Assembly: GCF_032444005.1 (NCBI RefSeq)
Contig: NC_091283.1
Span: 445,904,001 to 445,968,000 of the forward strand
Direction of reading: 5' to 3'
DNA length: 64,000 nt
Origin: Ranitomeya imitator
Lineage: Eukaryota
The position numbers and the translations under genes are program-made. A model generated the notes under the pieces. That model was not told the origin of the DNA. It saw only the letters and a program-made list of their open reading frames with translations, and did not search any database. This document shows positions 1 to 64,000 of this stretch, piece after piece (position 1 is the stretch's first letter; every line of letters starts with the position of its first letter).

Positions 1-231
1 ACAAATAACACTGGAAATGACAAATACACCCAGGATACAAATAACACTGGAAATGACAAATACACCCAGGATACAAATAACACTGGAAATGACAAATACA
101 CCTAGGGTACAAATAACACTGGAAATTACAAATACACCTAGGGTACAAATAACACTGGAAATGACAAATACACCCAGGGTACAAATAACACTGGAAATAA
201 CACATACACCTAGGGTACAAATAACACTGGA
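1..231. repeat. 36-bp minisatellite (ACAAATAACACTGGAAATGACAAATACACCCAGGGT), ~6.4 copies, probably continuing beyond the window
   Basis: Direct tandem units visible; the ORF 17..295 is the 12-aa translation of the unit. Confidence 0.95.
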
Positions 232-369
232 GGAAATCTCTCTCTTGTCCTCTGGATACCCTAAATCTGTAAACCTTCCCAGCTGCAGAGGCTGACAGAG
301 ACAGGTGCTTCTCACTAAATCAGAGTATCATCAAAAAGTGACACTCAGATATAGAGTCATTACAGACAG

Positions 370-1555
370 AGTGATCTATTTCAAGTGTATATTTCTGTTA
401 ATGTTGATGATTATGGCTTACAGCCAATGAAAATCCAAGTGTCATTGTCTCAGTAAATTAGAATAGTTAATAAAAACACGTGCAAATCTTCCTAAGTGTT
501 TATATAGGTCCCTTAGTCTGTTTTAGCAGACTCCACAATCATGGGGAAGACTGCTGGCTTGACAGATGTCCAGAAAAAATCATTGACACACTCCACAAGG
601 AAGGTAAGCAACAAAAAGTCATTGCTAAAGAAGGTGTCTGGTCACAGAGTGCTGTATCCAAGCATATTAATGGAAAGTTTAGTGGAAGGATAAAGTGTGG
701 TAGAAAAAGGAGCACAAGCAACCGGGATAATCGCAGCCTTGAAAGGATTGTTAAGAAAACGCCATTCAAAAATTTGGGGAAGATTCACTAGGAGTGGACT
801 GCTGCTGGAGTCATTGCTTCAAGAGCCACCACACACAGATGTATCTAGGACATGGGCTACAAGTGTCACATTCCTTGTGTCAAGCCACTCATGACCAATA
901 GACAATGCAAGAAGCGTCTTACCTGGGCACAGGAGAAAAAGAGCTGGACTGTTGCTCAGTGGTCCAAGGTGTCGTTTTCAGATGAAAGTAAATTTTGCAT
1001 TTCATTTGGAAATCAAGGTCCCAGAGTCTGGAGGAAGAGTGGAGAGGCCACAATCCAAGCTGCTTGAGGTCTAGTGTGAAGTTTCAACAATCAGTGATGG
1101 TTTGGGGAGCCATGTCATCTGCTGGTGTAGGTCCATCGTGTTTTATCAAGACCAAAGTCAGCACAGTAGTCTACCAGGAAATATTAGAGCACTTCATGCT
1201 TCCATCTGCCGACAAGCTTTTTCGAGATGGAAATTTAATTCTCCAGCAGGACTTGGCACCTGTCCACACTGCCAAAAGTACCAATACCTGGTTTACAAAC
1301 AACAGTATCACTGTGCTTGATTGGCCAGCAAACTCGCCTGACCTTAACCCCATAGAGAATCTATAGGGTATTGTCAAGAGGAAGATGAGAGACACCAGAC
1401 CCAACAATGCAAACGAGCTGAAGGCTGCTATCAAAGCAACCTGGGCTTCCATAACACCTCAGCAGTGCCACAGGCTGATCGCCTCCATGCAAAAGGAGCC
1501 CGGACCAAATATTGAGTGCATTTACTGAACATACATTTCAGTAGGCCAATGTCTC
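370..1555 (+). mobile_element. Degenerate Tc1/mariner DNA transposon (DD34E transposase pseudogene), ends eroded
   Basis: Frameshifted pieces MGKTAGLTD..(541), [29 protein letters not shown]; stops and frameshifts present; limits approximate. Confidence 0.9.
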
Positions 1556-3049
1556 GGAGTATACTGACAGGACAGCAGGAGACCACAAATGATTCTTTCT
1601 GAAAAAAAAAAAAAATTTCCCTGCCTTTTTTAATCAATATTTTACCTCAAAGAAATAATTATTTGCAATCCTCTTCTGTAATGTCTGTATCATCTCTTTT
1701 TCTTCCTTCGCTGCCCAGGAGGTGTGGTATGAACAGACCATGTCCCTGTACGGTCAGACACAGCCAATGTTGGGGGCAGGCAGACTTGGCAGCCGCCTAG
1801 GGCTCCCACTCCTCCAGGGGCCCCCAGCCAGTGGCCGCTATGGGGCCCGGCCCTGCCCCCTCCCCGCATTGCACATTCAACTTATCTGCATCATAGATGC
1901 CAATAAAGCTGAAAGCAGTGATGGAGGAGAGATCGTCAGCTGACACTCCCTCTCACTTCACTTCCCCTCTGCCTGTGACTCAGCATGTTTCAGCAGTGGA
2001 GCTGATGAGACACTCTGCAGAAGCAAGAGCAGAAGGGGTACAAGGAAGAGAGGTAAGGTGTGTGCGCATTATAGTGTGTGGGGGGGCTACATTGTACTGT
2101 GCATTGTCCTGTGTGTGGCGCTGCACTGTGAGAGTGTTGGGGGCTGCACTATACTGTGTGTGTTTGTGGGGGGCTGCATTATACTCTGAGGGGGGCTGCA
2201 TTATACTGTGTGTGGGGGGGCTACATTATACTGTGTGTGAAGGGGGCTGCGCTATACTGTGTGTGTTTGTGGGAGTGAGTCCTTCATTATAATTGTCAAT
2301 TTTAGGATTTTTTTTTTTTATTAAGTTAAATTTTATATACAATATCTGGCAAAAATTATGGAATCACCGGCCTTGGAGGATGTTCATTCAGTTTAACCCC
2401 TTAGTGACAGAGCCAATTTGGTACTTAATGACCGAGCCAATTTTTGCAATTCTGACCACTGTCACTTTATGAGGTTATAACTCTGGAACGCTTCAACGGA
2501 TCCCGCTGATTCTGAGATTGTTTTTTCGTGACATATTGTACTTCATGTTAGTGGTAACATTTCTTCGATATTACTTGCGATTATTTATGATAAAAATGGA
2601 AATATGGCGAAAATTTTTAAAATTTTGCAATTTTCAAACTTTGTATTTTTATGCCCTTAAATCAGAGAGATATGTCACGAAAAATAGTTAATAAATAACA
2701 TTTCCCACATGTCTACTTTACATCAGCACAATTTTGGAAACAAAATTTTTTTTGTTAGGGAGTTATAAGGGTTAAAAGTTGACCAGCAATTTCTCATTTT
2801 TACAACACCATTTTTTTTAGGGACCACATCACATTTGAAGTCATTTTGAGGGGTCTATATGATAGAAAATAACCAAGTGTGACACCATTCTAAAAACTAC
2901 ACCCCTCAAGGTGCTCAAAACCACATTCAAGAAATTTATTAACCCTTTACGTGCTTCACAGGAACTGAAACAATGTGGAAGGAAAAAATGAACATTTAAC
3001 TTTTTTTTGCAAACATCTTAATTCAGAACCATTTTTTTTATTTTCACAT

Positions 3050-4810
3050 GTGTAAAAACAAAAATGTAACCATAAATTTTGTTATGCAATTTCTCCTGAA
3101 TACGCCAATACCCCATATGTGGGGGTAAACCACTGTTTGGGTGCACCGCAGAGCTTGGAAGTGAAGGAGCGCCGTTTTACTTTTTCAATGTAGAATTGGC
3201 TGGAATTGAGATTGGACGCCATGTCGTGTTTGGAGAGCCCCTGATGTGCCTAAACAGTGGAAACCCCCCACAAGTGACACCATTTTGGAAACTAGACCCC
3301 TTAAGGAACTTATCTAGATGTGTGGTGAGCACTTTGAACCCCCATGTGCTTCACAGAAGTTTATAACGTAGAGCCGTGAAAATAAAAAAAATCGCATTTT
3401 TTCTACAAATATGATCTTTTTGCCCACAAATTTTTATTTTCACAAGGGTAACAGGAGAAATTAGACCACTAAAGTTGTTGTGCAATTTCTCCTGAGTACG
3501 TTGATACCCCATATGTGGGGGTAAACCACTGTTTACGCACCGCAGAGCTTGGAAGAGAAAGAGTGCCGTTTTACTTTTTCAATGTAGAATTGGCTGGAAT
3601 TAAGATCGGACGCCATGTCGCGTTTGGAGAGCCCCTGATGTGCCTAAACAGTAGAAATCCCCCACAAGTGACCCCATTTTGGAAACTAGACCCCCCATTG
3701 AACTTATCTAGATGTGTGGTGAGAACTTTGAATGCCCAAGTGCTTCACAGATGTTTATAATGCAGAGTCGTGAAAATAAAAAAAAAAAAATTTTTTACAC
3801 AAAAAAGATATTTTAGCCCCCAAGTTTTTATTTTCACAAGGGTAACAAGAAAAATTGGACCCCAAAAGTTGTTGTCCAATTTGTCCTGAGTATGCTGGTA
3901 CCCCATATGTGGGGGTAAACCAATGTTTAGGCGCACGGCAGAGCTCGGAAGGAGCGCCGTTTTGGAATGCAGACTTTGATAGAATGGTCTGTGGGCATTA
4001 TGTTGCGATTGCAGAGCCCCTGATGTACCTAAACAGTAGTAACCCCCCACAAGTGACCCCATTTTGGAAACTAGACCCCCCAAGGAACTTATCTAGATGT
4101 GTGGTGAGAACTTTGAATGCCCAAGTGCTTCACAGAAGTTTAGAATGCAGAGTCGTGAAAATAAAAAATATTTTTTTTTTCACAAAAAAGATATTGTAGC
4201 CCCCAAGTTTTTATTTTCACAAAGGTAACAGGAGAAATTGGACTGCAATAGTTGTTGTCCAATTTATCCCGAGTATGCTGATGCGCCATATGTGGGGGTA
4301 AACCACTATTTGGGCGCACGGCAGAGCTCGGAAGGGAAGGAGCGCCGTTTTGGAATGCAGACTTTGATAGAATGGTCTGTGGGCGTTATGTTGCGTTTGC
4401 AGAGCCCCTGATGTACCTAAACAGTAGTAACCCCCCACAAGTGACCCCATTTTGGAAACTAGACCCCCCAAGGAACTTATCTAGATGTGTGGTGAGAACT
4501 TTGAATGCCCAAGTGCTTCACAGAAGTTTAGAATGCAGAGTCGTGAAAATAAAAAATATTTTTTTTTTTCACAAAAAAGATATTGTAGCCCCCAAGTTTT
4601 TATTTTCACAAAGGTAACAGGAGAAATTGGACTGCAATAGTTGTTGTCCAATTTATCCCGAGTATGCTGATGTGCCATATGTGGGGGTAAACCACTATTT
4701 GGGCGCACGGCAGAGCTCGGAAGGGAAGGAGCACCATTTTACTTTTTGAGCGCAAAATTGGCTGTCGTGTTTGGAGACCCCCTGATGTACCTAAACAGTG
4801 GAAACCCCCC
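3050..4810. repeat. ~390-bp internal tandem repeat, ~4.5-5 units
   Basis: The motif CAATTT..CC.GA.TA.G...ATACCCCATATGTGGGGGTAAACC recurs near 3087, 3483, 3877, 4260 and 4649. Confidence 0.9.
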
Positions 4811-4819
4811 AATTCTAGC

Positions 4820-5732
4820 TCCAACCCAACTCCAACACACCCCTAACCCTAATCCCAACCTGATCCATAATCCTAATCACTAACCCTAACGATAATCACA
4901 ACCCTTACCCCAAAACAACCCTAATGTCAACTCTAACCATAACCCTAATCAAAACCCTAAATCCAACACACCCCTAATCCTAATCTCAACCCTTACCTCA
5001 AACCTAACCCTAATCCCAATACACCCCTAATCACAACCCTAACCTTAACCCTAATCCCAAACCTAACCCTAATCCCAAGCGTAACCCTAATGCCAACCCT
5101 AACCCTTATACCAACCCTAATCCAAACCCTAACCCTAATCCCAACTCTAACCCTAACTTTAGCCCCAACCCTAGCCCTAACTTTAGCCCCAACCCTAACC
5201 CTAGCCCTAAGGCTACTTTCACACTTGCGTCGTTTGGCATCCGTCGCAATCCGTAGTTTTGGACAAGAAACGGATCCTGCAAATGTGCCCGCAGGATGCG
5301 TTTTTTGCCCATAGACTTGTATTGCCGACGGATTGTGACGGATGGCCACACGTCGCGTCCGTCGTGCACTGGATCAGTTGTTTTGGCGGACCGTCGGCAC
5401 AAAAAAAGTCCAATGAAACGTTTTTTTGTACGTCGCATCCGCCATTTCTGACCGCACATGCGTTGCCGTAACTCCGCCCCAGGACAAAGATTGGGCAGCG
5501 GCTGCGTTGAGAAACTACATCCGCTGCCCACGTTGTGCACAATTTTCACAACGTGCGTCGGTATGTCGGGCCGACGCATTGCGACGGCCCCGTACCGACG
5601 TAAGTGTGAAAGAAGCCTAACCCTAAATTTAGCCCCAACCCTAACCCTAAATTTAGCCCTAACCCTAGCCCTAACCCAACCCCTAACCCTGCTCCTAACC
5701 CTAGCCCTACCCCTACCCCTAATTTTAGCCCC
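4820..5732. repeat. Degenerate telomere-like (CCCTAA)n tract, interrupted by a MITE
   Basis: CCCTAA / CCCTAG / CCCCAA variants at 4820-5210 and 5618-5732. Confidence 0.85.
5211..5617. mobile_element. PIF/Harbinger-like MITE
   Basis: TAA|GGCTACTTTCACACTT ... AAGTGTGAAAGAAGCC|TAA; 3-bp TAA TSD. Confidence 0.85.
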
Positions 5733-6315
5733 AACTGCTCTTCTCCTGCCGGCCAGCAGATGGAGACAGATGGCGGGTGCACTGCGCATGCGCCCGCCAT
5801 TTTCTTTTGCCGGCGGCCAGGAGGAGCAGCAGGAGGATCCAGGGACACAGGTGAGTATGGCAGGGTCCCCGAATCCCCCTATTTCTCTGTCCTCTGATGT
5901 GCGATCACATCAGAGGACAGAGAATTACACTTTTTTTTTTTTTTTTACGGTCGCCGGTAAACAGTTAATTACCGGCGATCGCAAATGCGGGGTCGGTACA
6001 AAACCCCCCGAATCATGTTCTCTGGGGTCTCGACTACCCCCGGCAGCCGAGACCCCGGAGAAAATCCGACTCTGGGGGGCGCTATTCACTTTTTCCACAG
6101 CACCGTTAATTAACGGCGCTGTGGTTTAAGTACCCTTAGCGGCCGCCGTTAAAAGGCGTATCGGCGGTCGCTAAGGGGTTAATTTTGTAGAAACAAAGCA
6201 GATCACAGACATGGCACAAAACTAAAGTAATTTCAAATGGCAAATTTCTGGCTTTAAGAAACACAAAGAAATCAAGAACAAAAAATGTGGTAGTCAGTAA
6301 TGGTTACTTTTTTTT

Positions 6316-6815
6316 TACCCCTTAATCCCATATGACATACTATCCAGTCGAGGTGACCTGGAACTTAATTCCCAGTGACGGGATAGAACGTCATATGCGA
6401 TCGGCCGCACTCACGGGGAAAGCGCGGCTGGGTGTCAGCTGACTATCGCAGCTGACATCCGGCACTATGTGCCAGGAGCCGTCATGGACCGCGCCTGGCA
6501 CATTAACCCCCGACACACTGTGATCAAACATTATTGCAGTAAATCGGCGGCATAGGGAAGCATCCCCTCCCTGCGCGCTTCCCTGAGACCCTCGAAGCAA
6601 CGCAATGTGATCGCGATGCTCCGAGGGTCTCCTACATTCTCCCTGCAGGCCTGGGATCCAAAATGGCCGCGGGGCTGCATCCGGGTCCTGCATGGAGGTG
6701 GCTTACCAGCGCCTGCTCAGACCAAGCGCTGGTAAGCCTGCAGCCCTGCATGTCAGATCGCTGATCTGACACAGTACTGTGCAAAATGTCAGATCAGCGA
6801 TCTGACCCTATAACA
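6316..6815 (+). mobile_element. Truncated second piggyBac-like MITE in the same Tc1 TIR
   Basis: Starts TTA(A)CCCCTTAATCCC where the right TIR has TTTTTTAA; internal similarity to 40713-41160; its right end and the transposase 3' end are deleted. Confidence 0.65.
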
Positions 6816-8618
6816 TGATGGAGCCTTGTCATGGACCATTTCCTTCAACTTCCACCAAAGATTTTCAATTGGACTGAGATCCGGACTATTTGCAGGCCAT
6901 GACATTGACCTTATGTGTGTTTTTTTTCAAGGAATGTTTTCACAGTTTTTGCTCTATGGCAGGATGCATTATCATCTTGGAAAATTATTTCATCATCCCC
7001 AAACATCCTTTCAATTGATGGGATAAGAAAAGTGTCCAAAATATCAACATAAACTTGTGCATTTATTGAAGATGTAATGACAGCCAGCTCCCCAGTGCCT
7101 TCACCTGACATGCAGCCCCATATCATCAATGATTGTGGAAATTTGCATGTTCTCTTCAGCCAGTCATCTTTATAAATCTCATTGGAACGGCACAAAACAA
7201 AAGTTCCAGCATCATCACCATGCCAAATGCAGATTCGCGATTCATCACTGAATATGACTTTCATCCAGTCATCCACAGTCCACGATTGCTTTTCCTTAGC
7301 CCATTATAACCTTGTTTTTTTCTGTTTAGGTGTTAATGATGGCTTTCGTTTAGCTTTTCTGTTTGTAAATCCCATTTCCTTTAGGCGGTTTCTTACAGTT
7401 CGGTCACAGAAGTTTACTCCAGTTTCCACCCATTCGTTCCCCATTTGTTTTGTTGTGCATTTCCTGTTTTGGAGACATATTGCTTTAAGTTTCCGTTCTT
7501 GACACTTTGATGTCTTCCTTGGTCTACCAGTATGTTTGCCTTTAACAACCTTCCCATGTTGTTTGTTTTTGGTCCAGATTTTAGACACAGCTGACTGTGA
7601 AAAACCAACATCTTTTGCAACATTGCGTGATGATTTACCCTCTTTTAAGAGTTTGATAATCCTCTCCTTTGTTTCAATTGACATCTCTCATGTTGGAGCC
7701 ATGATTAATTTCAGTCCACTCTGTGCAACAGCTCTCCAAGGTGTGATCACTCCTTTTTAGATGCAGACTAACAAGCAGATCTAATTTGGTGCAGGTGTTA
7801 GTTTTGAGAATGAAAATTTACAGGGTGATTCCATAATTTTTTTCCTCAGAATTAAGTGATTCCATAATTTTTACCCTTTGCTTGGTTAAAAAAAAAGTAA
7901 CCATTACTGACTACCCTATTTTTTTTTCTTGATTTATTTAGCGTTTCTTAAAGCCAAAAAGTTGCCATTTGAAATGTCTCTAGTTTTGCGCCATGTCTGT
8001 GATCTGCTTTTTTTCTACAAAATTAAACAACTGAATGAACATCCTCCAAGGCCAATGATTACATAGTTTTTGCCAGGGGTTGTATTACTCCAATTGGATT
8101 AGTCAGTGAAAGTGTGTTAATTATTTTTGGAGACATTTTTCCATCCAGTCAGCAGTGAATTTACTATATAAATCTGTTATCACTGGAATCGCAATGACCC
8201 AAAGAATAAAGTCATTTAAACACTTATACCGCACGAAGAACGACGTAAAAATTAAATAGAACCAATTCTTCATCTGCTGTTCATTTGTTCATTCTGCTTC
8301 CAAAGTTCACAGTAAAGCTCAGCTCACATTTATCCTGCACTCTACGCCGAGCGCTTACACCGGGGTTTCCGTGTAAGTCTCTGAAATACGTGATTCAGAC
8401 GAAACCCCTGGAGGAAGATTCCCTATAATGAGGCAGATGGAGCCTAGGACCTGTGATCTGGCGGTGTCCGTCTTTTTATTGGGAGTGCACAAAAAAGTGA
8501 TGACTGCTTTTTTTTTGTGCACCTCTGAAAAGAAAAAAGGACACCACTAAACGGAGTCCAGAGTAACTCTACTGCCTCATCATAGTAAATGAATCCCTTG
8601 GGGGTTTCATCTAAATTA

Positions 8619-9043
8619 CTGTATTTTTCAATTAAGACGCGTTTTGTCCCCAATAAATTTTTTTGGGGAAATGGGGGTGCGTCTTATAATGTGGATATAC
8701 TTTACTGGCCGCAGGCTGGGATGAGGGGGTGTTCAGATGTGCGATGCGGCGCGCCGCTGCGGATGACCGATGCTGCGGGGGCTCTGCCGACATCTTGTGA
8801 AAGCCCAGAGCCTCCGCCACACCACACCACACATCCGAACACCCCCTCATACCAGCCTGCTCCTGCAACAACGCTCCACTCTTGCCTCCTCCAGCGGCGA
8901 CTCTAGGACCCAGCTTCACTGCAGCCACCGGTAAGCAATAAGATGCATGGATTATATGAGAATCACCATTTTACTAAAAAAAAGTTTTTTCTCCTATATG
9001 TCTCCTCAAAACTTGGGTGCGCCTTATAATTCGCAAAATACGG
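8619..9043. mobile_element. pogo/Tigger-like MITE
   Basis: TA|CTGTATTTTTC ... GCAAAATACGG|TA with subterminal GGGTGCG(T/C)CTTATA. Confidence 0.65.
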
Positions 9044-9222
9044 TACGTCACTCAGAAATTTAAGGGGAAACCCCAAAGTAAGTGCTCGGTGTAGAGAGCT
9101 GGATAACTGTGATCCAAAATGTTATTCAAAATGTTCCAAATAAAAGCTTCAGCGCAATCCACAAAATAAGTCTCCACTCAGGTCCATCATCTGTTAACGG
9201 AAATATAGGGGCTTCCACGTTA

Positions 9223-9717
9223 GGCCGGGGTCACACACAATGTATAAAAAAATCTGTCCGATTTTGTCTGCTGAGAATCGCACAAATGTTCTCCGTATGG
9301 TGATCCGTATCTCATCTTTGTAGAATGCCAGGATGCGTTTTTTTCTCAAAAAAGTATCCGTGTGTCATCTGTATGTCATCCGTATGGTGAGATTTTCTCA
9401 CACACTTGCAAAATGAGTAAATAATGGCTGAGCATTTCCTGTCACCTGCCCAATGCCTGAGAATTTCTCGTAAGTGACACATGTGGTCCATGTGTAATCC
9501 GTATTTTTCTCGCCCCATAGACTTGCATTGGCGTTTCTCAGCTGAGATACGCGGACAATCCCAGCATGCTGTGATTTCACTAGCAAGTGTAATACGGACG
9601 AGAAAAAAACGGATGATGGGAGCGGCCCCATAGATTCACTTTGGTCCGAGGGCTATGCGATTTTTTTTTTTTCTCGCTTAACACTCATCCGTATTACGCT
9701 GTAGTGTGACCCCGGCC
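9223..9717. mobile_element. PIF/Harbinger-like MITE
   Basis: TIRs GGCCGGGGTCACAC / GTGTGACCCCGGCC, flanks TTA / ATA. Confidence 0.8.
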
Positions 9718-11059
9718 ATACTGGTAGCACAAAGGCTCTGGAAAAGCGAAATGGCTCCTCACTCCCCAAACGAAATTCAGCAAATTCTCCGCTCCCAAAT
9801 CCAAATGCCTCCTCCATTCTGAGCCCCAGTGTGCCTAAACCACATATAGTGTCCACATGTTTGGAATTTCTGTAGCGATGGGATCCCACCTAATTTACGG
9901 GTGCATGAACTTTGCACAATGTGCTGGTCACTACAATGTACTGGTCACTGCAACATACTAGACACTACAATGATAGTTTGCAATTTTCACGCAGCATCAT
10001 CTGCTGCTTCTTGTTTCTGGAAAACGCCCATGGAGTCAAAATTGTCATGACCCTACAGATAAATTCCCAGTGGTGTATAATTTCCAAAATGGGGTCACTT
10101 GAGGGGGGGGGGGGAATTCTGCTCTTCTAGCACTTTGGGGCTCTGTATATGGAGTCCACAAACTATTATAGAAAATTCTGCACTTCAGGATGCCTCCTGT
10201 AAAAGAGAACTGCTTAGCCATACGGCGAGACTGGGGAGGCATAGAACACTATTTGCCACAACCACATTGGGGTAGGTCTACATTCAGCAGAAATTGTGGG
10301 TCAAATTTTGGTGCCATTTTTACCCAATTTCCAGTGTGAAAATGTAAAATCTGGAACTAAAACAAAATTTTGATGGTAAAAAATATAATTATTTTTTTCT
10401 TAACTACCCAAGGGTATAAAATTCTGTGACCTGCCTGTGGTGTCAATATGATCATTGCACCCCTAGATAAATTCATTGAGAGTTTGTAAAATAGGGTCTC
10501 TTATGGGGGGGTTTCTGCTGTACTCGCACCTCAGGTGCTGTGCAAATGTGACATAACACCCTCAATCTAGTCCATTAAAATGTGAAGTCCAATATGGCCC
10601 TTCTTCCTTTCTAAGCTTTGAACTCTGCGTACTCAGGAGTAATTGCACAACAAATTTTGGGTTTCATTTGTCCTGCTATCCTTGTGAAAATAAAAAAAGC
10701 GTAGTTACTCACCGATAACGGTGTTTCTCAGAGCCCATGACAGCACTAACAGAGAGAGGGGATCCACCCTTCAGGGACAGGAAACCTACAGGATAAAAGG
10801 GCGGTACCTCTCCCTCGCATCAGAGCATCGGAGGTCCTCCAGGTTAGTCACAACAACAAAAAATATACAACTTAATCATATTGCTTAACAAGTGAACACC
10901 GTGTCTATATAGAAAAAACACTTTATCCAAAATAATGTGCTCACCGCACACGTTATGAGGGGGGGAATAAGCAGGTGCTGTCATGGGCTCTGAGAAACAC
11001 CATTATCGGTGAGTAACTACGCTTTTCTCAGTCGCCCATGACAGCACTACCAGAGAGAA

Positions 11060-12150
11060 TTGCAGAGATTATTGCTTAGGGAGGGACCACAGCCTGCAGA
11101 ACCCTTCTTCCGAAGGTTAGGTCAGACGAAGAGGCTAGGTCTAAAGAAGGTTGAAGGTGATGACCAGGTGGCCGCCTTACAAATCTGATCTAATGGTACC
11201 TCCGACCTTTCGGCCCAGGAGGTCGCCATAGCCCTTGTGGAGTGGGCTTTCAGACCCTCTTGGTGGACGAGTACGCCAGGACTATCGCATCTGTTATCCA
11301 CCGTGCTATAGTGCCTTTGGAGGCCCCGAATCCTTTCCTAGGTCCCTGGAAGCAGATAAAAAGAGACCTTTCCTTCCTACACTGCTGGGTGGTTTTAATA
11401 TATTGAACTAGACACCTTCTCACATCTAGTGTGTGGAACTTTTCTTCTTTCTTATTTCTAGGGTCTGGACAGAAGGTAGGAAGGATTATTTCCTGAGACC
11501 TGTGGAATGTGGACGCAATTTTGGGTAAATAGGCAGGGTCTGTTTTTAGTATAACCTTATCATCCAGGATTTGTGAAAAGGGAGGGTTTGCAGACAGGGC
11601 TTGGAGATCACTTATTCTGGGGGTCGATGTCAGGGCTATCAGGAGGGCCGTTTTAAGTGATAGAATCCTAAGTGGTACTGATTCTATAGGCTCAAATGGG
11701 GATTCTGTTAAAGCTGACAAGACCAAGTTCAAATCCCAGGTTGGTAATCTACATATAGTTACAGGTTTAGACCTTGCGGCTGCTCTGACAAACCGTATTA
11801 CCCAAGGGTTGGCCGCTATGTTTTCACAGTACAGTGCTCCTAGGGCAGCTATCTGTACTTTTAAAGGTACTTAATAAAAGGCCTAGGTCTAACCCCTTTT
11901 GAAGAAATTCTAATATTTCAGCAACTGGGACCCCATCTTTCAAGCTAACCCCAGAGGAGGACAAACATTTTTTCCAAGTTTTGCCATATATTTTTGTGGT
12001 CACAGGTTTTCTACTTTTCATTAGTGTAGAAACTAGCTTGTCAGAAAACCCCCTTTCCTTCAATAGTGACCTCTCAAATTCCACGCTGTCAAATGGAGAT
12101 TCTCTGACTGAGGGTGGAACACCGGTCCCTGTGACAGGAGGGCCGGAAGA
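11060..12150 (-). pseudogene. DIRS copy 1 tyrosine recombinase (frameshifted; catalytic Tyr segment deleted)
   Basis: ERSLLKERGFS..YGKTWK, TPRISDLQAL, HTLDVRRCL, KAHSTRAMATSW..ATWSSPSTF; the FKHY segment present in copy 2 is missing. Confidence 0.85.
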
Positions 12151-13885
12151 TCCGGAAGGACCCAGGGATCGGTGATTTAAAGCATCCTCAGCCAGGAGAA
12201 CCAGGCTCTTTTGGGCTAGAAGGGGGCTATTAGGATGAGTCTGGATCTGTCCTGTCTGATTTTTCGCAGAACTGCTGGAATGAGGATGGTGGGAGGAAAT
12301 GCATATGCGAGAGTCTGTGTCCAGGGAATCGTGAATGCGTCTACAGCCTGAGGGTTCCCCTTGGGATCTAAGGAGCAAAAGGTTTTTACCTTCCTGTTGT
12401 GTATGTTTGCGAAGAGGTCTATTACAGGGATTCCCCATAGATCTGTAATTTTGTTGAAGATATCCTGATTTATAGACCATTCCCCTTGCTTTAGTTGGGT
12501 ACGACTTAGGAAGTCCGCTTTCTGGTTCTCTACACCTTTTATATATAGGGCCGATAGGGATAGAAAGTTGTTCTGTACCAGGCTGAAGATTTCGGAGGTG
12601 GTTTTCATTAATGTCTGGGACCTGGTCCCCCCTTGGTGGTTTACGTAGACTACTACTACTCTGTTGTCCGAAAATATTCGGACATGATGCCCTTGTAATT
12701 TGTGTAGGAAGAATAGTAGTGCATGATTCACTGCCCTCAGTTCTTTTTGATTTGAGGAAACCCCCAGTTCCTGACTTGTCCATGCCCCTGAGCGACTTTG
12801 TTGTCCAGATGAGCCCCCACCCTGTGGGACTTGCGTTTGTGGTAACTATCTGGGACACCTCTACCACCCAGGGAATCCCTTTTGATAGATTGGTGGGATT
12901 TAACCACCAAGCTAGGGAATGAATAGTAGGCAAACTTGCGACCCTCTAACCGTCACCTTAGCAATTTCTGGTTCCTCAAAATGTCCCACTGGAGGGGTCT
13001 CGTGTGGAGCTGAGCCCACTGAACTGCTGGAAGGCAAGCAGAGAGGGACCCCAGTAACGACATCGCCTTTCTCAGAGACATGGATGGGTTTGAGCAAGCT
13101 TCTGACACTAGATGTATTATCTTTTGGTTTTTCTGGTCTGGGAGGCGATATTCTTGAGAACTTGAGTCCAAAGTGAGACCCAAAAATTCCTGAACCCTGG
13201 TTGGTTCTAGCTTTGACTTCTGAAGGTTCACCAGCCAGCCTAATTTTTTTAGAATGTCTATCACTCTGTCGCATTGCTGACGGCAGAGTTGGGCTGAGTT
13301 GCTCATGATCAGAAAGTCGTCCAAATATGGGATAATTAAAATGTCTTCCTCTCTTAGATGTGCCATCATCTCTGCTACCAATTTGGTGAAGATGCGAGGT
13401 GCAATTGATATACCAAAGGGAAGAGCTCTGTATTGGTATTCCCTTATATGTCTTCTTATGACTACTGCCAGTCTGAGGAATTTTTGAGAGTTCTCGTGGA
13501 TGGGAACGGGATAATATGCGTCGCTGAGATCTAGAACCATCATAAAACAGTTTGGAAACAAGTTTTTTATTGTTGACTTTATTGACTCCATTTTGAATCT
13601 CTGGTTCTTTACATAAGTATTTAACTTCCGTAAGTTTATTATAGTCCGGAAGGTCCCGTCTGGCTTGGGAACCAGGAATAACGGGGAGTAAAATCCCTTC
13701 CCTCTCTCCATAGGGGGAACTTCCTGGATGACAGCTTTGTCTATCAGTTTTAAGATTTCTAGTTCTAGAGCTTCCTGTTGTTGAGGAGAGGATCTCAGCG
13801 TTGTTACCACATAGTTTCGGGGGGGGAGGTGGGTAGGGATAGAAATTCTATTCGATGCCCTGCACCTATTAAATTTAGTATCCAA
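12150..13885 (-). pseudogene. DIRS copy 1 RT / RNase H / adenine methyltransferase-like ORF (frameshifted)
   Basis: RT LDLSDAYY, ALPFG, YLDD (12953..13885); RH TT(N)AS..GWG and SDNRVVVVYVNHQGGTRS; MT DLFA ... YAFPP (12216..12731). Confidence 0.9.
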
Positions 13886-14062
13886 GGGCCGGTTGAAATT
13901 TTCTCCCAGGCCGCGAGGAATTGAGACAATCTCCCTCCCACCCTGGGGAAGACGTCACTTGGGGGGGGGGGGTGGTTCCTGCCTCGTGAGGAATTGCCGA
14001 AAGGAACCCCGGCTCTTCTTTTCCCATCATCCCATCGGTTTTGATCCCTTGGTGGTCTTTTC

Positions 14063-15820
14063 CTAAAAAAACTTTCTGTTCCGAAAGGGCTGCTTAGCGA
14101 AAGTTGGGGCCAGGTTGGGGAACCCTTTCTTTTTGTCACCTGCTTTCTGCAGGATATCGTCCAGAGTTTCTCCAAGAAGAAACTTGCCCTCACATGGGAT
14201 TGAACAAAGTTTCTGCTTGGTTTGTAAATCACCTGGCCAGCTTTTTAGCCATAGGGTTCTACGCGCTGCATTTGAAAGAGCTGCAGATTTAGATACTAGT
14301 TTAATTGAGTCGGCAGAAGAGTCCTCCAAAAATGCTGCGGCTCCTCTAATCATAGGGATAGACTCTAATATCTTATTTCTGGGCACCCCATCTCTTAGTT
14401 GTTTTTCTAAGTTGTCAACCCAGATCATTAGGGATCGTGACATGCAAGCAGCTGCTATGGCTGGTCTTAAACATCCCCCTGCCGACTCCCAGGCCCCTTT
14501 AAGAAAAGTATCTTCTCTCTTATCAAGAGGATCTTTCAGGGTTCCCATGTCCTCGAATGGTAACGCAAATTTTTTTGAGGCCTTAGCTACCACAACGTTG
14601 AGTTTGGGGGCTTTATCCCATGAAGTAGAGGCCTCTTCTTCAAATGGATATTTCCTTTTAATAGAGGGAAACGATGCATTATTCCTCTCTGGTTTTTCCC
14701 ACTCCTTTTTAATTAACGCTTGTACGTTTTCATTAAGGGGAAAAACGTTACGCTTTTTTTGGCATAGTCCTCCAAACGATGTCCTGTACAGTTTTGTCAG
14801 GTCGGTGCTCACAGCCAGTGCAGAGAAGCACAGCGCCAGAGGACAGACACCGGAATGTAAGTATGTAGTGTTTTTTTTTTTTTACGTTTACACTGGTAAC
14901 CAGGGTAAACATCGGGTTACTAAGCGCGGCTCTGCGCTTAGTAACCCGATGTTTACCCTGGTTACCAGTGAAGACATCGCTGAATAGGCATCACACATGC
15001 CGATTCAGCGATGTCTGCGGGAGTCCAGAGACGAAATAAAGTTCTGGACTTTCTTCCCCGACCAGCGACATCACAGCAGGATCCTGATCGCTGCTGCCTG
15101 TCAAACTGAACAATATCGCTAGCCAGGACGCTGCAACGTCACGGATCGCTAGCAATATCGTTCAGTGTGAAGGTACCTTAAGGGAAAGCAATGCCGACCT
15201 CCACCCTCATTATCTGAAGAAGAGAAGGAGGAGTCCTGTGTAACTGAGTTTCCACTCACAGAGCTGGAAGAATCAGAATTCCTATAAGGAATAGGTTCTT
15301 TCTTACTGGCTTTCTTTTCGCTTTTAAGGAAGTTAAACACAATTTCCACCATTGATTTAATTACGGATCGTAATTCAGAGGCGAAGTTTGGGGTCTCCTC
15401 ACAGAGGACTCGTCCTATACAGGAGTCACAGAGCTTCTTATCCCAAGATGGCGGTACATTTTTTTCGCACAGGGGGCAGGTTCTGTGTTTTATTTTCCCC
15501 GTTCTCTTCCTTCCCTAGGGTAAACGGAGAAGGGGGAACCCCAATTATAAAAAGTGAGCTTTCATAAAGATCACTCACCAATCTGACGCAGCCACAGGTA
15601 CAGGTTCTGGAGGAGGGGTAGGATCCTGAGGTGTGGGATCCGTAGGCGGTAGCTGGTTCACCACGCTGGAGATCTTGCTATGCTGTGTGGAATGGCTACC
15701 AGACCGAGAACTCCGGGTGCCAGCAGAAGATAGTTTTTTCTGTGTGTCCGGCTTCGGTCACTGATGGTGGCACTGCTGCTGCTGTGGCGGTGGCTGGAGC
15801 TGCTGATCGCCGTCTTCCAT
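14063..15820 (-). pseudogene. DIRS copy 1 gag-like ORF1 with N-terminal CxxC-x11-CxxC finger, disrupted by a MITE and a deletion
   Basis: ORF 14063..14812 (LAP2alpha-like DIRS gag: WEKP..KYP, LKDPLDKR, RRTLWLKSWPGD); the upstream frame from 15514 reads KHRTCPLCEKNVPPSWDKKLCDSC. Confidence 0.75.
14811..15177. mobile_element. Truncated GGTACC-family MITE (right half) inside the DIRS gag
   Basis: Ends GTGTGAAGGTACC|TTA and carries the family hairpin at 14894-14965. Confidence 0.85.
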
Positions 15821-16689
15821 GGTACTACCTTGGGGCGGTGTGCAGCAAGAGTTCCCATGTGCACCTTTTTAAAATTTGGTGCTTATCAGCCCCTCCCCCT
15901 GTGGCTGCACGATAGAGGAAGCGTTCATTTTTATTTTTTTTTTAAAGAACTCTACTGTGCATGCGCGCGCGCGCGCGCGCAGACAGGGACCCGGAAATGA
16001 AGAAATCCGGTTCCGGGGCAGCGCCATCTTGGTGTACCTCACTCACCGCGCCGCCCCTGAACCGGAAGCTCTCCTGCCACTTCCGCTGCGGCGCCATCTT
16101 GGATCACCGGTGTCCCGAGCGCGGCAGAATGCCAGGAGCCCCTAACTCCTATCCGGAGTGGCGGCTGCGCTTTCCCCCGCTCACGCTTCCAGACCCATCG
16201 GTCGTAGCCGTGGCGGCCTCGGATACTGGACCAGCCGTGGCAGGGGCCTCCCCGCTGCCAGAACTCGGACTGGCCGGCTCCGGATTCCTCGGTTCTTCAG
16301 GTTCCGGTCTTCTCAGGTACCGTCCTAGAAAGTTCCCCGTCAGGGACAGGAAACCAAACTGATGCAGGGGAGAGGTACCTCCCTTTTATCCTGTAGGTTT
16401 CATGTCCCTGAAGGGCGGATCCCCTCTCTCTGGTAGTGCTGTCATGGGCGACTGAGAAAATAGGGCTAAAATAACATTTTTGTGGGGAAAATGTGATTTT
16501 TTTTATTTTCACTGCTCAATGTTATAAACTTTTATGAAGCACCTGCCAGTTCAAGGTGCTCACCACACATCTGCAAGTATAGTTTCCAAAATAGTGTCAA
16601 TTGTCGGGGGTTTCCAATGTTTAGGCACATCAGGGGCTCTCCAAATGTGACATGACGTCCACTAATTATTCCAGCAAATTTTGCATTGA

Positions 16690-18870
16690 AAAACACCAAG
16701 GTTACTCACCGGTAGCCGGTTATTCCGGAGCCCATGACCGCACACCTGGGAAAGGGATCCGCCCAGCAAGGACAGGAAACCTACTGAAATTAAAGGGCGG
16801 TACCTCTCCCTCGCTTCAGTTGGTTTTCGGAGCATGAGAGCCCCCCTGGTTAGTTCACATGGCAAACTACCACCACATCATATTAATAACAAAAACCACC
16901 CAGCTAAAAGTGCACACCAAAGGGTGAAAAATAGGGGGGGAATATACAGGTGCTGTCATGGGCTCCGGAAAAAACAGCTACCGGTAAGTAACCTTGGTGT
17001 TTTCCCTTCCCCCATGACAGCACACCTGAGAGATTTTTGGAGAAAGGAACACCTTCGGGAGGGACCACCGCTTGCAGCACCCTTCTGCCAAAGGTAAGGT
17101 CAGTCGAGGAGGATAGATTCAGTCGGTAGTGTTTAAAGAAGGTAGACGGTGAGGACCAGGTAGCCTTACATATCTGATCAATCGATACCTCTGCTTTCTC
17201 TGCCCAGGAAGTAGCCACAGCTCTGGTGGAGTGAGCCTTGATGCCTTCAGGGATCGGGGTGCCACACAGCATATGATAAGCTAATGGCCTCCCTAATCCA
17301 TCTAGCAATAGTACTTTTGGACACCCCATATCCCTTCCTGCTACCCTGGAAAGCTACAAATAGGGACTGATCCTTCCTCCACTGTCTGGTCAAGGATATA
17401 TACTGTAACATAGACCTTCTTACATCAAGTGTATGAAACTTTTCCTCTCCTGGATTTCTAGGATTATAACAAAATGAGGGTAATACAATCTCCTGACTCC
17501 TATGGAATTTAAGAACTACCTTAGGTAGATAAGCTGGGTCTGGCCTTAGAACCACCCTGTCATATCTGTGTGTATGGAGGGCAAATAGACAGGGCTTGCA
17601 AGTCACTCACCCTACGTGCTTATGTCAAAGCTACCAGTAGCACTGTTTTAAGAATGAGAAGTTTTGCTGATAATTCTTGCAAAAGCTCAAAAGGACCCCA
17701 AGTTAGAGCTTCTAAAACCAGATTCAAATCCCAAGGGGGAATTTTCTGAATTACCACTGATCTAGATCTACTACATGATTTAATAAAGCAGGACACCCAC
17801 CTATTGGAGGCTAAATTACAATTATATAAGGCTCCTAAAGCCGATACTTGTACTTTGCACATATTGGTTGCCAACCCTAGTTGTAAGCCTGCTTGTAGAA
17901 AATAAAATAGCACCCACAGTAGCCTCGTTCCCCAAAGGTTGTCCCAAAAACTCTAGGAACCTCTTCCATGTCCTACCATAAATTCTTGAAGTGATCGGTT
18001 TTCTACTTTTCAACAGGGTGGCGACTAGCCCTGGTGAGAATCCCTGCCGACTTAGTAATGCCCTCTCAAATTCCAGGCGGCCAGATGGAAACCTTTCACT
18101 TGAGTGGCATACTGGTCCCTGGGTAAGCAGGTCCGGAACCTCTGGTAGAATCCATGGATCGGTTACAGACATCTGTCTGAGGGAGAACCATGGTCTTTTC
18201 AGCCAAAATGGAGCAATAAGAATCACCCTCGCTTGCTCCATTCTGATCTTTCTTAATACTACCGGAATTAATGCTATTGGTGGAAACACATAAGCGAGGC
18301 TGAATTTCCACGGAATTTGAAGGGCATCTACCGCAAACGGGTTCCCTCTCGGGTCCAACGAGCAGAATCTCTCCACCTTCCTGTTGTGAAGAGTGGCAAA
18401 TAAGTCTAATACCGGTTTGCCTCAGGCCTGTACTATCTGTTGGAGTACTCGGGGATTCAGCGACCATTCTCCCTGTCTTAGCCTTTTGCGACTTAGGTAG
18501 TCTGCTTTCGTGTTTTCGACACCCTTTATGTGCAGAGCTGTGAGGGACAGTAGGTGATGTTCTGCTAACTGGAGAAGGGCAGATGTTGCCCCCATAAGGG
18601 AAAAGTACCTTGTTCCCCCCTGGTGGTTGATAGAAGCTGCCACTGCATAATTGTCGGATATAATCCTGGTATGACGACCCTGAAGGATAGGGAGGATATG
18701 TTTTACAGCCCTTTCTACAGCCCATAACTCTCTTACATTGGACGTCTGATGTCTTTCTGGTTGGGACCAGGACCCCTGTATCGAGAGGGTCCCTAGATGT
18801 GCACCCCATCCCGTACCGCTTGCGTCCGTTGTGATCACATCCTCTAACGGAGTTAGCCTTAGGGATCATT
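16690..18870 (-). mobile_element. DIRS1-type retrotransposon, 5'-truncated, different subfamily (copy 2)
   Basis: 3' ITR 16690-16820, ICR ~16947-17030; YR with HSTRAVATSW...FFKHY; RH TTDAS; MT YVFPP; RT and gag absent. Confidence 0.92.
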
Positions 18871-18888
18871 TCGCGTCTGGGGTTCAGT

Positions 18889-19176
18889 GGCTATGTGCAC
18901 ACGTCAGGATTTCTTGCAGAAATTTCCTGAACAAAACCGGACATTTTCTGCAAGAAATCCGCATGCGTTTTTTCACGTTTTTTGCGCGTTTCATGCGTTT
19001 GTTTTTTTCCGGAGCTTCCCAATGCATTAAATAGCTCTGGCGCCGGCACTCCGGAGTGGAGCGTGCAGCTCCATGTATTGCTGTGCGGCTGCACGCTCCG
19101 CTCCGGAGTGCCGGCGCCAGAGGAGGGATTTCACCTGCGAGACTCGGCCGTATCTCGCGTATGTGTGATCCCGGCC
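18889..19176. mobile_element. Fused halves of two Harbinger-like MITEs at the DIRS copy 2 truncation
   Basis: Left end GGCTATGTGCACACG; the right part equals the 36732-36927 family and ends GTGTGATCCCGGCC|TAA. Confidence 0.65.
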
Positions 19177-19537
19177 TAACTTCCTAACAAAAAAAAAAGT
19201 TACGTTTCAAAAATTGTGCTGATGTAAAGTTCATATTTGGGAATTATTTATGAACTATTTTGTGTGATATAAAGCTGTGTTTTAAGGGCATAAAAATTAA
19301 GACTTTAAAAATTGCTACATTTTCTAAATTTTTGTTTTTAATCACAAATAAACGCAAGTTATATCGAAGAAATTTTACCACTATCAAAGTATATGTCACA
19401 AAAAAAGATATCTCAGAATCAGTGGGCTCCGTTGAAGAGTTATTACTCCATAAAGTGACAGTTGTAAAATTTGGCCTGGTCATGAACGTGCACAGCCTTG
19501 GGGAATGAAGGGATTAAGCGAACCATCATTTTTAACT

Positions 19538-20406
19538 GAGCAAAAAAGGGGAGAAGCCAGCGCAGCCTAAGGTTAAGACGCAATACATAAAGTGCAAATG
19601 CACATATTAATTTCTAACTATTATCAAAATGAGACATTTAGCAAACAATTGATCAATTCTTTGAGCCACCCCGCCTCTTCACGGCAATCTCATATTGGGG
19701 CAGTCCTACACTACGTTTTTTATATTCGCTGTGCCATAAAGGCCTCCTAAATGAACTAAAAGCAAGACCACATTAAAAGCATGCTGTACCTGGAGCATTA
19801 CTGAGTCACCCCCATGGCGCCAGAGTAGGCAAGCGAGGATAAAGGTTGACCAGGTCCAGACAGACATTTCGGATCCAACCTCCACACTGCCCATCCAGTA
19901 CCACAGATGAAGAGTGAGACAGGCTGAGGCACAGGTGCATAATTAAACAAAGCCTGAGGCAGGGCAGGGCTGCTATGTGTGTGTACAGCAGCCTATCAAT
20001 CACTGAGACACAGAAAGAATGGCGCACATAACCAGGCGCGGCTCTGGATGGGCAGTGTGGAGGTTGGATCCGAAATGTCTGTCTGGACCTGGTCAACCTT
20101 TATCCTCGCTTGCCTACTCTGGCGCCATGGGGGTGACTCAGTAATGCTCCAGGTACAGCATGCTTTTAATGTGGTCTTGCTTTTAGTTCATTTAGGAGGC
20201 CTTTATGGCACAGCGAATGTAAAAAACGTAGTGTAGGACTGCCCCAATATGAGATTGCCGTGAAGAGGCGGGGTGGCTCATAGAATTGATCAATTGTTTG
20301 CTAAATGTCTCATTTTGATAATACAGTTAGAAATTAATATGTGCATTTGCACTTTATGTATTGCGTCTTAACCTTAGGCTGCGCTGGCTTCTCCCCTTTT
20401 TTGCTC
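19538..20406. mobile_element. 869-bp foldback: ~362-bp near-identical inverted arms, 145-bp spacer, 13-bp flanking direct repeat
   Basis: Arms 19538-19898 and 20044-20406; ATCATTTTTAACT at 19525-19537 and 20408-20420. Confidence 0.85.
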
Positions 20407-20454
20407 TATCATTTTTAACTGGTTCAGTTTTATCTCAGGGCTTCTTCTAGGTTA

Positions 20455-21046
20455 GGCCGGTTTCACACTTGCGTTTGGGTAGAGTGCGTAGGGCTGCGTA
20501 CTTCCTCCCTTAAAGGGAACCTGTCACCTGAATTTGGCGGGACTGGTTTTGGGTCATATGGGCGGAGTTTTCGGGTGTTTGATTCACCCTTTCCTTACCC
20601 GCTGGCTGCATGCTGGCTGCAATATTGGATTGAAGTTCATTCTCTGTCCTCCATAGTACACGCCTGCACAAGGCAAGATTGCTTTGTGCAGGCGTGTACT
20701 ATGGAGGACAGAGAATGAACTTCAATCCAATATTGCAGCCAGCGGGTAAGGAAAGGGTGAATCAAACACCCGAAAACTCCGCCCATATGACCCAAAACCA
20801 GTCCCACCAAATTCAGGTGACAGAGTCCCTTTAAGGTCTGCCCACTTCTTCCCTTAAGCTTCGCCTACGTCCGCATGCGTCCTGCATACTCAGCTTTAAC
20901 ATTAGGTACGCAGGGACATGCGTTGTTTGTGGAAGCGTCGTTTTGACATGCCCGCCGACCGCACGGGAGCGCAACATGTTGCGGGGCTTAAGGGAGGAAG
21001 TACGCAGCCCTACGCGCTCTACCCAAACACAAGTGTGAAACCGGCC
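20455..21046. mobile_element. Harbinger-like MITE containing a nested TTAA Kolobok/T2-like MITE (20514-20830)
   Basis: TTA|GGCCGGTTTCACACTT ... AAGTGTGAAACCGGCC|TTA; inner TTAA|AGGGAACCTGTCACC ... GGTGACAGAGTCCCT|TTAA. Confidence 0.85.
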
Positions 21047-21220
21047 TTATAGTGCTGCTTGGTTGAACCCCTGGTGATCATACATTTATGCAGTATTGCT
21101 GTTATGTCAGTGAGCGCAATATGCATCTGTCATGTTCTTGGGCAAACGTGAACAGAAACTGTGATGCAGCACCCACTAAAAGAGACTGCATAACACTGCC
21201 AACCACTGCGTTTATTTGAT

Positions 21221-21225
<5 letters not shown>

Positions 21226-21290
<65 letters not shown>
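21226..21290. repeat. (AT)n microsatellite
   Basis: Pure AT run. Confidence 0.95.
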
Positions 21291-21295
<5 letters not shown>

Positions 21296-23469
21296 TAAAT
21301 TATTAATTTAAACAAATTATACCATTTTTGATAAATATGGGCCAATATCCTTTAGTGATACCATTTTTTTTTCTACACACCACTTAGAACATTTTTGCCT
21401 TGTTCTTATATATTTTTTTAGAGCTTGGGTCATTATGGATGTGAAGATAACAAATGTGCACTTATATTGTAGTTATGTTCCCATATTGTCGTCATGTCCC
21501 CATATTTTAGTTATGTCCCCATCCAGATCCCCATATTGTAGTTATATCCACATCCAGGTCCTCATATTGTAGTCATGTCCCCATATTGTAGTCATATCCC
21601 TAAGTTTTAGAGGAGGAAAATAGAAAAAAGAGGCAAAAAATGTGGTCAATTCTGCACGAATATCCCCCATCTTGGTATATATACGGTATGTCCCCAATCC
21701 AGGTATACATGGCCCCCTCATCCTCATATACATAGCCCCATCAGAAAAGCAAACCCCCCCCCCCCCCAACATTCTACTTACCTTCCCCGTGCTCCCTTGC
21801 AGCGTCTTGTTCTGATGCCAGCAGCTTACTTATGCATCCAAGCAGCGCATGGCAGTGACGTCATGCGCTGCCTACAAGCAAAGGACAGCTGCCAGAATAC
21901 TCACTGCTCTCCACGCCAGGACTATAGGAGTGGAGAGCACTGAATATTCATTGATCTTTAATAGCGGGCACAGTAGCTGGCATCCTGTGGCCGGGCGATC
22001 ACGTGTGCCTGCTACTTAAAAGAATATTCACTGCTCTCCCCTTCTATAGGTGCGGAGAGCAGTGAATACTCATTTTTAGTAGCACGCACACGTGATCTCC
22101 TGGTCGCTGCGCTTACTGTGCCCGCTATTAAAGAGAAATGAATATTCACTGCTCTCCACTACCATAGATGTGGAGAGTCGTGAAAATGCATTTCTCTTTA
22201 GCAGCGGGCACAGTGGTTAGCCATAGCAGCCGGCTCCTGCCTCCAGTGACCCGCAGCTCCACTGCTGCTGTTGCTCCTCACCTCCACACCACAGGAGGTC
22301 CAACATTTCAACTGAATGTGCGTCTAAGGACACACTGAGTGACGCTAATGGTGAAGTAGGACACATGCTGCGGGGCGGTAAAGAGATTTTATTTAAATAT
22401 ACATTCATTGATAGAGAAAGGTACAAATAAATAGATCTCCCCCCTGCGCGATCCTGGACGGGGAAGGAGCCATCACACTGCGTTGCCGTATAAAATTCAC
22501 AGTATCTATGGCTTCTTCAGATAAGGCCGAGGAGCTGCCGCGTCTCCTGGTCACATTGCACCTCTGGGGCTCAATGTCACCAAGGGAAGCATAGATGGAC
22601 ACAAACCAGCAAGCAGATGTCACGGGAAGCCATGAACATTTAACGAGTATTGACATGTTACTAAGCAGCAAGATGGCAGACAGCGTGAGGTGGGGGCAGA
22701 CATATCATTGCTGGAACCTGTGTGGCTGCATAGGGGTCCAAGATGTAAGTGCCCATTTCTAACTCCAAAGCAAGTATAACCTTTTTTTCTTTTTTTTTTT
22801 TTAAGGAGCTCTTGGGCTGAAAAGGGCCCATGTATTGTTCTTGCACAGGGGCCCCTTTTCTGTCTGTATCCACCAGTGGTCGGAAGGTTTCTGGTATCCG
22901 CCTAATGGGAGACTATGATATCTGCAGAAGAGGGAAGGACGCGAGCTTAGCCACTGATATTTTTCGTACCTGGACCTGTCACTCGAGATGACACAGGTTG
23001 CAATCCAAAACAAAAAGTCACTAATTTACAGTATAAAAGATGACAACTAAATATACAGCTAAAAAATCATATAAATACCAAAGAAGAAAGGTTGGGGTGT
23101 TGAGAGATCAGTGCAGAGGCCGAGCGCCCAGTACACCATATGTGCACAGACGACGCTCAATGTCAGGTGGAGCTGTATACACTTGTGGTCTCCGTGTCCT
23201 CAGATCCATCACAAATTAAGTCCTACACAGAAACACTTTCCACACAGTTGAAGTCATGCCAAGCACGGGGGCGATGCCACATTACAAGCCCAGCGCCTTA
23301 GGCTTGCTTATGGATGACCCCCTCCCCCCACAGCTTCACCTCCTGGGAAACAACCACAGGAGGTGAGGGGGATCTGCCCCGGGGCACGTGCAGGTTGTCT
23401 TTTATTTAGTCCATCCTAATACTTTGTCTATCTATTCGAGAGTCTTGGTTTTGGGGTCATCATCTTTAA

Positions 23470-23560
23470 TTATTTTGGAACCAACCCCCTCGATTGTGGG
23501 AACAGTGAAGATCCAGAAGGCCCCGAAGGTGGAGCTGTTCTTCGGCTGCTGGTCTTAGGT
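23470..23560 (-). CDS. KIF3B: KIF3B last coding exon (...[10 protein letters not shown])
   Basis: 91 bp, TAA at 23472-23470. Confidence 0.93.
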
Positions 23561-26500
23561 CTGGAAATGGGGAAGAAATAATGAAAAACAAAAATGAGTG
23601 CACAGAAGAGAAATAATTAGCTGCAATTGGAGCAAAAATCCACTGAGCTTATACACAGCAGTTAATAGGAACAAGCAAAGCTGCTATGTAAAGCACAGAA
23701 GACAAAGCTGTAAAATAAAGAAAGCCAAGACAGGAGGGTACATTTCTGACTGCATTAGACTCCAGCAGACGTTGCAGCTAAGCTGGAGCCACTGGACAGA
23801 GCGATCCAAAGCATTGTACCTTGCCAGTGTAGGAGACCACGTTATTCCACAACACCAAAAATATATACTGGTCAGTATCCGTAGCATTAGGTGCGCTGGC
23901 CTAACCTGTACAGCCCCAAATATTGCAGGACCACTCACCTGGCTTTGGATTTCTTGCTGACTGAGCTCTCAAACGTTGAGGCGTCCACTTGGATGTCATC
24001 TTCATCTTGCAAAGCAGCTTCCAAAGCAGCCTGGACCTTGGGGGCCACAGCCGGACCCTCGTAGTCTCGGGTTGTACGACTTGGCATATCAAGTTCCAGA
24101 AGAACAATATTCTCAGCCTGTGGATATGAGAATATATTATCGACCCCTTAATCATTTCCCGATACATAGACTATTAGTTTGGTAATGTTGGATGGGACCA
24201 CTGATAGCACGTTTTGTGTACGACCATCTAAAACGGATGGCTGGAGCTCAACTGTGCCAATGTAGGACTGCGGCAACACTAAGGGTATCCAAACCTATAT
24301 ATTTAATGGGGTATTGGGTGGATGGCATTTAATAATTGCATAATGAAAGGGTCTGTAATAGATATGTTCCATCAATGTTCTCGAGATCTCCACTTGCGGT
24401 CAGTGAATGGAGACATTGATAAATAGATCCAGGGGTTATACACGGTACTCACCCTAAAGGTACGGTCACACTAGACGATATCGCTAGCGATCCGTGACGT
24501 TGCAGCGTCCTCGCTAGCGATATCGTCCAGTGTGACAGGCAGCAGCGATCAGGCCCCTGCTGTGCTGTCGCTGGTCGGGGAAGAAAGTCCAGAACTTTGT
24601 TTCGTCGCTGGACTCCCCGCAGACATCGCTGAATCGGCGTGTGTGACACCGATTCAGCGATGTCTTTGCTGGTAACCAGGGTAAACATCGGGTAACTAAG
24701 CGCAGGGCCGCGCTTAGTAGCCCGATGTTTACCCTGGTTACCATCCTAAAAGTAAAAAAACAAACACTACATACTTACCTACCGCTGTCTGTCCTCCAGC
24801 GCTGTGCTCTGCTCTCCTCCTGCTCTGGCTGTGAGCGTCGGTCAGCCGGAAAGCAGAGCGGTGACGTCACAGCCAGACCAGAGAAGCAGAGCGCCGAGGA
24901 CAGACAGCGGTAGGTAAGTATGTAGCATTTGTTTTTTTACTTTTTAGGATGGTAACCAGGGTAAACATCGGGTTACTAAGCGCGGCCCTGCGCTTAGTTA
25001 CCCGATGTTTACCCTGGTTACCGGGGACCTCGGGATCGTTGGTCGCTGGAGAGCTGTCTGTGTGACAGCTCTCCAGCGACCAAACAGCGACGCTGCAGCG
25101 ATCCGGATCGTTGTCGGTATCGCTGCAGCGTCGCTATGTGTGACGGTACCTTTAGGCTGCCGTCCACTAGCAGTATTTGGTCAGTATTTTACCTCAGTAT
25201 TTGTAAGCCAAAACCAGGAGTGGGTGATAAATGCAGAAGTGGTGCATATGTTTCTATTATACTTTTCCTCTATTTGTTCTACTCCTGGTTTTGGCTACAA
25301 ATACTGATGTAAAATACTGACCTAATATTGCTAGTGTTACGGCAGCCTAAGGGTTTGTTACACATGTATCCAGCCTGTAAGCCAAGCACAAATATCACTC
25401 TTGTCCTGGGAGTTTGTAGCAATGTATCAGTGCAGGCAAAATAAATCAATGAATCTGGAGTCCAAACTTTTCACTTCATAGAGGATTGTAAAGACTGGAT
25501 GCAAGTGTCACAAACCCTCTTGCTGTGTGAAGCATTTCTGTGGAGTTTCTGCCTACAAAAGGAATTTTAACATTCAATGACAGCAAGCCTGGGATCTTAG
25601 AAACATACAAATTAAATCAGAAAAAGTGTTAGAAATTTGCAGAGTCTTAAGGTACCTTCACACATAACAATTTCGTTAACGATATCGTTGCAACGTCACG
25701 CTTTTTGTGACGTAGCAACGATCCCGCTAACGATCTCGTTATGTGTGACAGCGACCAACGATCAGGCCCCTGCTGTGAGATCGTTGGTCGCTGGGGAATG
25801 ATCAGGACCTTTTTTTTGGTCGCTGATCACCCGCTGTCATCGCCGATCCAGCGATGTTTTCACTAGTAATCAGGGTAAATATCGGGTTACTAAGCGCAGG
25901 ACCGCGCTTAATAACCCGATATTTACCCTGGTTACCATTGTAAATGTTAAAAAAAAAAAAAAACACTACATACTCACATTCTGATGTCTGTCAGGTCCCC
26001 CGGCGTGCACAGTAAAACTGCTTTCGGCTGACTGTCAGCGCCGGCCGTAAAGCAGAGCACAGCGGTGATGTCAACACTGTTACTGCCGGCGCTCACACAG
26101 TGCAGGGAAACTCTCGGCAGCAGCGCGTGCATTAGCAGCGCTCTTGCTGAAAGCAGTTTTAACCCTGTGGACGCCGGCGGGGGATGTGACAGACATCAGA
26201 ATGTGAGTATGTAGTGCTTTTTTTTTTTTTACCTTTACAATGGTAACCAGGGTAAATATCGGGTTACTAAGCGCGGCCCTGCACTTAGTAACCCGATGTT
26301 TACCCTGGTTACCCGGGTGCTGCAGGGGGACTTCGGCATCGTTGAAGACAGTTTCAACGATGCCGAAGTTTTTTCCCCTGATCGTTGGTCGCTGGAGAGA
26401 GCTGTCTGTGTGACAGCTCCCCAGCGACCACACAACGACTTACCAACGATCACGGCCAGGTCGTATCGCTGGTCGTGATCGTTGGTAAATCGTATAGTGT

Positions 26501-29500
26501 GACGGTACCTTTAGAGCAGACGAGCCCTTAAAGAAGAGCTTTTCTTACCCGGTATCTGGGGTCAGGTCTGACCATCATGGACATCTTGGCCTGGTGACAC
26601 AATGGCCTCTTGTAGCCTATGGCAGACGTGGGTCGTTTCATCATCTGCTGATTGCTATGGAGAAAAGTGCGCCATTACCAAAGATGCAGAGGGGAGGGTG
26701 TCAGAGAATTGGCGCAGGCTACGAGAGGCAGGTCACAAGTACTTACTCCAGCCTGCTGATCGGGTGAAGCTTCCACTGATCTTCCTCCTCCTCAAAATAG
26801 CAGCGGTTCATCATCTTATTTTTCTCTTCCATTGGAATGAAATTCTCAATGATCAGATGCCTGCAGCACAAGAAGAAACAGTCAGCCCCGAACATCAGCG
26901 GACCCCAATCCCGACCAAGCGGGCACTAATTTCCAAAGCAAGCGGTAAGGTCTCATTCGTTTTTCTGCAGACTATATGTGTCAGTGCAAAAATCACAGAG
27001 ACGTGTCCGTTTTTATCAGTGTCATGGACGAAAGTTACCCATACTAGTTTAAGGGTCAGTGAAAATCATGGACAGCACACGGATGGCACTGATGACTCTC
27101 GTACCATTTCTTAGTGAAAAATTATGTATGTCTGAATAAGGCCTAAAGAAGACCCCTTATCCTCAGCCCTACCCTCAGCAGCTGATGTAGCCGTACAGGG
27201 CACTTTGCCTTTTAATAGGGCATTTGTACCACGCATTATCAAGGCTGAATTGGCGGGCACAATTCTGGCCACTAAATAACTCATCAAATGCCAAAGTGAC
27301 AGATGAAGCTCCTACTGGTTGCGCTGAATGGCAGAAAAGGCCATGGGTACTTGAAAGGTGTATTCCTATCTCCAAAAGGCCTATCCAATAAATAATAATA
27401 ACAACCTCCAATTAGAAATGTAGTATAGTTCTTCTGATTAACTATGTTGCTTACCGCATGGGCAGGGCAAGGCAGCTTTTTAGGTATCCATGGTTGCGTC
27501 CACTCATATAGTTACAATTAAGCTGTAAAGCTCTGTGGAATATGTTGGCACTATATAAAGATTATTATTATTACAGTTAGCTGGCTGTTAGGCATCCATG
27601 GTTATGACCACTAACAGCTAACTGTCACTATATGAGTGATCATAACCAAAGCTACTGCAATGCCCTGTACATGGGGAAAGTGACATAGCGAATCAGAAGA
27701 ACTATACTACATTTCTAATTGGAGGTATTTTCTAATATGCTTATTATACCTACTACATATTCGGATGGTATCTTGGAAATGGGAATACCCCTTTAAAGAT
27801 GGCCATATTCCAGTACGTGTCGTATGTCAGGGTGGCATCATGTGCAGGTATTGTGGTGCCAGAGTGATGAAGAAATCTGTTCTAGCACTGTTCTCACGGA
27901 TTCACTTTGTTTTGGAAACAGAGTAAAGTGAGATGAGCTCGCAGTCGGGCAGACACTGTCTATGTATCTGCTGAGGATGACCTTAAACGACATTACAACC
28001 TCACACCATCACTTTGACATACTAGAATAGCACTTGGCAAGTGCTCACATTATTTACAGTTATGCACCAACTCCAGAGCACAGGTCTCATTAGGGAGTTC
28101 TGATCAGGGATCAACACCCCAATATCTCCATAGTTCCCATTTGGAAAATCAATGTGAAAGTCTAAAGGAGAAAGTTCAGTCACTGTCCATTCTCTCACAT
28201 ACAACACTAAACACCTATCTATAGGATAGGCAATTAATACATGATCCCTAACCTGGGCCGAAAACGAGCATCCCATATCCTCAGTGTGAATGAACCATTA
28301 ATGCGCATGTGTTACCCCACACCGCACCCTAAGGTAGCGGCAGTGTGCGTGTGTGACCATGGCTTCCATAAGGTAGCGGTAGTGTGCATGTGTGACCATA
28401 GCGTCCATAAGGTAGCGGCAGTGTGCGTGTGTGACCATGGCTTCCATAAGGTAGCGGTAGTGTGCATGTGTGACCATAGCGTCCATAAGGTAGCGGTAGT
28501 GTGCGTGTGTGACCATTGCTTCCATAAGGTAGCGGTAGTGTGCGTGTGTGACCATGGCTTCCATAAGGTAGCGGTAGTGTGCATGTGTGACCATTGCTTC
28601 CATAAGGTAGCGGTAGTGTGCATGTGTGACCATTGCTTCCATAAGGTAGCGGTAGTGTGCGTGTGTGACCATGGCTTCCATAATGCGTGTGTGACCATTG
28701 CTTCCATAAGGTAGCGGTAGTGTGCGTGTGTGACCATTGCTTCCATAAGGTAGCGGTAGTGTGCGTGTGTGACCATGGCTTCCATAAGGTAGCGGTAGTG
28801 TGCGTGTGTGACCATGGCTTCCATAAGGTAGCGGTAGTGTGCGTGTGTGACCATGGCTTCCATAAGGTAGCGGTAATGTGCGTGTGTGACCATTGCTTCC
28901 ATAAGGTAGCTGTAGTGTGCATGTGTGACCATTGCTTCCATAGTGTATTTGTTGTCAGGCAGATATATCACTTGTGCCAACTATGGTCTGACCCCAAACA
29001 CTAACTTTAATTTCAGCTCTCTGGTGAGCTCGTTCTGCGTCTGCTCCAGCTCCTGACGCTCCTTAATGTGTTCTTCCTGCAAGTCATGGATCTCGGCTTT
29101 TACAGCTTGAAGTTTAGAGAAGAGCTGGAGAACAAATGAGAAAGAATGAACTCTTTCATTGGTGCCACCATACCATGTTTCAATCATCCGTGTTGGAACT
29201 ATCGGCAAAAAAAAGCAAAGTGCAAATGGCCCTCACCTTTTTGAGCTTCTTAGTTTTGATGTCAACCTCTTGCTGTAAAGAACTGTAAGTCTCTTTGAGC
29301 TCCAGCGTCTCCTCATCTCGATTTTCCATCTCTTGCTGCATCTCTCGCTCTCGACGTTTCTAGAAAACAGACAAGTGAGACCTCTGTGCCCCCCTCTGTA
29401 GCCAAAATATTGGCTTTTTCAAGCTGATTTATTACTTGCCTGCTCAGCGATCTCATGTCTCTTCTGCTCAAGGATCTTTTGCTGCTCGTTGGTGTGGTCT

Positions 29501-31677
29501 ACAATGTTCTTTCCACCGACAAGAAGTTTACTCTCCATAGCCTGAGAGATTGACTCAAAATTAGTGTGAATTATGAAGAGTGGCCATTAGTACAAACACT
29601 AAGGTACCCTACATTTGGCATCCTGCAACCATGAAAGGACCACAATCAATAGAATTAGTGTGTGGAGCTTTGATTAAACCCAGAAGGACGATGAGGACCA
29701 GTGAAGAAGATGGACACTAGGCAGTGTGATAGACAATGACTGGAAAGGGAACAAGATCTTGTAACATGACCAAGCATTTAAGCCACCAATAGGCTTTCTG
29801 CAACTAAGAAAAATAAAATATTGAAAGAACCAATGACCAGCCCAATTAATTATCATCAGTTATGATCAGAGAACTCTGTCCTCTTGGCATAACATAAGTA
29901 GTGAATGGTACTATCGAGAAATGAAAGGTAATGACGTGATACAAAAGGGTGAAATCAAAAACATCTTGTATGACCCTTTCCAAAAAGTGAGTGAGAAATA
30001 TTCATTGTCCTTTAGAGAACTACCACACCATTGGCCACAAATTTTGCGTTTGTTGGGTAGGGGCTTGTGAGATCTAAGGCAGCTCCTGGGATGGGTATTT
30101 AATCTACACTAAGTTGACCCTAGTGGGCACAAGACACACAGTCAATACGAGGTCATGAACACTTCCAACTACTGATACTATTGTTACTGTATCAAGAACA
30201 GAAGAACTCACCAGAATGAAGTTCTCTATGACAAGTTAGGAGGCGACGTTAAAAAAAAAAAAAAAAAAAAAAAAAGTCCTTTTACCTTCACTTTAGCTGT
30301 CAGCATTTCCATAGCTTCCTTCTCTCTTCTTAGGTCATCCATCTTCCGTTCCTTCTCCTGTAGGAGTTTCAGTTTTTCCTCTGCAACCAGACTGTGGTCT
30401 TCAATAATGGCCTTTTTCTCAATTTCCAGCTTCTCCTGCTGCTCCCGCCAATAGTCTTCTTTATCCTCCACCTCATCCTCTCCTTCACAAGAATCTCCAT
30501 CTTCATCGTCCTCCCCCGCGCCAAATCTTCTTTTTCCCCTTTTGTGTCTTTTACCCACAACCCTTTTCTCCAGCTGGGCCTTGAGCCTTGCGATCTCTTC
30601 TTGGAATTCCCTTAATAATGCATCTTTAGGGTCTTCATTCACTCTAGGCTTGTTCTTGATGTTTTTGGCACGGTTGGAGTAACGTAGAGTGGTCAGTGTC
30701 TCCTCAACGTTATATGAGGCAGGGCCAATATTTGCCACCATGACCGTTTTGGCATTGCCGCCCAAAGAGTCTTGCAATAATCTGGTAAGTTTGGAATCTC
30801 TGTATGGTATGTGGGTGCTCTTTCCATCTACGAGGGCAGAAATCACATTTCCTAGTGCGGAGAGGGACAGGTTAATCTTAGTAGCCTCTTTGAGCCTTTC
30901 CCCTTGGGCTCCGGTCTTTGTTTGCCGTTCACTTCCGGCCAAGTCTACTAGATTCAACTTTCCCACGCGGATATGATTTTCACCGTCTAACCCGAGCTCG
31001 CTGCACTCAATGGTAATCATGAAGATGGCATGTGAACGGGAACTGTGCTCATTCATATTCGTTGAGCCAACCGAGCGGTTCTGGTTCCCCACGTTCATCA
31101 CGTGTTCAATCTCTTTCACACTCTTGGTGACAAAAGAAGACAGGTCCTTCACGTAGACGCCTGTGTCTGGTCTTTCTTTCAGCTCCAGCCGCTTAGATTG
31201 GTCTTTAGAGAGAAGATCTCTGATCTCCTCTTGATAGATCTCTAGGTATGAAGCTCTCACAAGGTACTGTTGGTTCTGGGACCTTGAAATGTGAGTGAAG
31301 ATGTGATCAAATGAGTTTGGTATGACCCCCCTCTTCTCGATGTCGCCCCTTAACCCTTCCATTGTGTATGTTTTCCCGGTGCCTGTCTGGCCGTATGCAA
31401 AAATGGTTCCATTAAAGCCGAGCAAGACTGAGTCCACCAGAGGCCTGAATGTCTCATCATAAAGCTCCACCTGCTTAGAGTTACCGTCGTAGACTGCATC
31501 GAAAGTGAAGGTTTTCGGCAGCTCGTTAGAGGCTCCTTTCTGAATCCTTACGGCCACTTGACCGAGCTTAACATCCACATCGACTACTTTATCGAACCCG
31601 GCAGCTATCTCCTTGCTGTTCATGGGCCGACATCGCACCACAACTCGCACAGACTCCGAGCTCTTTAACTTAGACAT
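23470..31677 (-). CDS. KIF3B: Kinesin-like protein KIF3B (kinesin-2), spliced CDS 2226 nt, 741 aa
   Basis: Exons 31677-30286, 29541-29440, 29359-29237, 29124-29006, 26860-26747, 26654-26549, 24117-23939, 23560-23470; they join in one frame. [19 protein letters not shown]-loop [19 protein letters not shown]; C-terminus [10 protein letters not shown]. Confidence 0.97.
23939..24117 (-). CDS. KIF3B: KIF3B coding exon 7 ([22 protein letters not shown]...)
   Basis: 179 bp, AG/GT flanks. Confidence 0.95.
24458..25151. mobile_element. GGTACC-family (Harbinger-like) MITE with two internal 33-bp-arm hairpins
   Basis: TIR AGGTACGGTCACAC / GTGTGACGGTACCT. Confidence 0.85.
25155..25346. mobile_element. 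Harbinger-like MITE abutting the previous element
   Basis: GGCTGCCGT..CACTAGCAGTATT / AATATTGCTAGTGTTACGGCAGCC. Confidence 0.75.
25650..26510. mobile_element. GGTACC-family MITE
   Basis: TTA|AGGTACCTTCACAC ... GTGTGACGGTACCT|TTA. Confidence 0.85.
26549..26654 (-). CDS. KIF3B: KIF3B coding exon 6 (NQQMMKRP...PRYR)
   Basis: 106 bp, AG/GT flanks. Confidence 0.95.
26747..26860 (-). CDS. KIF3B: KIF3B coding exon 5 (HLIIENFIP...SRL)
   Basis: 114 bp, AG/GT flanks. Confidence 0.95.
27349..27797. mobile_element. Kolobok/T2-like MITE
   Basis: AAAGGTGTATTCC ... GGAATACCCCT|TTAA with the inverted internal arm CTCCAATTAGAAATGTAGTATAGTTCTTCTGATT. Confidence 0.6.
28330..28941. repeat. 39-bp minisatellite, ~15 copies (KIF3B intron)
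   Basis: AAGGTAGCGGTAGTGTGCGTGTGTGACCATGGCTTCCAT units. Confidence 0.95.
29006..29124 (-). CDS. KIF3B: KIF3B coding exon 4 (LFSKLQAVK...ELKL)
   Basis: 119 bp, AG/GT flanks. Confidence 0.95.
29237..29359 (-). CDS. KIF3B: KIF3B coding exon 3 ([11 protein letters not shown]...KLKK)
   Basis: 123 bp, AG/GT flanks. Confidence 0.95.
29440..29541 (-). CDS. KIF3B: KIF3B coding exon 2 ([10 protein letters not shown]...IAEQ), GC donor
   Basis: 102 bp; ends CAG|GCAAGT. Confidence 0.92.
30286..31677 (-). CDS. KIF3B: KIF3B coding exon 1 (motor domain and neck), 464 codons
   Basis: ATG at 31677; GT donor at 30285; upstream acceptor AG at 31740-31739. Confidence 0.97.
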
Positions 31678-32380
31678 CTTGTATTGGTTTGTTGGGTCTG
31701 GAGCGCCAGGTCACTTTACCAGTCTTCCAACTACCACCCTACAGACAAAGAAAAAGAACAAATGCAAAAAAAAGTATTACATTGTGAACCTAACTGAAGT
31801 CAATCTAGGAGTAGAGGTGTCTGCTGTGGATTCTGGCATTCCTCCATGTGATCTGGCACGTAGCGTATTACGCAGCGGCTCTGCACAACATATGTCATCT
31901 CTGTGGAGAGCAGAGCGCCTGTTCAGGTCAGTGTGCCAGCAAAGTGGGTCACAGGAGAGGAAGAGACGCTATTTCTGTTATGCTCAGAGCCTCCCATATA
32001 CTGCTACACACAGGTGCATCACTATTAAAGGGTAGGCAGTCTTAAACGCAGCTTGAAGCATTATAAATGCAGTGGATGATATCAGTGACAGCTAGGAATA
32101 TAAATGTCCCAGCACTGAAGACGTGTGACAAAGAAGCGATCCCAGAGGGAAGGATGGATTTTCTACACCACAGTGAATTCCATGATCCAGAGCTGGATCC
32201 TAGCTACTAAATGCAACACTGCCCCGGTAATCTGGCAAAGGTGCCTCATTAGCATAGATCAAAAATGGGCCAATCAGATAAAGGATCAGAGATCACGTGT
32301 CTGCACTTACAACCTATCGTTCTGGGATAAGATAAGAATACAAGGGTGTCATGTGCGATACTGACTGATCCAGAAAGCTA

Positions 32381-33680
32381 AATGTATGTACACAGACTCC
32401 ACCAGCAGAATAGTGAGTGCAGCTCTGGAGTATAATACAGGATGTAACTCAGGATCAGTACAGGATAAGTAATGTAATGTATGTACACAGTGACTCCACC
32501 AGCAGAATAGTGAGTGCAGCTCTGCAGTATAATACAGGATGTAACTCAGGATCAGTACAGGATAAGTAATGTAATGTATGTACAGTGACTCCACCAGCAG
32601 AATAGTGAGTGCAGCTCTGCAGTATAATACAGGATGTAACTCAGGATAAGTAACGTAATGTATGTACACAGTGACTCATCCAGCAGAATAGTGAGTGCAG
32701 CTCTGGGGTATAATACAGGATGTAACTCAGGATAAGTAACGTAATGTATGTACACAGTGACTCATCCAGCAGAATAGTGAGTGCAGCTCTGGGGTATAAT
32801 GCAGGATGTAACTCAGGATAAGTAACGTAATGTATGTACACAGTGACTGCACCAGCAGAATAGTGAGTGCAGCTCTGGAGTATGATACAGTATGTAACTC
32901 AGGATCAGTACAGGATAAGTAATGTAATGTATGTACACAGTGACTCCTCCAGCAGAATAGTGAGTGCAGCTCTGCAGTATAATACAGGATGTAACTCAGG
33001 ATAAGTAACGTAATGTATGTACACAGTGACTGCACCAGCAGAATAGGGAGTGCAGCTCTGGAGTATAATACAGGATGTAACTCAGGATCAGTACATGATA
33101 AGTAATGTAATGTATGTACACAGTGACTCCACCAGCAGAATAGTGAGTGCAGCTCTGGAGTATAATACAGGATGCAACTCAGGATCAGTACAGGATAAGT
33201 AATGTAATGTATGTACACAGTGACTCCTCCAGCAGAATAGTGAGTGCAGCTCTGGGGTATAATACAGGATGTAACTCAGGATTAGTATAGGATAAGTAAT
33301 GTAATGTATGTACACAGTGACTCCACCAGCAGAATAGTGAGTGCAGCTCTGGAGTATAATACAGGATGCAACTCAGGATCAGTACAGGATAAGTAATGTA
33401 ATGTATGTACACAGTGACTCCTCCAGCAGAATAGTGAGTGCAGCTCTGGGGTATAATACAGGATGTAACTCAGGATTAGTATAGGATAAGTAATGTAATG
33501 TATGTACACAGTGACTGCACCAGCAGAATAGTGAGTGCAGCTCTGGAGTATAATATAGGATGTAACTCAGGATCAGTACAGGATAAGTAATGTAATGTAT
33601 GTACACAGTGACTCCACCAGCAGATTAGTGAGTGCAGCTCTGGAGTATAATACAGGATAAGTAGTGTTATGTATGTACAC
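32381..33680. repeat. 97-bp (with 86-bp variants) satellite, ~14 copies
   Basis: CAGCAGAATAGTGAGTGCAGCTCTGGAGTATAATACAGGATGTAACTCAGG... units; ORF-track offsets of 97 and 86 nt. Confidence 0.95.
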
Positions 33681-33829
33681 ACAAAAATTAGTAATCAGTA
33701 ATAACTACTAAACAGCCACAACCTGAACCCCCACTTTATCTGCTAACTTCATTATTAAATGGTAGGCGTCATGCTCCTCCCCACCAGACCTGCACGCTCC
33801 AGGATGATACCGCTGACACGATGTATTGA

Positions 33830-34838
33830 CTATATGGTGGCCCGATTCTAACGCATCGGGTATTCTAGAATATGTATGTATATAGCAGCCACATAGTATA
33901 TAGCACAGGCCACAACATATTCTTGAATACCCTATGTGTTAATACAGGCCACACAATATATAACTGTGGCCACGCAGTATATAACACAGCCCAAACAGTA
34001 TATAACACAGCCCACATAGTATAACACTGACCACGTAGTATATAACGCAGCCCACGCAGTATATAACATTACCCACATAGTGTATAACACTGCCCACGAA
34101 GTATATAGCAGCCATGTAGTATATAACGCAGCCCACGCAGTATGTAACACAGCCCACATAGTATATAGCAATGTGGGCACTATATGCGTGGTTAAAAAAA
34201 AGACTTAAAATAAAAAATAAACATATACTCACCGTCTGAAGGCCCCTTGTAGTCCTGGCGCCTGTGTGCGGTGCACGCGGCAGCTTCTGGTCCCAGGATT
34301 GGTATGAGCGCAGGACCTGTGAAGACATCACGGTCACATGACCATGACATCATGGAAGGTCCTTCTCGCATAGCATCCTTGGCACCGGAACCTGCCGCTT
34401 GCACTGCCGAGGACAGCGCGCACGTTGGAGGGTGAGAATAACCTTTTTTTTTTTTTTTTTAATTATTATTATTTGTAACATTAGTTTTTTTTACTATTGA
34501 TGCTGCATACGTAGCATCAATAGAAAAAATTTGGTCACACAGGGTTAATAAGCTGCGTTAATGGAGTGCATTACACCATGGCATAACGCGGTCCATTAAC
34601 GCTGCCATTAACCCTGTGTGAGGGCTGACTGGAGGGGAGTATGGAGCGGGCACTGACTGCGGGGAGGAAGGAGCGGCCATTTTGCCGCCGGACTCTGCCC
34701 GTCGCTGATTGGTCGTGGCAATGGTCGTGGGCGTTTTGCCACGACCAGTCAGCGACTTGGAATTCCATGACAGACATAGGCCGCGACCAATGAATATACA
34801 GACAGACGGAAGTGACCCTTACACAATTATATAGTAGA
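33830..34838 (-). mobile_element. Non-autonomous Helitron
   Basis: On the minus strand: A|TCTACTATATAATTG at the 5' end; 3' hairpin CCCGAT-GCGTTAGA-ATCGGG then CCACCATATAG|T (CTAG in the 56620 copy); no TSD; internal ~22-bp repeats. Confidence 0.75.
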
Positions 34839-35084
34839 TCAGAGCATCTGATATACGACTACTAAAAGTCTAATAAATGTAAATTTGCATTATGGTGACT
34901 CGCTTCCCATCTTAGGTTACATGGTGTCTCGCTGCCCAGCCTTGGAGCAGTCTCATCAGGCAGGAAATACTTTACCTTTCATGCTCCTGCTTGCAATAAT
35001 GGCCTTTTGGGAGTTGAGAAAACAAAGCTGTACAGCGCATGATGTACTCAGTGCTGGACGGACCTTTGATCAGCGCTCACAATG

Positions 35085-35977
35085 ATTCTGCAAAGACGAC
35101 GCCCAGTGATTGGACTGTGACAGCACTGCTACAATCCTCATCTGCTGATCACAGGACCAACTCCTTGTCAGGGCTCTTAAAAGGCCACATATCCAAGCCC
35201 TTTCCACTTCCTGCCGACTTCAACTCAAAAATATTTCACGAATCCGTTCATTCCTCAACCAAGAATCTGCAAAAACCCTAGTCCATGCCCTCATCATCTC
35301 TCGCCTTGACTGCTGCAACCTCCTGCTCTGTGGCCTCCCCTCTAACACCCTCGCACCCCTCCAATCTATTCTAAACTCTGCTGCCCGACTAATCCACCTG
35401 TCCCCCCGCTATTCCCCGGCCTCTCCCCTCTGTCAATCCTTTCACTGGCTCCCCATTGCCCAGAGACTCCAGTACAAAAGCCTAACCATGACATACAAAG
35501 CCATCCACAACCTGTCTCCTCCATACATCTGTGACCTCGTCTCCCGGTACTTACCTACACGCAACCTCCGATCCTCACAAGATCTCCTTCTCTACTCCCC
35601 TCTTATCTCCTCTTCCCACAATCGTATACAAGATTTCTCTCGCGTATCACCCCTACCCCAACATATCAGACTCTCGCCTACCATCGAAACCTTCAAAAAG
35701 AACCTGAAGACCTACCTCTTCCGACAAGCCTATAACATGCAGTAACCACCGATCGACCAAACCGCTGCATGACCAGCTCTACCCTCGCCTACTGTATCTT
35801 CACCCATCCCTTGTAGATTGTGAGCCCTCGTCGGCAGGGTCCTCTCTCCTCCTGTACCAGTTATGACTTGTATTTTTTAAGATTATTGTACTTGTTTTTA
35901 TTATGTATACCCCCTCCTCACATGTAAAGCGCCATGGAATAAATGGCGCTATAACAATAAATAATAATAATAATAAT
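35085..35977 (+). mobile_element. L2/CR1-clade LINE 3' fragment with (AAT)n tail
   Basis: VHALIISRLDCCN..LC, LHWLPI, YKAIHNLSPPYI; L2-type 3' end AGATTGTGAGCCC...TGTAAAGCGC...(AAT)n. Confidence 0.85.
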
Positions 35978-35998
35978 ACTGCAAACAATATGAGGAAC

Positions 35999-36145
35999 CA
36001 TGAGCACAGAAAGCTCAGAGTCCGACTAATAGATTGGGGCCTGGCAGAGTTCCATCATCCTGGGCAGGAATATAATGTGAGAGTCGCCTCCAGATACTTC
36101 AAGGGTCCCGAGCTGCTCGTTGATTATCAGGTATAACAGCCTAGA
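35999..36145 (+). pseudogene. CSNK2A1: Processed fragment of casein kinase II alpha mRNA
   Basis: HEHRKLR(VR)[35 protein letters not shown], followed by a decayed ...YSLD-like segment. Confidence 0.85.
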
Positions 36146-37200
36146 ACAACTCAAAGTCCCACCTGTATGCAGACGACACTCAGATCTACCTCTCTGGCCC
36201 AGATGTCACCTCTCTGCTGTCCAGAATCCCGGAGTGTCTGTCAGCCATATCCTCCTTCTTCACCTCTCACTTCCTAAAACTCAATGTAGACAAAACCGAA
36301 CTCATCATCTTTCCCCATCTCGCGTATCCCCCCTACCTGATCTATCTATTATGGTAAACGGCATCACGCTCTCTCCTGCACCTGAAATCCGCTGCCTCGG
36401 GGTAACTCTCGACTCTGCCCTGTCCTTCAAACCGCACATCTAAACTCTTGCCACCTCCTGTCGCCTCCAACTCAAAAATATTGACAGAATCCGTCCTTTA
36501 CTCAGCCTACAATCAACTAAAACTCTTGTGCATGCCCTCATCATCTCCCGCATCGATTACTGCAACACCCTCCTCTGTGGCCTCCGCGTTAACTCTCTTG
36601 CATGGCTCCAGTCTGTCGTCAAGTCTGCTGCCCGACTAATCCACCTCTCTCCTCACTACTCCCCTGCATCTCCCCTCTGCAAATCCCTCCACTGGCTCCA
36701 AATTCCCCAACGAATCCAGTTCAAACTCTAAGGCCGGGATCACATATGCGAGACACACGTCTGTGTCTCGCATGTGAAATCCAAGCTCTGGCGCCGGAAC
36801 TTCAGAGCGGAGCGTGCGGCTCCATGTGTTGCTATGCAGCCGCATGCTCCGCTCTGGAGTGCCGGCGCCAGAGCTTGGATTTCACATGCGAGACACGGAC
36901 GTGTTTCTCGCATGTGTGATCCCGGCCTAACACTGATCTACAAAGCCATCCACAACCTGTCCCCTCCCTATATCTCTGCACTAATCTCCCAATATCTTCC
37001 CTCACGTAATCTTCGATCCTCCCAAGACCTCCTACTCTCCTCCACACTTATTCATTCCCCACACAACCGCCTCCAAGATTTCTCCTGAATATCCCCCATC
37101 CTCTGGAATTCAACGCATCCGATTATCCACCACCCTCGGATCCTTCAGATGGAACCTGAAAACCCATCTCTTCAGGAGAATCTACAGCCAACAATAACGA
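36146..37200 (+). mobile_element. L2-clade LINE fragment (RT C-terminal part), interrupted by a MITE
   Basis: HLYADDTQIYLS, LKLNVDKTE, RCLGVTLDSALSFKPHI, HALIISRIDYCN. Confidence 0.9.
36732..36927. mobile_element. Palindromic Harbinger-like MITE
   Basis: TAA|GGCCGGGATCACA ... TGTGATCCCGGCC|TAA; removing it restores L2 QFKL|TLIYKAIHN. Confidence 0.9.
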
Positions 37201-37242
37201 TTCCGCCGACTCACCACCACCGGAGATGCCGCGTCACCAACC

Positions 37243-37410
37243 GCCGAAGCTACCACCTCACCAACTGCCCGAGCCGCCGCCTCACCAACTGCCCGAGCTG
37301 CCGCCTCACCAACTGCCCGAGCCGCCGCCTCACCAACTGCCCGAGCCGCCGCCTCACCAACTGCCCTAGCCACCGCCTCACCAACTGCCCAAGCCGCCGC
37401 CTCACCACCA
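37243..37410. repeat. 24-bp GC-rich minisatellite, ~7 copies
   Basis: GCCGCCGCCTCACCAACTGCCCGA units. Confidence 0.9.
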
Positions 37411-39336
37411 CCAGAGGTGCCGCACCCCCGACCTCCTGTCTCTTCCCCATTATCCCATGGAATGTAAGTCTTGCCATTACATGGCACTTTGATTCTCTCC
37501 ACGGCCTTATGGCTACCCTACCATCTTTCTGTGTTTAGGCACATCAGACATGGCTACCATTCATCGACTGTTTAGCTTCCCTTTAAAGTGAAATACACGT
37601 TATATCCGTTCATATACTACCCATATTGAATCCAACTTGTATATTTTGACCTCATTGGATGTGTTTATATGTTTACATATTTCATACTTGTTGACACATC
37701 TCCTAATAGGTATTTTCTATCCTTATATCCACAGTCCATTGTTTTTGTTCCACTAACTGTCTCACATTTTACATTGTATGGTGTTCACTCCTTTGGAGCA
37801 ATACTATGTCACCTGTGTGAGTGCAGGCACTTTTTGTGTTCTTAATGCCGCCTTCTACCCTTCTTTGTCCAAATAAACTTAATGTTTTACCCTTCATACT
37901 TATTGTCCTTCCATCTGCCCTTCCCTGTCTAGAAATTAGACTTGTGACCCCCGAGTGCGGCATAAAAACAGGTGATCGGTTTCCTGCGGGTCAAAGTCAG
38001 CGCAAATCCACATTATAATGAGAAAATCGATTGATCACAGCAGCTTCAAACATGGCATGGCTAGACATCAATTTTTTCTCGGTTTTCTTGAGCAACGGTG
38101 TCCAAAGTAAGGATGGCAAAGATGGATGATTAATCAGATTAGATTCATTTGCCACTTAAACGACGCACAGTTCCGATTTTCATTAAAATAACAAAAAAAA
38201 TTTGCCAATATCAAGGCAAAGGCGGCAGCAGTGCTGGCAATAAGGTGCGCAGGTGGCCTGGAAAGGAGGCACTGCATTTCTTCAGTGATGGGGAGTGGGG
38301 TTCTGTCTGAATCTCCCTAAGGCCTCTGTCACAGTTTTCACACGCACCGGAGACACTGACACAAGTAGACACATTGAAATCTATGTTGCTGTGCACATGT
38401 CAGTGTGTTTCCATGGACCATGTGACCCATACGTAGACATGACTGTTTTTTACCGGCAGCATGGGCCACAAAACGAGGAGCACACTGGGATGTTATCCAT
38501 GTGACACACACAGGTGCCTGAGCAGCAGCGGTACAGCAAGCGCTGTTCCCCGGCGCCGGGTGCTGAAGACGACTCATCATTCTCCCCTGCTCTGCCGGCG
38601 ATCAACGTGAGCAGAGGAGAATGATGAGAGTTATATTTAAGTGATAACAATGAGAGTAGGCGGTGGCTGATAGGATTATTACTCCAATAAGCCTACCCCT
38701 GCTGCCACTAATAACAGTGACAGCAGGAGACGCTGATGGGAGTATTCAGCACCCGCCGCCTGTGCTATAAATTAATGAGGTGTCCGTGCGTATTGTACTG
38801 ATGCAGTACATGGTTGCCACAAGTATTACACACACGGACATTGACACTTCTGGTACCGGGAAAAAAATGGACGTGTGAGACTGGCCTACAACAGGGATTC
38901 AGATGAACCGCCGATAGGACCATAGAATACAACGTCAAAGAAAGGGGGGATTTCGTTTGTGTTTTATCTATGAACGTGGCCGTTTGGGCAGATGGGCACA
39001 GAGACGTGGCTTACTGCCCTTTCTGTACCCATTTGAAGAAACGCACACAGAAAACAAAAATAGAAGAAGTTCAAGAAATCTGTCCGCTCGGTTCATTTTT
39101 TTCCCTCTCTTGTCCCATCGGTGGTTTAAACCCCCATCCCCCCAAAACACAAAACATTCAGTCTGCCCCCCGGATGCAGTGTGATCAGCATGTATAGCAG
39201 TCATATCTATACCCTATGGCACTTCAGCTTTCGGGGGGCAGATGATGACACATCCCAACGTGTACGCAGCAAGCCATGCACAGCGGGACGAGATGGGGGC
39301 TGATGAATCAAGAGCGACATTAGTCGGCAGGAGTAA

Positions 39337-40037
39337 AGGTACCTTCACACATAACGATATCGTTAACTAAATCGTTGTGTGTGACAGCGACCAACGATCA
39401 GGCCCCTGCTGGGAGATCGTTGGTCGCTGAGGAAAGTCCAGAACTTTATTTCGTCGCTGGACTCCCTGCAGACATCGCTGGATCGGCGTGTGTGACACCG
39501 ATCCAGCGATGTCTTCACTGGTAACCAGGGTAAACATCGGGTTACTAAGCGCAGGGCCGTGCTTAGTAACCCGATGTTTACCCTGGTTACCAGCGTAAAC
39601 GTTAAAAAAACAAACTACATACTTACCTACCGCTGTCTGTCCCCGGCGCTCAGCTTCTCTGCACTCCTCCTGTACTGGCTGTGAGCGTCGGTCAGCCGGA
39701 AAGCACAGCGGTGACGTCACCGCTCTGCTTTCTGGCCGCTGTGCTCACAGTCAGTGAAGGAGGAGTGCAGAGAAGCAGAGCACCGGGGACAGACAGCGGT
39801 AGGTAAGTATGTACTGTTTTTTTTACTTTTACGCTGGTAACCAGGGTAAACATCGGGTTACTAAGCGCGGCTCTGCGCTTAGTAACCCGATGTTTACCCT
39901 GATTACCCGGGGACCTCGGGATCGTTGGTCGCTGGAGAGCCGTCTGTGTGACAGCTCTCCAGCGAGCAAACAGCGACGCTGCAGCGATCGACATCGTTGT
40001 CGGTATCGCTGCAGCGTCGCTGAGTGTGAAGGTACCT
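39337..40037. mobile_element. GGTACC-family MITE
   Basis: TAA|AGGTACCTTCACAC ... GTGTGAAGGTACCT|TTA. Confidence 0.85.
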
Positions 40038-40712
40038 TTAGATGCACCAGATTCATTACAAGACACACCGCTTTACGAATTGTGCATCTTCAGGTTTCCA
40101 AAGTCATGGAGTAGCCCCAGGCTTAAAGGGGACAGCTGAGTGACTAGTTGTTTTGTGCCATACATTATGTTATAGCCCACTTAGACCCACCATCGTGACT
40201 AGAACTAATATTATTGCTACAGCACGCATAGATTGTTCACTGTGCAATCCCTCACACAAGAGGCACCTGCTTTATTTTAAAAATAATCTTGTTCCCCTTG
40301 ATGTAGGACTTATTCGGGTAACAATCATGATTTATATCATTGCCTGATACCATATTATCTAAGGGACATATTTTTCTTGATCTCATATTGTTTCGTGCCA
40401 TGTAGTCCTCTTCCTCTACGTAGCCCTGCCCTCATCTCTGATCGGAAGCTTTCTGCCTATGCAGTGTACACAAAAAGCTGGCAATCAGTGATGCGAGAGG
40501 GGTTATGCAGAGCTTAGCATTCAGAGAACAGCTAGATCTGCAGCAAATATAATAGGGATTTTAACAAAACTAGAGTAAGCAGAACAGTAAGTGACACCAC
40601 TGGAATCAGGGTCTCTGCCCCTACATTATTTTATTGTCAGATTACATAGAAAAAACCTGGTGACAAATTCCCTTTATAATTATATGAAGAAAAAAAAAAA
40701 ATGAGATTTTCA

Positions 40713-41992
40713 CCCCTTTCTGACCACGGGATAGTACGTCCGAGGTCAGATCCCCTGCTTTGATGCGGGCTCCGGCGGTGAGCCCGCATCAAAGCCGGGA
40801 TATGTCAGCTGTTTTGAACAGCTGACATGTGCCCACAATAGCGACGGGTAGAATCGCGATCCACCAGCTGCTATCAACTAGTTAAATGCTGCTGTCAAAC
40901 GCTGACAGCGGCATTTAACTAACGCTTCCGGCCATCGGGCCGGAAATGAGCACATCGTCGACCCCCCGTCATGTGATCGGGGGTCAGCGATGCGTCGGCA
41001 TGACAACCTGAGGTCTCCTTGAGACCTCTGTGGTTGTTGATGCCAGGCTGCTGTGAGCGCCACCCTGTGGTCGGCGCTCATAGCAATGCTGGAATTCAGC
41101 TACATAGGAGTGATCTAATGATCGGTGCTATGTAGCAGAGCCGATCGAGTTGTGCCAGCTTCTAGCCTTCCATGGAGGATAATGAAGCATGGCAAAAGTT
41201 AATAAAAAGAAACATTAAAAAAAAAAAAAATGAAAAAAATATAAAAGTTTAAATCACCCCCCTTTCGCCCCATTCAAAATAAAACGACAACAAAAAAAAA
41301 ATAAAATCAAAGCACACATATTTGGTATCGCCGCATTCAGAATCGCCCGATCAATAAAAAAATAAGGATTAACCTGATCGCTAAACAGCATAGGGAGAAA
41401 GAAAAAAAAACGCCAGAATTACGTTTTTTTGGTCACTGCGACATTGCATTAAAATGCAATAACGGGCGACCAAAAAATCGTATCTGCACCAAAATGGAAT
41501 CACTAAAAACGTCCGCTCAGCGTGAAAAAAGTAAGCCCTCACCTGACCCCAGATCACGAAAAGTGGAGACGCTACGGGTATCAGAAAACGGCGCAATTTT
41601 TTTTTTTTTTTAGCAAAGTTTGGAATTTTTTTTTCACCACTTAGATAAAAGACAACCCAGACATGTTTGGTGTCTATGAACTCATAATGACCTGGAGAAT
41701 CACAATGGCAGGTCAGTTTTAGCATTTAGTGAACCTAGCAAAATAGCCAAACAAAAAACAAGTGTGGGATTGCACTTTTTTTTGCAATTTCACCACACTT
41801 GGAATTTTATTCCCGTTTTCTAGTACACGACATGCAAAAACCAATGATGTCGTTCAAAAGTACAACTTGTCCCGCAAAAAATAAGCCCTCACATGACCAT
41901 ATTGACGGAAAAATAAAAAAGTTATGCCTTTGGGAAGGAGGGGAGCGAAAAACGAACATGGAAAAATGGAAAATCCTAAGGTCATGAAGGGG
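40713..41992 (+). mobile_element. Non-autonomous piggyBac-like element
   Basis: TTCA|CCCCTTTCTGACC ... GGTCATGAAGGGG|TTAA. Confidence 0.8.
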
Positions 41993-42311
41993 TTAATTTT
42001 TTTGGCAAAAATCGCCCAACCCTAGTCAACAAGTATAACGAAAAATGGTGAAATCGAGAAAAAAAAAAAACATTCAGAGAAAGGGAATCTTGTAGATGTA
42101 AACAACTTGTCATTCCACACATGGGCTATAGGTCTAGGGCCACTATTGTCTACAGGAAAGGCTGAAAAGAGTCCAGTGGGGAAACAGCCCAAGAGTGATC
42201 GCAGGACAGAGCAGTCACATCGCCTTCCCAGAGGATGCAGGATTGTGTGGAGCTGTACTGACAGAAGAGGCAGAATCTGGCACAAGCAGCATGGGGCCCT
42301 GCGGCGGCCGA

Positions 42312-43790
42312 GGTATGACACCACCACACGGTGCCAGGTCCCAGGTATGACACCACCACACGGTGCCAGGTCCCAGGTATGACACCACCACACGGTGCCA
42401 GGTCCCAGGTATGACACCACCACACGGTGCCAGGTCCCAGGTATGACACCACCACACGGTGCCAGGTCCCAGGTATGACACCACCACACGGTGCCAGGTC
42501 CCAGGTATGACACCACCACACGGTGCCAGGTCCCAGGTATGACACCACCACACGGTGCCAGGTCCCAGGTATGACACCACCACACGGTGCCAGGTCCCAG
42601 GTATGACACCACCACACGGTGCCAGGTCCCAGGTATGACACCACCACACGGTGCCAGGTCCCAGGTATGACACCACCACACGGTGCCAGGTCCCAGGTAT
42701 GACACCACCACACGGTGCCAGGTCCCAGGTATGACACCACCACACGGTGCCAGGTCCCAGGTATGACACCACCACACGGTGCCAGGTCCCAGGTATGACA
42801 CCACCACACGGTGCCAGGTCCCAGGTATGACACCACCACACGGTGCCAGGTCCCAGGTATGACACCACCACACGGTGCCAGGTCCCAGGTATGACACCAC
42901 CACACGGTGCCAGGTCCCAGGTATGACACCACCACACGGTGCCAGGTCCCAGGTATGACACCACCACACGGTGCCAGGTACCAGGTATGACACCACCACA
43001 CGGTGCCAGGTCCCAGGTATGACACCACCACACGGTGCCAGGTCCCAGGTATGACACCACCACACGGTGCCAGGTCCCAGGTATGACACCACCACACGGT
43101 GCCAGGTCCCAGGTATGACACCACCACACGGTGCCAGGTCCCAGGTATGACACCACCACACGGTGCCAGGTCCCAGGTATGACACCACCACACGGTGCCA
43201 GGTCCCAGGTATGACACCACCACACGGTGCCAGGTCCCAGGTATGACACCACCACACGGTGCCAGGTCCCAGGTATGACACCACCACACGGTGCCAGGTC
43301 CCAGGTATGACACCACCACACGGTGCCAGGTCCCAGGTATGACACCACCACACGGTGCCAGGTCCCAGGTATGACACCACCACACGGTGCCAGGTCCCAG
43401 GTATGACACCATCACACGGTGCCAGGTCCCAGGTATGACACCACCACACGGTGCCAGGTCCCAGGTATGACACCACCACACGGTGCCAGGTCCTAGGTAT
43501 GACACCACCACACGGTGCCAGGTCCCAGGTATGACACCACCACACGGTGCCAGGTCCCAGGTATGACACCACCACACGGTGCCAGGTCCCAGGTATGACA
43601 CCACCACACGGTGCCAGGTCCCAGGTATGACACCACCACACGGTGCCAGGTCCCAGGTATGACACCACCACACGGTGCCAGGTCCCAGGTATGACACCAT
43701 CACACGGTGCCAGATCCCAGGTATGACACCATCACACGGTGCCAGGTCCCAGGTATGACACCATCACACGGTGCCAGGTCCCAGGTATGA
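42312..43790. repeat. 32-bp minisatellite, ~46 nearly identical copies
   Basis: GTATGACACCACCACACGGTGCCAGGTCCCAG units with no spacers. Confidence 0.97.
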
Positions 43791-44056
43791 CCTCACCATG
43801 TCAGGTACCAGCATGTCAGCATCCCGCCCTGCAGGGCTCCGGTTGGCATTTAGAGGGCACGCTCACGGATACTATACGGGTCCCGGTGGCCACTACAGAC
43901 TGTCCTGAGCCATCACTCCTTAATCCCTGCTTTCTCCAGTCCCCTCAGCCCCAGGCCATGCTGCTCCCCGCTGGGCCCTGTCCGGTGCCCGGCCGCCTCC
44001 TCGCCATGTGCAGACACCCCCACAGCTGCCCCCGATATCTCCGGGTTGCCCCTCAC

Positions 44057-44290
44057 CTGCCATGTCCCAGCCGCCGGTCATTCCGTCCCTCTGTCCACCC
44101 GCCGGATGCCGACTGACCGCCGGCTCTCACTTCCTTAGCAACAGGCCTCGCAAAGACGCGCTCACTTCCTTAGCAACGGTCAACAGGCCGCGGTTTGTAC
44201 TTCCTTAGTAACAGCTGCGTAACCACGCCCACAAGCGGCAGCTACACCGGCTGATATGGTAGAACTACAGCTCCCAGCAGCCCCGCTCCA
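44057..44290 (-). promoter_or_regulatory. KIF3B: Probable KIF3B promoter and non-coding exon 1
   Basis: CpG-rich; three ACTTCCTTAG(C/T)AAC elements (44128-44212); CCACGCCC; ACTACAGCTCCCAGCAG (ZNF143-type, 44264); minus-strand donor CAG|GTGAGG at 44057/44056. Confidence 0.7.
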
Positions 44291-44602
44291 GGTCTATGAG
44301 GGCCCTTAAGTACCACAATCCCTGGGGCCCCTATGCTTCTTACTTGAACTCTTCACCTCCATTTTCTGTGGCGATTTCTGCAGCTTTACTGGAGCTTTCA
44401 TTGGTACCATCTTTAGAGGTGGAAAAAAGTGATTCCGCCATTTTAATATGTTTTTTTTTTACACTTTCCCGCATTCATGGCACGCACGGGATAAATATTC
44501 AGATGTTATTAGTTCACACAGTCGCGGTGATAACAAATATGTATTTTTGTAGGTTTTATTTACATTCAGGGACCAGCTGAAATTCTAGATTAAAAAAATG
44601 TA

Positions 44603-45688
44603 CCGTATATACTCGCGTATAAGCCAAGACCCCTAATTTTGCCACAAAAAAACTGGGAACACTTAATGAGTCGAGTGGGAAATGCAGCAGCTACCGATAA
44701 ATTTTAAAAATAAAAAGGGATAGGGAATAAAGGGATACCAATAAAAGTAAAATTAATTGAGATATCAGTAGGTTAAGTGTTTCTGAATATCCATATTGAA
44801 TCAAGAGCCCCATATAATGCTCCATAAAGTTTATGATGGGCCCATAAGATGCTCCATATTAAAATATGCCCCATATAGTCCTGCATAAAGGTTGATGGCC
44901 CCCTAAGATGCTCCATAGAATAATATGCCCCACATGCTGCTCCATAAAGGTTGATGGCCCCCTAAGATGCTCCATAGAATAATATGCCCCACATGCTGCT
45001 CCATAAAGGTTGATGGCCCCATAAGATGCTCCATAGAATAATATGGCCCATATGCTGCTGCAATTAAATAAAAGAAAATGACATACTCACCTCTAGTTGC
45101 TGTGGCGGCCAGGTGCCGGAGTCACCGCTGGCTCCGGCCCCCGACACTTGCGATATTCACCTGTCCCCATTCCACCGCCGCTGTTTTCCGGCTCTCTGCA
45201 GTGACTGTTCAGGCAGAGCGCGTGCACTAACCACGTCATCGCGCCCTCTGACCTGAATGTCACAGCCAGAGGACCCAGAAGACAGCGCGGCGGTGGAACG
45301 GGGACAGGTGAATATCGCATGGCTCACCCTCCTGGTGCGGTCTGCAGGTCCCTGCTTCTCCGATGGTCTCCGGCAGCTATTCCGGTGTTCAGCGGCCACT
45401 GGTACCGCTCATTAAAGTAATGAATATGCGCTCCACGGCTATGGGAGTAGAGGCACGTCCATATTCATTACTTTAATGAGCGGTACCATGTGACCGCTGA
45501 ATACAGGAAGAGCGCGCTGGAGCCCATCTGAGAAGCAGGGACTTGCAGACCATGCCGGGAGGCAAGTATGATGTGATAGCCGCCACTCCCCCTACCCCAG
45601 GGACTATGACTCGAGTATAAGCCGAGAGGGGCACTTCAGCCTAAAAAATATGTGCTGAAAATTTCAGCTTATACTCGAGTATATACGG
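44603..45688. mobile_element. pogo/Tigger-like MITE
   Basis: TA|CCGTATATACTCGCGTATAAG ... CTTATACTCGAGTATATACGG|TA. Confidence 0.85.
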
Positions 45689-46094
45689 TATATTTTTTTA
45701 CATCCTTTTCAGAGGTTTCCTTAGGGAAGCAAAGGATCACCTGATGGCGCGTAATACTATACTGTAATATGGCAGTGTACGGCGACTGGCAAAAGTGCAG
45801 CACGAGATCAGACCCGTATACGATGATGACACCTGCTGTCCATACGTTTCATCAGACGGAGAGACCTCCTCCACACCGCCAATGGCACCTCTACCTGTGT
45901 GATCAATGGCACTGTACTTAGGCCCATCTCCCTCTGGAGCCACAAAGCTCCTGCCCGCTTCTTTAGATTGTGCCAGTGCACACAATTTAAAGGGGTATTT
46001 CAGCACCTCTCACTGCCCCACTGGAAGGCAAGAGGAGCTACAGGCATCCCATAGACGGCCGTTCGCTATGCCTCATGCACACATCTTATTCTAT

Positions 46095-47694
46095 TTAAAG
46101 GGGCACCAATGACTGATCAAACCAAGCACGGCACTCTGTGTCAATCATTTAAATTCACCTTCCCATCTTTATCCACCCTTCCCTGGCTCTATAAAGCCAG
46201 AATTGTCAATCAAAGAGAGGGGGTAGAGACTGAGAAAACAAGCAGGTGGGAAAGTGAACTCAAACGCATGGCTATGACAAAGGTGCAGCCAGCGCCTGTA
46301 CATGGTTTGATCAGTCATTCATTGCTCACAGAGTGCCTTTAAAAAGAAAATGCCTGCCAATGCAAATCACCTTCTGATGCAGAAGAGGCGCTGGGTAATC
46401 GCTTTCACCTAAGCACGCTCAAAGACTTACGCAGCTTCAACCATATACTGTATTCTTCAATAACGGCGGAGAGAATGTTCAGCTCACAGCTATATAATGT
46501 GTATGTGGGGGGCGTAAGATGGAAAGATAAAGATGTCAGCCCAATGTGGACTTACCAGTATCATTGCAACAGAAGCAGGTTTCCTGTTCCTGAGAGCAAG
46601 CAGAAATCCAGCAGCTGCTTTATCCCATCATTTTTGCAGGAAGACGAACTAGTCAGATTTTATTTTTTATTACAGAAATAAGTAAAAAATAATGGGAACA
46701 CGTTATTTATGTGCCAGTGACTCAGTAAGTGGCTCCCTATGTACGCAGCTCTACGCTCACTATTGGTAGAAGCTTCTGTTCACATTCAGCGCACTGTGGT
46801 CCCGATGATAGGCAGACGGCTCATTTTACAGGGTCCGCTGACTGCACTTAAGTTTACTGGAAAGTTCAGACGAGGATACAGCTGTCAGGTTGATGGAAAC
46901 AATCAGACTGTGTGGCCTTTTAAAGGGACTGTCAGCACAGAATGACTGTTCAAACCAAGTACAGGCACTCGGTGCATCATGGGGGGGCCAGTCATTTAAC
47001 TGCATAATCCCACCTGCTTGGTTTCCATCTATCTCCACCCTTCTCTGCCCATAGAAACCCAGAGCTGTAAATCAAGCAACAGGAGGGCAGAGATTGAGGA
47101 CAACCAGCAGGTGGGAAGGTGTATTCAGAGTATTGGCCCTGACATTAAGCACCGATTGGTGGTACTTTGAACAATTATTCTGTGCGGACAGTCTCTTTAA
47201 AGGGAGTGTCAGCACGGACTGTTCAAACCAAGTTCAGGCACCCTTGATGTGGCCAAATAGTTCAGTGCATCTTTCCCAAATACTTGTTTCCCACCCTTCT
47301 CTAGCTGTATAAATCCAAAGCGGTCAAAGAGGTGGGGCGGAATTATAGGGAAAACAAGTGGGAAGGTTCACTTAAAGGGACAGTCAGCACAGAATGACAG
47401 TTCAAACCATAGTTTCATAGTTGTAAGTAGTTAAGTTCATCGAGTTCAACCTATAGCACAGGCACTCTGTGTATCAGGATGTGGCCAACCATTTACCGTA
47501 ACTACATGTTACCACCTGACTGTTTTCCATCTCTGTCTCTATCAAGCCAGTGCTGTCAATCAAAGAAGAGGGGGTAAATATAGAGGGATAACAAGTAGGT
47601 AGAAAGGAGCAGCTACATATTTGGCCCCGCCCTGATGCACCAAGCGCCGGTACTTGATTTGAACAGTCACTGTGCGGTTAAGGCTCCTTTTTAA
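46095..47694. mobile_element. Cluster of Kolobok/T2-like MITEs (46095-46342; tandem units 46920-47200, 47197-47375, 47372-47694)
   Basis: Each starts TTAAAGGG with the shared core GACTGTTCAAACCAAG; adjacent units share one TTAA. Confidence 0.65.
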
Positions 47695-48280
47695 ATGCAT
47701 ATAGTAGGTACCACTTTCCTTAGTATGCCATCAGAAGTGGCAAGGTTGATAGGAACAAATGTCTTTTCTAGTTTACTTTATCAGGGCATCTTGGAAAATG
47801 TCCCTTTAAGCAGAATAAAAAAAATATATAAGGCCTATATATTCACACATATCTGCAGACCCTTCTTTGGGGAACTCTGCAGTCATTTCCAAATCATTAG
47901 TCTTTATGGTAGAAAGCCCCTTGAAGTCGTATTCCCCGTCGCTAGGATATACCATTTCATTTAAGATCAGTGAGGGCACAGTCTCTACGACCTAAGAATA
48001 AAGGACCTTAGCGATGCACCACCCACACACTGCCTGATCAGGGGCGCTTCCAGACACTTGTGGTTAAGGGAACTCTAGTTGGCATCCCCACTGATCATAA
48101 AGTAAGAGCATATCCTAGAGATAAGCCAACATCCTCCAAACTGGGAAAACCCCCATAAAATAAGACAGACATTTGGCAGCACAGGGTTTCCCAGGTGAGG
48201 ATTAGAACTGGCCCCTTTGCTAGTCTTCTCTAACCACAGACTAGCATTCTTGGGTAATGTCCTCTCAACGCCACGTTCCC

Positions 48281-48469
48281 TCACAGCTCATCTGGCTTCC
48301 TGACCACTGAATCCATCCCGAAGAAGGAGGAGGGCGTCCCCTGAAGATCACGCTCCCTCTTCACGAACGCCGTGAATGACGACACACAGTTCCCAATAAA
48401 ATGGTCCGACTGTCCCAGAATATACAGATCTATTTGTGCCACTTCTGGTTGTAAGCTCACAACTTTAAC
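48281..48469 (-). CDS. POFUT1: POFUT1 exon 7
   Basis: [19 protein letters not shown]...KPDEL*, 189 bp. Confidence 0.95.
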
Positions 48470-51400
48470 CTACAAGAAAAGAAACTGAAAAGATTAATAT
48501 ACAGGATCTTTAGTGACTTCCAGAGCTGCGCTCACTATTCTGCTGCTTTCCTGCTAGCTCTTAGTTTGCAAAATATGCATCTAAATGCTGTCTAACTAAA
48601 TCAACAACATGTTGTGATAGACAACAGTAATTTGTGAACGCAGCTTAGGCTGTGACTGGAGTGTAAGGTATGATGATAAAAAGCTTAGAGCCTGCTCACC
48701 TTCTCCCCCAGAGCCTTCTGTAGCTCAGCAGTGTAAGATGTGGAGTCAGTTGCTATATATACGGATCTCGCTTTGGTCTTCTTCACCCAGTACGTCAGCG
48801 CCCGCTTGATTTCCTTGAGGTCCGGCAGACACATGTTCATGGTGAGCGGCTTTGCCTTCAGACGATTGTACCCAACACACTGAGGGGAAGCCATGAAATG
48901 CGGGCCGGCTGTGCCATCCTTCAGCATCTTGCAAGCGTTAACCTGTCAGGAAGACAGATATGAATAACAAAAGGTTAATGCCGCCAATGGTTAATAAAAA
49001 ATGGCATCATATTTATGATCACATGGCACCATTTCCCCCCCATTATTGTGATTCTATCAGGCAGGAGACTAGGCAACTGCAAAATTACAGCACAGACATA
49101 AGGTACGAACAAAAGGTTTGCCACTCAGCTTTTCCACTGTGCCCAGAATGGCGAATTGACCGCCATTAAGAGTAAATGCTCACCCAGTCGGAGCCAATTC
49201 GCAAATGCACCCCCACGTACGGTCGGACAAGCAGGGCTTCAATTTGCTTCTCTCCCTCTTGAACTATCTTTTCGGACCAGACCATGTACTTCTGTAAACT
49301 CCTGTGTTCTTCCAGCACCGGAAACTGTGCTGGTGCCCCTGGCAGGGCGAGGACAGGGTGCGTGGAAGCTGGGTACCTGGCAAAATCAGATCAACACGCC
49401 TTAGTGCGTCAAGCATTTATACTCAAAATCTCAGTTGCCATGGGCAAAAATGTCTTGTTTGTGACGCAAATGTGTCAAAGGATTCCTAATGTGTGAGTTT
49501 TGAAAAATTTGGGGATGTCTGGTAACAAATTTCCCCGCACTCACCGGCTCTGCCAAACGTCTTTATAATGAGCACCGAAATTAATGCCGTCGAACAGCTC
49601 GGAGCGGGAAAAGTCCACATGGAAATGATCCCAGAAAGGGCCAAATGGATTCCCATCCTGGAAGAAGCATACGATACCAATTAAAAGGGGTCGCTAATGC
49701 ACACAAAACAGAACCCTGTGTCTACATATTACTGGTTCTCGACACGTTGCGTGGACATTTAAAAAAAAAAGTAGGGGGCACCATTAAGAAGTAGGTTAGT
49801 GCAACATCTAGTCCATGACTGCTGCGTGCGACAGCACAATGATTAGGCGGTCCGTTCTTCGGGGAGAAGCTTTATTGCAAGGGTAGCACTGTAGTGATAT
49901 AGCTATGGTGTTGAAAAAGATGAAGGAGATAGTCGCAAAATATTAACCTGATGATTGCCAAAACGACCACTAATCCCAAGAATTGGACTCTGCGGCACCT
50001 CATTAAATTGGAGCGATGGTGGAGATTAAGATTGCCCATGAGTCCGCCAAGTAGTGCTCGGCTATTTCCAGCAGTCCCATAGATCAGTAAGGGAGCAGAA
50101 GTGTGCATGTGTGACCGTCGCTCTAATCATATGGAGCACTTGGGAGTCCGATTCTCCAAACTGGTGGGGGCTCCAGCTGTACACAGACTAAAGTGGGCCG
50201 ATAAAAATGGGTTTGGTGGATGGGTTGATGTGTATAAAGGCGCCAGCTGACTGATGGTTGGGAGATATGCTGGTCACACATGTCTGAAATAACCTGCTCT
50301 CTTTCACACACAGAGCATAAAAGTGCTTGGCCGAGCGAATCTCTCTGTATATGGGAGTGAAAGCCGAGATGGCTGTAGGCCGAACAGTTGGAAAAAGCAT
50401 CCATCTAGGCCGGCCTAAGACCCCTAGTAATTTATCAGCCATCTAGTGGATAAGTTATAACCCTATAAATGGGTTTTTCATATGACAGCGAATAGTTTGC
50501 TGAAAGAACTAGGGGTTCGACTGCTGGGACCTCCACCGATCGCAAGAACTGGGCTCTGCAGAGACCAGTCTGGAAGGAATGGAGCAGCGAGGCATATGCT
50601 TGGCCTCCATACGATGCGAACCACACATTAGGAAAACCCCTTTAAGGTGACCAGAATAATTGGCGCTCAACACCAATGAGGATTGATTGCATCTAAACAA
50701 AAACACTAAGGGTACCGTCACACAGTGGCACTTTTGTCGCTACGACGGTACGATTCGTGACGTTCCAGCGATATCCATACGATATCGCTGTGTCTGACAC
50801 GCAGCAGCGATCAGGGATCCTGCTGAGAATCGTACGTCGTAGCAGATCGTTTGGAACATTCTTTCGTCGCTGGATCTCCCGCTGTCATCGCTAGATGGGT
50901 GTGTGTGACACCGATCTAGCGATGCGTTCGCTTGTAACCAGGGTAAACATCGGGTTACTAAGCGCAGGACCACGCTTAGTAACCCAATGTTTACCCTGGT
51001 TACCAGCGTAAATGTAAAAAAAAAAAAAACAGTACATACTTACATTCCTGTGTCCGTCAGGTACCTTGCCGTCTGCTTCCCGCACTCACTGACTGCCGGC
51101 CGTAAAGTGAAAGCAGAGCACAGCGGTGACGTCACCACTGTGCTGTGCTTTCACTTTACGGCCGGCAGTCAGTGAGTGCGGGAAGCAGACGGCAAGGGAC
51201 AGACACCGGAATGTAAGTATGTAGTGTTTGTTTGTTTTTTTACGCTGGTAACCAGGGTAAACATCGGGTTACTAAGCCGGGGACCTCGGCATCGTTGGTC
51301 GCTGGAGAGCTGTCTGTGTGACAGCTCTCCAGCGACCACACTACGACTTACCAACGATCACGGCCAGGTCGTATCGCTGGTCGTGATCATTGGTAAATCG

Positions 51401-54268
51401 TATAGTGTGACGGTACCCTTACATCACTAGGTCCACAGCCACTATTCACCTTCATGGGGCAGCTCTTCTTATCAGGGCTCCTCTGAGCGGCCGCGGTAAA
51501 GCAGTAAGCTACGCGCTTCTCCGCCAGCCAGTACTTGCCAGCAAACGTCTCCATGAAGTCTTCCATACTCATCACTCTGTGGTACTGGCTAAGGGGGGCC
51601 AGCTGGAAATATTCTTCAAAAGACACATGCACCTGCAGAAAAGCACAAGGGCACCAATTAGTAGGAGGCAGTGGGGCTCCTCTACACCCCCGATCATTAC
51701 AGCAACACCAGCAATATAATCACCAAAACAAATGCCAGAGACGCTGAAGGATCGTCGATTCTGGTCACTCACATTGGTGTACGGAGGACGATGGTGGTTG
51801 TAAACAATCCATGGAGGGACGGCCAGCGTCCGATTCACCATCTTGGCAAAGGCTAAAGAGCCGAGGAAGTGATCCGCCTGATTGCCAAACCGCCCTGCAC
51901 AGAGAAATGCAACCACTAATGAGTGAAATGATATCATTGCTTCTACACTCCACACCCAAAACTCCCCAACTGCTAATATGTGACTGCTGAAACACTGTGC
52001 TGCTGTGCCATCCACTGCTTCTTTGTACAATGCATACACCATAGACTCCATAACATGGAGAATATCTAGCAGCTATGAAATCTGGGGATTTGGAGCAGGC
52101 AGAGAATTGGCAGCTAAGCACTGCAGGACTGGGTGGAGATGCCCCTTGGGTAAGAAAAGACCGAGGAGGAGTAAACATCATCACTGCTCAGTATAACTTC
52201 ATGGGGAGCAGAAAATATGAGATTTTGTCAAGCGCTGTCCCCACCCAAGAAAGAAGTGCACAGGATGCCCCTCCCCGTAAAGTGCTACATACCCAGGGCC
52301 CCCTTCCTGTATACGGGGCTCAGGGTCTCACCCCTCCGCCCACTCATAAGGCTCGGTGCACAGGGTCTCCCCCTTCCCGTATACAGGGCTCGCTGCACAG
52401 TGTCCCCCCTCCCTCCCGTATACGGGGCTCGGTGCACAGGGTCTCCCTCCTCCCGTATACAGGGCTTGGTGCATAGGGTCTCCCCCCCCCCCCTCCTGTA
52501 TACAGGGCTTGGTGCATAGGGTCTCCCCCTTCCTGTATACAGGGCTCGGTGCACAGTGTCTCCCCCCCAGTACACAGGGCTCGGTGCACAGTGTCCCCCC
52601 CCCCCCCAGTACACAGGGCTCGGTACAGTGTCTCCCCCCCCCCTTCCAGTACACAGAGTCTCCCCCCTCCCGCACACAGGGCTCGGTGCGCAGCGTCTCC
52701 CCCTTCCTGTATACAGGGTTCGGTGCGCAGCGTCTCCCCCTCCCGTATACAGGGCTCGGTGCGCAGCGTCTCCCCCTCCCGTATACAGGGCTCGGTGCGC
52801 AGCGTCTCCCCCTCCCGTATACAGGGCTCGGTGCACAGCGTCTCCCCCCTCCCGTATACAGGGCTCGGTGCGCAGCGTCTCCCCCTCCCGTATACAGGGC
52901 TCGGTGCGCAGCGTCTCCCCCTCCCGTATACAGGGCTCGGTGCACAGCGTCTCCCCCCTCCCGTATACAGGGCTCGGTGCACAGGGTCTCCCCCCTCCCG
53001 TATACAGGGCTCGGTGCACAGGGTCTCCCCCTTCCCGTATACAGGGCTCGGTGCACAGGGTCTCCCCCTCCCGTATACAGGGCTCGGTGCACAGGGTCTC
53101 CCCCTTCCCGTATACAGGGCTCGGTGCACAGGGTCTCCCCCCTCCCGTATACAGGGCTCGGTGCACAGGGTCTCCCCCCTCCCGTATACAGGGCTCGGTG
53201 CACAGTGTCTTCCCCCTCCCGTATACAGGGCTCGGTGCACAGGGTCTCCCCCTTCCCGTATACAGGGCTCGGTGCACAGGGTCTCCCCCTTCCCATATAC
53301 AGGGCTCGGTGCACAGGGTCTCCCCCCTCCCGTATACAGGGCTCGGTGCACAGGGTCTCCCCCTTCCCGTATACAGGGCTCGGTGCACAGGGTCTCCCCC
53401 TTCCCGTATACAGGGCTCGGTGCACAGGGTCTCCCCCTTCCCGTATACAGGGCTCGGTGCACAGGGTCTCCCCCTTCCCGTATACAGGGCTCGGTGCACA
53501 GGGTCTCCCCCTTCCCGTATACAGGGCTCGGTGCACAGGGTCTCCCCCCTCCCGGGCTCGGTGCACAGGGTCTCCCCCACACAGGGCTCGGTGCACAGGG
53601 TCTCCCCCACACAGGGCTCGGTGCACAGGGTCTCCCCCACACAGGGCTCGGTGCACAGGGTCTCCCCCACACAGGGCTCGGTGCACAGGGTCTCCCCCAC
53701 ACAGGGCTCGGTGCACAGGGTCTCCCCCACACAGGGCTCGGTGCACAGGGTCTCCCCCTCCCGCACACAGGGCTCGGTGCACAGGGTCTCCCCCACACAG
53801 GGCTCGGTGCACAGGGTCTCCCCCTCCCGCACACAGGGCTCGGTGCACAGGGTCTCCCCCTCCCGCACACAGGGCTCGGTGCACAGGGTCTCCCCCCTCC
53901 CGCACACAGGGCTCGGTGCACAGGGTCTCCCCCTCCCGCACACAGGGCTCGGTGCACAGGGTCTCCCCCTCCCGCACACAGGGCTCGGTGCACAGGGTCT
54001 CCCCCCCTCCCGCACACAGGGCTCGGTGCACAGGGTCTCCCCCCCTCCCGCACACAGGGCTCGGTGCACAGGGTCTCCCCCCCTCCCGCACACAGGGCTC
54101 GGTGCACAGGGTCTCCCCCCCTCCCGCACACAGGGCTCGGTGCACAGGGTCTCCCCCATTCTCACCCATGCAAGGGCAGTACAGCAGATACCCAGCTGGG
54201 TCCCATTCCTTCTCTGCCCGGTGTAGTCCTGTGAGTACAAGGAGCAGGAGGAAACTCAGCGGCTCCAT
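48281..54268 (-). CDS. POFUT1: GDP-fucose protein O-fucosyltransferase 1, spliced CDS 1146 nt, 381 aa
   Basis: Exons 54268-54166, 51894-51773, 51632-51450, 49657-49545, 49376-49184, 48942-48700, 48469-48281, all GT-AG and in frame. Signal peptide, [42 protein letters not shown]-terminus KPDEL*. Confidence 0.97.
48700..48942 (-). CDS. POFUT1: POFUT1 exon 6
   Basis: [10 protein letters not shown]...YIATD...GEK, 243 bp. Confidence 0.95.
49184..49376 (-). CDS. POFUT1: POFUT1 exon 5
   Basis: [14 protein letters not shown]...HLRIGSDW, 193 bp. Confidence 0.95.
49545..49657 (-). CDS. POFUT1: POFUT1 exon 4
   Basis: [12 protein letters not shown]..., 113 bp. Confidence 0.95.
50710..51418. mobile_element. 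GGTACC-family MITE
   Basis: TAA|GGGTACCGTCACAC ... GTGTGACGGTACCC|TTA. Confidence 0.85.
51450..51632 (-). CDS. POFUT1: POFUT1 exon 3
   Basis: VHVSFEEYF...KSCPMK, 183 bp. Confidence 0.95.
51773..51894 (-). CDS. POFUT1: POFUT1 exon 2
   Basis: [15 protein letters not shown]...PPYTN, 122 bp. Confidence 0.95.
52280..54157. repeat. 30-38-bp GC-rich minisatellite filling POFUT1 intron 1 (~50 units)
   Basis: CAGGGCTCGGTGCACAGGGTCTCCCCC(T)TCCCGTATA units with blocks of variants. Confidence 0.95.
54166..54268 (-). CDS. POFUT1: POFUT1 exon 1
   Basis: [14 protein letters not shown]...YCPCM G|GTGAGA. Confidence 0.93.
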
Positions 54269-54269
54269 G

Positions 54270-54620
54270 ACAGCCGGAAGCAATCCCCCCGGACGTCGCC
54301 ATGTTAGCGGAGGCAGAGTTGAGGCCGGGCGGGAGGAGCCGCCATGTTGGTGGTGGCAGGTGGGTGACGGGAGGCCTTGACACGCAGAGACCCCGGGCCC
54401 GGCCTCCGGCAGTACCATCACGGCAGTGTCAGCTCTCCCGCCCACGGTGGACCGGTGCCTTGCTCCCCGGAGGCCTCGATTAGCCCCGCTCCCTTCCACG
54501 CCGCGGAGTCACGTCTCTCCCAGAATCCTCCGCGGGCGCCAGCTCCGTCCTGCGGCCTCGGGGGATAACGGAACCGGCGGGAAGGTTAACGGGGTAGGTA
54601 GTGCCCGGGGCACAGATTGT
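54270..54620. promoter_or_regulatory. Bidirectional CpG-rich POFUT1/PLAGL2 promoter
   Basis: CpG-rich interval between the divergent genes; YY1-like CGCCATGTT at ~54297 and ~54341; GGGCGG box; candidate PLAGL2 exon-1 donor GGG|GTAGGT at 54594. Confidence 0.7.
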
Positions 54621-55344
54621 CCCCTCCAACCACTGTCACTACGCCCTGCACCAATACATCCTCCTCCTCACGTGCAACCACCAAATCGGGGGTTCACTGC
54701 CCCCCACATGTGCCCAGCCCCCAAACCACCACTTACAGGCGAGAACCCCAATAACTGCATTGTCAGACACGACCCCAGAGATGCACACACTAATAATATA
54801 GTGAGACCCCATGAAATCATAAAATTAGGAGTCTCCCTAATAACCAAGAAGTACCCGACACTCACTCCTGTACCCCCAGATTCCCCTGCCATGTGCACCC
54901 CTGCCTCTCATATATGCCCTACACCTCGCCATCCATCAACACGCCCCTTTAAGGGGGTTTTTCGAAGCCCAAATCAAAATGTAAAAGCCTCCAAAGTAGC
55001 TGTAATATTGAGGAGTGTATCCGCTCCGATCAGTATCGGAAAGTGAATTCCTGCAGGTGGACAGCCGCTGGGGGTCCGGGGTCTTAACACGTTTCCCATC
55101 TGTATATTCTTACCTGAGCCTCCTCCCTCCGCACATTGTCTGGGAGGATCCGAGGCTCCAATACAAACCCTTACCCTCAGGCTATGTTCACATTCAGCTG
55201 TGTTTTTGTTTGTATTTTTTTGCAGCGTTTTCTTATACAAATAAGATGTTTCCGTTTTACAGTACCAGGAAACAGATGAGATTTCCGTAATCTCCTGCAC
55301 ACTTGTTTTATTTTCCTGACCAAATTTGATAACTGCAGTGTTTT

Positions 55345-57210
55345 TGAAGTCTATATATAGTATAATCCTTCAGTACATCGTTCCTCTCATCCTCTGTATA
55401 TACAGTATTATCCTTCAGTACATCCTTCCTCTCATCCTCTTAATATACAGTATTATCCTTCAGTACATCGTACCGCTCAGCCTCTCTATATACAGTATTA
55501 TCCTTCAGTACATCGTTCCTCTCAGCCTCTCTATATACAGTATTATCCTTCAGTACATCCTTCCTCTCAGCCTCTCTATATACAGTATTATCCTTCAGTA
55601 CATCCTTCCTCTCAGCCTCTGTATATACAGTATTATCCTTCAGTACATCGTTCCTCTCAGGCCCTCTATATACAGTATTATCCTTCAGTACATCCTTCCT
55701 CTCAACCTCTCTATATACAGTATTATCCTTCAGTACATCGTTCCTCTCAGCCTCTCTATATACAGTATTATCCTTCAGTACATCCTTCCTCTCAGCCTCT
55801 CTATATACAGTATTATCCTTAGTACATCGTTCCTCTCAGCCTCTTTATATACAGTATTATCCTTCAGTACATCCTTCCTCTCAGCCTCTCTATATACAGT
55901 ATTATCCTTCAGTACATCCTTCCTCTCAGCCTCTCTATATACAGTATTATCCTTCAGTACATCGTTCCTCTCAGCCTCTTTATATACAGTATTATCCTTC
56001 AGTACATCCTTCCTCTCAGCCTCTCTATATACAGTATTATCCTTCAGTACAGCGTTCCTCTCAGCCTCTTTATATACATTATTATCCTTCAGTACATCCT
56101 TCCTCCCAGCCTCTCTATATACAGTATTATCCTTCAGTACATCCTTCCTCTCAGCCTCTCTATATACAGTATTATCCTTCAGTACATCCTTCCTCTCAGC
56201 CTCTCTATATACAGTATTATCCTTCAGTACATCGTTCCTCTCAGCCTCTCTATATACAGTATTATCCTTCAGTACATCGTTCCTCTCAGCCTCTGTATAT
56301 ACAGTATTATCCTTCAGTACATCGTTCCTCTAATCCTCTGTATATACAGTATTATCCTTCAGTACATCGTTCCTCTCATCCTCTGTATATACAGTATTAT
56401 CCTTCAGTACATCGTTCCTCTCATCCTCTGTATATACAGTATTATCCTTCAGTACATCGTTCCTCTCATCCTCTGTATATACAGTATTATCCTTCAGTAC
56501 ATCGTTCCTCTCATCCTCTGTATATACAATATTATCCTTCAGTACATCGTACCTCTGTCCCTCTACATACAGTATTTTCCTTCAATACATTGTTCCTCTC
56601 ATCCTCTGTATATACAGTTCTAGATGGTGGCCCGATTCTAACGCATCGGGTATTCTAGAATATGCATGTCCACGTAGTATATTGCCCAGCCACATAGTAT
56701 ATAGCACAGCCCACGTAGTATGGTATATTGCCCAGTCACGTAGTATATTGGCCAGCCACATAGTATATTGCCCAGCCACGTAGTATATTGCCCAGTCACG
56801 TATTGCCCAGCCACATAGTATATAGCACAGCCCACGTAGTACGGTATATTATGATTTAAGGAGAAAGATACAGAGCATCGATGAACATTTCATTAAACAA
56901 TGTTTATTCCATAAATAATTCAAAGACGTGTAGTTTAATAACAATTAACATTATTTAGTAACGAGAGCAACCTCTCTTCCTCCGTATATACAGTATTATC
57001 CTTCATTACATCGTACCTCTGTCCCTCTATATACAGTATTTTCCTTCAGTACATCGTTCCTCTCATCCTCTGTACATACAGTATTATCCTTCAGTACATT
57101 GCTCCTTTCATCCTCTGTATATACAGTATTATCCTTCAGTACATTGTTCCTTTCATCCTCTGTATATACAGTATTATCCTGCAGTACATTTTTCCTCTCA
57201 GCCCTTTGTA
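55345..57210. repeat. 45-bp minisatellite (~28 units to 56615, further units at 56980-57210)
   Basis: ATCGTTCCTCTCAGCCTCTCTATATACAGTATTATCCTTCAGTAC units. Confidence 0.95.
56620..56850 (-). mobile_element. Helitron 3'-end fragment (same family as 33830-34838)
   Basis: CTAGATGGTGGCCCGATTCTAACGCATCGGG followed by the same internal repeats. Confidence 0.75.
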
Positions 57211-58139
57211 ATGCAGCAGGATTGGTGCAGTGTGACACAGTCAGTGACCACAGGAAAATTCACAGCAAAATGTGTTTACTGTCCAAACTCACACAGTGCA
57301 CAGCACGAGGTATCTTCCGGATCGCAATCGGGAAAGAAGATAGTCTGTGACCTGTTGCCATGGCGACTGCACCGCCATGTACGATGAGGGTACCAGGCCT
57401 TTTGGCTCCGCTTAGCCTGTGTCGCCTCACACAGGTTGAGCTCTGCAGAGCCCTCTGCTCTGCCTGCTTGAAAGACCAAAACTGACACACCCAACTCTGT
57501 GCTGCAGGGGTTTTTACAAAAGAACATAGAAAGCCCGGGGAGGAAACGGACTGCCCCGCTGCCATCCTGTAGTCAGTTTCAAAAATAAAAACCCAGAGCA
57601 GGTTTTCTTAAATCTGCCTTGGACAAATAGCTTGCCAAAGATCAACACTTATTTGTATTCTGCATTGCAATCACAGCTATGCCTGTGACTGCAATGCACT
57701 CCCACGGCCTCCATATGCTGTTTTGCACATCCTGAGGGACACATAGCGACCCTTGCATATAAACCGGTCACTGCCTCACACCCACTATACACAGTATTAT
57801 CCTGCAGTACATTGTTCCTCTCAGCCCCTCTATATACAGTATTATGCTGCAGTATATTGTACCTCTCTTCCCCGCTATATACAGTACCAAACAGCATTGC
57901 CTCAGTCCTCTGATCTACTTGTATACTGTACCATCTTTCAACGCTATCCTGCAGTACATTGCTCCTCACAGCCCCATCATGGAATACATCAATCCTCTCA
58001 ACCCCTATTGTTAATAAAATACATTGGGCACAGTAGCACAATGCAGGATGTGCTGTAAATGTTTCCATAAGAATTTGGGAAAGTTATGAAATGTCCTATA
58101 AATGTCTGATCTGTTCCTGATCTAAGGACCTCGGCTTTT

Positions 58140-58570
58140 AGTGGAGATGAATCTGTGCTGCACTTTATGCACATGCTTAGTGGTGACCAGTGCTGTGGAG
58201 ATATGTGCTGCACTTTATGTACATGCTCAGCAGTGACCAGTGCTGTAGAGATGAATCTGTGCTGCACTTTATATACATGCTCAGTATTGACCAGTGCTGT
58301 GGAGATGAATCTGTGCTGCACTTTATGTACATGCTCAGTAGTGACCAGTGCTGTGGAGATGAATCTGTGCTGCACTTTATGTACATGCTCAGTAGTGACC
58401 AGTGCTGTGGAGATGAATCTGTGCTGCACTTTATGTACATGCTCAGTGGTAACTAGTGCTGTGGGGTCAGAGACAGGCCAGTGAGGGGCGATGCACGGCG
58501 ATACGGGCCAATGAGGGGCGATGCACGGCGAAACGGGCCAATGAGGGGCAATGCACCGCGATACGCGCCA
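58140..58570. repeat. 54-bp minisatellite (~5.5 units) followed by a 30-bp triplication
   Basis: AGTGCTGTGGAGATGAATCTGTGCTGCACTTTATGTACATGCTCAGTAGTGACC units; then GGCCA(G/A)TGAGGGGCGATGCACGGCGATAC x3. Confidence 0.9.
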
Positions 58571-58885
58571 GTGTACATAGGACAGCAATGTACTGCAGAA
58601 TGCTACCACATGTAATGTAAGGATGGTCCTGTATATAGACCAGCTGAGAGGAGTAATGTACTGCACAACGTTATTGTATATAGAGGGGCTGATAGGTGAA
58701 ATGTACTGTAGCATGTTATCATATACAAAGTAGCTGAGAGGAGTGATATACTGCAGGATAAGGATGTGAGAAGAGTGATGATTTGCAAGTTGGGGCTCTA
58801 TATAGAACGGCTAAGATAAGAGGAGTGATGTACTGGTGAATGGTTCCAGAAATAGAAGGATTGAGAGGAGTGATGTACTATTGTA

Positions 58886-58888
<3 letters not shown>

Positions 58889-58947
<59 letters not shown>
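58889..58947. repeat. (AT)n(AC)n microsatellite at the Tc1 insertion site
   Basis: Direct observation. Confidence 0.95.
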
Positions 58948-60712
<1,765 letters not shown>

Positions 60713-60897
60713 TATACTAACGTCAGCAGTGACGTTGCGTATACACAAAATGTCAGCTGAGTGATGTCACAGAACATTACACGGGGCCAGTATTTTTAAT
60801 ATATGTATTTTATTAGTGTTAATGTTGATGAGTGACAAATAAATGAAATATCTTAGACAACCCCTTTAAGGCTGATTTCCATGTGTTTTATTTGCAG

Positions 60898-60964
60898 GTT
60901 AGAAGATGGTGAGGCGTCTCCTGCGTTGTCTCCCAGAGGGGTGAACCCAGAGCGTCAGCTGCAG
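60898..60964 (+). other. PLAGL2: Putative 67-bp 5'UTR exon of PLAGL2
   Basis: TTTTATTTGCAG| ... CTGCAG|GTAAGA strong splice signals; no transcript evidence. Confidence 0.5.
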
Positions 60965-61197
60965 GTAAGAGCCACCTGTAATATCATCAAACGTCTTCTA
61001 TCTTCTGGGGGAGAAGAATCTGGCCGCCAACACAGGGCATATCACCCAGGTTACTTGTGATTTTTTTTTTTTTCACAAACATACATTGATCATCACAGTA
61101 CTTCATTCTAACTGTTCTCCATTCACCAGGACGGGCATTGCGCTGGCACCGATGGGGAAATGACCGCTCACGCGGCCGAGTCACCACTTGTTCTGCG

Positions 61198-62957
61198 ATG
61201 AAGACGCTTTTCTTTAATGCTGCAAACAACGATCACAGCACCGAGTGGAAACCCCAGGAGGAGGGAGACACTGCCCAGAGCAAGCTCCTGCATGACGCCA
61301 CCAGATTTGATGCCCCTTGTAGCAGTGAGCAGGAGAGCCCACCTCTCCCCCGCCGGTTTACGTGCCCCCAGCTGCTCTGCGACAAGACGTTTGCATCCAA
61401 ATACAAGCTCTGCAGGTACAGAGACTGATGCCCCAGGCCCTCTACGTACCCTCTAAAGGCGGCGCCATCTATAGGCAGGAAAGCGTAATATCTAAAAAGG
61501 AATCTGGCGCCATGTGGCAGGGAGGAGGCAAGCTTATGTGAGGCCACAACACAGCTATTTTCACATTGTTTAAGACCTCTGCTTGCTGTTGGTGAATTTA
61601 TTCATTCTGACCTAATGATTGTTACCTCCGTATCCTGGCTGAAAAGCAGCACAAATCTGTCAGTTGCCCTGATGGTTTGTTAACGTGTGTCAGTCTGAAA
61701 TCTAGGTTAGGGCAGGATTGGTGTCAAGTCTGAGTGAGAATGTTTCCATCCACTGCCAGAAAGCAGACATTGCAAATTCTGAAGAACCAAAGCTTAAAAT
61801 GGACTAGTAATGATATTAGACAGGCCAGTGATGGGAATGTTGTGTGTGACTGTGACTTTCTCTCTCCCTTCAGGCATATGGCCACTCACTCTATGCAGAA
61901 ATCCCACCAATGCTCACACTGCGGCAAAATGTTCCACCGGAAAGACCACCTGAAGAATCACCTGCAGACCCACAACCCTAACCGTGTGGCCCTGCAGTGC
62001 CCGGAGTGCAGCAAGAATTACAGCACCAAATACGGACACCGCCGCCATCTTGCCTTACATGCCATTGCCAGGGGCGACCTCAGCTGTGCCATATGTTTTC
62101 AGGTATTCCGAGACCGCCAGTCAGTGCTGGAGCACCTGAAAAGCCACAACCATCGGCCGTCCATGGGCAACCGAGAGAAAAAATACCCCTGCGAGCACTG
62201 CGACCGCTGCTTCTACACCCGCAAGGATGTTCGGCGCCACCTGGTGGTGCACACCGGCCGCAAGGATTTCCAGTGTCACTGCTGCGCCCAGATGTTTGGA
62301 CGCAAGGACCATCTAACTCGGCACATGAAGAAGAGCCATTGCGAGGAAGCACCTCGGATCAAAATCGAACCTCAAGACGACTTGAGCCTCATGAGCTGCC
62401 AATCAACAGTCGTGAAAGAAGAGTGGGGGTCCATCATGTGCATGCAGCCAAGAGACATGATTTCCACGGGCATGTACACTATGCCATTTCAGCCCCTACC
62501 CAATGCTGGCATTCCTCAGTCCTTAGTGCCAACCTCATTGCCTTTAGGGCTTAGTTACCCCTCCGAAAGCGTGCCCACCTTCTCCACAGACCCATCTAAC
62601 AGGTTCCAGTTCACCTCTACCTCATACCTCCCCAAAAGTGAAATGGATTCTTTCATGTCTGATGGGTCTGGGGGGCTGTCCCTCACTTCCTCCGAGCTGG
62701 CGGCATGTACGCCACAGGCCGCATTGGATGAGTCTTACCTCTCTGCCCTGTGCGATCCCCTATCATCGGGCATAGACTTTAACCATTTCCTCAGCTTCTT
62801 GCCAGTCAATCTCCCTCCTTGTAACCTCTCGTTGCCCAACACTGAGATATCCATGGGAGAAAATCAACAATTCCTGGCACCAGGCAGCGATCTGCCTCAT
62901 TATACCTCAGACATTAACCCTACAACGTTGCCTCAGTTTCACCAAGCCTTCAAGTAA
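61198..62957 (+). CDS. PLAGL2: Zinc finger protein PLAGL2, 433 aa (exons 61198-61415 and 61874-62957)
   Basis: Six C2H2 fingers (HRKDHLKNH, YTRKDVRRH, GRKDHLTRH); IKIE/VKEE/PKSE SUMO-type motifs; PLAG-family C-terminus TTLPQFHQAFK; head-to-head synteny with POFUT1. The start codon is inferred. Confidence 0.93.
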
Positions 62958-64000
62958 ACCCGGTGAGACCGTTTCTTATCTTACCTCATATGATACCCGG
63001 AGAGAACACTTGGTGCCATCTTGGCGCCTTTTTATTTTTTTCTCGTATTTCAAGGCCTCGCAGTTACTTTTGTCAGGTTTTTTGTTAAGCTAACTTCTTC
63101 CATTTGTCTGACAACAGTGCATCATACCTCAGGATCAGAGACTGCGCCATTCCACGCCTCGGTGGAAACCAGAACGATCCCACCCCTATAAAATGTGAAG
63201 ATGGTGGCGGGTCAGAGGGCAGGATGGAAGAAGATGGTGGACGGCATTCATCAAGCATAAGACTTGCATTTACCAGTAAGATTGTTACGATCGCCACCCC
63301 TTCACCCAGCCACCTAGTCGGAATGGTCATCTGAACCAAGAACCTGTACCAGTGCCAAGTCTCATCTACCTCTTTCAGATCTGTGCCCGTATAAAGACAA
63401 TTCCTCGCCGAGGAGACCAGTCGGAGTCATTTCCAGTGGGTTTGTTTACTACTCTTGGTGGCATTGCCCGCTCGTATTACCTCACTACGCCGTTTACAGT
63501 GTGAATCGTGAAATAAGCTACTCCGCAGAGCTTTGCTGCCCCCCAGTGGGCACCTTTAGGTGGTGCTCTAGTGGCGCCCAGAGCAATTCTCTTCCCAGTT
63601 TAGTTTGTTACTTTAGACATCGGCCAGTCGTAGCAGCAAGTCTGGCTTCAGTCCTGCCATCCCTCCCTGCCTGAAGTTATTGAGGCAGGCTGGTTGCTAG
63701 GGACATTTTAGAGTGCTTGTTAGGCAACGTCCATAGCAACCAGACTGTTGGCCATGTCTGCATGGTATTGTCATCATTCCTGGAGTGCCTTCAGGGCAGG
63801 TAAGCCCGGTGACTACTTGGCAGTGGGGTGCAAGACATTTACACAGTATTGTCCTAGGATTTAAATGGGGGGGGGCAGAGTGCTCCAGTCCTACATAGTT
63901 TCTATTCACGGACAGCAAGCAGTCATCTTGAAAATGTCAAACAGTTAACTTTATTTATTAGACGCTGATTACGATCCATAGGATGAAACATTTAAATAAC

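What the first reader, a model, noticed from the sequence alone, without database searches (positions are those of the whole stretch)
35999..37200. Chimeric retro-insertion: spliced CSNK2A1 mRNA fragment fused 5' of an L2 LINE fragment
The ~150-bp segment encodes the CK2-alpha activation segment. HEHRK and HPGQ indicate A1 rather than A2. From memory of the human gene, it crosses the K170|L171 junction without an intron and appears to continue into decayed MYDYSLD (GTATAACAGCCTAGA), so it derives from mRNA. It joins directly, on the same strand, to L2 RT sequence (HLYADDTQ), and sits just after another L2's (AAT)n tail. This is the layout of a template-switch chimera, which is well known for L1 but rarely documented for L2. 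It suggests L2 machinery can copy cellular mRNA in this lineage. Two extra codons and F-Y-H to F-H-H show decay.
Basis: partly seen in the sequence, partly recalled or inferred. Interest (0 to 1): 0.7.

Follow-up and report, generated by a model that had tools for sequence, protein, structure and literature searches.

The report
CSNK2A1 gene scrap fused to L2
A dead, single-copy 152-base scrap of a poison frog's own casein-kinase-2 alpha gene sits joined to the cut-off front end of an L2 jumping gene; it was most likely picked up from a half-spliced gene transcript while that L2 inserted, which is a known kind of accident, rarely documented for L2.

Summary
The CK2-alpha (CSNK2A1) fragment is real and lies between the (AAT)n tail of one L2 and the 5'-truncated reverse-transcriptase region of a second L2, all on the + strand.

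I compared it exon by exon with real CSNK2A1 genes of Lithobates and four dendrobatoid-cluster frogs. It consists of:
- the last 25 nt of the "HEHRK" exon (35989-36013);
- a 7-nt spacer (36014-36020);
- the whole 111-nt LRLIDWG...VDYQ exon (36020-36130);
- the first 10 nt of the following intron (36131-36140, 9/10 identical).

The 87-nt intron between the two exons is missing. The source was probably a partly spliced pre-mRNA, not mature mRNA.

Contig depth shows the CK2 piece is low-copy while both L2s are 10^4-10^5 times deeper, so the chimera was not amplified. I found no target-site duplication, no other CK2 piece in the window and no second copy.

Best reading (about 0.5): one event in which L2 reverse transcriptase switched from L2 RNA to nuclear CSNK2A1 pre-mRNA. 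Independent insertions or capture of genomic DNA are not excluded. It has no function. It is a new member of a known kind, of modest interest.

This scan did not report this CK2-L2 junction before on other DNA. One unchecked note (s1-280689) describes a DNAJB9 retrocopy inside an L2 in the same genome.

The parts
35185..35978 (+). L2 copy #1: 5'-truncated 3' part with ORF2 end, 3' UTR and (AAT)n tail (about 35957-35978)
   Evidence: 77% identical to L2#2 over 35185-35478 and 35480-35721. Contig depth is 10^5-10^6 against about 10 for the unique flank, and loose ends of other copies lie at 35185.
35979..35988 (+). 10 nt not assigned (CTGCAAACAA) between the L2#1 tail and the CK2 piece
   Evidence: No match to exon A of frog CSNK2A1 beyond 35989.
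35989..36013 (+). Last 25 nt of CSNK2A1 exon A (...MIDHEHRK); 22/25 identical, with the last 17 of 17 identical
   Evidence: blastn against L036-L039; alignment.
36014..36020 (+). Spacer CTCAGAG standing where the 87-nt intron and the first C of exon B should be. Its first 5 nt equal the last 5 nt of the real intron (..TCTTCTCAG|C). It could also be a mutated duplicate of the exon start CTCCGA.
   Evidence: the origin is not resolved.
36020..36130 (+). Complete CSNK2A1 exon B (L171-Q207, 111 nt) with L171V and Y182H
   Evidence: The CSNK2A1-like contigs of runs X1, X3 and X8 differ at 36053 and 36073 within the listed part 36021-36092 (X8 also at 36070). The CSNK2A2-like contigs differ at 11 listed places.
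36131..36140 (+). First 10 nt of the intron that follows exon B (GTATAACAGC against GTATAACTGC)
   Evidence: Ungapped continuation of the alignment to L037-L039. About 3e-5 by chance for 9 of 10.
36141..36146 (+). Junction zone CTAGAA. From 36142 it overlaps the weak L2 match, so the exact breakpoint is undetermined.
36147..37468 (+). L2 copy #2: 5'-truncated inside the RT domain (LGQLIKSH..HLYADDTQ region) with a 17-nt net deletion at about 36154. It runs to the ORF2 end (about 37197) and part of the 3' UTR. No tail was identified.
   Evidence: Loose-end consensus TGGGACAACTCATAAAGTCCCATGGCTTCC before 36155 in all four runs, and depth 10^5 from 36165. RVT_1 E 9e-5. 3' UTR homology to L2#1 reaches 37468.
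36732..36927 (.). Palindromic MITE inserted into L2#2, with a TAA duplication (a later event, not part of the chimera)
   Evidence: other L2 copies read through the site (table 5c).

Best explanation
This is a non-functional relic of one retrotransposition accident.

Proposed sequence of events (all steps inferred):
1. An L2 element was being reverse-transcribed into the chromosome.
2. The reverse transcriptase had copied the L2 RNA from its 3' end up to the middle of the RT-coding region.
3. It then left that template and continued on a nearby nuclear CSNK2A1 transcript. Ligation or end-joining of the two nucleic acids at the 5' junction would give the same product.
4. That transcript had already lost its short 87-nt intron but still carried the much longer next one (about 1 kb in L039).
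5. Copying resumed 10 nt inside the retained intron, ran back through the whole LRLIDWG...VDYQ exon and 25 nt of the preceding exon, and then stopped.

The result is [CK2 piece]-[5'-truncated L2], both in sense orientation.

Shown directly: the composition and boundaries of the piece, its parent gene, its low copy number, and the direct junction with L2.

Inferred: that the two parts arrived together, and that an RNA template was used.
For: - Composition: exon A end + exon B + 10 nt of intron, 116/120 identical to the real gene, with the 87-nt intron absent.
- Real frog genes have both introns. The missing stretch begins exactly at the 5' splice site and ends within 0-7 nt of the 3' splice site. 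That is what splicing gives, and a random DNA deletion would give it only about 1 time in 10^3.
- The CK2 piece and L2#2 are on the same strand, with the CK2 piece on the 5' side of a 5'-truncated L2 and at most 6 unassigned bases between them.
- No other CK2 exon or pseudogene piece exists in the 64 kb, so L2#2 did not simply split a longer retrocopy whose remainder survives.
- Ages are compatible. The CK2 piece differs from its parent at 4/120. L2#2 differs from nearly all other copies at no fewer than 11 of 575 listed places.
- The L2 family is very abundant, with many copies 99% or more alike, so it was recently active.
- Chimeras of this layout are documented for L1 and for a fungal LINE (PMC2104539; 10.1101/2025.02.02.635956).
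Against: - No target-site duplication was found. The 3' tail of L2#2 cannot be identified.
- It is a single copy with no second, independent example. No empty orthologous site was seen.
- The exon A-exon B joint is not clean. Seven bases (CTCAGAG) stand in place of one, and five of them equal the end of the intron. Removal of the intron by ordinary splicing therefore needs an extra event.
- The exact L2 boundary rests on a 10/12 match plus an inferred 17-nt deletion (the 8-mer alone reaches p about 0.08).
- Another L2 tail lies only 10 nt from the other end of the piece. In this TE-dense genome close neighbours can arise independently.
- The junctions were not confirmed by independent reads. 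No listed contig bridges them.
Confidence: 0.5

Rival explanations
1. Independent events. A short CSNK2A1-derived fragment, RNA- or DNA-derived, was already at this site. L2#2 and L2#1 later inserted beside or into it, and the rest of any longer copy was lost by deletion.
For: - The region is saturated with nested repeats: two L2s, a MITE and tandem repeats within 3 kb.
- L2#1 sits as close to the piece as L2#2 does and appears younger (7 near-fixed private differences in 800 nt against 11 or more in 575 nt). This shows that close neighbours do arise here.
Against: - A normal retrocopy would carry the mRNA 3' end and poly(A). No other CK2 sequence is detectable in the 64 kb.
- It requires tight adjacency (6 nt or less) and the same orientation by chance, plus an extra deletion.
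- The piece keeps intron sequence, which is atypical for a processed pseudogene.
Confidence: 0.25
2. DNA-level capture. About 230 bp of genomic CSNK2A1 DNA (exon A end, intron, exon B, intron start) was patched in as filler during double-strand-break repair or 5'-end joining of the L2 cDNA. An 82-86-nt deletion later removed the small intron.
For: - Both ends of exon B carry intron-derived bases: CTCAG upstream and GTATAACAGC downstream. This is what genomic DNA would give.
- The exon-exon joint is not the precise mRNA joint.
Against: The deletion would have to start exactly at the first base of the intron and end within a few bases of its last. That is about 10^-3 by chance, whereas splicing explains it directly.
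Confidence: 0.12
3. Tripartite chimera from two template jumps: L2#2 RNA, then CSNK2A1 pre-mRNA, then the 3' tail of a second L2 RNA (L2#1). All three were laid down in one insertion.
For: - All three parts are in the same orientation.
- The L2#1 tail ends only 10 nt from the CK2 piece.
- Double jumps are documented for a fungal LINE (PMC2104539).
- According to the abstract of PMC4176376, stringent-type LINE proteins recognise their own 3' tail RNA. That would favour a jump onto an L2 tail.
Against: - L2#1 and L2#2 belong to different subfamilies (77% identity).
- L2#1 looks about half as diverged from its relatives as L2#2 (lower bounds only).
- 10 bases at the joint are unexplained.
Confidence: 0.1
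4. Assembly artefact joining unrelated reads at repeats.
For: No listed Logan contig bridges the junctions.
Against: - The piece differs from the real gene (Y182H, the 7-nt spacer, missing intron), so it is not a misplaced read of the gene.
- Depth in 35970-36034, where neither real gene fits, is non-zero in the two runs X1 and X3 whose contigs also lie on the unique flank upstream.
Confidence: 0.03

Closest known systems
L1 chimeric retrocopies (U6/L1, 5S/L1, mRNA/L1), ascribed to template switching or RNA ligation during target-primed reverse transcription
   Same: - Two unrelated transcripts are fused directly, both in sense orientation.
- The cellular RNA part lies 5' of a 5'-truncated LINE (10.1101/2025.02.02.635956).
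   Different: - The LINE here is an L2-type element, not L1.
- The cellular part is an internal 152-nt piece of a partly spliced pre-mRNA, not a full small RNA or the first exons of a gene.
- TSDs and the LINE tail, which are hallmarks in the L1 cases, could not be shown.
Bi- and tripartite chimeric retro-pseudogenes of Magnaporthe grisea (LINE template jumps; PMC2104539)
   Same: They show that non-L1 LINE reverse transcriptases make such chimeras, including double jumps.
   Different: Those chimeras are in a fungus, involve a recurrent partner RNA, and occur in many copies. Here there is a single copy.
Ordinary processed pseudogene (retrocopy) of CSNK2A1
   Same: It derives from the CSNK2A1 transcript, and one intron is missing.
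   Different: There is no mRNA 3' end and no poly(A). Only 1.2 exons are present, and the start of the next intron is retained.
Origin of tRNA-derived SINEs with LINE 3' tails by RT template switching (textbook hypothesis; from my own knowledge)
   Same: A stringent-type LINE RT continues on a cellular RNA after copying a LINE 3' part.
   Different: SINE founders are transcribed and amplify. This piece did not.

Membership tests
LINE template-switch chimeric retrocopy | Two parts from different transcripts fused directly in the same orientation, with the cellular part 5' of the LINE part | tested here: met
   CK2 piece 35989-36140 and L2#2 from 36142-36147 onward, both on the + strand, with 6 or fewer unassigned bases between them.
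LINE template-switch chimeric retrocopy | The LINE part is 5'-truncated and ends with the family's 3' tail | tested here: inconclusive
   L2#2 is 5'-truncated inside the RT domain. Its 3' UTR homology stops at 37468 and no tail was found.
LINE template-switch chimeric retrocopy | One target-site duplication flanks the whole chimera | tested here: inconclusive
   Only a meaningless 7-mer is shared between the two junction zones. The 5' side is occupied by L2#1 and the 3' end is unknown.
LINE template-switch chimeric retrocopy | The cellular part is RNA-derived | tested here: inconclusive
   The 87-nt intron is absent, with its left edge exactly at the 5' splice site. However, 5 nt of that intron's end may remain, and 10 nt of the next intron are present. 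The best fit is a partly spliced pre-mRNA.
LINE template-switch chimeric retrocopy | Both parts are absent together at the orthologous site of relatives that lack the insertion | not testable with these tools
   Only short Logan contigs were available. Run X3 (a second organism) covers the upstream flank (record 17 differs at 7 letters and 5 gap letters over 351 nt, about 3%) and seems to hold a CK2-like copy with a 2-nt deletion, but no bridging contig is listed.
Processed pseudogene of CSNK2A1 | All introns removed, mRNA 3' end with poly(A), and its own TSD | tested here: not met
   The start of an intron is retained at 36131-36140. There is no further CK2 sequence and no poly(A).
Functional CSNK2A1 or CSNK2A2 exon | Lies within a gene that has the other exons, with intact splice sites and conserved residues | tested here: not met
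   It is the only CK2 hit in the 64 kb. There is no acceptor, it carries Y182H and an insertion, and the real gene is elsewhere (L039).
L2-clade LINE (for the two flanking elements) | RT domain with the YADDTQ box, high copy number, and a 3' UTR ending in a short tandem repeat | tested here: met
   RVT_1 E 9e-5, below the Pfam cut-off because the piece is only 64 aa. The relatives found all carry the ..HxFADDTQLY box; their clade was not determined. Depth is 10^5-10^6. L2#1 has an (AAT)n tail. Assignment to L2 rather than CR1 rests on C-terminal motifs recalled from memory and was not tested against a repeat library.

The most novel reading that the evidence does not exclude
L2 reverse transcriptase in poison frogs may recurrently jump onto nascent, partly spliced host pre-mRNAs during insertion. 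If so, 5'-truncated L2 copies would scatter exon-sized gene fragments through these giant genomes. This locus would be one instance, possibly a double jump that also laid down L2#1. The unchecked DNAJB9-in-L2 note in the same genome (s1-280689) would be another.
Probability: 0.25. Interest if true: 0.55.

Novelty: new member of a known kind. Interest (0 to 1): 0.3.

Why it matters
L2-type LINEs are "stringent": their protein recognises its own 3' tail (abstract of PMC4176376). They are therefore not expected to make ordinary retrocopies of host mRNAs. A review makes the same argument for CR1 (PMC5470649).

A host-gene piece fused to the 5' end of an L2 would show a way round that restriction, because switching templates in mid-synthesis needs no tail recognition. 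The retained intron start points to nuclear pre-mRNA as the template.

As a single decayed copy, this locus is an anecdote. It would matter only if a genome-wide screen showed an excess of sense-oriented host fragments at L2 5' ends.

Tried and rejected
- **Real exon of a CK2 gene in this window:** rejected. tblastn with full-length CK2-alpha finds only this piece.
- **Amplified chimera or repeat-borne exon:** rejected. Depth is about 10-16 over the piece against 10^5-10^6 over the L2s. No near-identical ORF turned up among 5.8 billion proteins or in the gene-position index.
- **Continuation into exon C (MYDYSLD):** this first looked plausible against Lithobates (11/13, 2 of 2000 shuffles). 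It was rejected once the dendrobatoid genes showed that these bases are the intron start.
- **My own idea that AGCCTAGAA is wholly L2 (Y-T-S-S-L-G codons, partly from memory):** not needed for 36131-36140. It stays possible only from 36142 on.
- **Remnants of exon A upstream of L2#1, or of exon C downstream of L2#2:** not significant. A weak co-linear protein hit at 63077-63252 is chance (21 of 300 shuffles in 600 nt).
- **TSD search:** nothing.
- **Getting the L2 consensus further upstream:** failed.
  - There is no other RT-region copy in the window.
  - No copy matching L2#2 exists in the five frog CSNK2A1 loci.
  - None was found in metagenomes; one search gave only 35-50% relatives.
  - The protein word search found 2 candidates.
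- **Intron positions:** loci L001-L006 (unknown animals, 70-76% DNA identity) lack the K170|L171 intron. This briefly suggested that the junction might not exist in frogs; the frog genes settled it.

Housekeeping:
Exons were compared one by one, by reference.
- The window holds no N.

Full report
**What is in the sequence**

Window 35987-36133 (+) reads [49 protein letters not shown] and then a stop.
- Against all solved structures it matches CK2-alpha residues 163-208 (E 2e-23, 87 hits). CK2-alpha' scores lower at 5e-21. Pfam gives Pkinase at E 4e-5.
- Immediately upstream, 35185-35978 is the 3' part of an L2-type LINE ending in (AAT)n.
- Downstream, from about 36147 to 37468, is a second L2. 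It starts in the middle of the RT domain (HLYADDTQ; RVT_1 E 9e-5) and is interrupted by a palindromic MITE.
- All three parts are on the + strand.
- A full-length CK2-alpha query finds nothing else in the 64 kb. So this is neither the gene itself nor a large pseudogene broken into detectable pieces.

**Which genome**

Earlier notes of this scan call the genome a poison frog. That fits the results here. The closest real genes I could fetch come from a protein cluster whose named members include Anomaloglossus baeobatrachus and Ranitomeya imitator.

**The parent gene and its introns**

Read-through ORFs from many vertebrates first suggested introns at K170|L171 and after Q207. Some unidentified animals lack the first of these (L001-L006), so I fetched real genes:
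- the moray eel Gymnothorax javanicus (L007);
- Lithobates pipiens (L008);
- four dendrobatoid-cluster loci (L036-L039).

All have both introns. In L039:
- exon A ends ...GACCATGAGCACAGAAAG|GTAAGT;
- an 87-nt intron ends ...TCTTCTCAG|;
- exon B runs CTCCGACTAATAG...GATTATCAG|;
- the next intron begins GTATAACTGCTGC and is about 1 kb long;
- exon C begins ATGTACGACTACAGTCTAGAC.

I compared exons one by one and built no joined model.

**Anatomy of the fragment**

| Window | Content | Match to the real gene |
|---|---|---|
| 35989-36013 | last 25 nt of exon A | 22/25; the last 17 are all identical |
| 36014-36020 | spacer CTCAGAG | stands where the intron and the first C of exon B should be |
| 36021-36140 | exon B plus 10 nt beyond it | 116/120, ungapped, to L039 9209-9328 |

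- The stretch 36021-36140 covers the rest of exon B (to 36130) and then GTATAACAGC, the first 10 nt of the following intron (9/10; about 3e-5 by chance).
Exon C of these frogs fits only 10/13, and only after a 5-nt gap.
- I had first found the exon C reading plausible against Lithobates. The closer genes overturned it.
- The two "extra codons" lie exactly at the exon-exon joint.
- The first five bases of the spacer equal the last five of the intron. The spacer could equally be a mutated duplicate of the exon start CTCCGA. I could not decide between these.

**Copy number and relatives**

I laid Logan contigs of four runs on 34800-36730 at 80% likeness: X1 (organism A, the best holder and probably the window's species), two further organisms X3 and X8, and X17, a probable RNA run of organism A.

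*Depth.* Depth is 10^5-10^6 over both L2s. It is only 10-16 (X1) over 35970-36099, the same order as the unique upstream flank (10.2). The chimera was not amplified. No near-identical ORF exists in the protein collections either.

*Real-gene contigs over exon B.* Two kinds appear.
- One kind has 11 listed differences, including G>C at 36063 (Gly to Ala). HPAQ is the motif of the protein I take to be CK2-alpha' (P0126; the assignment is from my own knowledge).
- The other kind differs only at 36053 (restoring Tyr182) and 36073. These are the same differences seen against L038 and L039, so it is the real CSNK2A1.
- The RNA contig stops fitting exactly at 36130, the exon end. The genomic CSNK2A2-like contig runs 3 nt further.

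*L2 consensus.* Other L2 copies lose the window before 36155 and continue upstream with TGGGACAACTCATAAAGTCCCATGGCTTCC (LGQLIKSHGF).
- Window 36142-36153 (TAGAACAACTCA) matches the start of that consensus at 10/12.
- A 17-nt net deletion then separates it from the solid L2 match.
- The CK2-to-L2 joint therefore lies within 36141-36146.

*Possible ortholog.* Run X3 covers the upstream flank, differing at 7 letters and 5 gap letters over 351 nt (about 3%). It also holds a CK2-like contig with a 2-nt deletion at 36079. This hints that the fragment has an ortholog there, but no bridging contig is listed.

**How it most likely arose**

The missing stretch starts exactly at the 5' splice site and ends within 0-7 nt of the 3' splice site. 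Splicing explains this; a random DNA deletion would do so about once in a thousand. The next intron is still represented by its first 10 nt.
- The simplest template is a nuclear CSNK2A1 pre-mRNA from which the short 87-nt intron had been removed but the longer next intron (about 1 kb in L039) had not.
- The piece is joined, in sense orientation and with at most six unassigned bases, to the 5'-truncated end of an L2.
- This is the layout produced when a LINE reverse transcriptase leaves its own RNA during target-primed reverse transcription and continues on another RNA. It is described for L1 (10.1101/2025.02.02.635956) and for a fungal LINE (PMC2104539).
- The rough ages agree. The CK2 piece differs from its parent at 4/120. 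L2#2 has at least 11 private differences in 575 nt.

I put about 0.5 on this single-event reading.

**What keeps it from being proven**
- There is no target-site duplication and no identifiable L2#2 tail.
- There is only a single copy, and no empty site was seen.
- The exon-exon joint is untidy.
- The L2 boundary rests on a short match.
- The region is so full of nested repeats that L2#1, which looks younger, also ended up only 10 nt from the piece.

Rivals:
- independent insertions next to a pre-existing fragment (0.25);
- capture of genomic DNA followed by an intron-sized deletion (0.12);
- a double jump that also laid down L2#1 (0.10);
- misassembly (0.03).

**Function and novelty**

The piece has no function.
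- It holds 45 residues of the kinase without the catalytic loop.
- It carries Y182H and an insertion.
- The 77-codon ORF (35903-36136) starts in an L2 3' UTR and is open by accident.
- No RNA contig specific to the fragment was seen. Contigs cannot show absence.

This is a new member of a known kind. It matters only as a pointer. L2-type LINEs recognise their own 3' tail (PMC4176376) and so are not expected to retrocopy host mRNAs, yet a mid-synthesis switch of template would bypass that restriction. One unchecked note in the same genome (a DNAJB9 retrocopy inside an L2 RT, s1-280689) suggests a genome-wide, orientation-aware screen would be worthwhile.

Noticed in passing
window 36732-36927 (second copy 19033-19180): A palindromic MITE (arms about 89% complementary) is inserted in L2#2 with a TAA target duplication (36729-31 and 36928-30). 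Other L2 copies read straight through the site. The 3-bp TAA duplication suggests a PIF/Harbinger-type element (from memory).
   Followed up: partly
window 37203-37436: A 24-nt tandem repeat (6.3 copies, 95% alike, CTCACCAACTGCCCGAGCCGCCGC) has expanded inside the 3' UTR of L2#2.
   Followed up: no
window 33000-33658 and 33940-34167: A 97-nt satellite of 6.8 copies (94% alike) and a degenerate 21/42-nt repeat lie just upstream of the studied region.
   Followed up: no
window 36154 (L2#2): A 17-nt net deletion lies in the L2 RT-coding sequence 8-20 nt from the chimeric joint, between two AGTCCCA repeats of the consensus. This damage near the junction may date from the joining event.
   Followed up: partly
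L001-L006 (Logan/NCBI contigs of unknown animals): In these loci the CK2-alpha exon runs uninterrupted from ALDYCHSMG to VDYQ, with no intron at K170|L171. All vertebrate genes I examined (eel and five frogs) have that intron.
   Followed up: partly
L039 about 9430-9480, L038 about 4540-4592: The real CSNK2A1 intron after exon B carries, about 100 nt downstream of the exon, the antisense 3' end of an L2/SINE-like repeat (…TATAGCGCCATTAAT…). It is in the wrong orientation to be the source of L2#2.
   Followed up: no
run X3 (a second organism), window place 36079: A CK2-like contig with a 2-nt deletion may be the orthologous copy of this fragment decaying independently.
   Followed up: no
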